Shown here: in pieces, positions 1 to 64,000 of the stretch
How the letters are laid out: every line of letters begins with the position of its first letter
Position numbering within the stretch: position 1 is the stretch's first letter
Assembly: GCA_964016885.1 (NCBI GenBank)
Contig: OZ024749.1
Location: 53,692,001-53,756,000, forward strand
Length of the DNA: 64,000 nucleotides
DNA from: Eledone cirrhosa
Lineage: Eukaryota
Reading direction: 5' to 3'
Position numbers and translations under genes: made by a program
The notes under the pieces: model-generated
The model's database searches: none
The model's input: the letters and a program-made list of their open reading frames with translations, nothing else
What the model was told of the DNA's origin: nothing

Positions 1-51
1 TCCCTATCATTTATTATCTTCAATTGAAACCAATTTTTAAAAAAAACTTAC

Positions 52-226
52 TTTTCAGAATTTCAATTTCCCGTTTAGCTTCCCCAAGTGCAGAAAATAA
101 ATCCAATTTTAATCGGGTTTCTGCACTCAGGCTGTTTTCGAGATGTGTATTTTTGTCTTGCATTGCTGCAAGTGCTGACATTAAAATTTCTGAATCACTT
201 TGGTTTTCTTTGTATTGACGAAGACT
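52..226 (-). CDS. MACO1: Macoilin exon 12 (gene continues left of the window)
   Basis: SLRQYKENQSDSEILMSALAAMQDKNTHLENSLSAETRLKLDLFSALGEAKREIEILK, the macoilin C-terminal signature; gtaagt donor at 51. Confidence 0.96.
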
Positions 227-763
227 CTGAAAATTAAATAAATAAAAAGATATTTTTTTTAAATTCTGTACATTTTCTATAAATTTTCTTTTACTTTGAA
301 TAAAATTGTTATTTAAATGCTTTAAATTCTATTCTTCTATGTTGTTGTTGTTACAGCTGACATTCATGCAGGTTTACCTGGCCTCCAAATGAATACATCT
401 CCTAGGTTTCTCAGGTGTTTTAATGATAGGGAGCCCCCTCTTATTCTTTTATATTTTCAACTGAATGCAGAGTGAAAATATTATCAATAGCATGAAAAAA
501 TAGCAATCAGGGATATTTTAAGGTTACATTAACCAGGAAATTTGGGTATTTTTAGTCACTGATATAGGTTTGCTTTAGCTTGGCTTAATGGCAGGTACTT
601 TAACTCCTCACCCCACCCCCTGTATCATATATATCAGAAGAGTGTCAGACATAATTGGTTATCATCATTATCATCATCAAAGGCCAGTAGATTGGCAATA
701 TCAGAAGAACGTCGGACATCTGCAGCAGTTACAGAGATAAAGAATAAAAAAAATATTAGTTAC

Positions 764-884
764 TTGTACTTCTCTTTCTACTTGTCTAAATTGTTCTTCT
801 CTGATTTTTAATTCTCTTCGCAACTGTTTAAGATCATTTTCAGTGTCTCTTCGTCGAGCTTTGCAGTTTTCTGAACATTCATCT
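764..884 (-). CDS. MACO1: Macoilin exon 11
   Basis: DECSENCKARRRDTENDLKQLRRELKIREEQFRQVEREVQ; canonical splice sites. Confidence 0.95.
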
Positions 885-1104
885 CTGGAAATATATAATA
901 AAAAAAAAAGAAATAAAAAAAAAAAAAAAGAAATATATATCGTAAATGTAAAATCAACAAAGAGAAATAACCCAAAAAACAATACAATATAATGATGATA
1001 TATTAGATTAACCCTTTAAAATGTGTGGTTTTGTTTCACAGAACTAGAGGTGGTTTTAAGGAAGTAAACAGATGAAAAAGTAATTTTAGAATTTGTTTTA
1101 TTAC

Positions 1105-1281
1105 CTTGCAGCAGCCAACAAAACAGCTCTAGTAGCAGACTCTTCAGCCTTTTTAGCCTTACGTTCAGAAGCCAACTGTTGCTCTATTACACATTTTCCT
1201 TTACGCTCTTCTTGTAATTTACGTTCCAAGATAGAGAGATTCTGTTTGTCTTGTTGTCTGCAGGTCACTAGATTATGTAGT
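1105..1281 (-). CDS. MACO1: Macoilin exon 10
   Basis: LHNLVTCRQQDKQNLSILERKLQEERKGKCVIEQQLASERKAKKAEESATRAVLLAAAR; canonical splice sites. Confidence 0.95.
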
Positions 1282-1301
1282 CTGAGGAAATAATAGTAAT
1301 G

Positions 1302-1392
<91 letters not shown>

Positions 1393-2907
1393 CATACATA
1401 CACACACACTCACACAGAAACCAAGCCAGAAATAGTTCTGTATGAGCAAGACATAGTCATTTGATCTGACTTGCCTCATTACAGGACAACTCGTCTAATA
1501 CATGCTAGCGTGGAAGAATGGACGTTAAACAGTGATGACGATGATGATGATGATATATAGACATGTGATGAACATGGATGATGATCGCTGGATGAAGAAG
1601 TGCCAAGTAATCTGAGAGGAAGGAAGCTGTGGTAGAGGATGACCAAGGAAAACCTGGGTGGAATAATGGAGTTCCAGATCATTTTTTGTATATTCCTCAG
1701 CTTATATTTGGGTATATACAGTATTTCTTATCATTTTTATGTACTCTTATTTCTGACACAAATGTCAACTTTGGCCCCCAATCTTCAACCAAGCTGTTAC
1801 TTATTTCTATTGAATCCTGAAAATATTGATATTGACTAGACCGGGAACTCCTGACCTAGATTGATCAGGTTATTGTTATGGCATGCTACTATGCAGACTT
1901 TAACAGTCTCTTGCAAGATAACATCTTATAGAAGGTTTTAACAATAGGGGAGTATTTACCAATCTTATCAAGGCACCATTGCTTTGATATGATGAGACCA
2001 GATGTGAATTTAGAATGCACAAAGCTGCAGTGGATATCTTAACACTTAGGAAACAGGGCCGATCTATCAGCCTGATAATACAAGCCTTGAGATTAGCTGG
2101 CTGGTTTTCATACCAGCCAGTCAGATTGCTTCTTGCACATCTGGGCCTTTCAATGGCGGCTTCCATGATAATTTGCTGTGTCCTGTGATTTATTTATTAT
2201 GCACTTGGTTTTATAATAAAAAAAAAAAAAGTGCATGCCTTCTGTAGGGCTTATGAAAAGGGCTCCAGCTCCAAAGGGTTAATACACTGTTTCATGCACA
2301 AACCAACTCAAACGATCCACTGCACCTGGCTGATACTTCATTTTATCAAAACGTAAAAGGCAAAGCTGACCTCATAGGAATTTGAACACTGAACACAAAT
2401 ACTGAAAAAATTGACTAAATTTCTACATACATACATATGTATATGTAGCAACAGTATAGTAAAGATATCTGGGAAGAGTTTTAATATATCATAAAATTCA
2501 ATACTACGAAGAAGATATAACAGGGAGGAACGCAAGGATAGGCTTTTCACTGAGCGAACTCAACTTATTCAACTTACTGTGTTTCAACGAAGAAGAGAAC
2601 TTCCTGTTGGAGAAAATACAGGAGAGTTCTGAGTTTTAAGCGGATAAAGGGGGGTAACTCTAGGATAGTGGGAAAATGGAAAAAATTAATAATTAAAGAA
2701 ATTAAAAACTCTTTAAAAGGCACTTTGAAGCATAAAGACAGCGATTAAAAAATTATTTAAGGATCTCTTGTTTGAGGAAAGGCTTTTTAAAGGATAAATC
2801 ACATTTTGTCCATGCATATATATATATTAAAAGGGCTAAATTTCCCATTGAAATAATCCCAATGAAGAAGTGATAAACATTTGGTGATGGCCAGAAGCAA
2901 AACTTAC

Positions 2908-3066
2908 TTATTTTGTAAATTTTCATTGTCTTGCTGAAGTTGATATAATTCTGATCGCATAGATTTATCTGACACTGACATATTTGAAATCTGTGACCGT
3001 AACTCTTGCTCGGAATTACGACTTGACTGGAGATCTGCTTTCAAACGTTTTACATCATTCTCTAAT
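2908..3066 (-). CDS. MACO1: Macoilin exon 9 (start of coiled coil)
   Basis: LENDVKRLKADLQSSRNSEQELRSQISNMSVSDKSMRSELYQLQQDNENLQNK; absent from the ORF track. Confidence 0.95.
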
Positions 3067-3346
3067 CTGAAATTAAATAAGAGCAGTTGAAGCTATGTGC
3101 AACAACAAAAACAACAACTGTTTTCAGTTCATTTTTCTTGGCTATAAAAATGGTTAACCTTGTAGGCCCTCATGAAAGGTTTTTCCATTTTGCCCTGTCG
3201 TCTTCACCGACTCCCTCACCAACCCCATGGCTTTTATTTCCTCCCCCACCATAATTTCTTGTCATGTCTTATCATTTAACACTTGATTTTCTGCTGACAA
3301 GGGTTGAGTGAGTCAGTACTTAGGCGAAGCTACTGACCTTTCATGT

Positions 3347-3450
3347 AATATAGTCACTGTCTTATTAAATATATACATTAGATAATATAGTCACTGTCTT
3401 ATTAAATATATACATTAGATAATATAGTCACTGTCTTATTAAATATATAT
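3347..3450. repeat. 37-bp tandem repeat (about 3 copies) at the RTE insertion site
   Basis: taatatagtcactgtcttattaaatatatacattaga repeated; a further copy follows the LINE tail at 5234. Confidence 0.9.
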
Positions 3451-5229
3451 CTTGACCAGGTCATGAAGGTCACAGAAAAAGTAATAGCGCAACTAATCAG
3501 AGAGAAAATTGATCTAGATGAAATGCAGTTCGGGTTTGTGTCAGGTAAAAGTACCACAGACGCTCTTTTCATTGTACGACAACTACAGGAGAAGTACCTA
3601 GCTAAAAGTAAATACTTAGCTTTTGTTGACTTGGAGAAAGCCTTTGACAGAGTCCCACGCCCCCATTATCTGGTGGGCTCTCAGAAAACTAGGTGTTGAT
3701 GAATGGCTTGTGAGAGCTATACAAGCCATGTATAAAGAAACAGTCAGCAAGGTTAGAATTAACAACGAATATAGTGAAGAGTTTAGCGTAAAAGTTGGTG
3801 TTCATCAGGGCTCCATCGTTAGCCCACTCCTATTTATTATTGCCCTTCAGGCTATAACAGAGGAGTTCAAGACCGGCTGCCCATGGGAACTCCTATACGC
3901 AGATGTTCTAACGCTCATAGCTGAAACAATGGCTGAACTAGAGAAGAAATTCCAAACATGGAAGCATGGCCTAGAATCAAAAGGCCTTAAAATTAACCTG
4001 TCTAAGATTAAAGTTCTAGTTTGTAGGAAGGAAAATAGGGCACTGGTCCCATCTGGGAAATAGCCATGCTCAGTGTGTAGGAAAGGAGTAGGCAGAAACT
4101 CCATTTTATGTCCCAAATGCAAAGTATGGGTGCATAAAAGATGTAGTGGGATCACAGGTAAGCTAACTAAGAATATAGATTTTATACGTGGCCGGTGCTC
4201 AGGTGCAATAAGTAGCAGCAAGTGCCCATAGAATATTAGCTCATTCCATTGCACAGATGCTTCTATAGAAATAGTGGACACCTTCCGTTACCTGGGTGAC
4301 AAAATCTGCAGTGGTGGAGGGTGCTCTGAAAGTACAGTAGCTAGAGCCAGAACGAGATGGAAAAAGTTCAGAGAGCTTATACCACTATTGGCCGCTAAAG
4401 GGTTCTCACTAAAAATGAAAGGCAGGCTGTATGATACCTGCATACGTACAGCAATGTTACATGGCAGTGAGACATGGGCATTGTGTGCAGAGGATCTGCG
4501 CAGAGTGGAGAGGAATGAAGCTTGCATGCTCCGTTGGATGTGTAATAGTAATATATGTGAACGGCAAAGCATAAATGAACTGAGGGAGAAATTAGGAATA
4601 AGAAGGATCAGATGCTGTTTACTCGAGAGAAGACTACGTTGGTACGGTCACGTGATGCGCATGAAAGACGACAGCTGTATAAAAAAAGTGCAGGGCGATA
4701 AAAATAGACGGTAGCCACGGAGTAGGCAGACCCAGAAAAACCTGGGACGACTTGATAAATTCTGACCTCACACACTTACACCTCTCCAAGACAATGTCAC
4801 TGGACCGAGATATTTGGCGCTACGCAGTAATACAGAAGACCCGCCTTGCCTAAGTACAAAGCGAAACCTACAGTCAGTAAGCACCTCTTAACAAAAATAC
4901 ACCCCCATCCCACTACCCCCACCCCATCCACACCACCCCTTTCGATGTAAAGTTATGTTGGTACCACAACATCCAGTCCGAAATAAATGAGGTCGTGTAG
5001 GTGTCACGACAAAAAAACACACAGTCCACGCTGTAATGTGGCCATGTAGGTAACCCGGTAAAAACCTCCCAGTCCACACTGTAAACGTAGTCGGTGTTAG
5101 GAAGGGCATCCAGCCATAGAAAACCCGCCAGACAACCAATCTTGCCTCAAGTGGGAAAATTCCCGTCCAAACCCATGCTAGCGTGGAAGATGGACGTTAA
5201 ACGATGATGATGATGATGATGATGATGAT
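3451..5229 (+). mobile_element. 5'-truncated, frameshifted RTE-clade LINE (RT domain plus internal Cys-rich segment) with (GAT)n tail
   Basis: QFGF, FVDLEKAFD, GVHQGS, LLYAD, FRYLG and RRLRWYGHV motifs. ataatatagtcactgtcttattaaatatat is present on both sides (TSD-like). Confidence 0.95.
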
Positions 5230-5645
5230 TAAATAATATAGTCACTGTCTTATTAAATATATACACATTAGACAAGTCACTTTCTAAATATTCTTCCTTT
5301 GTTAAATATATTTACATATATAGTGAGAATGTGAAATATGTGAAATGACCTCAAAGGTCAAAGTTGAGGCACACGAGGTCAATAAATACATCAGCACAAA
5401 ATTCTAATGACAATTATTTATGTACAGCTGACATATTTTATACAATTAGCAAGCGATTATCATTCATAATATGACATATGTACATAGACATACATATGTA
5501 CACACACACGCACATACATACATATATATAAATAGATATTTACACACACACATACATATATATGTATAGAACATGCCTCACTTCAACATCTAAAAAAATG
5601 ATATGAAAACAGCGATGATTAAATAAATGTGTAAACAAATTGGTC

Positions 5646-5940
5646 TATAGGAGGTTCCAGATACACAATAACATGTGGTGGAAGAGGTGAGACAGGAGTT
5701 TCTAAGAGTAATGTGTACCATATAGGAGGTTCCAGATACACAATAACATGTGGTGGAAGAGGTGAGACAGGAGTTTCTAAGAGTAATGTGTACCATATAG
5801 GTGGTACCAGATGTACAATAACATGTGGTGGAGGTGAGACAGGAGCTTCTGACAGTAATGTCTACCATATAGGTGGTGCCAGATGTACAATAACATGTGG
5901 TGGAGGTGAGACAGGAGTTTCTGACAGTAACGTCTACCAA
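5646..5940. repeat. 75/72-bp minisatellite, 4 copies
   Basis: Units start at 5646, 5721, 5796 and 5868 (tataggaggttccagatacacaataacatgtggtgg...). Confidence 0.95.
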
Positions 5941-6066
5941 ACTTACCTTGGTGTAAAAGTAATAAGGTAAAACCTGAAGTTTGTTCTCATTAACATCATT
6001 TTCAAATTGCTCCCCTGTGGGATGTGTGCCCCATGTTGGGAACCACAATTAAAACAACCAACATAC

Positions 6067-6427
6067 CTGTTTATTACTTCATCTTTGTTGTTGTTAAATG
6101 TTGAAGGTGAAATATCTTTATTGTAATTTTTTCCTTTCTTTGAATTATTCTCCTTGTTGCTGTTTAGTTTGTTTCCTTGTGATTTCGAAACTGTGTTAGA
6201 TTTATACGTTTTCGTGTGGTGATCGTTTTCGGTGTTTTCATCATAATCATTTACATTGGATTTTTTCGGTAAAGTCTGTTCTATGAAATCATATTCTTCT
6301 TCATCGTCATCGTCTGTGTTTTTCGTTAAATGTTTTGATTTATCTTTGTCCTCATTATCTGTTTTGTGAGATTTCTTTCCTGAAACTCCATTTGATATAA
6401 CTTCTTCATCTGTTTTAGAAGAAAGAG
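6067..6427 (-). CDS. MACO1: Macoilin exon 8 (low-complexity charged linker)
   Basis: LSSKTDEEVISNG...EEEYDFIEQ...NNNKDEVINR; ttgcag acceptor, gtatgt donor; phases fit both neighbours. Confidence 0.85.
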
Positions 6428-6808
6428 CTGCAATAGAAGCAAACAGCGGTAACAACAATTCTCACTTTTCAAGGAAGGAGAAAAAAAATGAGAAGTGTTA
6501 ATGTTCAGAGATATCTTTCCTAAATATCTTCTACATATTCTTTATCTGTGAGAAAGAAGTGAACTGACTTTAACAGGGAATTGAAACCCTATTGCATACT
6601 CAAATCACCAGAGAGCTCCCTTAATCAGTTGGCCTGTGTATCACCATCATCTTGTTCTTCAGTGTCTCTGCTAGAGTCCACTTTGGTGCAAACACTTGAG
6701 TCTGGCCAATGCTAAGGGGATAATTTCCTCCTTTCTACCCACCAATCTTGAAGGTCCTGAAAACTGCCATCAGCATTGTCCTTTAACTCACTTCATATCA
6801 GAACTTAC

Positions 6809-6952
6809 TAAAACCATTATAAAACTTTGTACTTGATACTTTAATGAAAGTAGTTTCCATGTATGAAATAAACTCTCGCAAACACGGAAGCATATCAACT
6901 CCGTCACATATAACTGTGTTAACATCTGATGATGTCACACTGGTGCCGGTTG
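6809..6952 (-). CDS. MACO1: Macoilin putative exon 7 (symmetric phase 1-1, poorly conserved linker)
   Basis: Open only in the frame required by its neighbours (ATGTSVTSSDVNTVICDGVDMLPCLREFISYMETTFIKVSSTKFYNGF); acag acceptor, gtaagt donor; no recognisable homology. Confidence 0.6.
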
Positions 6953-7245
6953 CTGTTATAATGATTACATAACAGCTACTCACTGGTGTCACTGAAATAT
7001 GTATTATCCAATAAATACAATTATGTAACAATTATTAACATTTATTTCATAAATATATATATATATATATATATAAGTATAGGTTTTATTTTACAAGGTT
7101 GACAGCGACATTAAAGGTTTGCTTGTGATCAGCTCTGTCAATGTCACTCTAGTAAATACAGTCAAGAATTCTTTAGAAGAAAATAAAGAAAAAAACAATA
7201 ATCAAATTGAAATATAAAAATTGGAGGACTCACAATGTTTCTTAC

Positions 7246-7348
7246 CTCGCTGTTTTTCTGAATAAGAATTCTGAATATCAGGAGGTAAAGCTTTCAGTAA
7301 AAGTAATATATAAAATTCATTTGCTTTTTGTACTTCTTTTTGTTTACG
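7246..7348 (-). CDS. MACO1: Macoilin exon 6
   Basis: RKQKEVQKANEFYILLLLKALPPDIQNSYSEKQR, matching the RKQKEVQKENEFY..LL..ALPP motif; tttag and gtaag ends. Confidence 0.94.
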
Positions 7349-7669
7349 CTAAATAAATAGAAGAAAAATGACAAATAAATATATAAATAAAGCCATAAAT
7401 ATACGGAATTAGATAAACAAATGTTATATTTTAAAACTTGTTGACAACAAAATAAAGTAAGAAAGAAAAATATAGTTAAAGTCAGTCGCAAGCCCACAGG
7501 CTCATCTTGGTTTCATTGGCATTAAGCAGCTGCCTCCTGGATAGGACACAAGTCCATCACAGGGTTAACTCCCCAGTTGCTGGTGGTACTCATTTACAGC
7601 TGGATGAACTAGAGAAACGGTGAAGTGTTTTACTCAAGAAAACAATGCATCAATCAGTTCATTGCGTCA

Positions 7670-10578
7670 CTCAGTATAACAAGTGAAAGGTCCTGAGACA
7701 CTCAGTATAATAAGGAGTTCCTTCAGCAGGAGTGAAAGGTCCTGAGACACTCAGTATAACAAGGAGTTCCTTCAACAGGAGTGAAAGTCCTGAGACACTC
7801 AGCATAACAAAGAGTTCCTTCAACAGGAGTGAAAGGTCCTGAGACACTCAGCATAACAAGGAGTTCCTTCAACAGGAGTGAAAGGTCCTGAGACACTCAG
7901 TATAATAAGGAGTTCCTTCAACAGGAGTGAAAGGTCCTGAACACTCAGCATAACAAGGAGTTCCTTCAACAGGAGTGAAAGTCCTGAGACACTCAGCATA
8001 ACAAGGAGTTCCTTCAACAGGAGTGAAAGGTCCTGAGACACTCAGTATAATAAGGAGTTCCTTCAACAGGAGTGAAAGGTCCTGAGACACTCAGCATAAC
8101 AAGGAGTTCCTTCAACAGGAGTGAAAGTCCTGAGACACTCAGCATAACAAGGAGTTCCTTCAACAGGAGTGAAAGTCCTGAGACACTCAGTATAATAAGG
8201 AGTTCCTTCAACAGGAGTGAAAGGTCCTGAGACACTCAGCATAACAAGGAGTTCCTTCAACAGGAGTGAAAGGTCCTGAGACACTCAGTATAATAAGGAG
8301 TTCCTTCAACAGGAGTGAAAGGTCCTGAGACACTCAGTATAATAAGGAGTTCCTTCAACAGGAGTGAAAGGTCCTGAGACACTCAGCATAACAAGGAGTT
8401 CCTTCAACAGGAGTGAAAGGTCCTGAGACACTCAGAAAAACAAGGAGTTCCTTCAACAGGAGTGAAAGGTCCTGAGACACTCAGCATAACAAGGAGTTCC
8501 TTCAACAGGAGTGAAAGGTCCTGAGACACTCAGTATAATAAGGAGTTCCTTCAACAGGAGTGAAAGGTCCTGAGACACTCAGTATAATAAGGAGTTCCTT
8601 CAGCAGGAGTGAAAGGTCCTGAGACACTCAGTATAACAAGGAGTTCCTTCAACAGGAGTGAAAGTCCTGAGACACTCAGCATAACAAAGAGTTCCTTCAA
8701 CAGGAGTGAAAGGTCCTGAGACACTCAGCATAACAAGGAGTTCCTTCAACAGGAGTGAAAGGTCCTGAGACACTCAGTATAATAAGGAGTTCCTTCAACA
8801 GGAGTGAAAGGTCCTGAGACACTCAGTATAATAAGGAGTTCCTTCAACAGGAGTGAAAGTCCTGAGACACTCAGCATAACAAAGAGTTCCTTCAACAGGA
8901 GTGAAAGGTCCTGAGACACTCAGCATAACAAGGAGTTCCTTCAACAGGAGTGAAAGGTCCTGAGACACTCAGTATAATAAGGAGTTCCTTCAACAGGAGT
9001 GAAAGGTCCTGAGACACTCAGTATAATAAGGAGTTCCTTCAACAGGAGTGAAAGGTCCTGAGACACTCAGCATAACAAGGAGTTCCTTCAACAGGAGTGA
9101 AAGGTCCTGAGACACTCAGAAAAACAAGGAGTTCCTTCAACAGGAGTGAAAGGTCCTGAGACACTCAGCATAACAAGGAGTTCCTTCAACAGGAGTGAAA
9201 GGTCCTGAGACACTCAGTATAATAAGGAGTTCCTTCAACAGGAGTGAAAGGTCCTGAGACACTCAGTATAATAAGGAGTTCCTTCAGCAGGAGTGAAAGG
9301 TCCTGAGACACTCAGTATAACAAGGAGTTCCTTCAACAGGAGTGAAAGTCCTGAGACACTCAGCATAACAAAGAGTTCCTTCAACAGGAGTGAAAGGTCC
9401 TGAGACACTCAGTATAACAAGGAGTTCCTTCAACAGGAGTGAAAGGTCCTGAGACACTCAGTATAACAAGGAGTTCCTTCAACAGGAGTGAAAGGTCCTG
9501 AGACACTCAGTATAACAAGGAGTTCCTTCAACAGGAGTGAAAGGTCCTGAGACACTCAGTATAACAAGGAGTTCCTTCAACAGGAGTGAAAGGTCCTGAG
9601 ACACTCAGTATAACAAGGAGTTCCTTCAACAGGAGTGAAAGGTCCTGAGACACTCAGTATAATAAGGAGTTCCTTCAACAGGAGTGAAAGGTCCTGAGAC
9701 ACTCAGCATAACAAGGAGTTCCTTCAACAGGAGTGAAAGGTCCTGAGACACTCAGTATAATAAGGAGTTCCTTCAACAGGAGTGAAAAGTCCTGAGACAC
9801 TCAGTATAATAAGGAGTTCCTTCAACAGGAGTGAAAGGTCCTGAGACACTCAGTATAATAAGGAGTTCCTTCAACAGGAGTGAAAGGTCCTGAGACACTC
9901 AGTATAATAAGGAGTTCCTTCAACAGGAGTGAAAGGTCCTGAGACACTCAGAAAAACAAGGAGTTCCTTCAACAGGAGTGAAAGGTCCTGAGATACTCAG
10001 AAAAACAAGGAGTTCCTTCAACAGGAGTGAAAGGTCCTGAGATACTCAGCATAACAAGGAGTTCCTTCAACAGGAGTGAAAGGTCCTGAGACACTCAGCA
10101 TAACAAGGAGTTCCTTCAACAGGAGTGAAAGGTCCTGAGACACTCAGCATAACAAGGAGTTCCTTCAACAGGAGTGAAAGGTCCTGAGACACTCAGTATA
10201 ATAAGGAGTTCCTTCAACAGGAGTGAAAGGTCCTGAGACACTCAGTATAATAAGGAGTTCCTTCAACAGGAGTGAAAGGTCCTGAGACACTCAGTATAAT
10301 AAGGAGTTCCTTCAACAGGAGTGAAAAGTCCTGAGACACTCAGTATAATAAGGAGTTCCTTCAACAGGAGTGAAAGGTCCTGAGACACTCAGTATAATAA
10401 GGAGTTCCTTCAACAGGAGTGAAAGGTCCTGAGACACTCAGCATAACAAGGAGTTCCTTCAACAGGAGTGAAAGGTCCTGAGACACTCAGTATAATAAGG
10501 AGTTCCTTCAACAGGAGTGAAAGGTCCTGAGACACTCAGTATAATAAGGAGTTCCTTCAACAGGAGTGAAAGGTCCTC
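7670..10578. repeat. 49-bp tandem satellite/minisatellite, about 59 copies, in macoilin intron 5
   Basis: Unit ggagtgaaaggtcctgagacactcag(t/c)ataa(t/c)aaggagttccttcaaca, head-to-tail with no spacers. Confidence 0.98.
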
Positions 10579-11468
10579 GATTGGATTGTTGGAGCTGACA
10601 GTGTCCAAGAAAGAAGGTAAAATAAGTATTTATGGAATTTGGACAGGTGCCATGAAATTTTATAAAATGGTCAGTTTATTCTGAAGATGATGGATTTTAT
10701 CTTTAGTTTGGGTCTGTATTTGTGTTTCAAGAAAAAGGGTCTGTGTTTGTGTGTTAAGAAGACCCTGGATCTATGTTTGTGTGTCTTTATACAGTGAAAA
10801 ATGAGATGTTTATTATTTCTAATTATGAAATTACGTTTGATGTTATTAAGGAACATTCTCCTGCTACAAATGTTTGTCCAACTCGTATATAAAGTAATTA
10901 AAGTCTACATGTTACAATGTCAGTTCAAGCATTTACTATTTTTATCATTGCTGTACAATTCTCTCCCCTTACCTAAAGGTGTGTGTACGTGTGTGTGTGT
11001 ATACCTGTGTACATGTGTGTGTGTATGAGCGTTTCTATAGTACTAAGTTTATAAAGGACGAGCTGTGTGTCAGGAAGGACATCTAATCATAGAAACCAGA
11101 AAGTTCTGTACGAGCAAGACATGGTCACCTGATCAAACTTGTCTCACAACAGGACAACTTGTCTAACCCATGCTAGTGTGGGAAAATTGAGGGAAAATGG
11201 ATGTTAAACGGTGATGATGATGATGATGATGATATACAAATGTGTTGTTAAGTCTCCGTTATTTCTGATGACAAAAACTCTAGTTGATTCAGTCAACAGA
11301 AAAACCTACTTGTGAAATTAACATGTAAGTGGCTGAGCATTCCACAGACACGTGCACTCTTTAATGTAAGATTTCAGAAAAATTCAGCATGCCCATTTTT
11401 TCTAAGCTTGCATGGGTTGGACGGGTCCTTCTCAACATGTTCCTCCATCATAATACAATATAACTTAC

Positions 11469-11535
11469 CAATCTCATTCTGTATGAAATGTAACTTTTAA
11501 AACCAAATCCTAAAGTGACAACTGGGTATCCTATG
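11469..11535 (-). CDS. MACO1: Macoilin exon 5
   Basis: IGYPVVTLGFGFKSYISYRMRL, a conserved macoilin motif; tttcag and gtaagt ends. Confidence 0.95.
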
Positions 11536-11705
11536 CTGAAATAGAGAAAAGGAAAACTGTTAATATACACTCTGTGAGTACTCAACATACATTAGTAATA
11601 ACACTGTACTAAAAATACTCTAGCACCAGCAGAAGGGGTACTAAATATACATTAGAAACTAGTGACAGGGAGTATTAAATATTCATTAGAAACTAGACAC
11701 AAGGG

Positions 11706-11765
<60 letters not shown>

Positions 11766-12070
11766 AAACTATACATAGGGGGGTACTCTCTCAGCTACAC
11801 TCCACTCATCTTCTGGACCATTCTCTCTCAGCCATACTCCACTCATTCCCTGGACCATTTTTATCTCCTTTCTTCTCCAGCCATCTCTCCGGAACAACAT
11901 TCTTCACAGTTTCATGTCTCCCATAAGACATGAAACTCTTTACACAAGCAACATACACCTATCCCTTCATTTTTAACAACACACTCCCTTACTCGTTAGC
12001 ACACCACTCAATTCTTGGGACTTCTCCCATGCACACCTTACTCTAGGGTATTATAAAGAGAAATAGTTAC

Positions 12071-12200
12071 CAATGGGCTGCAAATGGTCGACAAAGGGCT
12101 AAATTAAAAGGTAAACTCTTTAATTCTCGTAATCTGACAGAAGCCTCTATGTATACAAATATTAACCATAAAGACACTGTGGGAAGACAAATGCCACGCT
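12071..12200 (-). CDS. MACO1: Macoilin exon 4
   Basis: (E)RGICLPTVSLWLIFVYIEASVRLRELKSLPFNLALCRPFAAH(C); absent from the ORF track; canonical splice sites, phases 1 and 2. Confidence 0.95.
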
Positions 12201-13121
12201 CTGCAAAAAGAAACACATATAACATATATATATAAATAGCAAATATGTTATGGTGGTGTGTGTGTTATGGTAGTGTATGTGTAGTACTGTGGTGTGTGTG
12301 CGTGCTACTATTGTCAGGGATCTACATCTCTCTTATGTAAAGTCTCAATATAAACTTTATTAATCAGGAGGAGGCAGGACAATTCCCAAGACCCTTGGAG
12401 GAAGGAAGGTATCCCAAAACAAAATAGCTGGTCTAGATGCTTGCAACAGAGGGCAATTTAATTAAATTTACAACTCAAGTAGGCCACAGAGGGATTTGAA
12501 CTCAGAACACAAATGGGTTGAACAAATACTGCAAGGCATTACATCTGACACACTAATGAATCTTTTAATCCCTACCCTGAACTTTATTTTACTGACCTCG
12601 AAATGATAAAAAGCAAACATGACATTGGCAGTATTTGACCTTAGAATACAGAGAGTCACAACAAATATTGTAGAGTATTTAGTCTTACATTCTAACAACT
12701 CAAATCATGACCATCTCACCTTTTTTTCAGAAATACTGTGAAAAGTGTATCTTGGACTACACTATCTAATGTGCCTATTTTTAAAAAGATACAGTATGGT
12801 TAGAGAGCAACCTAACTGCTATTTCTAGCAAGTGGTTCCAATGACCACATAGTGGTTCCCAACGAACTCAATACACAATACAGCAGAGACATCAGTTCTG
12901 AAACTTTTGTGTCTTTGTATCAAACAGAAACGCCCAATATGCGTGACTAGAGTTGAAAAGTAACTTCATTTATTAATATTTAATCATTACCTGAGAGATA
13001 TTGTATTGAGAAAGGGTGGGGGAAGAGAGAGAGGAGGGAGTTGAAAATCAACATTTACCATAAATATGTAAACAGTGAGAAAGAGTGTATAAAAAAAAAT
13101 GAAATAAAATATATCACTTAC

Positions 13122-13248
13122 CAGTATGCCAAACATAATGCACCCATACATAGGTGCTAGCAGCAAAGAAAAGCCACTGAACAGGTATGAAGAGATAACA
13201 GATGACATCTGATGTGATAGCAATACAAACAAAAAATACAGAAAAGGC
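13122..13248 (-). CDS. MACO1: Macoilin exon 3
   Basis: AFSVFFVCIAITSDVICYLFIPVQWLFFAASTYVWVHYVWHT; canonical AG/GT ends. Confidence 0.96.
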
Positions 13249-13924
13249 CTGAAAAACAAAAACAAAACCAAAATAATGAAAAAATAAATAGAAACAACAT
13301 GAAAACAAAACAAAAAATTGAATAAATGATAAATATGGCAAACATGATGTTTATTAGAAGATTTAAGGTAAATATAATATAGGTGTAGCTGTTTAAATTA
13401 GAAGATAACTATTATACTGCTATAGAAGGAGCCAGAATTATACGGGTTTATTATCTTTAGATGTTCAATGTTTTAACAATTCCACCAATCCACTGACTTG
13501 GAAATGGGACTTAATTTTATCAACCATGAAAAGATGAAAGGTAAAGTTGGCCTCAGTGGGGTTTCAACTCTGAACACATACAGCCAGAACAAATACCACA
13601 AGGTAATTAGTCCTACACTCTAACAATTCCTTGTTAGTCCTCCTTCTCCCCTTCCTCCTCCTCATTGTTTAACATGTTTTCCGTCCTAGCAAAGGTTAAA
13701 CAAGTCATCACAGACTGGCCTGTACCCAAGTAGAGCTTCTGGCCTCCAAGTAGGCCAGTGGGCCTGACATATGATCTGGCACTCTATTGAATTCATGGCA
13801 CCAAAACTAGGGAAGTTGTCATGACCTTGGCATAACTGAAGACTCTTCCTGACCCTTTGTTTGGTAAGTTTTCTATGGCTGGATACCCTTCCTAAACTCA
13901 ACAGCAGGTGATCTCTAATTTGCA

Positions 13925-14660
13925 CTTGACAGGTTTGATGCCGAGTGCTGCATGGCTGGAATAAAAATCAGTGCTGCGAAAACTGAGACAATCGTCCTCT
14001 CAAGAAAGCCTGCGCAGTGCACTCTATATGTGAAAGTTCCACTGAAACAGGTGGAGAATTCAAGTATCTCAGGACCGTGTTCACAAGTGATGGAAGACAG
14101 GAGGCTGAATTAAGTGCAAGAATTACAAGAGCTGGTGCAGTAATGTGCCAGCTTCAGCATTCGGTAATCAAAAGAAAGGTGGTAGGTGTAAAAGCCAAAC
14201 TCGCTATCTTCAATTCAGTATTCATGTCAACCTTTACCTATGGTTATGAATCTTGGATAATGATCGAAAGAATACAAGCGGCTGAAATTGGATTTTTCCG
14301 AAGGGTTTTTGAAGCAACGTTGCTTGACAGAGTGCGTAGCTTGGAGATGAAAGTCACTCCAGGTAGATACACTACTTTTCCAAATTGTGAGATCACAGCT
14401 CCAATACTACAGACATGGTTAGAATGTCACAGGAAAGAATCGCTGGACAGATTTTACAGGCTAAACTAACTGGTAGCAGACCCAGGGGTAGACCCCAAGC
14501 AAGATAGTTGGATAACATCCATGAGCTTGGCTGGTCTCGCTTGGGCATCCAGCTGGATCAATTGAAGATGGTTGCTTCTGACAGGACTTGCTGGAAGGAG
14601 TGTTTGAGGACTCTGCCCCCACGACCCTCTCAGGAATAAGTGGACAAAGAAGAAGAAAAA
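13925..14660 (+). mobile_element. Degenerate RTE-like LINE fragment of a third family (related piece at about 16764-16905)
   Basis: EFKYL..F..DGRQEAE..ARI, TYGYESW, RIQAAEI.FFRR: RT C-terminal motifs. Confidence 0.8.
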
Positions 14661-15087
14661 TAGAAAAAGACAGGATGGTCACTGTTGGAACACTTCCTAT
14701 CACAGGCATGCTTAATCAGTGGAAAATTCATAATCTGAGGAAATTTCTCTACTTTTATGCATATCACTTCGATTAACAGCTAAAGACTACTGCTATATTT
14801 ACCATTATACACCCAAAGGGCAAAGCTTTGTTGAAAGTGACAGCAAAATGTTTGGAATAATAATAATGAAATTATCTTTTAATCTCTTCATTAATTCCAG
14901 AATCCCATTGTTAATCAGCTCAGTAATTCTATAGTTATTTTTTTAATTTCTCCTCAAAGTTTCAGGGAATGGCAGGTAACAGATATCAGCAAATAAAGAA
15001 TGTGCTGAAGTCGACAATATATTGGTTCATTGCGAAAATATCTTTGTTCATTTCATTGGAAAAGCGAACGTAAAATGATGATGATGA

Positions 15088-15153
<66 letters not shown>

Positions 15154-15158
<5 letters not shown>

Positions 15159-15338
15159 GTAGAAATAGAAGCTTTCGCCGTATTTTTGACTAAAGAAATT
15201 TTAGCCTGATGAAAGGGATGAGTATTGACATATGTCAATACTCATCCCTTTCCATTCTTTTAGAGGGTTTTAAACCCCACTATCAGACTAAAATTCCTTT
15301 AGTCAAAAATACAATGAAAGCTTCGATTTCTACTAAAT
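15154..15338. repeat. Nested inverted repeat (outer ~57-bp arms, inner perfect 42-bp palindrome 15211-15252)
   Basis: Direct inspection; a related single-arm copy lies at about 29236-29318. Confidence 0.9.
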
Positions 15339-15409
15339 TTCAAACCACTCAGTTTCCAAACAAACTTATATATATATAAAAATCTTAAAAACAATTTAAA
15401 TATACTTAC

Positions 15410-15551
15410 CAGGCCTTGATATTTAAATGAATCATATACACTCCTTAGCAATAACCAAAATGGCCAAAGATATTCGAAGCGAAATTCCGAAATGAAGTCA
15501 GCCATTACAACTAGAGCCCAAACCATAAAAAACTTCAGGTAGAGGAATGTA
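15410..15551 (-). CDS. MACO1: Macoilin exon 2 (transmembrane region)
   Basis: TFLYLKFFMVWALVVMADFISEFRFEYLWPFWLLLRSVYDSFKYQGL; tttcag acceptor, gtaagt donor. Confidence 0.96.
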
Positions 15552-16006
15552 CTGAAAAGACAAAAAAGACAACATTTTTAAAGTATGGCAAACAACACAG
15601 ATCACAAGAATATCCCTTACTGAAAAGAAAAAAAAAACAATTGTATTGCAATAAAATGCAGAAGTATGTAGGATAACATGTAAACAAGTAGTGAATTGTG
15701 GCCATGCTAGGGCAGCAGAGAACACCACAACTAGACAATATACTTTATCATGGTCAAGAGTTGTACTAATCCTTGTGAGAGCAACCTGCTTCTACCTCAG
15801 CTTCTATTAAACATAACCACAAATTTTAAAGAGTTTCTATTTAAATTTAAACCTTCCATCCCTTACCTAAGGTCATGAATCTTTGTTAATGACCAAAAGA
15901 ATATGATTGCAAATACAAGTGGCCGAAATAGGGCTCCTGTGAAGTGTCTTTGGGGATAATGTTACACGATAAAGTGCATAGCTTGGAAATCAGAGTTAAT
16001 ATAATA

Positions 16007-16198
16007 TAATTGTTTCTACGTTTGACACAAGGCCAGCAATTACCCAGTGCATTACTGGTACTTTATTTTATCGACCCCGTAAGGATGAAATGCAAAGTTA
16101 ACCTCGGCGGGATTTGAACTCAGAATGGCAAGGGCCGTAACTCTATATGTCAAAGCAAGGCGTCCGACCCTCTACTGATACTGCCAATCCACTGCCCT
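16007..16198 (-). mobile_element. tRNA-derived SINE family 1 (other copies about 17764-17943 -, 24270-24445 -, 29803-29970 -, 34730-34907 +, 34938-35152 -, 41880-42082 +, 48957-49050 -, 52340-52510 -)
   Basis: Pol III A box (TGGCAGTATC.G) and B box (GAGTTCAAATCC), followed by a Nin/Deu-like core (tttcatccttacggggtcgataaaataaagtaccag); multicopy in the window. Confidence 0.85.
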
Positions 16199-16329
16199 AA
16201 TAATGAACAATAATGAAACTATTGTGCACAGTGCTCAGGTGCACTACAACTCATCAAAGGTGCATGTATAACTTTGATAGGTTTCGGCCAGTATTGGTCC
16301 AGGCCATGTCTAACTTAATAGCACCACTT

Positions 16330-16760
16330 GGCTATAGTACATAGAACAATGTACAAATGTCAGGAAAATGAATAAACAGTGTGAGTCATGATATACATGT
16401 GTGTGTGTGTGTGTGCATGGAGGGGGGGGGGGTATCAGGTATAGTGTTGGCGAATTTCAGGAAGCATGCAAGTTTTAAAGGATGCAATGTCTCAGCAGCT
16501 AACAACTGATGTAGGTAGTTTTTTTCCATGCTTCAGCAACTCTGAGCGTGAAAAAATGTTTCTGAAAGTCATGGGAACTGTACTGTTTTCTGACTTTGTA
16601 GGCACACCCACATGTGTTGGACACATGGAAATCAAAAAAGTGCTCAGGGTTGTTGTTGGCAAGATGGTTAATCATTTTGTGGGTGTTTACCAAGTCAGTT
16701 GCCAGACGTCGGAGTTTCAATGTATCCATGCCCAGGAGGTAAAGCCACTACTTCTCTGAA
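16330..16760 (-). mobile_element. CR1/L2-group LINE 3' fragment
   Basis: TLKLRRLATDL...KHFFTLRVAEAW, typical of the CR1-group ORF2 C-terminus. Confidence 0.75.
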
Positions 16761-17733
16761 TTGAGAGATCACAGCTCCGATATTAGGAGCATGTGGTTAG
16801 AAAGTCTTAAGAAAGAATCGCTGGACAGATTTTACAGGCAAAACCAACCGGTAGGAGTTCCAGGATTAGGCAGCAAGCAAGATGGTTGGATAACATCCAT
16901 GAGCTAGGGCCCCTTCATTGGAGTTGTGCCTGTCATCACTTTTGCATATTTCATTTAGTCACAGTCTCTCTCAATTGTGTGTCTGTGTGTTTTCCATATT
17001 TAAAATGAAAGAGTGTGAAATGAGTGAGATTTGGTTCCTATTTCTAGTTAAGTCAAAAAGCTGATAGAAGCTAGAGAGAAATGAAGCAAGCATGCTTCAT
17101 TGGATGTGCAATGTACAAGGATAAACTGAGAGTAAAAACTGTGATGTAAGAAGAATCAGAAGCAGAGTACAAGAGAAAAGACTGCACTGGTATCAACATA
17201 TGATGTGTGTGGATGATGATTGTTGGGTGATGAAAGATATGCCAAGAGATCTCAGTAGGCTATGAGAAAAAAGGCAACATGTGTGGGGAAGATGTGTTGG
17301 AAAAGACTCATACAACCCATGCAAACACGGAAAGTCATACATAAAATGATTATATATATGTATGTATATAAAACATTGATAAAGAGGACCTAAGGCAGTT
17401 AATTATATATAATTAATCATCTTTGGTCTTCTTTATGAATATAATATTTGTTCTATGAGTTTACTTAAACATCTAAAATAAGAATTCACACAACTCAAGC
17501 AGGATTGTATTTAGACTTCTGAGTAGTTTACCGTAATAAATCTTATATTTTGAGATGTAATAATTTCTTCACCTACCATTGTCTGTTTTTTTTTTAATTC
17601 AAAAATGATATCTTGTAAACTGTATATCTATACATATATATGTATATGTATCACCTGATCAATGAAACAATTGTCAGTACTTGAAATAAAGCCCCTTATT
17701 GTACAGCCAACCATGTTACTCTTCATTCTTTCA

Positions 17734-17765
<32 letters not shown>

Positions 17766-19011
17766 ATTGTTTCTATTTTAGGCACAAGGCCAGCAATTAC
17801 CCAGTACATTATTTTATCGACCCCGTAAGGATGAAAGGCAAAGTTAACCTCGGCGGGATTTGAACTCAGATCATAAAGGGACGTAACTCTATGCTTCAAA
17901 GCATGGTGTCCGACTCTCTACCGATACTGCCAATCCACCGCCCTTATATATATATAAAATAATACCACCAACACTACAACCACCACCACCAACACCAACA
18001 CTACAACCACCACCACCACCACCACCACCAAACCAACACTACAACTACCACCACCAACACCAACACTACAACCACTACCACCAACACCAACATTGGAGAA
18101 AACACTTATAAACTTATTGGGCTTTGTTTGAAAAGATGAAATTTGTGTTAATCTATCAGTGGGGTTTCTTCATTGTATATCATCCCTGTCTGACATGTTA
18201 GAAGAGAAAGGGAAGGTAACGTCTCTCCTTTGTAGAAATGGTGTTTATAACCAATTACTTTTGACATCTGTTGAGAGAGAGAGAGAGAGAGGGAGAGAGA
18301 GAGAGGGGGGGGGCGTTTGTTTATACTTCTGCTTAATTCTACTATCTTTCCATATTCCCTTAGGGAACATTGCATCATAGAATTTCATTTTCAAGAACAT
18401 TTATTTATCATCATAAAAATGTTCTCTAAATCCAAACAAATGCTTTACAAAATTTAGAAATGAGTAATCCACAAATGTTTTTTTAATAATAGAAAGAAAA
18501 AAAAGATAAACTGTTATTAATTTTTACAGAATAAGGAGTTTTAAATGCTTGGCAAAACAAAAAAAAACAAAAAAAATCTTTGCAAAAACTTACAATAAAA
18601 ATGTTAATTGATATGAATTAATTAGAAAAATAAAATGCAAATATGAACCATTCAGATGGAAGGTAATTAAAATAAAAATTGTAATTTAGAAAAGAAAACC
18701 ATATTATTATAATTGTTAGATTGGAAATAATGCCAAAGAGGAAAGATGAAGTTTTAATTAAATATTCCTTCACTGTTGAACTGGTTTCATTAGACTGTGG
18801 CCATGCTGGAGCACAAACATAAAGGTATTTATAGTCGATCATACCAACACCAGTACTTATTATAACAATCTCTTATAGTCAAACTGCTATGTTACAGAAC
18901 ATAAACATAGCCACGAGATGTCAACATGAATGGAACTGTTATTTTTATCTAAAGACATTTTTTCCTATTCCAACCCACCCGTCCCTTCACTCTATCTTAT
19001 TTCTCATTCTT

Positions 19012-19047
19012 TCTTCTGATGAAGGACTAACGTCCGAAACGTTAAGA
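19012..19047 (+). ncRNA. Minimal type-I hammerhead ribozyme motif
   Basis: tctt CTGATGA a ggac-taac-gtcc GAAA cg TT aaga: helix I tctt/aaga, helix II ggac/gtcc, palindromic helix III ACGT. Confidence 0.75.
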
Positions 19048-21396
19048 CACTCTTCCTGCTATATCAAGCATTAACAACTGTTCTATGGGTGGGGCAGATA
19101 TGGAGGGCTATTGAGCATCAACAGGTTTTAGTGTGGAAATCAAACAGTAATTGATTAGTATTGAAAACTATACTAACAGACTAACAAGTGAAGTTAAATA
19201 TACTCAATAGGGGAAACTATAGTGGACTGAATCTAATTGGCAGCATTAGGTGAGTGTATATATATATATATTGAACAATTCAATTGGTATCTGCTCCACT
19301 GTGGCTACAACTTCGATTTATATCTACATCTATATATATATACATAGATATTTACACACACATATATATTTTTTTTCTTAGTGTTTAAAAACCAAAAATT
19401 CATCTTGGTACATTGTCATAATATTTCTAAGTAATCCAGTAGACAAACCAACCAATATCATGTTACTCTTGAATATAATTACTTCCTTTAGCTCAGATAT
19501 TTTTTCTGCATTCGTTTCACTCCAACAAACAGTGCAATGTTGTCTTTTCTTTTTATTCCATTTTATTTTAACAAACAAAACAAAACTAATTGTGAGACAT
19601 CATTAAATTACTCATAAGAAACTTTTATAAATTTTTAAATTCTATTATCTTGCTAGTCAGAAATAATTATACCTGACTAAACTAACGAGAGGACACAGAA
19701 ATTTGGCATGGCCAGGTGGTACTTTGGTGACCCACTCTTCTCAGTTTCAATGCCACTATGATCAGCTTAATATTGGTGGAGAAATAAGTACCAGTATTAC
19801 ACTGGAGTCAATTAAACTTATAATACTGTTTTTCACTCCCAAAATTGGATTTACTAATTCTTAACACTCTCTAATGTTTTAGCAAAGAATATCTAAAAGC
19901 TGGTATAATGTAAAAACAATAATAATATAATGTAAAAACAATAATGATATAATGTAAAAACAATAATGATATAATGTTAAAAGGGTTGAGAGAAGAGGGG
20001 GTTCATATAGTTGAGGGTACATTTTGGAGTAAGATTTTCAGGAAGTTTGTGTTAAATGATACGTGTGGCCAACCATCCACCAAACTAACTACCCAGCCAC
20101 CCAGCCATCCATACAACCACACAGCCACCCAGCCAACCATAATTTTATATTTAATACTTCTGTTATTAATGAAAATAGTTGGCTATCAACATTTAAAAGC
20201 CAATATCAATTTTTTTCCTGGTCATCTTGCCAAAAATCTGGTCCTCAGTTGCAAACATTTGGCAAAAAATCTAAGCTTTTATAAAATTGATTTCATTAAA
20301 AATTTCAAGTCTAGGCAAAACATTGCTAAAATATAGAATATACTCTATGGAAATATAAACCAGGTGTGTGGGAATGTGGGAAGGCACACCTGACCTCACA
20401 GGTATGTCCCTCTCTAACACACCTGACCTACAGGTATGTCTCTCTCTCTAACACACTTGATATCACACTAATTAAGGTGTCTTTACACCTCATTTTCAGG
20501 ATATATCGCTTGCTCTGATCAATCGACAAGATCCCAAACCTCAATCATTTCTATATTTCATCTGCCTGTCACCCACCTTGTGGGTTGTCTCTTTGTTGAC
20601 CACTGGCTGCTGGTTTCTATCCCCAGGGGCATTTTTGCCCATCACTCTCTTTGACAGCATTTATCTGTTTTAACAGCTGTTCTAGCGATGAGTTTTCTCA
20701 TTTTCATATGTATTCAAATACCCTCTCACTTCGCCTTGATCAGAGACAACATAGTTTTTTCATTTATATATATATATAAACAAGACAGAACAAAGGAGGG
20801 ACACAAAATAAATTAATCACTGAGGATGTCACAGAATGTGCGACAAAAGAGCTTTGACAATAAACAAATAAAAAACCAACCAGTTATTAAACTAACTGAC
20901 TGGACGTTTATAATAAATCGAAGTGAAAACCAAAATGTGTGCGTGTGTTTTTATTGGCAGCATGACCCTCCCAAAGTATAACTATATATATGTATATATA
21001 TATATATGAGGGCTGGGTTTAAATGTGCATCTGACCCTGCCAGGCAGTGATGTTTGTTTATGTGTTGCATAACAATACTACCCACAGCCCAATTGTTCAT
21101 CATGCAATGATCTGTACCTTACTTAACAAGTAAGGGTTGGCATCAGGCATCAAGAAGGAAATCTGGCCATAGAATGCTGCCTCAAAAAGTCTCGTCCAAC
21201 CTATGCTAGTGTAGAAAAGTGGACGTAAATACCATGATGTTTCTACAATTAGAAAGTCAGCCACAATAGCCATATTTACATAACTACTTTGCAAACAAAG
21301 ACAACAACAACAACAAAAAGGAAAAAAAAAGATATTTAAAAAAAAAGAATAAACTGCATAACACAACAGCAAACAACACAGGCAACTGCACAAATT

Positions 21397-21628
21397 AACA
21401 CCACCACCACCATTACCAACACGACAACAATTACCACCACTACCACTACAACCATTACCACCACTACCACCACAACAAACCCTTTCACCCTCACCACCAC
21501 TACCAACACAACCATTACCACCACTACCAACACAACCATTACCACCACCACAAGCCTCATCACCATCACCACCACCACAAACCTCATCATCACCACCACC
21601 ACCACCACAACCATCACCCTCACCACTC
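21397..21628. repeat. Degenerate (ACC)n microsatellite (similar at 17963-18091; (GAT)n-type at 48658-48781; many (TA)n/(CA)n tracts elsewhere)
   Basis: Direct inspection. Confidence 0.95.
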
Positions 21629-23597
21629 CAGTCTTTTTATATATCTGTCAAATAACATCCTTTTCAGACAGAGCCTCTATAAGGTTGCTTGACTTGCTAG
21701 AAATAGCAACAGAATCTTCCTGAAACCACACACTACTGTCTTAAAAAAGAAAAAAAAAGGGGGTCAGAATACATTGGATAATGTAATCCTAGATACACAA
21801 TACATTGTGTGTATGGTCCTGTGACTCCTGATGGAATCATAGAGGCAATGTATTGACATGGTGTTTCTTAGGTAGTTCTAAGTCTGGTGGAACCCATCTC
21901 TTTGCAGGTTTGCATACAGCAGATTTCTTCCAAAGAAGGGGAGGGGGGGGGGATCGACCCCCAGTAGTAGACTGGTATTTTTTTTTTATTGACCTCAAAT
22001 AAATGGAAGGCAGAGAGCTGAAACAGATAACACAAAGCATTCTATCTGGCATTTTAACAACTTGGCCACACTGTGTGTGAAATAACAAACAAACAAACAA
22101 ACAGAAAGACTTTCTGATCAGAATTACAATCCTTTTGATTATACGACTACTTAATCAGAGCTGACCTGTGGATAAACAACAACATTCAAACCTTTGAATC
22201 AATTTACAAAAAAAATCACTTCTATTGAAACTGTGTAAACATCACTGCATAAACAACTTCAATCAGTTATGGTTTATCACCCAATATCCACCCATTTATT
22301 TATATAATTATTTATTAATGTCATGAAAGCATGCAGCTACATGGAGCCAAACTACTTGCTTATTGTGACTGGTCAGTCACGCAACAAAGAAGAATAACTG
22401 ATAGGAAGAAGACACTTCAATTTGTCTTCATTCTTTATTTGAGAAACCCTATCCCCCCAAAAAGTGGGTGTTGAGGGATCCTAATCTTGAAATGTTATGA
22501 AATATGGTAAAAAACTATTGTCTTGTTTAGCCATTCTTATTTTACTCTAGCTCCATCATTTTATTCCTTATTCATATTGTATCAGCTTTCCTAATAGATC
22601 CTAATTACATGTTACCCTTTAATATTTACATTATTCTATATTTACTATTATATTTTCATGGTAAAGGCTTTATTTCACATAATTATCTCACATAATATTG
22701 AATCTGTGAGATTTTGACATTTATTTTGAGAACAATACCTTAACATCAGTATGAGAGGCTGATTACAGCTGATTTGAACAAAAAGAGGTGAGAGAATTCT
22801 GGCCAGATACGGCCAGTTTAAATGCTAAAGGGTTAAGGACCGAAACACTTGTTTGAGGGAGAGTTTCTTCTCAGGAGACCTTCTGTCCAGTTACTATTCG
22901 AGAATTTGAAAACAAAAGTGTGGTGGATTCCCCTATAGACAAACAGCTAAAAAGGGAAATTAAACGAAAAGTACACATTTTATCCCCTCTCTGACAACAC
23001 CATCACAAAAACAACTCCATTATTAACAGATAAATGAATATAGTGGAGTAATTTATAGTCGGGAAATCAACCCAGACAGATTAATATATTTAAAAGTAAT
23101 TTTTACATGTTTACATACCACCACCCACTCTTTAACCTCTCTCTCTCTCTGCTGTCTATCTCTCTCTCTCTCTCCTGGACAGACAATATAGATTCTATGA
23201 TTGTCTACATTTACATCCAGAAGAAAAAAGCCAATAAACACAGAGAGGAGGAAATCTGTGAAAAGCTTAATGGTTTATTTACTGAGATGAAACAACTAGT
23301 TAAATATAAACTCAGCAAATATTTTAATTCATAAAACAGACATGGAACAGCTATGAAGGACTTGTGTAATACAGGGGGGACAGGGACGACAACAACAACA
23401 GCTACAACAATAAGATGTATTAACAAAATATCTGAATGACTATTGTTAAAGGAAAGCTCCTATCAATAATATGAGATGTGAACATATTGAAAAAAAAAAG
23501 CACCTAGCAACACAGTCTTTATTTACTTAGTTATTTCAATTGTTGTGTTAGATAATAAATGATGAAATATCAGCTGAATTCAAACATTTATAGAGCT

Positions 23598-23715
23598 AAC
23601 AGTACTACGGTTTATAATACAGATAGTACTATGGTTTATAGTACAAATAGTACTATGGTTTATAGTAACACAAGTACTATAGTTTATAGTAACAACTGTA
23701 CCATGGTTTATAGTA
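23598..23715. repeat. 21-bp minisatellite, about 5 copies (other short tandems: 22-bp at 19904-19977, ~72-bp duplication at 37845-37995)
   Basis: agtactatggtttatagtaca-like unit repeated. Confidence 0.85.
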
Positions 23716-25983
23716 TCCTGCAAACAATCAGCATTTTTACACCAGCTTAATGGAAACTAGAGAAGCCTGCCATTTGTGTGTGTAATTATACAGTCAATGA
23801 TGAGAGAAATGAATTTTATCCCTGAGAGAGGATTCTTTGTGATATTAGAGGGAAACACCATAATATTTAGACTGTGTACATGGCACATTAGACAAGATAG
23901 AAATATTGTAATGAAAATGGTTAAGACAGCCAAGTGTAATTTGAAGGATTTACACTGCTATTTCTAACAGGTTTAGCTGCCACACAGAGGTACCCTTATT
24001 GATAATTAGCAAATTAAAGGAAATACTTTTACTTAGTTGAATAATTTAGCTGATATTAATTACAGATAACTAGACCAATACAATTATGTTGTCCTACTTA
24101 AACCATCATCATCATCATCTAGAGCCTATTTTTCAACGCATGGTTTAGACAGGTTGTCATGAGACAAGTCAGATGAGGTGACCCACATCATATTCATACA
24201 GATCTATACTTTCGTTTCGTTTCAATGGCTGGGTGCTCTACTTAATGCCGACCATGTTACAATCTGAGAGGAGGGGAAGTCAATTAAATCGATCCAGTAC
24301 ATTACTGGTACTTTATTTTATTGATCCCAAAAGAATGAAAGGCAAAGCTAACCTCAACGAGCTCTGAACTCAGAATGTAAAGGGACGCAACTCTCTGCTG
24401 CACAGCATGGTATCAGACACTCTAGTGATAGCGCCAGTCCACTGTCCAAGACAATAATAAAAAATATAAAGCTACGGCCATCACTATCAATCGAGTATGA
24501 CTTAGGAGTGTATACCGTGCTTTTGCTAAGGGTTTTAGGTGCCTATACAGTCACAAACCTACATAGATACTCTCCTGAACCTCAGTCCCTTGCAGAACAT
24601 ATGTGATGTGACAGCTGGAAGGAGAGAAAGCTACCCCAGAACTGGGTTAGTACTTGTTTTTTTTCATCAACGCTGAAAGAATGAAAAACAAAGTGGACCG
24701 TAGCAGGATTTGAACTCAGAATGCCGAAGGCTGGAACAAATTACCCAATGTTCTAACCTCTCTGCCAAACTAATAAAGAATCTTTATGAAAGGCGAAAGA
24801 ACACTTTAAGTAAATCATCTACCAATGTTCTAGTCAAATGTAGATTGTGTTAGTTGTTGTTGTTACAGCTCTCACCTATGTAGGTTTAGCTGGCCTCAAA
24901 TGTGTGTTTTAATGACAAGGGGCCCCAGTTCTGTGTATTAGTACCCTTTCGTATTTATCATGGTACCTTTGGGTATACAGATATGGAGCAGATATATCTA
25001 GTTTATTTCGTTAGCTACCAGTTCTGGGAAACAGGCACAAGAAGGAATAGTTTCTATTAAAAGTGTTTTTGACATCAGCCCTCATGGGACAAGTTCTGAT
25101 TCTTCAATAGAAATATATCATCTTTGTTATTTTAACATCTCCTTTCCCTGTTAGAAAAAGTTGGATGGGTCCATATAGACCAAGTCAGTACTGAAGCAGA
25201 GCCACTGATCTCCCAAGCAGGCCAGGGATCTGTATCTCATTTATGTAAGGTCTCACCTTCCACCAAGTGCTCAGAAGAAGTTGTCATACCTTTGACACAA
25301 CTGAGGGTCTTCCCAACCCTTTGTCGGGCAAGATTTCTATGGCTGTATGCCCTTCCTATCACCAACCACTTTATAGTATGTATTGGGTGCATTCATATAA
25401 TCATATATATATAATATTAAAAACGGGTGACAAACCAAAGGCTTGATGGAGTTCAAATCATTCATTTCTACGACTGTTTAGATTTACTGAAATACAATTG
25501 TAGTCATCTATAACAATTTGCCAATTAATTAATTATATTGACAATAATGGTAATTACATTTCAAAAATCTTCCCAGGAAATAAACTTCTAGACTTGGTTA
25601 ATAATTGTCCCATTAGTGAGTAGGCGTGTGACAATAAAGTAGAGATAAAAGCTACACAATTATTTAACTCTGTGATTTTCTATAGATGACTAACACATTG
25701 AGATATAATGCACTTGGTAATAACTGAGTGTTATTTTCACATCTATTGATCTCATACAGACATGGACAATAATGTTTAACTTCTCGCTCCATTGAGTGCT
25801 TTGTAATTGCCTCAACAACTCGATTAATATCTGCTGTATGGCGGCTACAACTTCGATTCATACCCATTATGTATATATATATATCTTTATTTGTTAATTT
25901 TTCATTCGCACCGTTTCCTTTCGCTATATGTCTCTCCACCACTCCCTTACACACCTTTTGAACTCTGTTCCCACACACTTCTC

Positions 25984-26015
25984 ACCTGAGGAAGGGCTTA
26001 TGCCCGAAACGTCGT
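25984..26015 (+). ncRNA. Minimal type-I hammerhead motif in a Penelope-like terminal repeat
   Basis: ac CTGAGGA a gggc-ttat-gccc GAAA cg TC gt, with GUC cleavage triplet and a downstream AATAAA. The 3' flank recurs inverted at about 48115-48195. Confidence 0.75.
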
Positions 26016-26375
26016 CCCCTACCTACCCCCCACTCTCCTGAGCGTGAAATTAATAAACATTTATTGTACTGCCTCTCTGTTTTGTCCCTGTTCAAATTTT
26101 GCCTATATATATATATATAATAGCCTTTATCAAAATGTTCCTATTTAAATTACTAGGGAGTGAATTGGCAGAGTCCTTAAAGCATTGGAAAGTATATGTT
26201 GAGCTGTTCATTCTCATCCTCTGAGTTCAACTCCTGCCAAGGCCAACATTGTCATACATTCTTTTGGGGTTAATAAAATAAGGTAGCAGCCCAAAGCAGA
26301 TGATTGGCAGAATTATTTTCCCTTGGAAAATAGTAAGGAAAAAAAAAGAACACATTGTTCAGACCAGAGTTTGTA

Positions 26376-26655
26376 CAGGTGTGTGGCCTAGTGGTAAGGG
26401 TGTTGAACTTACAGTCATAATGTTGTGGGTTCGATTCCTGGACTGGGTTGTGTGTTGTGTTCTTGAGGCAAACACTTCATTTCACATTGCTCCAGTATAC
26501 TCAGCTGAAACTTAGTACAAGTGGCACTGGAGGTTTAACTCTACGATGGACTGGTGTCCTACCCAGGGTGGAGTATTCTCAGTTACTTAACGTCATGGGG
26601 AAACCAGGATAAGCACTGGTCTGATGAGCCTCTGAACTCGAGACAGACTTTACAT
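26376..26655 (+). mobile_element. tRNA-derived SINE family 2 (other copies about 36455-36597 -, 45480-45710 -, 7478-7650 -)
   Basis: A box TGGCCTAGTGG, B box GGTTCGATTCC, then a conserved gtgttcttgag.caa.acactt.atttcacattgctccag core. Confidence 0.8.
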
Positions 26656-27087
26656 ACAAGAGTTTAACACCTATTTCATATATATTTTTTCTCATCCCTT
26701 CCAGCCATTTGTATATAAGATATGACTAACATCCATAGTTTGCAGTTGTGTCAGCCTTGTTAGATCATGAAACCACTGGCTGCAATGGAATATAACGTAT
26801 ACAAAGCATAGTAAATACATATTAGCTATATTTGTATATATAGAGCAATTTTTCTGCTTGTTGACATTTTCGATACAACTATACACATACATACACAAAC
26901 ACGTATATATATATATATAACATATACATAAATATAATATACACATATAACATATATCTACTATAATCTGAAATTAAAATATAGACGTATCAGAAATAAT
27001 TTGGTAAGCTATGTATATGAGCATGTGTGTTTACGAATAACTAAGATGGTGGGAAATCTACACACGGCTACGGCTATGTGCGAGAGA

Positions 27088-27181
<94 letters not shown>

Positions 27182-27777
27182 TGTGTATATATATATATAG
27201 TGTGTGTAGTGTGTATAGGTTTTAGACTAGTACAATTATAAAGCGTTAACTTTTGACAGTAAGATGTGATTCGACGATGGTTTTGTGGGTTCCTTATATA
27301 TATATCCATCCCCCACAGAAGCCTAGACAGACTTCGGGGTAGAGAGCTAGGTAACTAAAAAAAAAAAAAATTGAATTGAGTTCGGCAAAATTCTATAAAC
27401 CTTATTTTATATTTAAGTGAAAGTAAATTCACATCTATTAATCGATAGAGCGGATATTTTGATTTAACGATTGTAATTAAAGATGTCAATGAGGAGGGGG
27501 ACGAAAGAAGAAAGAAAACAAAAGCGAAAAATACGTAGATAAATTCATTCATGGAAGAAACAATATATATCTATATCTATCTATATGGCTGGAATTCTGC
27601 TATGAGATGAAAGCTGAGACCAGCTAAACCTACATAAGCTGTGCAGGTGCGCTTGGTAACAACCGTCATTTTCATCGTATTTTACTTTCACTTCGATATA
27701 GAAGAAAAGAAGAAAGCTTAGAGGGATTTTCCTTTCAAATAACGAACCAAAATAAAGACCAAATTTAGAAACAAAAT

Positions 27778-27812
<35 letters not shown>

Positions 27813-28662
27813 CTGGAGTGTGGTGCGAGAGGAGGGGGTGTTTAATGTTTTCAAATTCTTGGTGATTTTTTCACATTTCTCTGTGGCAAAAATAACAATA
27901 AAGATGTGAAACAAACATAAAAATAAATACAAACACCAACAAACATGTTAGAGGTGTCTCCTCATCAACAACAATAATAATATTGGTAATATTTCGTTTT
28001 AACATCACAAATGGTAATTTCTGTGAGGGAGAATGACATTATATATAATCTAGATAATCGCAATCTATACCTTCGAAATAGCTTATATATAATATGTGGA
28101 TTCCTGATGTATATCAGGATAGGTAGCCACAGTTTAAAATAAGGTATTTATTACGTTTGTGGAGTATAAGCATCTTTATTTTATTATAGAAATTATTTCT
28201 ACAGAACTAGAACTGTTTCATTCGTATGAAATATAATATAATATAATATAATTGTTTCTACGTTAGGCACAAGGCCAGCAATTATCCAGTGCATTACTGG
28301 TACTTTATTATATAATATAAATATATATATATAATTGTCCATTTTCCACTCACAGAAATTGCCAGAAGTTCTCTCTCTGCGATCTTAAAGCTAATAGTTA
28401 CTAATATATTAAAATATAAAAAACCCACCGAGGCTAGTATTATATCTATTTTAACATAATTATAGTTTAGTAGCACCCACCCCCGCCTACTGAAAAGTGC
28501 AACTTTTATTACGAGTGGATGGAAATAACAGACAACACTTTCATTATTGCATACTCCCGTTAATGCTTTTTATTACAGCATTACTTTCCATCCGTATTTA
28601 TTATAGTAGGTTCAATGTAAACTAGGAAATACACACACATACATACATATATAATAAATATA

Positions 28663-28695
<33 letters not shown>

Positions 28696-28727
28696 GGTTG
28701 GCTGTACAACAAGGGGCTTTATTTCAG

Positions 28728-28838
28728 GTATTGACAATTGTTTCATTGATCAGGTGAGTCTAGAGGTCGCTAATCGCTCGAAGTTGCGTCACTCGATCTC
28801 CATTACATTATTTACCTCTGACCAACTCATCAGAATAC
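28728..28838 (-). ncRNA. Type-I hammerhead motif with extended helix II
   Basis: Minus strand: gtatt CTGATGA gttggtcag...ctgatcaat GAAA caattg TC aatac, then AATAAA. A truncated copy of the 3' half lies at about 17651-17735 (+). Confidence 0.8.
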
Positions 28839-28856
28839 AAAAGGTATGATAATATG

Positions 28857-28907
<51 letters not shown>

Positions 28908-29201
28908 ATCATAATATCATACCTTTCTACATTTCATATCGATAATGAATAATATCAATTAGATGTCATAAGATTTACTACAGTAACGTCACTTCTACAA
29001 CTAGGAATTGCGTAAAAAGAAAAACATTATTATTATCATCATCATAACAACAGTAATATAATAATTATTATTATTGTTGATGTTAATTTTCATAAACACA
29101 GTCGTAACCAACACATTTGAAAAAAAAAAGATAAATTTTACTGCCTAATACAGTGACTCCCACCCCAACAACTTTGAATTTTTTTTTAATGTGGAATTTT
29201 G

Positions 29202-29237
<36 letters not shown>

Positions 29238-29315
29238 TCATCTTTTTCCATTTATCTGAGGGTTCTAAACCCCATTATCAGGCTAAAATTCCTTTAGTAA
29301 AAAATACGGTGAAAG

Positions 29316-29348
<33 letters not shown>

Positions 29349-30175
29349 CCTGCTAACCTTTAATAACCCAAACGGGGAGTACCATGAACAAAAAGTGCCC
29401 CCAAAAGGGGAGAGATGAGGCAAATGGAAAGATTTTACATAATGAAAGCTATACCCATTTTCACACGAGAAGACACCTCTCAGCTACCCCAGAGTGGGTG
29501 AAAGATCTCCCCGCCCGACAGAGAGTTGACAGGTCTGATTATATATATATGATCAGGACAGGACTAGCTTGGATCCTGGGTTGGCGAGATCAAAGCTGAT
29601 CTAGACTAAAAAACAGGACAGTAAATTAAGCAACTATATTATTTATTAAACAACAACAATAATAATGCTTTCTGATTTAGGCACAAATCGATCCCAGTGC
29701 GTTACTGGTATTATTTTATCGACACCGTAAGGAAGAAGAAAGGTAAAGCTAACATTGACAGGTAATAATAATAATATTAATAAACAAATACTAAATAGAT
29801 ATAATTGTTTCTACTTTAGGCACAAGGCCTGCAATTACCCAGTACATTGCTGGTACTTTATTTTATCGACCCCGTAAGGATGAAAAGCAAAGTTAACCTC
29901 GGCGAGATTTGAACTCCTCAGACCGTAAAGGGACGTAACTATGCTAGAAAGCATGGCGTCCAACCCTCTACATAATAATAATAATAATATATATATTTAT
30001 ATATATATATAATGCATTAACAGAGAAAGCTTTAAGCAATCTCCGACCGGCTTCCATCTCACTCAACAAACATTAGGATATACCTTAGTATAATCCCAAT
30101 TATACGTTTGGGGTGCTAACTATACGTATTTTGCGGATAGCCAGTTGTATTATTTTATATGAGACACATATATAT

Positions 30176-30308
30176 ATAGGAAAATATATGAACCCGACGG
30201 CAGAGCTCCAGCCGTTTCGACGGTAATTCTGGACTAAATTAGAATTTAGTCCAGAAATAGCCATCGAAACGGCTTGTGCTCTGCCGTCGGGGTCATACAT
30301 TTTCCTAT
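30176..30308. repeat. GC-rich imperfect palindrome (~65-bp arms, 2-nt loop)
   Basis: ataggaaaatatatgaacccgacggcagagc ... gctctgccgtcggggtcatacattttcctat, centre 30241-30242. Confidence 0.9.
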
Positions 30309-30404
30309 TATCCACTCTACTACCCTAAGTATTGAGTACTCTGGTGCGTTATGGTCCATCTGGTTCCTTACCACACCTCCTTCGTTATATATATATATAT
30401 ATAT

Positions 30405-31026
30405 TAGAAAATTAGAGATAAGAGGGATCAGATGTTGTTTACTCGAGAGAAGGCTGCGTTGGTATGGACACGTGATGCGCATGAAAGTCGATAGCTGTAT
30501 AACAAAGTGCAGGGCAATAAAGATAGACGGTAGCCACGGAATAGGCAGACCTAGAAAAACCTGGGATGAGCTGATAAACTCCGACCTCACACACTTACAC
30601 CTCTCCAAGACAATGTCACTGGACCGAGACCTTTGGCGGTACTCAGTAACAGAGAAGACCCGGCTTGCCAGTAGGCATCTCTAACAAAATACACCCCGTC
30701 CCGCCACCACCCCGTTCTATGTAAAGTTATGTTGGTGCCGCGCCATCCAGGCCGAAACAAATGAGATCGTGTAGGTGTCACGACAAAAAAACACACAGTC
30801 CACGCTGTAATGTGGCCGTGTAGGCAACACGGTAAAAACCTCCCAGACCCACACTGTAAATGTGGTTGGTGTTAGGAAGGGCATCCAACTGTAGAAAACC
30901 TGCCAGACAGTCCTATGCGAGCAAGACAATCACTCTTGCCTCAAGTGGGACTACCCCCGTCCAAACCCATGCAAGCGTGGAACACGGACGTTAAACGTTG
31001 ATGATGATGATGATGATGATGATGAT
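30405..31026 (+). mobile_element. RTE LINE 3' fragment, same subfamily as 3451-5229
   Basis: Collinear with about 4590-5229, including the 3' UTR and (GAT)n tail. Confidence 0.93.
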
Positions 31027-31040
31027 ATATATATATATAC

Positions 31041-31393
31041 GATATTAACAAATGGAAACTATATTTATAAAACCATATTTATTTCATTATACATATTTCA
31101 AGGACACCAAGTTAAATTATGGTGTGCTTTCATCAGATAAAATATAATATAGAGCAGTTTTATAAATAAATATTGACATACCCTTAAAAAATGCAACCAT
31201 TACTGTTGGAAGTTCCCGGAGCTTCCAACAGTAATGGTTGCATTTTTTAAGGGTATGTCAATATTTATTTATAAAACTGCTCTATATTATATTTTATCTG
31301 ATGAAAGCAAACCATAATTTAACTTGGTGTCCTTGAAATATGTATAATGAAATAAATATGGTTTTATAAATATAGTTTCCATTTGTTAATATC
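31041..31393. mobile_element. 353-bp near-perfect palindrome with one hammerhead per arm (31080-31144 minus, 31290-31354 plus); Penelope-like fold-back
   Basis: Arms complementary about centre 31217 with 2 mismatches seen. Motif: tattttat CTGATGA ... GAAA tatgta TA atgaaata. Confidence 0.8.
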
Positions 31394-31481
31394 ATATTTT
31401 TACTCCAATTATTTGTTGAGTGCTTTATATCTGTTATAAAAATATTTGCTTGTTGTATCCCAACAATTTAAATAGAACTTT

Positions 31482-31520
<39 letters not shown>

Positions 31521-31691
31521 GCCAGCCAAGCTCTGTTAAATATAATCACATCACGACGATAGAAATTCATAAACGAGGAGAAAATGTATAGAACAGGGGG
31601 AGGGGGGGGGGTATAGAACAGGGGGAGAAAAAAATCAATGGTTTATTATATATAATGAACCGACACAAATAAATCAATAGAATATGTATAA

Positions 31692-31733
<42 letters not shown>

Positions 31734-31794
31734 TAGGGTGTCCCAAGAAATATATACACTCTTATTAGAATGTTGTGTATATATATATATATAT

Positions 31795-31835
<41 letters not shown>

Positions 31836-32263
31836 TATATACACACATATATATATATATATATACACACATATATATATATATATATACACATATATAT
31901 ATCCAAATACGACTAGAACAATGAGAGAGAGAGGGGTGAGAGACGGATGGGTGGGGGAGACAAAGAAATTGAGAAGATAGACGGTAGGGTGGGGGGAAAA
32001 AGAGAGAGGTGAAATGAAGTAGGTGATAGGTAGGACCAAGCCAAAAACTGGCTGAGATGCTATTCTGGGATGTAGATTGTTTTATTACTCCCACTCGCAT
32101 CCTGGCAAAGACCTATAGCATAGGAACACATGGCTGGCTGCTCTCTCTTCATGTCAACACCACTGCCACTCTCTCTTAACGGTTCAAGTTTTCTTTGGAT
32201 AGGAAAACTTGAACCGTTACGGTATTTTTCTTGGTTATGTCAAAATTTATAAAACACACTTTG

Positions 32264-32328
32264 TTATTTTATCTGATGAAAGCATACCACAAAGTTTTGG
32301 TACCCTTGAAATATATATAATAGAATAA
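32264..32328 (+). ncRNA. Type-I hammerhead motif, homologous to the 31290 copy
   Basis: ttattttat CTGATGA aagcatacca..tggtaccctt GAAA tatata TA atagaataa; preceded by a short fold-back hairpin at about 32177-32219. Confidence 0.78.
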
Positions 32329-32503
32329 ATATTGTTTTATAAATATAGTTTCCATTTATTTAATATCATTGAATATTATACTCCAGAAATCCGTTGAGTG
32401 CTCTGAATCAGTTATAAACACTTATATTTGTTGAATTACCAACATATATATATATATATATATATATAATATAAGATCAAAAGATGGTTAAAAGAGTTCC
32501 AAG

Positions 32504-32574
32504 TATTTTATTATGCGCATTTCAAAAACAAATATCATCATGGGATGATATCTGCGTACTCATCAGATAAAATA
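32504..32574 (-). ncRNA. Type-I hammerhead motif within inverted repeat 32467-32702
   Basis: Minus strand: tattttat CTGATGA gtacgcagatatcatc-ccat-gatgatatttgttttt GAAA tgcgca TA ataaaata; 8-bp helix I. Confidence 0.8.
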
Positions 32575-32786
32575 GGGAGACATGATATGAAGCTTAAAAA
32601 ACACTTGAGAATAGTGAAGTTTTAAATCAGATGATATTTGTTTTTGAAATGCGCATAATAAAATACTTGGAACTCTTTTAACCATCTTTTGATCTTATAT
32701 TATTTATACTCCAGTCCTACAAACTGTAGAGTGCTACTTATCTGATATTTGCATTGCTTTATTGTGCTACAATAAAACTCACCTCC

Positions 32787-32852
<66 letters not shown>

Positions 32853-32871
32853 TACTTGTATAATATATATA

Positions 32872-34261
32872 TAGCACAACTAATTAGAGAAAGGGTCAAA
32901 CTAGATGAGATGCAGTTTGGTTTTGTGCCTGGGAAAAGTACAATAGATGCCCTCTTCTTGGTGAGACAATTACAAGAGAGGTTCTTAGAGAAGAATAAGC
33001 CATTATACTTAGCCTTTGTTGACCTAGAGAAGGCCTTTGATAGGGTACCCCGATCTGTCGTCTGGTGGTCCCTAAGGAAATTGTGAGGACAGTGCAACCT
33101 TTGTAGAGAGGTGCTGTCAGTAAATTCTGGGTAGGAATGGAGTTTAGTGAGGAATTCGAGATACAAGTAGGAGTACATCAAGGTTCGGTCCTCAGCCCGC
33201 TCTTGTTCATTATAGTCCTCCAAGCCATAACAGAGGAGTTTAAGACTGGCTGTCCATGGGAACTTCTCTACGCTGACGATCTGGTTCTTATAACAGAATC
33301 AGTAGAGGAGCTAGAGAATAAATTCTGGCTATGGAAACAGCAGTTGGAAGCAAGAAGACTGAGAGTGAACCTAGCTAAGACAAAAGTGTTGATGAGTAGA
33401 AAAGAGGACAAAACTCTGATTCCGTCAGGGAAATGGCCATGTTCGAGATACAGAAAAGGAACTGGCATAAATTCTATAAAATGCACACAATGCAGATCCT
33501 GGGTACACGAGAGATGTAGTGGGATAGCAGGCAAACTAAGAGGTAGGGAGAAATACGTATGCAATAGATGTATAGGAAAATTAGACAGTAGAAGTTGCAT
33601 TGATAGACACATTTTTCAAATGCAGGCGGGTGCTATAGAAGTGGTGGATAGCTTCCGGTACCTAGGAGATCAAATTAGCGTGGGAGGGGGGTTTTCCGAG
33701 GCCATAGTATCTAGAATAAGGACGGGTTGGAAGAAGTTTAGGGAGCTGCTTCCTCTGCTGACAAAGAAGGGTTTCTCCCTGCGTACAAAAGGCCGGTTAT
33801 ATAATGCCTGTGTGAGGAGCGCGGTGCTGCATGGTAGTGAGACTTGGGCAGCAATTGCAGAGGATATGCGACGGCTGGAAAGAAATGAGGCAAGCATGCT
33901 CCGTTGGATGTGCAATGTCAATGTGCGTGAATGACCCAGCATGGATGTGTTGAGAGAGGAACTGTGTCTGAGAGGGATAGAATGTAGTGTGCGAGAGAGG
34001 AGACTGCGGTGGTATGGACATGTGATGCGCATGGAGGATGACCGATGGGTGAAGAAGTGCCAGGAAATGCCAGTTGAAGGAAGACGTGGTAGAGGTAGAC
34101 CACGAAAAACATGGGCGGAGGTGGTGAGAACAGACCTTAGATCGCTGAAGCTCACGGTGGAGATGACGAAGGACCGTGACAAGTGGAAAGATGCTGTGCT
34201 GAATAAGACCCGTCTCACCCTTGCAAGCAGGGAAAAGCGGACGTAAAATGATGATGATGAT
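32872..34261 (+). mobile_element. 5'-truncated RTE-clade LINE, second subfamily, (GAT)n tail
   Basis: QFGFVPGKST, DLEKAFD, GVHQGSVLSP, LLYADD, RRLRWYGHV, GRPRKTW; stops and frameshifts present. Confidence 0.95.
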
Positions 34262-37200
34262 ATATATATAATATGCAGATACATGCTGAATGGTTAAAAG
34301 AAATATTGCCCAGAATGCAGTATTTCTGCTAGTCTTGTATAATAAATACATTAGGCCTAAAATCTAGGAACAAAAAAATCTCTCTTTAGTTTATTAGGAT
34401 TAAGGTCCAGCTTGACAGTAGTTAGGAAATACTCAAAAGCCCAGCCCTTGACAGTATAGAAATACTGAAAAGCCCAACCCCATCCAGAACTTTCAGCTTA
34501 GCATGTCAAATTTGTCTGGTCTATCTAGCCAATCCACTTTGAATTAGAGATTGGTGTTTAAATTGATTGAGCAGATAGGATAAAGAAGGCAGCAAATATA
34601 ATCCTTTAATCAATTTAAAACAGAAATTATATATTGTTAACAGCCACAGCTGGTATGATGGCATCATAGGAGATGTAAGGGAATATATATAACTGTCTTT
34701 GGAGATAAGTAGCTCTTATTATAACTAATAGCGGTGGATTGGCAGTATCGGTAGAAGGTCGGACACCATAGAGTTACGGCCCTTGCCATTCTGAGTCCAA
34801 ATCCCGCCGAGGTTAACTTTACCTTTCATCCTTACCGGGTCGATAAAATAAAGTACCAGTAATACACTGGGTAATTGCTGGCCTTGTGTCAAATGTAGAA
34901 ACAATTATAACTAATAGAAGTTGTTATGAATAATAAATGGTTTCTGAAATAGGCACAAGGTCGACAATTTGAAGGAAGGAGAAAGTTGATTAAATCAACC
35001 CCAGTGTGTTACTGGTACTTTAATTTATCAACCCCGTATGGATGAAACGCTAACCTAACCTCGACAGGATTTCACCTCAGATTGTAAAGGGGCGAAACCC
35101 TATGCCATAAAGCATGTTGTCCGACGCTCTACAGATTCTGCCAATCCACTGCTTTTGAATAATAATTTTTAAAAAATCATGGTAATTGAAAATAAAATTT
35201 TTAAAAATTACAATTTATCAACGTTTCAGCAGTTCTACTAGAGAACGGGTAATAGGTGGCAGATAGTGGTACGGTCCCCAGATGTGATGGTTAGTTGTGA
35301 TATAAGTAGGCTCCTGCTGGACGAATAAGTAGCCAGATCAACAGCGGTAATATACTGGGGGAGATGAAGCAATGGGTGACACCTTTAGTCCCCCTAGAAA
35401 ACTCTCACAATCCAGTGATGTAGCTACGACAAGGTGAGTAAAGGCCACCCACCTCTAAAGAAACCTAGTCTTCACAGATCTGAGAAATGAACCAAATTGG
35501 AGACTGGCATGAATGGGACCACCAAAACACTGCAATATTGTTGGAATCAATGTTTGCGTAGTTAAAAGAAAAATGGAATTAATAAAAATAGCAAAAGGGA
35601 AAGAGAGTAGGGAATAGCAGACTTTATATCCTAGTCTAGGTGATGTATCTCAGCTGCACCCTGCAGACAAAATGGCAAAGGCACTGCCATGAGGAACAAC
35701 CAGTGACATCCACTACATCAACCACTCTCTGCCTAATGGGGCTACTTCCTCAGACAAGATGAACTCTTCCTGATTTTGTGGAGGAAAATGGTAGTTCAAG
35801 GGGACTGAGGACACCAGAGGTCTTGATTGTGACCAGCATGAAAAGGAAATGGTCAGTCAAGTCCTGGTAGTTCTATTCCTTACCTCCATGTTACAGACAG
35901 CAGTAGCTGGGTTTGTAGCCAGTACAATTCTGGTATTTAGTTATCCTCCCCTCCTAGCAGTTTACATTTCAATTATATATGTCCATAGACTCAATTTACT
36001 TTTAAACTCTAAACATCAAGGTTGGTTTGATGAGAACAACTCTTAAATATGCAAGCTCACATTGGAAAATAATCCCAAACAGAGGAAAGGAAGATAACCA
36101 TTGATGTTACAAAACAATCAGTGATGTTACAAGCAGATGCTCCAAGACAAATAATGTTACAAAAAAAATCCTTAGAATTCAGAATAACCCGTGACAAACG
36201 AAGGTCAACGAAACTCAAAGATGCACTGACCAACATCATATATATATATCATCATCATCATCATCATCATTTCATTTTACGTCCACTTTTCCCTGCTTGC
36301 AAGGGTGGGACAGGAACTGATTCTGGCTTGATTTCTACAGCTGGATGCCCTTCCTAACACCAACCTCATTTACAGTGAGTACTGGGTGCTTTTTTGCCGT
36401 GGCACCTCCACGACCACTTTGCAGTGGAATTATAGGGACCCCAGTCCCTATCATCTCATTTCTACAGCTGAGTAAACTGGAGCAATGTGAAATAAAGTGT
36501 CTTGCTCAAGGAAACAACACATCACCCGGTCTGAGAATTGAACTCACAACCTTTCGATTGCAAGGCCAATGCTCTAACCACTAAGCCATGTGCCTCCATT
36601 ATATATATATATACCCACACATATACAGATAGATAAATGGACATGTGTATATATATCTGTACACAAACATGTATATATATATCTATAGATGGACATGTAT
36701 GTGTATCTCTGTACATAAACATGTACACTAGATGAACGTGTATGTCCAACCCATGCAAACATGGAAAAGCGGACATGATGATGATGATGATGTATGTCTC
36801 TGCACATGTGTATAAATATGCATGTGGGTATAAACAGACATATATATATGTGTGTGTGTGGTCAGTTTGTTTACTTTTGATGATGATTTATTCTTTTAAT
36901 TAATTTGTATGAACTGTTCTATCCTTAGTTAATATCTTCGCCGCCCTGGTGGTTTTAACCCCCTTATGATCTGAACACACACACACGTGTGTGTGTGTTT
37001 CTCTCTTTACTGTGTTTATAGATAAATAGATACATACACACACACATGTATGTTTTCAATGCAATAAAGGCAGTTTTAATGAGGTTTTAAGTCCCTGACT
37101 CCAACATAACACAATCAATATTCCATTACATTTTATCTTTAATTGCTGGCACAGATCAAAGACATGACAATCCATAGTGTTGCAGGAGGTTTATTTGAGC

Positions 37201-37337
37201 CAAAATATAAACGAAGAGGAAACACACAGTGAGACTGCAGTCCAAACCAAGAGGATGTGAAGGGAACTCATTAATAACATAGCCTTGCCTATATGTCTGT
37301 GTCATCATCATCATAGCCTTGCCTATATGTCTGTGTG

Positions 37338-37590
37338 TCATCATCATCATTTAACGTCTATCTTCCACGCTAGCATGGGTTTAGACGGGAATTGTCCCAC
37401 GTGAGGCAAGATTGGTTGTCTTGCTCGTATAGGACTGTCTGGTAGGTTTTCTCCGCCTGGATGCCCTTCCTAACACCAACCACGTTTACAGTGTGGACTG
37501 GGAGGTTTTTACTGTGTTACCTACACGGCCACATTACAGCGTGGACTGTGTGTTTTTTTGTCATGACACCTACACGACCTCATTTATTTA
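37338..37590 (-). mobile_element. RTE LINE 3' UTR fragment (3451-type)
   Basis: Reverse complement of about 4980-5215. Confidence 0.85.
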
Positions 37591-37930
37591 GGGGTACATG
37601 TGTATATACATATTTACACACTTTTGGATGGCTGTTGACTCTTATGAGTTCTTCCGCCCTTTGTCAGGTTTTGCTTTTTGTCCTGCAGGGTGTCCAAAAT
37701 CACTCTCCTCACCAAGTAGACTTGGTGGGGTTGCCAGTTTAGTCATTGACGACCCGACCATGCGACAGGTTGTACTGGGTTACATGTTACTAGTAGCACT
37801 CAAGAGTGACCTGACATTCTTTATATATATATATATATATATACACACTAGTTACGATATAAATATATATATATATATATAGTAAATAGAGTATGTGTAT
37901 GTATATATATATATATACACACTAGTTACG

Positions 37931-37961
<31 letters not shown>

Positions 37962-39649
37962 GTAAATAGAGTATGTGTATGTATATATATATATATATAT
38001 ATACACATACAGAGAGAGAGAGAGCGAGGCATAGATATACAAAGATAAAGACCAACAGACCTTATAGAATTATAAAAGCCAAGCTGCTGTGGAGGTTCAG
38101 CTCACTTGGCACATGGCACACGTAAGATAAAGGCTGAGATGGTAAGGGGAGATAGGGGGGGGGGTTCTATTGTCAAGGAAACGAAAATGTTCAAGAATAC
38201 ACCACACAGCCAACACAAACATCAATTACTATCAATCAGCACATTTTAGGGGAGGAAGGGATGTGCATATATATATGTTGGTCTGTCAGTGTGGATGTGC
38301 ATGTGTGTGTATGAGTGTGCATGTGAGAATGTGTGTATTTGTATGTGTGTGTTTATTTATATGTATGAGCGTGCATGTATGCATTTGTATGTGGGAGTGC
38401 TTGTTATTTCTGTATGTCTGTGATAATGGTAGAAATATTTTGATAATCCTATCTGAATATAGTTGAAGATGTGACACAACACACAGACAGATCTGACTAC
38501 AGACAGTTTTGTTGTGTGTGAGGGACGGCTGAAAATGTAGGAGTGATGTTAGGGATGTGAAATTTCATCTTATGAATAACTGCATTGTTTCTTTCCAGGG
38601 ACTATATTGAAAAATAAACTTCATTTGGTCATTCCGTGAGAGTATCTTGGTCATCCTATGAACCTTTCAGCCGACCTCGTATCTATCTAACAGTACAGCC
38701 AACACTATGCTGGAAATACTTCAATAAATGTATATTATCAATACACACCACACAGTGTTTCTACAATGTCTGTGTCACAATGGTTTAACTGACATAACGC
38801 AATCAAATTTCTGTTACGTTTTTTGTTTTTTTTTTACTTTCTGCTATTTCAATTTAATAGCCATTAAAACGGTTTAAGCTTCACCGTTGGGCATCCTATA
38901 CCAACACCTACACTTCTATTCTACTTACCTTATATGTACAAAGTTGAATAATGGTCTCAATGAGTAACACCTCAGATATATATATGCATATATACACACA
39001 CACACACATATATATATATATAGACATATACATGTATATATATACACACACATATATATAGACATATACATATATATACATGTATATATATATACACACA
39101 TTTATATACATACATATAGACATATACATGTATATATATACACACACACAAATATATATACATATAGACATATACATGTATATATATACACACACACATA
39201 TATATATGCACACAATTATTTGCATATACATAGATATATATATACTACACACACATATGTAGATACACACATCGACACCTGTGTATGTTGTAGGTGTACC
39301 TTAAGCTACACTAATAATCTAATATTTCAGATTAACGACAGACAACAAAACAATCCACAATATTTCATAATTTGGACTGCTAGATAGAAAGAGTAGAGCG
39401 ACTGCCACCTCCCCCACACAATATGGAATGGCAGTTGGACAGTGTGGGAGATGAGAGAATGGGAAATAATAACATCAGCACACACACACACACACACACA
39501 TATATATACACATATTCCGAAACAAGGTTCTCGCTTCGGTTCAGTCACCTTGTCTAATTTATTTTCTCTTCCCCGTTATTTTTTTTACTATAATGTTTTG
39601 TTTTCATCCTTTAAAAGGACTGACCCAGATTATATGTGTATATACACAG

Positions 39650-39709
<60 letters not shown>

Positions 39710-39818
39710 TCACACACATATATATATGTATACATATATAGGGAAGAGGCTTTCGGGAAACGAAGTATTATTACAAAGATTTGAGACGCGTAATTACGCA
39801 GTGGTGTGTGTGTGTATG

Positions 39819-39855
<37 letters not shown>

Positions 39856-40465
39856 CAGGATATGAAGAAAGAATCCAACACTATCTCACAGAGTAAATGA
39901 TTAATAATAATATTGAAGATGATGAGGTGGTGGTGGAGGCGTTGTTACAAATGTACGTTTGTCTCCGATGGGAGGTTGCCAAGCAAATTATGGGAGGGTT
40001 GCTTGACAACCAGCCCCCTTCCCCCACAGGAAAGAAACGTACATTTGTAGCATTTCAACCTCTCCACCATGTGTGTGTATGTACATATATATATATATAA
40101 TGTGTGTAAATATAAACACGACAAAAGCAGATTCTTCTCGTCTACGATGCCCCCTGTATGTCGTCGTCTCCAGTCCCCTCCACTTTATATCGACGACCCT
40201 ATCACAACAAAGGGACACAGGCGTTACACAATCACACCACGCTTCTTTCTATACACTCCGCCGCTCCCCCCACACCAGCCCTCAACACCCACACTACACC
40301 ACGCCAGCCCCACATCACCCTTCACTACACCAGCTCCCCACCTTACCAAATACTATCTGAAGCCTTTTGTGGCCGCCTTCGGTACGACGGTAAAGAAATC
40401 GATATTTAAAAAAAACAGCGAAACACCTCCTTTTTCGAGACAGCTACTTTACGTTGAACCAAAGC

Positions 40466-40503
<38 letters not shown>

Positions 40504-42485
40504 CATTTATATTAAGGCTAAAATGTGAGTCTTGTTACACACACACACAGTTTCTCCTCTTAACACATTGTTATATAAATCTGCCTCGTCTCTCTTCTAA
40601 ACCTTGATATTTCACTTAAGTGGTCAGCGGTCACTCGACACACAAACAATTACAGTCAAACCTATCCTCTACAGGACAAAAATAATAACAACAAATAAAA
40701 TAATAAATTTAAATAAATAAACACGGACACATTGGTGGTCAGTGAGATTTCCAGATATATCATACAAAAAAAACAAAAGCAAGAGAAAAAATGGGAAGCT
40801 GATCGTCCAGTGTTTAATGAGAAGATGTATGGCTCAAGCAGGCCTGGCCCATGGTTCAATAATAACGACAGTAATATCTGTTGTATGCTTTCGGCTATAA
40901 TATTAATAGCAGCAGTAAGCAAGTAAAATACTGGCAGATCAATAGACAAATCTACAGAGATATCGAAAGGAAAGAATGGAAACTAGCAAAGACTGCATAT
41001 TATATACGTGTGTGTGTGTGGTGTATATATATATATATGCTACAATGTTTTCAATACCTTTCATTTATATATATATAAATATCTGTGTGAGGTGTGTGTG
41101 TGTGTGAGGTGTGTATATATATCTGTGTGTGAGTGTGTGTGTATTCGAAACCGAGGTTTCCTGCGTCGTCAGCCTCAAATAAAATAACATCTATCCATCT
41201 ACTGGGGAAGTACTAAACTCTTGGAAAGAGCGGTGTTTCCGCATGGCCGCATTCCAAACAGTATATATAGATGTGTGTCTGTGTATATATATATATATAT
41301 ATACATACCACGCTGTAATAGTACTTTTGTTATGAGAGAGAGAGAGAGAGCAGGTGCGCTGTAATGCTGTGACAATAATTCCACCAAGCAGTTGGCAACA
41401 ACGTTATGTTGTATTCTTAATATCACATGTGTATGTATGGCATATAAAGATACACACTCACACACACATATATATACACATACTATTCCGTTCCCCTCCT
41501 CTAGTATATCATATCCCTTAAACATAATTGTTTCTAATTTAGACAAAAGGCCAGCAATATTGTTAAGGGACGGGGAGGCAAGGTCCATTGCATCAAACAC
41601 CAGTACATGACCGGTACTTGATTTTATCGAAGTAAAACTGAAGTGAACGTGATTTGAAATCAGAATGTATAACCACATCATCACAACACCACACAACGAG
41701 AAGGAGTTGCTATGTGGTCGCATGGTTAGGATTGCTAGAAATAGATGCTAAATCTTCCTCAAAACTCACCCTTATCGTCTTAAGAAGGAATGACACACAC
41801 ATTGTATAATATGTCTGAACAAAAAATAATCAGTTATACAACATATTTAACACATCAACAAACAATTATATACAAATGCGATGGATTGGCAGCAGAATTG
41901 GTAGAGCGCAGCACAACATGCTATGCGGCATGTAGTTTACTGCCCCTCTACGTTCTGAGTTCAAATCCAGCCGAGTTCCTTACGGAGGTCGATAAGATAA
42001 AGTGCCAGTAACGCATTGGGGTCGATTTAATCGACTTTCCCCTCCCCACCAAAACTGTTGGCCTTGTGTCTAAATCTGAAACTATTTTATACAAAAGAGA
42101 TTTAGTACAAAGCTTTTTGATTGATTTAGCAATGTGAAATTCTTGTGACGAAACAGAAATAAAAGATATAGTAAGTTATATAACTATCACAGCAGAAATT
42201 ACTAGCTGGAAGCAGTTTTCACAACAATAATTATTTTACATCGAAAATATAACCAGCTCTGGTTTTTACTAGAAAATCGTCTTCTTCCAAAGACTTTCTC
42301 CGAAAGTATAATGCTGCCTACAGTACATACATACATAGATATACATGTATATTTAGGCATATACACACATATATACATATAGATATATATATATATACAT
42401 GTATATTTAGGCATATACACACAAATATTTTATAATAATCTCTACAACCAATCCTCAATATCTAAATATTTATTTACTCGTTACA

Positions 42486-42521
<36 letters not shown>

Positions 42522-43904
42522 GTATTGAATACATATAAAAATGAGTAAACTCATCGCTAGAACAGCCGTTAAAACAGCGAAATACTATCAAAGACAGCGA
42601 TGGGCAAAAATGCTTCAATTCTGACAGCATCTTATTCACGAAAACCACAAATCAAAACAGCTTTGCAACAATACCATGTGTGTTAACAATACACATACAC
42701 ACACGCACGTGTGAGTGTGTATATATGACGTCCCTGTCTTCCATTCAGTCAATAATTCACATGTACACTCCAGCTGGGCCACATCCGTGTCTTCCACAAG
42801 ATTTGAAGTGTAAATGCAGATAACCGAAGCAAATAAGACATCTTGCTTGACACTCTAAACAATTCTACCAGTCCACTGCACTGGACAAGCAGTTTATTTT
42901 ATGAATCCAAGACAATATAAGTGGCAAAGGGATTTAAACAGAGAGTGCAGATAGCTGGAACAAATAACACCAGGCATTTTGACTTATATATATATCATCA
43001 TTATTTAACACCTGTTTTCCCTGCTAGCAAGAATTGAACAAGTCTAGTAGACCAAATCAGTACTGAAGCAGGGCTACTGATCTCCCAGACAGACCAAGGG
43101 GTCTGCATCACTTACATAGGGTCATATGTTCTATCGAGTGCACAGGAGATGCTGTGTCTTTTGACACAAACTGAAGGGTCTTCTCATCCCCTTGTTTGGT
43201 AAGCTTTCTACAGCTGGATGCCCTTCCTATCACCAACCAGTTTACAGTGTGTAACTTCATGTTTTATAAATGCTGGGATGGGTTTGACAAGACTTTTTGA
43301 AGCAGTTTTTCTATGGCTGGATGTCTTTCCTGACACCAACCCAAATATATAACAACGGATCATTGTTTTAACTATTGATGATATAAAGAAATGTGGTAAA
43401 ACTGATACACACACAGACACTGTGGCTGTGCAGTGGAGTACAACTTAAAACCACATGCATATGGCAAACTGGATCAGTTGCTCATAGACTAAAACACAAG
43501 CCATTATATGTTTTTCATTCTCAGATACATGAAGAAGCTTTGAATGCCAAACCTTGGATCAACTCATGTGGTTTACTTGTTATCAAGGAGTTCACAACCA
43601 AATGGCAAACAGTGGAAATATGCATCATGACACCATCATCACTGTTTAACATCCATTTTCCCCCAATAGCATGGGTTAGACGAGCTGTCCCATTGTGAGA
43701 CAAGCTAGATCAGTTGACTGTGTCTTGCTCATACAGAACCAGCTCTGGCTTGGTTTCTATGGCTGGATGCTCTTCCTAATGCCAACCACATTTACAATGT
43801 ATACTGCAGCACCCTCTAAATGATGCAAAGAGGAGTATTGAGATTGAAGCCAAGTTCAGACATCAACTAAGTAAGATTGACAACTATGGTTTGACAGGAA
43901 TAGT

Positions 43905-44105
43905 TTAACCCTTTAGCATTTAAACTGACTATATCCAGTCAGAATTCTTACACCTCTTTCTGTTCAAACTGGCTGAAACCTGTTACTCATACCAATGTTA
44001 AGGTATTGTTCTCAAAATCTCATAGATTCGATATTATATGAAGTAAAGCCTTTACTGTGAAAATACAATAGTAAATACAGAGTAATGTAAATGCTAAAGG
44101 GTTAA
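43905..44105. mobile_element. piggyBac-like MITE (other copies 46218-46433 and, inverted, 22612-22836)
   Basis: TTAA|CCCTTTAGCATTTA ... TAAATGCTAAAGGG|TTAA: terminal inverted repeats with TTAA target sites; three homologous copies. Confidence 0.85.
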
Positions 44106-44994
44106 GGAATGGTGTTGTCAACATAGCTCTTATGGCCTTTCTAATGGAATACCAATCCAATCCAGAGCCTTCCCACTCCAGTTGGAGGAACCCCTCCCTG
44201 GTTGACCTCCGCTACTTTCTGTTTGGTTTGGATCATGTCCATGGTGTAGCTGTACTCACCACATTTGACCAATTGCAGATTGCTGAGGTTTTTTAACCTT
44301 TAGTTGCTGACCACTCAACCATGAAACAGGTTATACTGGGTTACATGGTACCAGTAGTGGAGAGAATGGAAAAGTGTACCAACAAATTCCTGAGATTGGC
44401 TTGGTCACCCACCAGACATTACAAGACTTGGGTTGTCTACTGCTAAACTCAAGCTACCGCTAACATCACTTGTGAGAGATTTTAAAATGACAAAGACATA
44501 CATCCACATGATGTTAAATGATTCAGTGGATTCCACTGGTCATGTGGGCAAGCCAATAGTGTTGACAAGAAATGAAGTGATGGTGGCCATCTTGGAAATG
44601 AAAAAAACAGGACCATAAAACATGAAGTTAAGTCTGGGACAGACAGGGAAAAAATGGATGATATCCCACTAGAATAACGAAGGGAGACAAGATATTGCAA
44701 CCAAAGAAATTTGATATATTTAACCCTTCTCTGACCCTATTTCTAACGACATACACTTAATTAATGAAGGGATTTACTAAAATTATTATTTCAATATTAA
44801 GGTTCTTATATAATGTTGAAATGTTTTAATTTAAATAGGAACCCTTTAAAATTGATGGTTTTCTTCCATAGAATCAGAGGCAGTTTTGGGTAGAACATGC
44901 AACTGGGGTAGTAGGGTTGGGAAACCAATATAGATAGGTAACACCTGCTGAGGGCCTTTGCTAGAAAAAATTTCAGAAAATTTAAAATAATTAT

Positions 44995-45268
44995 ACATGC
45001 AAGAGAAAAGACTGCGTTGGTACAGATATGTGATGTACATGGATTATGATTGCTGGGTGAAGAAGTGCCAGGAAATTCCAGTGGAAGGAAGCCTCAGTAG
45101 AAGTAGACCAAGGAAAATCTGGGCAGAGGTGGTGAGAGCTGATCTCAAATCACTGAGACTCTCAGAAGAGATGATGAAGGAATGAGGTGAGTGGAGAGAT
45201 GCTGTGTTGAGAAGGTCTTGTCAAACCCATGCAAGCTTGGAAAAATGGACGTAATAACAATGATGATT
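44995..45268 (+). mobile_element. Degenerate RTE LINE 3' end (similar remnants at about 17065-17350 and 1555-1645)
   Basis: RLRWYRYV..WVKKCQEIPVEG..RPRKIW. Confidence 0.8.
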
Positions 45269-46891
45269 TATGTTAATGATGAAGAACAAATAACATATAT
45301 ATATATATAATTTTTGATGATTTAGTGTTAAAGAATAAAAACTAATAATAAAATAAAGATATTTTTAAAATGGAGGTCCCTGAGGGTGTGTAGCCTTAAG
45401 CTATAGCTTATTTAGCTAATAGGCAAGTCCAGCTCTGGAGACAGCTGAATAAAAGAAGTCAAGAGTATGGTGTGCTTCGATTTAAAGTCTGTCTGAAGCC
45501 TGAAGGTTCATTGGCCCAGTGCCTATCTTGGTTTCTATGACATTAAGCAACTGAGTACAAGACTTCCCCCTAGACATGACTCCAGGCCATCGCAGGGTTA
45601 AAACCCCAGCTATTACTGGTACTCATTTTCAGCTGAGTATACTGGTGCAACATGAAATGAAATATTTTGCTCAAGAACACAACACACAACCCAGTCCAAG
45701 TATTGAACTCATCTCTGGTCAATATTAAATCCTGGGACTGGAGTGGACACTGTTGTCATTTGGTGAAGGTTATGCATCACTGGACCATATAAGTCATCTG
45801 TTACAGAGTATGGTGTGGCAACTTAACCAAATCCTGGCTCTTCTTGATACACTAAAAACAACAATACTTCAGCATTAATGTAATGACAATCAACAAAACA
45901 TTATACCCTGTTCTCTTACAGAAGGGTGGGGGAGGGTGATAAGGGACAATGCAAGAATGCACACAGAGGAAAAGATGATACCCAAACTTGTGCATGGTAC
46001 CAATGGCTGGAGGTTGCAGGTGGATTTGAAGAAAACACTAATATTTCAAAGTTATATTGCAATAACAAAGCAATGATATAATGCCAGGGTCTGACTTGAT
46101 AAAAACTGATGAGATTGTTAAACTAATTGTGCCTTAAGAAAACCATCTGATTCGTTTTATTTTTAACTATTTAGTCAGAGTCTCAAAGCCTGGTAGGGAG
46201 AAGGGTGTAAGTTACCTATAACCCTTTAGCATTTAAATTGGCTGTATACAGCTAGAATTCTCTCACCTCTTTCTGTTCAAACTGGCTGTAACTGGCCACT
46301 CATACTGATGTTAAGGTATTGTTCACAAAATAAATAATATCAAAATCTCATAGATCTGATATTATATGATGTAAAGCCTTTACTGTGAAAATACAAAACT
46401 AAATATAGAATAATGTAATTGCTAAAGGGTTAAACTAAAAACCCGGGTCGAGAATACTTGCAACAGAGTAAATTCTATTAAAGGCACCCAGGATAGATCT
46501 ACCAGCCAGGAACTGAGTATGTAAACATCTGGACCTCATGCCGCAAAGCATCTCATTCGGTCAAATCACTGGCCTGGCCTGGACTGGACTGGTACTGTAT
46601 TGACCATTAACAGGCTGGAAGACAAAATCAACCTCTGCAGAATTTGAAAACAGAGTGTTAGACACATGAAAGGAAGAGCCATAAACATAAACGATGTAGA
46701 ATTGTGTGAGGTAACAAGGATGACAATAGGGTAAATATTATTAATGGTGACCTTTTACTGACTCCTAAACAGTCACTATTAATGATAAATATATATGTGT
46801 GTGTGTGGTATATTTATTTGCATGTATATATATACTATATTGGAAGTGAAAACGGACGTTAAATGATGACATATATACATATTGATATATA

Positions 46892-46970
46892 CAGGATGTC
46901 ACCAAAAAATATATACACAATATTTATTAGAATGCATACATTTGTGTTTACATTTTTGGGGGACACCCTG
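46892..46970. mobile_element. Tc1/mariner-type MITE (half copy at about 31733-31780)
   Basis: TA-CAGGATGTC.CCAAAAA ... TTTTTGGGGGACACCCTG terminal inverted repeats. Confidence 0.65.
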
Positions 46971-47189
46971 TGTGTGTATGTATGTAGATATATATATATA
47001 TAATACACATCAACATTTTAGATCCGTTATTCCACGCTTGCATGATATATCATTTCGAGCCACTTTTTTCCATATAAAACAGAAGTAACATTCAAACACC
47101 AACCAGATGTAAGAAAAACTACAAACCCTCAATTCTACTTTTGAAAAGCACAAGAACTGCAAAACCGGTAAAGGAACCAAATAAATATA

Positions 47190-47220
<31 letters not shown>

Positions 47221-47610
47221 ACTCCAGTCATTTTCCATTTCATCTTTTTTCCTTATATTTTCACTCGGTTTTTTTCATTTTGTAAAAAAACCTCACTTAA
47301 TATATATATATATCTATATCTATATATATATATACACACACACACAGAGACTGATATATATATCATCATTCAACGTTTATTTTCCCCTTGTCAGCAGGGA
47401 TTGGAAGGGTCTTCGGAGACCAGGTCAGCTACTGACCTCTCGGATGGTCCGAATGAGAGGGGGTGATGCATCGCACTTGTGTGTGTGTGCGGAAAAAGCG
47501 GACGTAAAAACGGTGATGTCGACGTGTGTATAATATGGGTCCGGTGTATATATATATATATACACCACATCGGTAACCGGATCCATATTAGCATATATAT
47601 ATACATGCCC

Positions 47611-47683
47611 ATTCAAATCTGATGAACGAGCTGGACGTTTCTGTAAGGATCATCTAGTTACCTGAAACCTTTGGTAATGGAAT
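47611..47683 (+). ncRNA. Degenerate type-I hammerhead motif
   Basis: attcaaat CTGATGA acgagctgga..tctagttacct GAAA cctttgg TA atggaat; helices I and II imperfect. Confidence 0.5.
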
Positions 47684-47705
47684 AATTATATTGTGTTGTT
47701 TATGC

Positions 47706-47755
<50 letters not shown>

Positions 47756-47968
47756 GAAAGGTATGGAAAAAAAATATATATATATACACAGACACGCAGT
47801 GTAAACCATGTACCTATAAGTAATAAAACAATAAAAAAATTAGGTTAAGAAAGGAAATCCCCCCTCACTGTAAATCCTAGACCCATGCTCAGTATATATA
47901 TATTTATATCATCATCATCATCATCGTTTAACGTCCATCTTTCACGCTTGCATGGGTTTGGAGATATT

Positions 47969-48005
<37 letters not shown>

Positions 48006-48078
48006 TTATATATATGTATGTATATATTTATATATATGTATATATATATATTTATATATATGTATATATATATTTATA

Positions 48079-48118
<40 letters not shown>

Positions 48119-49804
48119 AAAATGGAACGGGAACAAAACAGAGGTAGTACAAAGGTTTATTAGTTTCACGCTCTTGAGAGTGGGGGGGTGGGGGATATAT
48201 ATATATATATATATAAACATATGCATATCTGTATCTATAGAGATATTTGTGTACATATACACACACATATATATTATATATATATACACTAAAAAAATTG
48301 TATATATATACAAACAATTGTGTGTATGCGTGTATATATATATATATTCCATTATATAGTCTTATCGTCTCTTCAATACAGAAGAAAATAGACTTTGGTT
48401 GGCATTTTGGAATCTTAAGATCTCTCATACACAGAAACATGTGATGTTGTGATGTTCAGTGTTTCTCTACAACGAGCACCTCCAGTTGAGGGGGAAATAT
48501 GAATGGCTCCAACTCGGATCACCGGGAGACATTGTCTTGCTATAACAATATTAACAATATTGGTAAATATTTGGACAAGGTATAACACTAGTATTATGTT
48601 TCATTGTCAGTTGAAATAAATCGGCTCTTTTATGTCGTTTATGGTAACTTATATCATCGACGGTGATGGTGAAGATGATGATGATAGCGATGATGGTGAA
48701 GATGATGATGATAGCGATGATGGTGATGGTGAAGATGATGATGATGATAGCGTGATGGTGATGGTGAAGATGGTGATGATAGTTTTTAACACAAGGCTTA
48801 TTTATATATTTTGGAAGTATGTATAGTATTAACATCATTAATTAGTCGGTATTTGTTTTCTAATGTTTATCTTCACTCCGGAAGACTTTAGTGAACAACG
48901 ACTAACTCTTATCTCTCTGGAATTTGAACTAACAATGATGATGATGATGTTAATAATAATTGTTTCTACTATAGGCACAAGGCCAGCAATTTTAGGTACT
49001 TTATTTATCGACCTCGTAAGGATGAAACAAAACTAACCTCGGCGGGATTTGTATACTATCAATAATATTTACTATTATTGATACACTTACAAAAGGAAAT
49101 CTCAAAGTGAAAGAGAGAGACAATGCTTTGGAATAAGACATTATATATATATATATATATACACACATAAGGTAAATTGTCACCAATATCCCCCTGGGGT
49201 AAGATGTTTGTGAAGTTTTATTGTTTAAGATGACTTTACTAGTAATCTACCCGTCGGTGATTTTATATAATATAACATAATATATTATAAAGCAAGCATC
49301 ATAGTTACAATCATAATAGTTAGATGTTATATATATATATATGGTTAAAAAAAGGGGGAAAATTATATATTAAAAAAAGCTGCGATAGATGGGGGGGGGG
49401 CATAAAAGAGAATATTCATGAAACATTTCAAGAATATAGGGGAACAATGATGCCAAAAAACCCCCAAACAAACGAAAATTAGGGACCAAAATATAGAATT
49501 GTAAACATGCGAGGAGTCTTATTAGATTGTTGTGAGCCGGTATAATAATAATAATGAGGAAGGGGAGGAGGATAAAGAGATTGATAGAGAGGGGGAGGGA
49601 GATTGATAGAGAGAAAAAATTAGAGAGGAAGATCGAAAGAAAAACTAGAAATTGATAGAGAGAGAGAAAGAAAAAGACAGAGCAATAAAGGTGGTAGGAG
49701 GAAGGGGAGGGCGCTCTTTATTTTCTGCCATATTGAAAAACTAACAAATGTTCCCCATCGATATAAAAAAAGACATTAATAATGTAGTTTTATGAAATGC
49801 TTAC

Positions 49805-49884
49805 CTTCCGTAAATGCTATCAGATATTTTGCTGCGCTTCACCGGGCGCCGCAGTTTGCCACTCTCGGCATTCCGTCTCTTCAT
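49805..49884 (-). CDS. MACO1: Macoilin coding exon 1 (ATG at 49884)
   Basis: Hand translation MKRRNAESGKLRRPVKRSKISDSIYG(S) matches the macoilin N-terminus (MKRRNADxxKLRRPLKR). Donor AG|GTAAG, phase 2, joins exon 2 in frame. Confidence 0.93.
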
Positions 49885-50503
49885 ATTCCAATACGAACCG
49901 ATGTTTTCTCTCCTTTCTTTAAGCGAGCTAGCTTAGAAATGACAAAATAACAACACTGCGTGTGTGTGTGTGTATATCTATATGTATGTGTATATCTATA
50001 TGTAAGTGTATATCTATATGTATGTGTATATCTATATGTGTGTGTATGTGTTGTGACTGTGAGTGAGTATGCGTATTGTTCTAATTGCTTGTTTGTTTGT
50101 TTGTTATTTTTCCATGTATTTTTTTATTTGTTAAAATCATTTGTAGAAAACTAAATCCTCATAATGAATTTCTCATCTAAATTTCTTCCAATAAACATTA
50201 GAATTGCGTTAAAAGCAAAACAAAAAAATATATATCAAACGAGACTTGTGAGTTCCTGTCACGTTAGTTTGACGTAAAAAGAACCATTCTCGACAGCGTC
50301 TTTTGCAGTCCGGAGAGTTCCGTAAAACCTATGTGTTCTACGTCATCATTCGGCTACTTCCGTGTCCGATTTCGTTAGATCTCGGTCTTTTCCGTACTTA
50401 CTTCAAGAATATTCTTTCAGCCGAGTGAATTTTTTTTTCTATCTTCTCGTAGAATCAGCTCTCTCCGTATTTTCCAACTTCTGTCGATACTTTCCATCTC
50501 AAA
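49885..50503. promoter_or_regulatory. Bidirectional promoter / 5' UTR interval between the MACO1 and CCT8 start codons
   Basis: Divergent ATGs 619 bp apart; locally CpG-rich. CRE-like TGACGTAA (50270) and TACGTCA (50339), ETS-like ACTTCCG (50356), HSE (50401). Confidence 0.8.
50401..50415. promoter_or_regulatory. Perfect three-unit heat shock element
   Basis: cTTCaaGAAtaTTCt = nTTCnnGAAnnTTCn, about 90 bp upstream of the CCT8 ATG. Confidence 0.6.
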
Positions 50504-50563
50504 ATGGCCTTACACGTCCCAAAAGCACCCGGCTTCTCTTCTATGCTAAAAGAGGGTGCAAGG
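50504..50563 (+). CDS. CCT8: CCT8 (TCP-1 theta) exon 1
   Basis: MALHVPKAPGFSSMLKEGAR, the diagnostic CCT8 N-terminus; gtaagt donor. Confidence 0.97.
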
Positions 50564-53004
50564 GTAAGTTTGTTAATCGTTTTCCACTATTTTTTCCGTC
50601 CCTAAATGACAAAGATATTCTGTGATAAAAACCATGTGAGCGATCATTGTTGAGATAAATGTTTTTATTTCCTTACATTACTCATCATTCATTATAAATA
50701 ATAGTCTTCTGTAATATTGCGGCTGTCATATATATAAATGTAGACAATATTTAATTTGTTTTAAGACCTGAATATTATATTTTAAGATTTCTTGTTAAAG
50801 ATCTCCTCCCTAAATATTTCGGTGAGAAGATGCTAAGAGCTCCTTTTATTTAATATATATATTATACTCCCGAAAACTTGAGGGCCGTTGGGTGTTTTTA
50901 AGATAAAATCATTTACATATTTCTTTTTATTAAAATCCTTCATATATCATGAAGCAAAAAAAACAATGTATGATTATTATTTAAACTGTTGATTGCATTT
51001 CATTTCTGCTTCGTCATTTAATTTACACGATCCCTTCTTAAATGTTTTATAAGTTGATGAAATATTGATAATGAAATGTACATAATGAAATAATAATTTC
51101 ATTATTATTATTAAATGTACATTATGTTCCATCATATACACACTGATGTTTTCTATAAATTCTGTTGAATCTTATAATTTAAATTAACCCTACTAACAAG
51201 AACCCTCATTATTTTTGCATTTAATGTTTTACACCCAGTAATCTGAGGATTTTTCAGTCAAGATTTTATTCTGGATCCTCCTCCCATCGACATTTCTTCC
51301 GCTCTTCATTTCGTTTGACAAACATTAATCTAAATTAAGTTAGTAATAAATAAGGCAACAGAGGTAGAATTTCTACCAGAAAGAAACGTTAGCTAATCTC
51401 ATTCACATCTACATCACACCATTTTAAAAAGGAACGATACATTGGATGATGTCCTAGATACAATGAGACGTGATGGTTACGGATGGAACGACTTTTATAA
51501 TAGACAGACATATAATCCATCAGTGCTAATTTGTGGTTAAACAACCAGAATGATGTGTGATGGTGTTAAATTAACTGACAATACTCTTAAAATGTTGTGT
51601 ATGAGATGTCTTAAGGGAGCAGGCTTTGCAATGTCGCGCGGTTTTCTCGGTTGCAATCTTTGTCTTTGTCACATTTGATTTCACCGGTATCGATACAATA
51701 GAGTATTATTGATATGTAGACAATCAACTTAACTCTCTGTTCCTTTATTTAAATTTTGAGATAAAAACAAAACTGATTGGTTTTCTAATGAAATGAATCA
51801 TTGATAAGGATGAGAAATAAAACCATGCTTGATTTGTGGCTGAGAACGAGGCTTGTCTTGCCGGCAAATAAAACATTAATTAGGGCAGAGTAACAATATT
51901 TTATGTTAAAGTTTCTGAGAAATTAGCTATAAAATCATCTTTGCTGCTTTATAATAACAATAGCTACTAATAAATAAATGATCACTACTTGATAGACTCT
52001 TAAAATCGTTTCTATTTACACGTGGTTGGTTATGATGGTGAATGACTAACGTTAGGGCTGGCGGCGCCCTCCACAATGTGCGCCCCATTCTTCCAGATAT
52101 AGTAATTTCGAATTATTTTAAGCCTGCTTTTTTCACTACACCATCCACACTCATCCAGGCCAAATCATGTGACAGATCATAACACCTTACGACCCTCGTC
52201 TCGATAGCTTCGGATATTTCCACAACACTACTACGCAGCAAAGATGTATTTAATTATACAGGTTTATATAAAACTCTGGTCCTTTAAGGTTCATTTATGC
52301 ACCTTTCTGAAGTCTGGCTCAAGAACTAGTTTGAATGGGAGGGGAAAGAGGATCAAATTCACACCAGTATATTACTGGTACTTTATTTTATCAACCCCGT
52401 AAGGATGAAAGATAAAGCTAACCTTGGCGTCATTTGAACTCAGCGTAGAGGGATGTAACTAGATGCTGCAAAGCATGTCTGAGGCTCTAGCGATTACTGC
52501 CAATCCACCCCTGCCCCTCATCAAGGAAATAAAGTATTTTATAGTTTCACTGTCAAAAGTTGGTTGTTGCTACATAAATAGTGTGATTTCGATATGATCT
52601 GAATATAGTTGAAACAACCCACGAGGGCTTACTCCTGTTATCACTATTGTGACGACTGTGTAGTATTGAAGTTGTAATGTATGGAGGAACAAATAGAATA
52701 TACATGGGGAGATTACTGGAGTACATTACCAACATCATTAGACATTGTATAAATAGTAATGGTCTACCTTTTATTTCCCAATTTCTTGTTTAGCTTTAAC
52801 CCTTTTGTTACCATTAGTTTGGAGTTAAAAATATGGGTTCAGTTTCTTTAAAATGCTGTAGCATTAAATATATTTTACATTTTTACAGCTTTGTTTGATG
52901 TTCTGTAGGTTCTACATGTCATTTTAGGGGTCTGAAAAGGGAGGGATCCATTATTGATTTTTGTTTCATTTTTTATTTTAAAATTTGTCTTTTATTTTAA
53001 AAAG

Positions 53005-53095
53005 CATTATATGGGCCTTGAAGAAGCTGTCTATAGAAATATTGATGCTTGCAAAGAGATTGCAAAGACAACAAGATCTGCATATGGTCCTCATG
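53005..53095 (+). CDS. CCT8: CCT8 exon 2
   Basis: HYMGLEEAVYRNIDACKEIAKTTRSAYGPH(G). Confidence 0.96.
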
Positions 53096-53502
53096 GTAAG
53101 ATTTAATTTTTAATTTTACTTTGCTTTAAGAAAGACCAACTTCCTTCGAGTTGGTTCTTCATATAGTTGGCTTTTTCTGTGTTTATACAGTGTATATTTT
53201 ATTCTGTAATGTTGAGTAAAGGTGGGGTGACTAAATACCAGGATTTGACCGCCTGCTTCAGTTTTTGTATCAGTTACTATTGAGACGGCTGGTTCCCTTC
53301 GTCCCCAAACTGTCGTTTTCCTTTGTGGTGCTGAAATACAATCCTGCCAACAGAACAGGCATAGGCAACCTTTTTCGAGCAGTGGGCCACATAGAATATG
53401 GCTCAGCGTACCTGAATAGACGACTGTTTGCCCATGACCAGTGTAGGGTTTACTCCCTTCTTTCATTATTTAATATTTTTTCTCTCTTGTTGTATTTTAC
53501 AG

Positions 53503-53582
53503 GTCAGAATAAAATGATCATCAATCACATTGAAAAGCTGTTTGTCACTAATGATGCTGCAACTATTCTTAACGAATTATCT
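53503..53582 (+). CDS. CCT8: CCT8 exon 3
   Basis: QNKMIINHIEKLFVTNDAATILNELS (TNDAATIL chaperonin motif). Confidence 0.97.
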
Positions 53583-54027
53583 GTAAGTTCTAGAAAATAT
53601 TTTAATTTAAAATTATTTACCTTACATTATTAATGAACTTGCTGCAGGTGTGTTTATACCCCTTACCTATCTCTCTACAGATACTAACCAGCCACTAACG
53701 ATGATAATGCTGGGGCACTGACTTAAGAATTTTGAAAATTAAAGCTCATAAATTTGTACATGTGTTATATACAATTTGATCTTCTTGTGTCTTGTAGTTA
53801 TGTTCCATTTAAGTTAGCTAGGGTTGAAGGTAAATTGTTCAGTGGATAGGACCTTCTATTTTTTTAGTTAGCTTAGGTTGGAGGTAAATTGTACAGTTTC
53901 CTTTCACCATCCACATGGAATCTTTGATTTTATTGGCCTGAGGTACAGTTTGTGCAATCAACCTACATTTAGTTTTAAATAACCTGTCAAATGTTTTCAG
54001 CAATATTTTGATTTCTTATTGTTTCAG

Positions 54028-54159
54028 GTTCAACACCCAGCAGCCAAGATGTTGGTGATGGCTAGTCAACAACAAGAGCAAGAATGTGGTGATGGTACAA
54101 ATGCTGTTTTGATTCTAGCTGGAGCTTTCTTGGAGCGTGCTGAAGAACTACTTCGTATG
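54028..54159 (+). CDS. CCT8: CCT8 exon 4
   Basis: VQHPAAKMLVMASQQQEQECGDGTNAVLILAGAFLERAEELLRM (GDGTN, the theta-type P-loop). Confidence 0.97.
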
Positions 54160-54787
54160 GTAAGCTCTCTGATGAGAATTCCCCTTCAAAGCAAATCTTT
54201 TAATCTCTATTTTTTCTTTCAGATTCTTAAGTTTATCCTACATGTTCTCTCTGATTTTCTTGGGATAACATTTTGTGCTGGTGTCACAATAAAATGTACC
54301 CATTACACCATGTGAGACAGTTGGCGTTTTTTGCTTTTACGACAATCCCCCATCTTCATTGGACATTGGTCTTTTCTAGTACTCGTTTATTCTGTACTTC
54401 CTCCCTCAGTATCTCTTCTGTCTCTATCACCCAACCACCTCCCACACATTTTACCATCTTACAATAACACTTTTAGATCTTCTCAATTCCTGGGTGAAAG
54501 ACTTATTGCTCAAAACATTAAAATCTTTCACTTCTCAAAACAAATCAACTCTTCTACATATTCTGCTAGGAGTTTCAACTGATAGATAGTATCAGTAATA
54601 GAAACATGAATTTCCTTGGTCTGATTTGACAAGTTCCACCCCACTCAGTAAGGGAATGAAGCCTGGGATCTTGACAGTTGATTAAATTAATTTAATTATA
54701 TATTCACTTAATATATATTTGTTCAACAATTCCCATTATTAAATCTTTCTTTTAATGACAGGTTTTTCTACTTTGAATTTGTTGTAG

Positions 54788-54857
54788 GGTTTGTCTGTAC
54801 CTGAAGTAATTGAGGGCTATGAATCTGCTTCTGTCAAAGCTATAGAATATTTACCAG
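54788..54857 (+). CDS. CCT8: CCT8 exon 5
   Basis: GLSVPEVIEGYESASVKAIEYLP. Confidence 0.95.
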
Positions 54858-55095
54858 GTATGATTCTTCCTTGCTTTCATAGCTCCTTTTTTTTATTTGA
54901 TCCATTTATTAAATTAAATAGCCTTGTGCCTAACCTAGAAACCATTTATTACTTAAAAGTTAAAAATTTAAGCATTTTATTTTACAAAATTGAGCTGAAA
55001 TGTTAACATTTCCAACTTAATTGTTAGCCAGTAAGAAAATACATTAATTTCGATTCTCTTTCTTATCGTTTCATGAATATTATATTTTATTTCAG

Positions 55096-55224
55096 AACTT
55101 GTTGTTGGTCAAGTTAAAGATATGAGAAACAGAGATGAAGTGAAAAAGGTGATCCGTTCTGCCGTTATGAGTAAACAATATGGTAATGAAGATTTCCTGG
55201 CAGATCTCATAACTGATGCTTGTA
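55096..55224 (+). CDS. CCT8: CCT8 exon 6
   Basis: (E)LVVGQVKDMRNRDEVKKVIRSAVMSKQYGNEDFLADLITDAC. Confidence 0.95.
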
Positions 55225-55551
55225 GTAAGTATTTTCTCTTTTCTGTCTGATTTTAACATCTTCATTAATCAACATGTTATTGCCTATATATATGTATGTT
55301 TTAGATTTTTAATTCTTCAGTTAAATTCTTATCTTTTGTAAGTTATTTTAATTAAACACTTGTGTAATCGAAGGTTTGTTTAACGATTGGGACAGTTTTA
55401 AATAAAAAGGAGTGTCTTTCATTAGAAATATAGTAGCAATGTGCGTTAATCTAGGAAATGTGAGTTTTATGACATATTTATTGTGAAATATTTAATATAT
55501 GAAGAAATTGTGTATTTAATGTTATTTAATATTTTTTAAATTCAATTTCAG

Positions 55552-55613
55552 TTGGAATATTATCTACAAAGAATACTTTTAATGTTGATAATGTTCGAGT
55601 GTGCAAGATTCTG
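55552..55613 (+). CDS. CCT8: CCT8 exon 7
   Basis: (I)GILSTKNTFNVDNVRVCKIL. Confidence 0.95.
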
Positions 55614-56027
55614 GTAAGTTAGTGTTTGTTTTCGTTTCTGTATTTAGACATTTGTCTGTCATTTAATTGTAACTTGTGTGTTAGGTCTGTTATTTCATGG
55701 TTTGTAGAAAGGATATATGAGTGAATTGGCAGAGTTGTTTGAACATCATTTCATATGAAATGATTTGTGGTATTTGTTCCAGCTCTTTGCATACTCTAAG
55801 TATCTGGATGGAGTCAGCTTTGCTTTTCATCCTTTCTAGGTCGATAAAAATAGTGCCAGCCCAGTTCTGTGGTTGAATCTCTCTTTGGAAGAGATTGGCT
55901 GTGCTTAGGCTTGGGGAAAGGGGTGGGCTCTGCTAAATTAAAGTACCACGACAATGGCCTACATACATTAGAGGTAGAGCTTAAGTGTTGTAGTTCCTAC
56001 ATTGTAATGAATTCCTGTATGTTTCAG

Positions 56028-56165
56028 GGCTGTAGTATGATGAATTCAAGTGTGCTCCAGGGAATGGTTTTCAAACGTGCAGTTGAAGGCGACGTTACTA
56101 AAGCAGAGAAATGTAAAATAGCAATCTATTCCTGTCCATTAGATGCTTTGCAAACTGAAACTAAG
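56028..56165 (+). CDS. CCT8: CCT8 exon 8
   Basis: GCSMMNSSVLQGMVFKRAVEGDVTKAEKCKIAIYSCPLDALQTETK. Confidence 0.96.
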
Positions 56166-56642
56166 GTATGTTTTATTTGGTTTTTATATCTCTCTAATGA
56201 CAAAACATTTTCAATTAGGAATAAATTTCTTTTATATTTAATGTTTGGGGGTGGATCAAAATGTTTACATAAAGCTTATTTGTAATTTAGGATTTTCCAT
56301 AATCTCCCTATATTATATAACATGAGGGGTAGTTTCCACCCTCCTTTGCGTATAAAACTGGCCCAATTCTATAACAAACCTGTTTTAAAGTATTCCTGTT
56401 TCAATAGAATAAGAATGTCTTTGTTCAGTTATGTAATAAACCTCAGCTTATTAATAAGGTTAGTTTATTAAATCCAATCAAATTGTTGGTTATTGACAAA
56501 ATTAATTGAAATACATAGGTGATGTGTTTCATTAGAAATATGTTAATGAAAGGGATGACTTTTCAATTTTATTTGATTAAATTTTAAAATGTTCATTTGT
56601 TTCATCTTCCTTACAACAATGCCTCCTTCAATTTTTGATTAG

Positions 56643-56714
56643 GGAACTGTTTTGATAAAAACTGCCAAAGAGTTGATGAATTTCAGCAAAGGGGAAGAAG
56701 ACCAAATGGAAAAG
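56643..56714 (+). CDS. CCT8: CCT8 exon 9
   Basis: GTVLIKTAKELMNFSKGEEDQMEK. Confidence 0.96.
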
Positions 56715-56813
56715 GTAATTTGTCATTTCTTCTGCAGTATTTAAAGATCTTTGTTGGCTTTTATTTCAATGGTTTCTTTAAGGTGTTTCTTAAATTTCTT
56801 CTTTTTATTTCAG

Positions 56814-56987
56814 CATATTCAATCCATTGCTGAATCTGGTGTCACTGTGATTGTTAGTGGTGGCAAAGTCGGTGAACTTACTCTTCATTTTTGCAACAAA
56901 TTTAACTTGTTAGTTGTTCGTCTTTTATCCAAGTTTGATCTGAGAAGATTAGCTCGTTCTGTCTCAGCAACTGTACTTCCTAAAATT
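56814..56987 (+). CDS. CCT8: CCT8 exon 10
   Basis: HIQSIAESGVTVIVSGGKVGELTLHFCNKFNLLVVRLLSKFDLRRLARSVSATVLPKI. Confidence 0.96.
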
Positions 56988-57350
56988 GTGAGTAAACAAT
57001 TGTTCTCATTGTGCTAATAAAATAAAAAATATATGTATATATATTTAAAGCCTTAATACTTATCTTAATACAAAACTGTTAGAATGACCCGGCTGTTGTC
57101 TGATCATGTAACATTGCACTGCTTCTAAAACCACTTTAGTAACCACACACAATCCAAATTAGTTCAATCAAAGATAGTGGGACAAATTGATTGCTTGATG
57201 GTGCATTCAATCGAAATAGTTAATGTGCAGTTGTAATTGCAACTGCACATATGTGGTGCATTAGAAACTACTATGGTCCTAGTAAATGTTCTATTCCTTG
57301 GTGGTGGTTGTCTTTTGTTTAGGGTCTATATATGGTATACAATTTTTGCA

Positions 57351-57452
57351 GTCTTTATAGCTGTAGTTAGAGATACTTTTCTGACAGCTTATATAGAGAA
57401 CAGGTTACATAGGTTAACTCAGTCAACATCTCAATGGCTGGAAGCTACAAAT
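57351..57452 (+). ncRNA. Possible H/ACA snoRNA in CCT8 intron 10
   Basis: Hairpin, then AGAACA (ANANNA, 57397-57402), second hairpin, then ACA-AAT; folded by eye only. Confidence 0.35.
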
Positions 57453-57486
57453 GTGTCTGCTATATTTAAATTTTGCTATCTTGTAG

Positions 57487-57574
57487 ACTGTACCAACAAC
57501 TGAAGAAATGGGATACTGTGACCATGTTTATGTAGATGAAATTGGAGAGACTGCTGTTGTTGTATTTAAACAGG
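57487..57574 (+). CDS. CCT8: CCT8 exon 11
   Basis: TVPTTEEMGYCDHVYVDEIGETAVVVFKQ. Confidence 0.96.
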
Positions 57575-57655
57575 GTAAGACTGTATTTTATTGTTTATTT
57601 TAATAGATGAACTCACTGATTTAACTGGGTTTCTAAATATCAATTTTTGTTTTAG

Positions 57656-57771
57656 ATAAGGAAGATACTGCAGTGTCTACGATTGTTGTCAGGGGTTCAT
57701 CTGATAACATTGTAGATGACATTGAAAGATGTATTGATGATGGTGTCAACACATTTAAAGCTATGACAAAG
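57656..57771 (+). CDS. CCT8: CCT8 exon 12
   Basis: (D)KEDTAVSTIVVRGSSDNIVDDIERCIDDGVNTFKAMTK. Confidence 0.96.
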
Positions 57772-57979
57772 GTGAGAAGTTATTTATTTTTATGCCAATA
57801 TCTATCAACCCTTTTTCAGTCCACTTCTCATGGGTTGGACAGGCATTTTAGCATGCTACTAGCACTAGAGAGATTGTCTTACAGCAACATTTAAGAACCC
57901 TCTCTACCCTGTGTCAGTTTTCATTCAGATTGTGCTTTGTTTTTTCTAATTATGTGATATTCCGTGTGTTTCATTCCAG

Positions 57980-58051
57980 GATAGTAGATTGGTCGCTGGT
58001 GCCGGTGCAGTGGAAATAGAGCTGGCTAAAAGAATTACTACATTTGGCGAG
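57980..58051 (+). CDS. CCT8: CCT8 exon 13 (GC donor; remaining exons lie outside the window)
   Basis: DSRLVAGAGAVEIELAKRITTFGE followed by GAG|GCAAGT. Cumulative CDS is 1284 nt (428 aa), in frame. Confidence 0.93.
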
Positions 58052-58181
58052 GCAAGTCTAACCAATATAATTGCAATTGTATTATTCTGTGTGTAGCAGT
58101 TGTTAATAGAATAATTCCAATATAACTGTCTTGTATAATTTTTTAATTACATGGAGTTCTGTGGCTGTTAACATGTTGAAT

Positions 58182-58241
58182 ATGATGATAGTAATGTTGG
58201 ATTCCCCTACTGACTTCTAATGGAGAAATTCAACTTTCTGA
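58182..58241 (+). ncRNA. Intronic box C/D snoRNA candidate, copy 1 (coordinates box C to box D)
   Basis: C ATGATGA, guide GTTGGATTCCCCT, D' CTGA, C' ATGGAGA, D CTGA; flanking ctgtt/aacag stem; same strand as host CCT8. Confidence 0.8.
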
Positions 58242-58710
58242 TCACTGCAACAGTGTGTGTGTATTATAGCTAAGCTGATAGCCACCATATTAGTAAAGAA
58301 AATTTAAGTCATGAAACTTTTAGTTCTTTAATAGCAAACAGTTTCTAGTCTTGGGTTGGAATGATCGACTAAATCCCTATAAAGCAGTACCTCTGTCTAA
58401 TGTCTGAAACCAGTAAAAGAGTATTGTATCAAAAATAAGTAATTTCTGTAACACAACACTAATGTAGTTTTGTGTGATTAGTATTAGGAAAGGCATCCAG
58501 CCATAGAGACCTGTACGAGCAAGATGTAGACTTGACTTGGCTCATAGTATGACAACACAGCTAACTCATGCTAGCGTGGAAAATGGACTTTAAACGATGG
58601 TAGTGGTAAGATCAGTTTTTGTATGCAAAGGTTTTAAAATTGTTTTATATCTTACAATTTATTGAGGTGTTTCGATGGTTCAAAGTTTGAAATGTTGAAT
58701 TCCAAACACA

Positions 58711-59462
58711 GAATCTATAAAATGCACACAATGCAGATCCTGGGGACACAGGAGATGTAGTGGGATGGCAGGCAAACTAACAGGTAGGGAGAAATAGTTA
58801 TGCAGATGTACAGGAAAATTAGGTAGTACAAGTCGCATTGATAGACGCATTTTTCAAATGCAGGCGGGTACTATAGAAGTGGTGGATAGCTTCCGGTACC
58901 TAGGAGATCAGATTAGCATGGGAGGGGGAGGGTGTTCCGAGGCCATAGTATCTAGAATAAGGATGGGTTGGAATAAGTTGAGGGGGCTGCTGACGAAGAA
59001 GGGTTTCTCCCTACCTACGAAAGGCCAGTTATATGGTGCCTGTGTGAGGAGCGCGATGCTGCATGGTAGTGGGACATGGGCAGCAACTGCAGAGGATATG
59101 CGACAGCTGGAGAGAGATCAGGCAAGCATGCTCCGTTGGATGTGCATGAACGACCCAGCATGGATGTGTTGAGAGAAAAACTGTCTGAGAGGGATAGAAC
59201 GTAGTGTGCGAGAGAGGAGACTGCGGTGGTATGGACATGTGATGCGCATGGAGGATGACCGATGGGTGAAGAAGTGCCAGGAAATGCCAGTTGAAGGAAG
59301 ACGTGGTAGATGTAGACCACGAAAAACATGGGCGGAGGTGGTGAGAACAGATCGCTGAAGCTCACGGTGGAGATGACGAAGGACTGTGACAAGTGGAGAG
59401 ATGCTGTGCTGAATAAGACCCGTCCCACCCTTGCAAGCTGGGAAAAGCTGTCATAAAATGAT
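58711..59462 (+). mobile_element. RTE LINE 3' fragment, same subfamily as 32872-34261
   Basis: High nucleotide identity by eye to about 33470-34250. Confidence 0.93.
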
Positions 59463-60065
59463 TTTGAAAAGCGCTATAAATATTGTCTATTTTTCCATAC
59501 TAGTTGGACAAATCAGATGACCATTTTTACAGTGTGGACTGGGCACTTTTTTGTCATGTCACCAACACAAGCACTTCTAAGAATGTGTCAAACTAAAAGG
59601 GGCAAAAGTTCCTGTCATCAGAGTCTAGATATATACTTCTCTCAACCTCATGCTTTTATGGACATTAACTATATAATTAAATTTGATATCAAGCTACTAA
59701 TAAAATATGAAATGTTATGTAATTTCTGTTTGAAATAACTAGTTGTGCTGAAAGTATCTACCAGTTGCAACTCCTGGCTGAAAGAGCGACACGAAATAAT
59801 GTCTTGCTCAAGGACATAACACTTTTAATGTGGTATATTTTAAATCTTCTCTCAATACCTTTGGCTGTCCAGCTCTCCTGAGAGTTTCTTACCATATATA
59901 TATACATTTCTACGTTGTTCATAGGATAAAAACTTATGCAAATAACTTTTAAATTATCTATATTTTTACACAATAGATTATATAAGAAAGGCCTTATGGG
60001 TAACATAACACTCCCTTCTGTCGTAATTAACTCTAATAATACAACTGTTGCTAACATGTTTAAAT

Positions 60066-60125
60066 ATGATGATATATATGTTGGATTCCCCTACTGACCT
60101 CTAATGGAGAAATTCAACTTTCTGA
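60066..60125 (+). ncRNA. Box C/D snoRNA candidate, variant B (identical cores at 61210-61269, 62355-62414, 63500-63559)
   Basis: Same boxes and D' guide; external stem actgttgc/gcaacagt. Confidence 0.75.
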
Positions 60126-60673
60126 TCAGTGCAACAGTGTGTCTGTGTTTAAAAGAATTGGTTTGTTAAAAAACCTCTCCATATTCTTATTGTGGTAAAT
60201 ATATGGTCTAATCTTAGCAGAAATTATGAATATTTAAGAATGTCTGTGTGAAAGTGATAGCTACCAGTACTTATTCCAAGTGTTCTTTGAAAGAATTATC
60301 GTCATCATCATTTAATGTCTATTTTTCCATACTAGAATGGGTTAGACAAATCGGATGACCGTTTTTACAGTGTGGACTGGACATTTTTTGTCATGTCACC
60401 AACACAAGCACTTCTAAGAATGTGTCAAACTAAAAGGGGCAAAAGTTCCTGTCATCAGATTCTAGATATATATTTCTCTCAACCTCATGCTTTTATGGAC
60501 ATTATATAATTAAATTTTATATCAAGCTACTAATAAAATATGAAATGTTATGTAATTTCTGTTGGAAATAACTAGTTGTCTAAATAGTTATCGAGTAAAA
60601 ACAACATAATCTAACAATTATTGATAGATATAGTATTTTTGTTTATTGATCTGTGGTTGTTAACATGTTGAAT

Positions 60674-60733
60674 ATGATGATAGTAATGTTGGATTCCCCT
60701 ACTGACTTCTAATGGAGAAAATCAACTTTCTGA
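60674..60733 (+). ncRNA. Box C/D snoRNA candidate, variant A (identical cores at 61819-61878, 62964-63023)
   Basis: Same boxes and D' guide; external stem gttaacat/gtgttaac. Confidence 0.75.
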
Positions 60734-63700
60734 TTACTGTGTTAACATTTCTACCCTACTAGAGTAGGAATGTGAAAGCTAGGTATAATGCCTCTTTGAT
60801 AGGAATCGACAAAACCTTATTCCCTTACAAAGTGGAGAGGAGCTTGTCAAGTCAGACCAAGGAAACAATGTTTCCATTGGTCTTTCCATTGCTGAAAGTA
60901 TCTACCAGTTGCAACTCCTGGCTGAAAGAGCAACACGAAATAATGTCTTGCTCAAGGACATAACACTTTTAATGTGGTATATTTTAAATCTTCTCTCAAT
61001 ACCTTTGGCTGTCCAGCTCTCCTGAGAGTTTCTTACCATATATATATATATATTTCTACGTTGTTCATGAGAAAAACTTATGCAAATAACTTTTAAATTA
61101 TCTATATTTTTACACAATAGATTATATAAGAAAGGCCTTACGTGTAACATAACACTCCCTTCTGTCGTAATTAACTCTAATAATACAACTGTTGCTAACA
61201 TGTTTAAATATGATGATATATATGTTGGATTCCCCTACTGACCTCTAATGGAGAAATTCAACTTTCTGATCAGTGCAACAGTGTGTCTGTGTTTAAAAGA
61301 ATTGGTTTGTTAAACCTCTCGATATTCTTATTGTGGTAAATATATGGTCTAATCTTAGCAGAAATTATGAATATTTAAGAATGTCTGTGTGAAAGTGATA
61401 GCTACCAGTACTTATTCCAGGTGTTCTTTGAAAGAATTATCGTCATCATCATTTAATGTCTATTTTTCCATACTAGAATGGGTTAGACAAATCGGATGAC
61501 CGTTTTTACAGTGTGGACTGGACATTTTTTGTCATGTCACCAACACAAGCACTTCTAAGAATGTGTCAAACTAAAAGGGGCAAAAGTTCCTGTCATCAGA
61601 GTCTAGATATATACTTCTCTCAACCTCATGCTTTTATGGACATTAACTATATAATTAAATTTGATATCAAGCTACTAATAAAATATGAAATGTTATGTAA
61701 TTTCTGTTTGAAATAACTAGTTGTCTTATTAGTTATCGAGTAAAAACAACATAATCTAACAATTATTGATAGATATAGTATTTTTGATTATTGATCTGTG
61801 GCTGTTAACATGTTGAATATGATGATAGTAATGTTGGATTCCCCTACTGACTTCTAATGGAGAAAATCAACTTTCTGATTACTGTGTTAACATTTCTACC
61901 CTACTAGAGTAGGAATGTGAAAGCTAGGTATAATGCCTCTTTGATAGGAATCGACAAAACCTTATTCCCTTACAAAGTGGAGAGGAGCTTGTCAAGTCAG
62001 ACCAAGGAAACAATGTTTCCATTGGTCTTTCCATTGCTGAAAGTATCTACCAGTTGCAACTCCTGGCTGAAAGAGCAACACGAAATAATGTCTTGCTCAA
62101 GGACATAACACTTTTAATGTGGTATATTTTAAATCTTCTCTCAATACCTTTGGCTGTCCAGCTCTCCTGGGAGTTTCTTACCATATATATATATATATTT
62201 CTACGTTGTTCATGAGAAAAACTTATGCAAATAACTTTTAAATTATCTATATTTTTACACAATAGATTATATAAGAAAGGCCTTACGTGTAACATAACAC
62301 TCCCTTCTGTCGTAATTAACTCTAATAATACAACTGTTGCTAACATGTTTAAATATGATGATATATATGTTGGATTCCCCTACTGACCTCTAATGGAGAA
62401 ATTCAACTTTCTGATCAGTGCAACAGTGTGTCTGTGTTTAAAAGAATTGGTTTGTTAAACCTCTCGATATTCTTATTGTGGTAAATATATGGTCTAATCT
62501 TAGCAGAAATTATGAATATTTAAGAATGTCTGTGTGAAAGTGATAGCTACCAGTACTTATTCCAGGTGTTCTTTGAAAGAATTATCGTCATCATCATTTA
62601 ATGTCTATTTTTCCATACTAGAATGGGTTAGACAAATCGGATGACCGTTTTTACAGTGTGGACTGGACATTTTTTGTCATGTCACCAACACAAGCACTTC
62701 TAAGAATGTGTCAAACTAAAAGGGGCAAAAGTTCCTGTCATCAGAGTCTAGATATATACTTCTCTCAACCTCATGCTTTTATGGACATTAACTATATAAT
62801 TAAATTTGATATCAAGCTACTAATAAAATATGAAATGTTATGTAATTTCTGTTTGAAATAACTAGTTGTCTTATTAGTTATCGAGTAAAAACAACATAAT
62901 CTAACAATTATTGATAGATATAGTATTTTTGATTATTGATCTGTGGCTGTTAACATGTTGAATATGATGATAGTAATGTTGGATTCCCCTACTGACTTCT
63001 AATGGAGAAAATCAACTTTCTGATTACTGTGTTAACATTTCTTACCTACTAGAGTAGGAATGTGAAAGCTAGGTATAATGCCTCTTTGATAGGAATCGAC
63101 AAAACCATATTCCCTTACGAAGTGGAGGGGAGCTTGTCAAGTCAGACCAAGGAAACAATGTTTCCATTGGTCTTTCCATTGCTGAAAGTATCTACCAGTT
63201 GCAACTCCTGGCTGAAAGAGCAACACGAAATAATGTCTTGCTCAAGGACATAACACTTTTAATGTGGTATATTTTAAATCTTCTCTCAATACCTTTGGCT
63301 GTCCAGCTCTCCTGGGAGTTTCTTACCATATATATATATATTTCTACGTTGTTCATAGGAGAAAAACTTATGCAAATAACTTTTAAATTATCTATATTTT
63401 TACACAATAGATTATATAAGAAAGGCCTTATGGGTAACATAACACTCCCTTCTGTCGTAATTAACTCTAATAATACAACTGTTGCTAACATGTTTAAATA
63501 TGATGATATATATGTTGGATTCCCCTACTGACCTCTAATGGAGAAATTCAACTTTCTGATCAGTGCAACAGTGTGTCTGTGTTTAAAAGAATTGGTTTGT
63601 TAAAAAACCTCTCCATATTCTTATTGTGGTAAATATATGGTCTAATCTTAGCAGAAATTATGAATATTTAAGAATGTCTGTGTGAAAGTGATAGCTACCA

Positions 63701-64000
63701 GTACTTATTCCAAGTGTTCTTTGAAAGAATTATCGTCATCATCATTTAATGTCTATTTTTCCATACTAGAATGGGTTAGACAAATCGGATGACCGTTTTT
63801 ACATTGTGGACTGGACATTTTTTGTCATGTCACCAACACAAGCACTTCTAAGAATGTGTCAAACTAAAAGGGGCAAAAGTTCCTGTCATCAGATTCTAGA
63901 TATATATTTCTCTCAACCTCATGCTTTTATGGACATTAACTATATAATTAAATTTTATATCAAGCTACTAATAAAATATGAAATGTTATGTAATTTCTGT

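Follow-up and report, generated by a model that had tools for sequence, protein, structure and literature searches.

The CCT8 intron and its snoRNA copies

We analysed a window of 64,000 nucleotides from the genome of Eledone cirrhosa, which ends inside an intron of the gene CCT8 (TCP-1 theta). Features beyond the window end are given in extended coordinates, i.e. the contig position minus 53692000. CCT8 has 17 exons that join into an open reading frame, and its introns are GT-AG throughout, intron 13 excepted. Exon 10 matches the Pfam family Cpn60_TCP1 and shares 88% identity with a protein that carries the name Octopus sinensis CCT8, and exon 13 matches residues 405-428 of human CCT8. The 15 remaining introns measure 81-2,441 nt. 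The features at the locus are the following.

50504..58051, + strand: CCT8 exons 1-13; exons 14-17 lie past the window end (extended coordinates 65378-66581)
58052..64000 in the window, + strand: intron 13, GC-AG, 7,326 nt in total, ending at extended coordinate 65377
58182..58241, + strand: snoRNA copy S1, from box C through box D, with a weak stem; the 5' splice site lies 130 nt upstream
58196..58213, + strand: D' guide and box D', with S1 as the example
58740..59450, + strand: 3' piece, with stops, of what we take from its translation to be a LINE-like retroelement; very high summed depth
59481..59745, + strand: partial array unit without an A copy, at the 5' array edge (92-96% to the corresponding part of full units by self-BLAST)
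59746..64000, then past the window end, + strand: tandem array of four full units and a truncated fifth
60066..60125, + strand: snoRNA copy B1
60674..60733, + strand: snoRNA copy A1
61210..61269, + strand: snoRNA copy B2
61819..61878, + strand: snoRNA copy A2
62355..62414, + strand: snoRNA copy B3
62964..63023, + strand: snoRNA copy A3
63500..63559, + strand: snoRNA copy B4
64112-64171, extended coordinates: snoRNA copy A4, past the window end
64650-64709, extended coordinates: snoRNA copy B5, past the window end
64880-64939, extended coordinates: snoRNA copy S2, past the window end, ending 438 nt before the 3' splice site

The original prediction described at least eight box C/D snoRNA copies in one CCT8 intron, all sense to the gene. 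Our search of the genome recovered these eight at the same positions and three more past the window end, which gives 11 sense units in intron 13. The distance from box C (ATGATGA) to box D (CTGA) is exactly 60 nt in each of the eight window units. Boxes C, D' and D are perfect in all 11 copies, box C' is degenerate, and the guide is identical in every copy. Nine copies lie inside the tandem array, where types B and A alternate in a repeat that had been put at about 1.145 kb and measures 1,144-1,148 bp in the full units; a third type stands at each end. The proposed hybrid nature of S1 is borne out, with an A-type 5' arm and a B-like 3' arm. The array units are 0.5-1.8% apart; between full units there are 6-21 substitutions, distributed as a mosaic. 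The spacers contain pieces of dispersed repeats. Judged on these sequences, the tandem array is a young amplification. The element at 58740..59450 matched no Pfam family.

Near-identical tandem units are prone to misassembly, and the depth runs X1-X3 may come from the assembled sample itself, so we considered whether one or two real copies had been multiplied by the assembler. In all three runs of one sample, contigs of the array units are covered 3.9-7.5 times as deeply as contigs of the unique flank; contig depth gives no strict copy number, yet a unit depth several times that of the flank indicates that the array is not an assembly artefact, and the several copies proposed from the sequence are real. 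The substitutions and mosaic pattern among the full units likewise speak against an artefact, as do contigs that carry alleles of units 2 and 3 and a contig of run X4 that crosses the deletion joint of unit 5. An artefact is therefore very improbable. RAD-seq reads were too few for a copy number (about three on a B copy in run X5 and none in X6).

The placement of all copies in a single intron rests on the gene model and on a spliced contig of run X4, which joins exon 13 directly to exon 14. We treated this run as RNA-like solely because of its spliced CCT8 contig; its intron contigs could derive from pre-mRNA or DNA carry-over.

Guide, target and family

The D' guide is complementary to the genome's own 28S rRNA, whose target segment reads GGGGGAATCCGAC in both rDNA units read, in place of the AGGGG-type segment given in the original prediction. 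The expected 13-bp duplex was found, with two G-U pairs instead of one. Only 2 of 300 shuffled guides matched the real pairing score against mature rRNA. Together with the intact boxes, this pairing beyond chance supports the earlier proposal of a box C/D guide with a 28S target and of the D'+5 position. Within the GGGGGAAUCC stretch of 28S, the fourth G is the base predicted to be 2'-O-methylated. The target lies just before position 2131 of the LSU model and near the listed place of Arabidopsis Gm2125. This G is the predicted match of human Gm3627, and we infer the exact nucleotide equivalence from the guide register. A second guide at box D was rejected, as the best pairings were weak or G-U-rich and unlike between the types.

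No match at the Rfam gathering threshold was found in the window by the search that the original prediction had proposed. The best matches below it were to snoR60 (27.9 bits against a cut-off of 40, copy S1) and SNORD101 (25.7 bits against a cut-off of 47, copy A1), and the D' guide aligns in register with both consensuses. Relatives with the same guide in contigs of other eukaryotes likewise score just 27-34 bits. As the scores fall below threshold, we file the RNA as one that would work like SNORD101/snoR60 and not as a formal Rfam member. It shares the D' guide core, the register and the large-subunit site with SNORD101 (RF00186) and plant snoR60 (RF00339) of clan CL00074, and appears to be their orthologue-like counterpart. 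It differs from them in its host, CCT8, in its 11 copies per intron and in scoring below both gathering cut-offs. Mouse Snord101 is reported to guide 28S-G3283, the modification being abolished by knockdown (PMC11863803), and AtsnoR60 is listed for 25S Gm2125, the equivalent of human Gm3627 (PMC8583080). This kinship was missed by the original prediction, as were sno-lncRNAs as a known animal outcome and multi-copy introns elsewhere.

This deeply conserved guide shows no variation across the 14 sequences that we aligned. Ten of these came from other organisms and had been found with a guide-based pattern. The relatives are hosted by eIF5, by a gene for a DEAD-box helicase (with a single copy per intron) and by others. 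The strict guide pattern found no loci in metagenomes; a looser one found 67, most of which were chance hits that lacked the family layout, and a CCT8 match accompanied none of the 67. In the genome itself, the guide plus box D' pattern gave 12 matches, 11 of them in CCT8 intron 13, and the reversed-pattern control gave none. The twelfth was rejected, having no box C upstream. Thus no second locus for this guide was found in a search that scores best candidates only. The conserved guanosine at the 28S site is reported as modified in Arabidopsis and human (PMC8583080) and in mouse (PMC11863803). Any guide activity should therefore come from the shared CCT8 intron.

External stems and release of the copies

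In animals, the release of C/D snoRNAs from introns is believed to proceed by trimming inward from both ends. Such trimming yields one guide per intron, and a pair would end as a sno-lncRNA. The eleven-copy intron breaks the usual animal layout of one guide per intron and likely requires cuts between the copies. We consider it about an even call that a probably older SNORD101/snoR60-like gene pair was recently amplified in tandem and that single guides are freed by cuts in the spacers. Each copy would fold on its own stem and bind the core proteins independently of splicing. An endonuclease would then nick the excised intron in the spacers of 170-1,824 nt, and exonucleases would trim the pieces to each protected snoRNP of about 70 nt. 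Partly trimmed long RNAs with snoRNA ends might arise as by-products, and the additional dosage supplied by the youngest units could be neutral. Long external stems can render assembly independent of splicing, and release through an endonuclease has been described as one route in animals (PMC5519232, PMC10557570).

The external stem predicted for each copy is strong in types A (-12.5 kcal/mol) and B (-12.3 kcal/mol) and weaker in S1 (-7.1 kcal/mol) and S2 (-9.4 kcal/mol). Crossed A and B arms reach -7.5 and -5.3 kcal/mol. Each type thus pairs best with its own partner, which gives the inner copies better stems than the outer ones. Among random intron pairs 3.7% reach -12 kcal/mol, and the values of S1 and S2 are often reached. 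All five core differences between A and B fall outside the 36 box and guide positions (p=0.008 for five independent sites, about 0.06 by our own arithmetic when counted as three events). Among units, none of 30 variable sites lies in the cores (3.1 expected, p=0.04) and one lies in cores plus stems (5.2 expected, p=0.01); these selection tests are modest, as the windows were chosen after looking and gene conversion could mimic the result. Since the units are young, intact cores are largely expected.

A shared cleavage signal such as an RNase III-type stem was not found in every spacer. Of the 29 windows that we folded, a single one was exceptional (z -3.7); it belonged to the A-to-B spacer and lay partly in a dispersed repeat; no structured window was found in the B-to-A spacer, and the 25 longest of 60 inverted pairs were AT-rich runs only. 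No B-box motif, and hence no sign of a Pol III promoter of its own, was found in intron 13. AATAAA occurs once per array unit, at about chance level for an AT-rich intron, and cleavage at poly(A) signals was accordingly not taken as evidence.

The main rival of the spacer-cut reading involves exonucleases alone. The intron would be trimmed to the outermost snoRNPs, leaving a sno-lncRNA of up to about 6.8 kb from S1 to S2 with at most nine internal modules. Free guides would appear only when a single copy assembles, or else the long RNA itself would guide, and the inner array would be mostly a neutral passenger. Such an outcome is what is documented as the default in animals when an intron carries two snoRNAs, and it would suit an array that is young and rich in repeats, in a genome where local snoRNA duplication is common (U14, six in 2.5 kb; SNORD31, five in 3.7 kb; SNORD18, four). 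X4 contigs do cover the array as well as the 3' portion of the intron, although contigs show neither ends nor level. Against it stand the inner A and B copies, which have the stronger stems and fewer changes than expected, and the eIF5 intron of another eukaryote, where the middle of three copies keeps a near-identical core between unalignable flanks. We regard trimming by exonucleases alone as a tentative alternative. The hidden non-coding exons raised in the original prediction, which would place each copy in its own intron of a minor splice form destined for decay, fared worse. Decay-sensitive splice variants are reported for snoRNA hosts (PMC4233243), the GC donor of intron 13 is weak, and rare forms would be dropped by contigs. 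Yet the X4 contig joins exons 13 and 14 directly, and none of the joints listed leads from an exon into the array. The donor-like sites of the array precede the acceptor-like ones, with no acceptor-then-donor pair between neighbouring copies, and at no AG|GT site were the acceptor score and the donor score both high. By a splice-site matrix built from just 16 introns, the 7.3 kb of intron 13 contain 14 sites that resemble donors and 8 that resemble acceptors; the corresponding numbers for 6.5 kb of the other introns are 18 and 20. Such exons are unlikely. Of the original interpretation, the guide, its target, the single intron, the multi-copy DNA and the processing puzzle are supported.

All array copies might instead be silent, decaying duplicates, with the 28S site unmethylated or served by a diverged gene elsewhere. 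Genome searches that score best candidates only would miss such a paralogue, and decayed-looking copies do exist at the RPL4 locus of this genome. The perfect C, D' and D boxes and the identical guide in all 11 copies argue otherwise, as does the invariance of the guide in the relatives collected with it, and we hold silence of the whole array to be improbable, even less likely than hidden exons.

Comparison with other multi-copy introns

Similar layouts were found at two further loci. An RPL4 intron of the same genome contains two SNORD18 matches together with two decayed-looking copies, which means that extra copies can die. The eIF5 intron mentioned above holds three SNORD101-like copies with cores 96-99% alike and flanks that are 88% alike or unalignable. 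Among the nine control families searched in the genome, U14, SNORD18 and SNORD31 form local clusters, SNORD15 gave two unlinked matches, SNORD74 gave weak scattered matches only, and SNORD36, SNORD24, snR60/Z15 and SNORD21 gave none. The hosts of U14 and SNORD31 look non-coding, and their exons could not be placed. No further snoRNA with rRNA pairing was found in the other 15 CCT8 introns.

Rice intronic snoRNA clusters reportedly hold several genes in one intron. SNORD115 and SNORD116 and the Drosophila DmSnR60 clusters resemble the CCT8 array in that a C/D gene has been duplicated locally, in tandem, inside a single transcription unit. The SNORD115 and SNORD116 copies lie mostly each in its own intron. 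The same is described for DmSnR60 (PMC1821038), whereas no intervening exons were found in the CCT8 array. Drosophila C/D genes are described as one per intron and H/ACA genes as intronic clusters with several genes per intron (PMC3089462); unlike the latter, the gene here is of the C/D type and lies in a tandem DNA array that is young and in which two stem variants alternate. The mammalian sno-lncRNAs of the Prader-Willi region, SLERT and LNC-SNO49AB also have more than one snoRNA per intron, and paired intronic snoRNAs in human have the sno-lncRNA as their known product (PMC4234469, PMC11028025). Two-ended trimming would give a snoRNA-capped long RNA in both cases. Those sno-lncRNAs are described as pairs, whereas the CCT8 intron, known here from DNA and contigs, has nine further copies inside, all of them rRNA guides of one family, in a protein-coding housekeeping host.

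The snoRNA family and its rRNA target are already known. We put forward, as a possibility that we rate below an even chance, that octopods and some other invertebrate-like animals routinely run C/D polycistrons in single introns of housekeeping genes with endonucleolytic release, so that the one-per-intron rule would not be binding. The CCT8 intron would then be an extreme case of eleven guides, with two stem types that do not cross-pair insulating the neighbours. If no cut is made, the product would be an RNA of about 6.8 kb with eleven snoRNPs, far beyond the two-ended sno-lncRNAs described. The inner type B, with bases of its own at core positions 10-12 and 34, can be told by sequence from the outer copies, so this locus could show whether an animal can free C/D copies that lie inside an array. 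Because the layout recurs at two further loci, the answer would probably reach beyond CCT8.

A box C/D array in intron 13 of CCT8

The CCT8 open reading frame was assembled from 17 exons; exon 10 shares 88% identity with an Octopus sinensis protein named CCT8, and exon 13 corresponds to human CCT8 405–428, which makes the animal an octopod-like cephalopod. Used as query against the own genome, the first 60-nt unit returned 11 matches, all confined to 6.8 kb of contig C9, which holds the window; three of these lie beyond the end of the window. The original prediction had placed eight C/D units in the window, as at least eight copies within a single CCT8 intron; all eight are where it put them, the minimum is exceeded, and all 11 copies lie inside intron 13. 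Once the downstream DNA is added, the copies run S1, B, A, B, A, B, A, B, A, B, S2, where A and B are the two alternating types and S1 and S2 the outermost copies. From box C through box D each copy measures 60 nt; boxes C, D′ and D are perfect and the guide is identical throughout. The first spacer is 1,824 nt, the following ones alternate between ~549 and ~476 nt, and the last is 170 nt. The array comprises four full units of 1,144–1,148 bp and a truncated fifth, with a divergence of 0.5–1.8%.

The depth check proposed for the copy number supports real multi-copy DNA. In all three runs of one sample, unit contigs are 3.9–7.5 times as deep as contigs from the unique flanks, a ratio that agrees with 4–5 assembled unit copies; contig depth is no strict copy number, and the sample may be the assembled one. 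Unit-specific alleles are present in the contigs, one of which spans the deletion joint of unit 5, and a B copy is covered by ~3 reads in one of two RAD-seq runs from another study. An assembly artefact is thus an unlikely source of the array, and we give it hardly any credence.

Intron 13 measures 7,326 nt versus 81–2,441 nt for the other 15 CCT8 introns, and it is the only one with a GC donor (window 58052–58053). In X4, a sequencing run of unrecorded kind, a spliced CCT8 contig places exon 14 directly after exon 13. An intronless MFAP1 gene lies just downstream in convergent orientation (DNA piece L001:6494–7807, minus strand), and a 49-bp minisatellite of ~59 copies with 96% match occupies window 7682–10577. 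The start of intron 4 gives a weak C/D-like Rfam match with a guide-like pyrimidine run (window 54159–54237; SNORD12, 19.1 bits, E 8.8); no rRNA pairing was found for it, and it is probably due to chance.

Guide family and predicted 28S target

Nothing reaches the cut-off in the Rfam search. The best sub-threshold matches are snoR60 (27.9 of 40 bits), SNORD100 (25.9 of 58) and SNORD101 (25.7 of 47); snoR60 and SNORD101 belong to one clan, and the guide core is common to both in the same register. The 28S target reads GGGGGAATCCGAC in two own-genome rDNA units. The proposed 13-bp pairing holds against this 28S, with two G-U pairs instead of one, and two of 300 shuffled guides pair equally well. 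The D′+5 rule leaves the predicted methylation at the position originally named, the fourth base of the target. Mouse Snord101 guides 28S-G3283, a mark lost on knockdown (passage in PMC11863803), and AtsnoR60 is listed for 25S Gm2125, equivalent to human Gm3627 (entry in PMC8583080). From the register and the model position, we infer that the octopod target G would be the same nucleotide as human Gm3627. The guide family and its target are already known.

The guide plus D′ pattern has 12 matches in the genome, 11 at CCT8 intron 13 and one without a box C, and this search found no second locus. A repeat element in the rDNA spacer downstream of 28S carries a 13-nt stretch complementary to the guide with one G-U pair, three times at ~710-bp spacing (rDNA piece L007:4539, 5245 and 5967), probably by chance.

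Copy types and comparable clusters

The tandem units are young, and types A and B look older, since their flanks cannot be aligned with each other and five sites separate their cores. Diverged flanks with invariant boxes and guide had been noted, and none of these five sites falls within the 36 box or guide positions (p = 0.008 counted as sites, ~0.06 counted as three events, by our own arithmetic). Each type has its own external stem, as noted before, with A+A at −12.5 and B+B at −12.3 kcal/mol and the crossed pairs at −7.5 and −5.3. The hybrid build claimed for S1, whose 5′ arm is A-type and whose 3′ arm is B-like, is confirmed and shared by S2. Both have weaker closing stems than A and B; they could be either recombinants or the ancestral form, and whichever is the case the better stems are held by the inner types. 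Differences among units are mosaic, unit 1 resembling 4 and unit 2 resembling 3, a pattern that fits unequal crossover or conversion. Among 30 variable sites none lies in the cores (p = 0.04) and one in cores plus stems (p = 0.01), modest tests to which gene conversion could contribute.

Nine other C/D families were searched in the own genome. Three form local clusters; among the other six the outcome was a pair of unlinked hits, weak noise or no match at all.

Local clusters of other C/D families in the own genome
L012 (G000:C5:33003688–33006232), minus strand: U14/SNORD14-like, six copies in 2.5 kb
L015:3356–7089 (G000:C6): SNORD31, five copies in 3.7 kb
L013:5529–9794 (G000:C4): SNORD18, four copies in the cluster; the coordinates are those of one RPL4 intron

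The U14 cluster, in an apparently non-coding host, has at least two closing-stem variants, and two of its copies are only ~130 nt apart without a clear exon between them. SNORD31, whose host also looks non-coding, shows a recent ~700-bp tandem duplication and one truncated copy upstream. The SNORD18 locus includes two RPL4 exons that align to uL4 279–305 and 308–343, so that no coding exon lies between them. That intron holds two SNORD18 Rfam matches, separated by a transposon-like insert, and two decayed-looking copies; one copy duplicates that of the previous intron (188 nt, 94%).

Of the 67 loci from a metagenome scan most are chance matches; nine with a plausible layout were taken to Rfam. 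In one eukaryotic contig (L063–L065), three SNORD101-like copies share a 2,976-nt eIF5 intron (L064:1935–4910), flanked by exons corresponding to human 304–355 and 358–396. A cryptic exon of 89 nt may lie between copies 2 and 3, with none between copies 1 and 2. Three other contigs carry two SNORD101-like copies each in separate introns of what we take, from its translation, to be a DEAD-box helicase gene. Both layouts therefore occur in the SNORD101-like family.

Release from the intron

Animal intronic snoRNAs mostly occur one per intron and are freed by debranching and trimming (passages in PMC11028025, PMC4234469). In human, C/D genes preferentially sit ~50 nt upstream of the branch point, and long external stems permit splicing-independent assembly (PMC5519232 for both); Xenopus has a known endonucleolytic route that uses XendoU (PMC10557570). 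No copy lies near the preferred position, the last one ending 438 nt before the acceptor. Because stem assembly and endonucleolytic cutting are both described in reviews, the preferred position is empty and hidden exons lack support, we favour over all rivals, on an evenly balanced judgement, that several copies would assemble driven by their own stems while a nuclease would cut the spacers between them. The cutting, the nuclease behind it, the small RNA and the methylation are all our inference, and the spacers gave no cleavage signal common to them.

Two snoRNAs sharing an intron can yield a sno-lncRNA (again PMC11028025 and PMC4234469), and a trimmed ~6.8-kb product of this kind with passenger copies is possible, though less probable than stem-driven assembly with spacer cuts. 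Hidden exons between the copies are doubtful, as splice-site scans between copies gave no support for them, and silence of the copies seems slightly more doubtful still.

PMC3089462 and PMC1821038 describe intronic clusters of H/ACA genes in Drosophila, whereas C/D genes are said to stay one per intron there; intronic snoRNA clusters are also reported from rice (a reference cited in PMC3089462). Among the papers listed on cephalopod snoRNAs, CCT8 snoRNAs and intronic clusters, mostly open-access main texts, none appears to report the CCT8 locus or any single animal intron with so large a C/D array; the species counts that supplement PMC11028025 may be relevant to the rarity of intronic clusters. 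The array in CCT8 intron 13 is real, a known arrangement in varied form, and one that can be tested cheaply.
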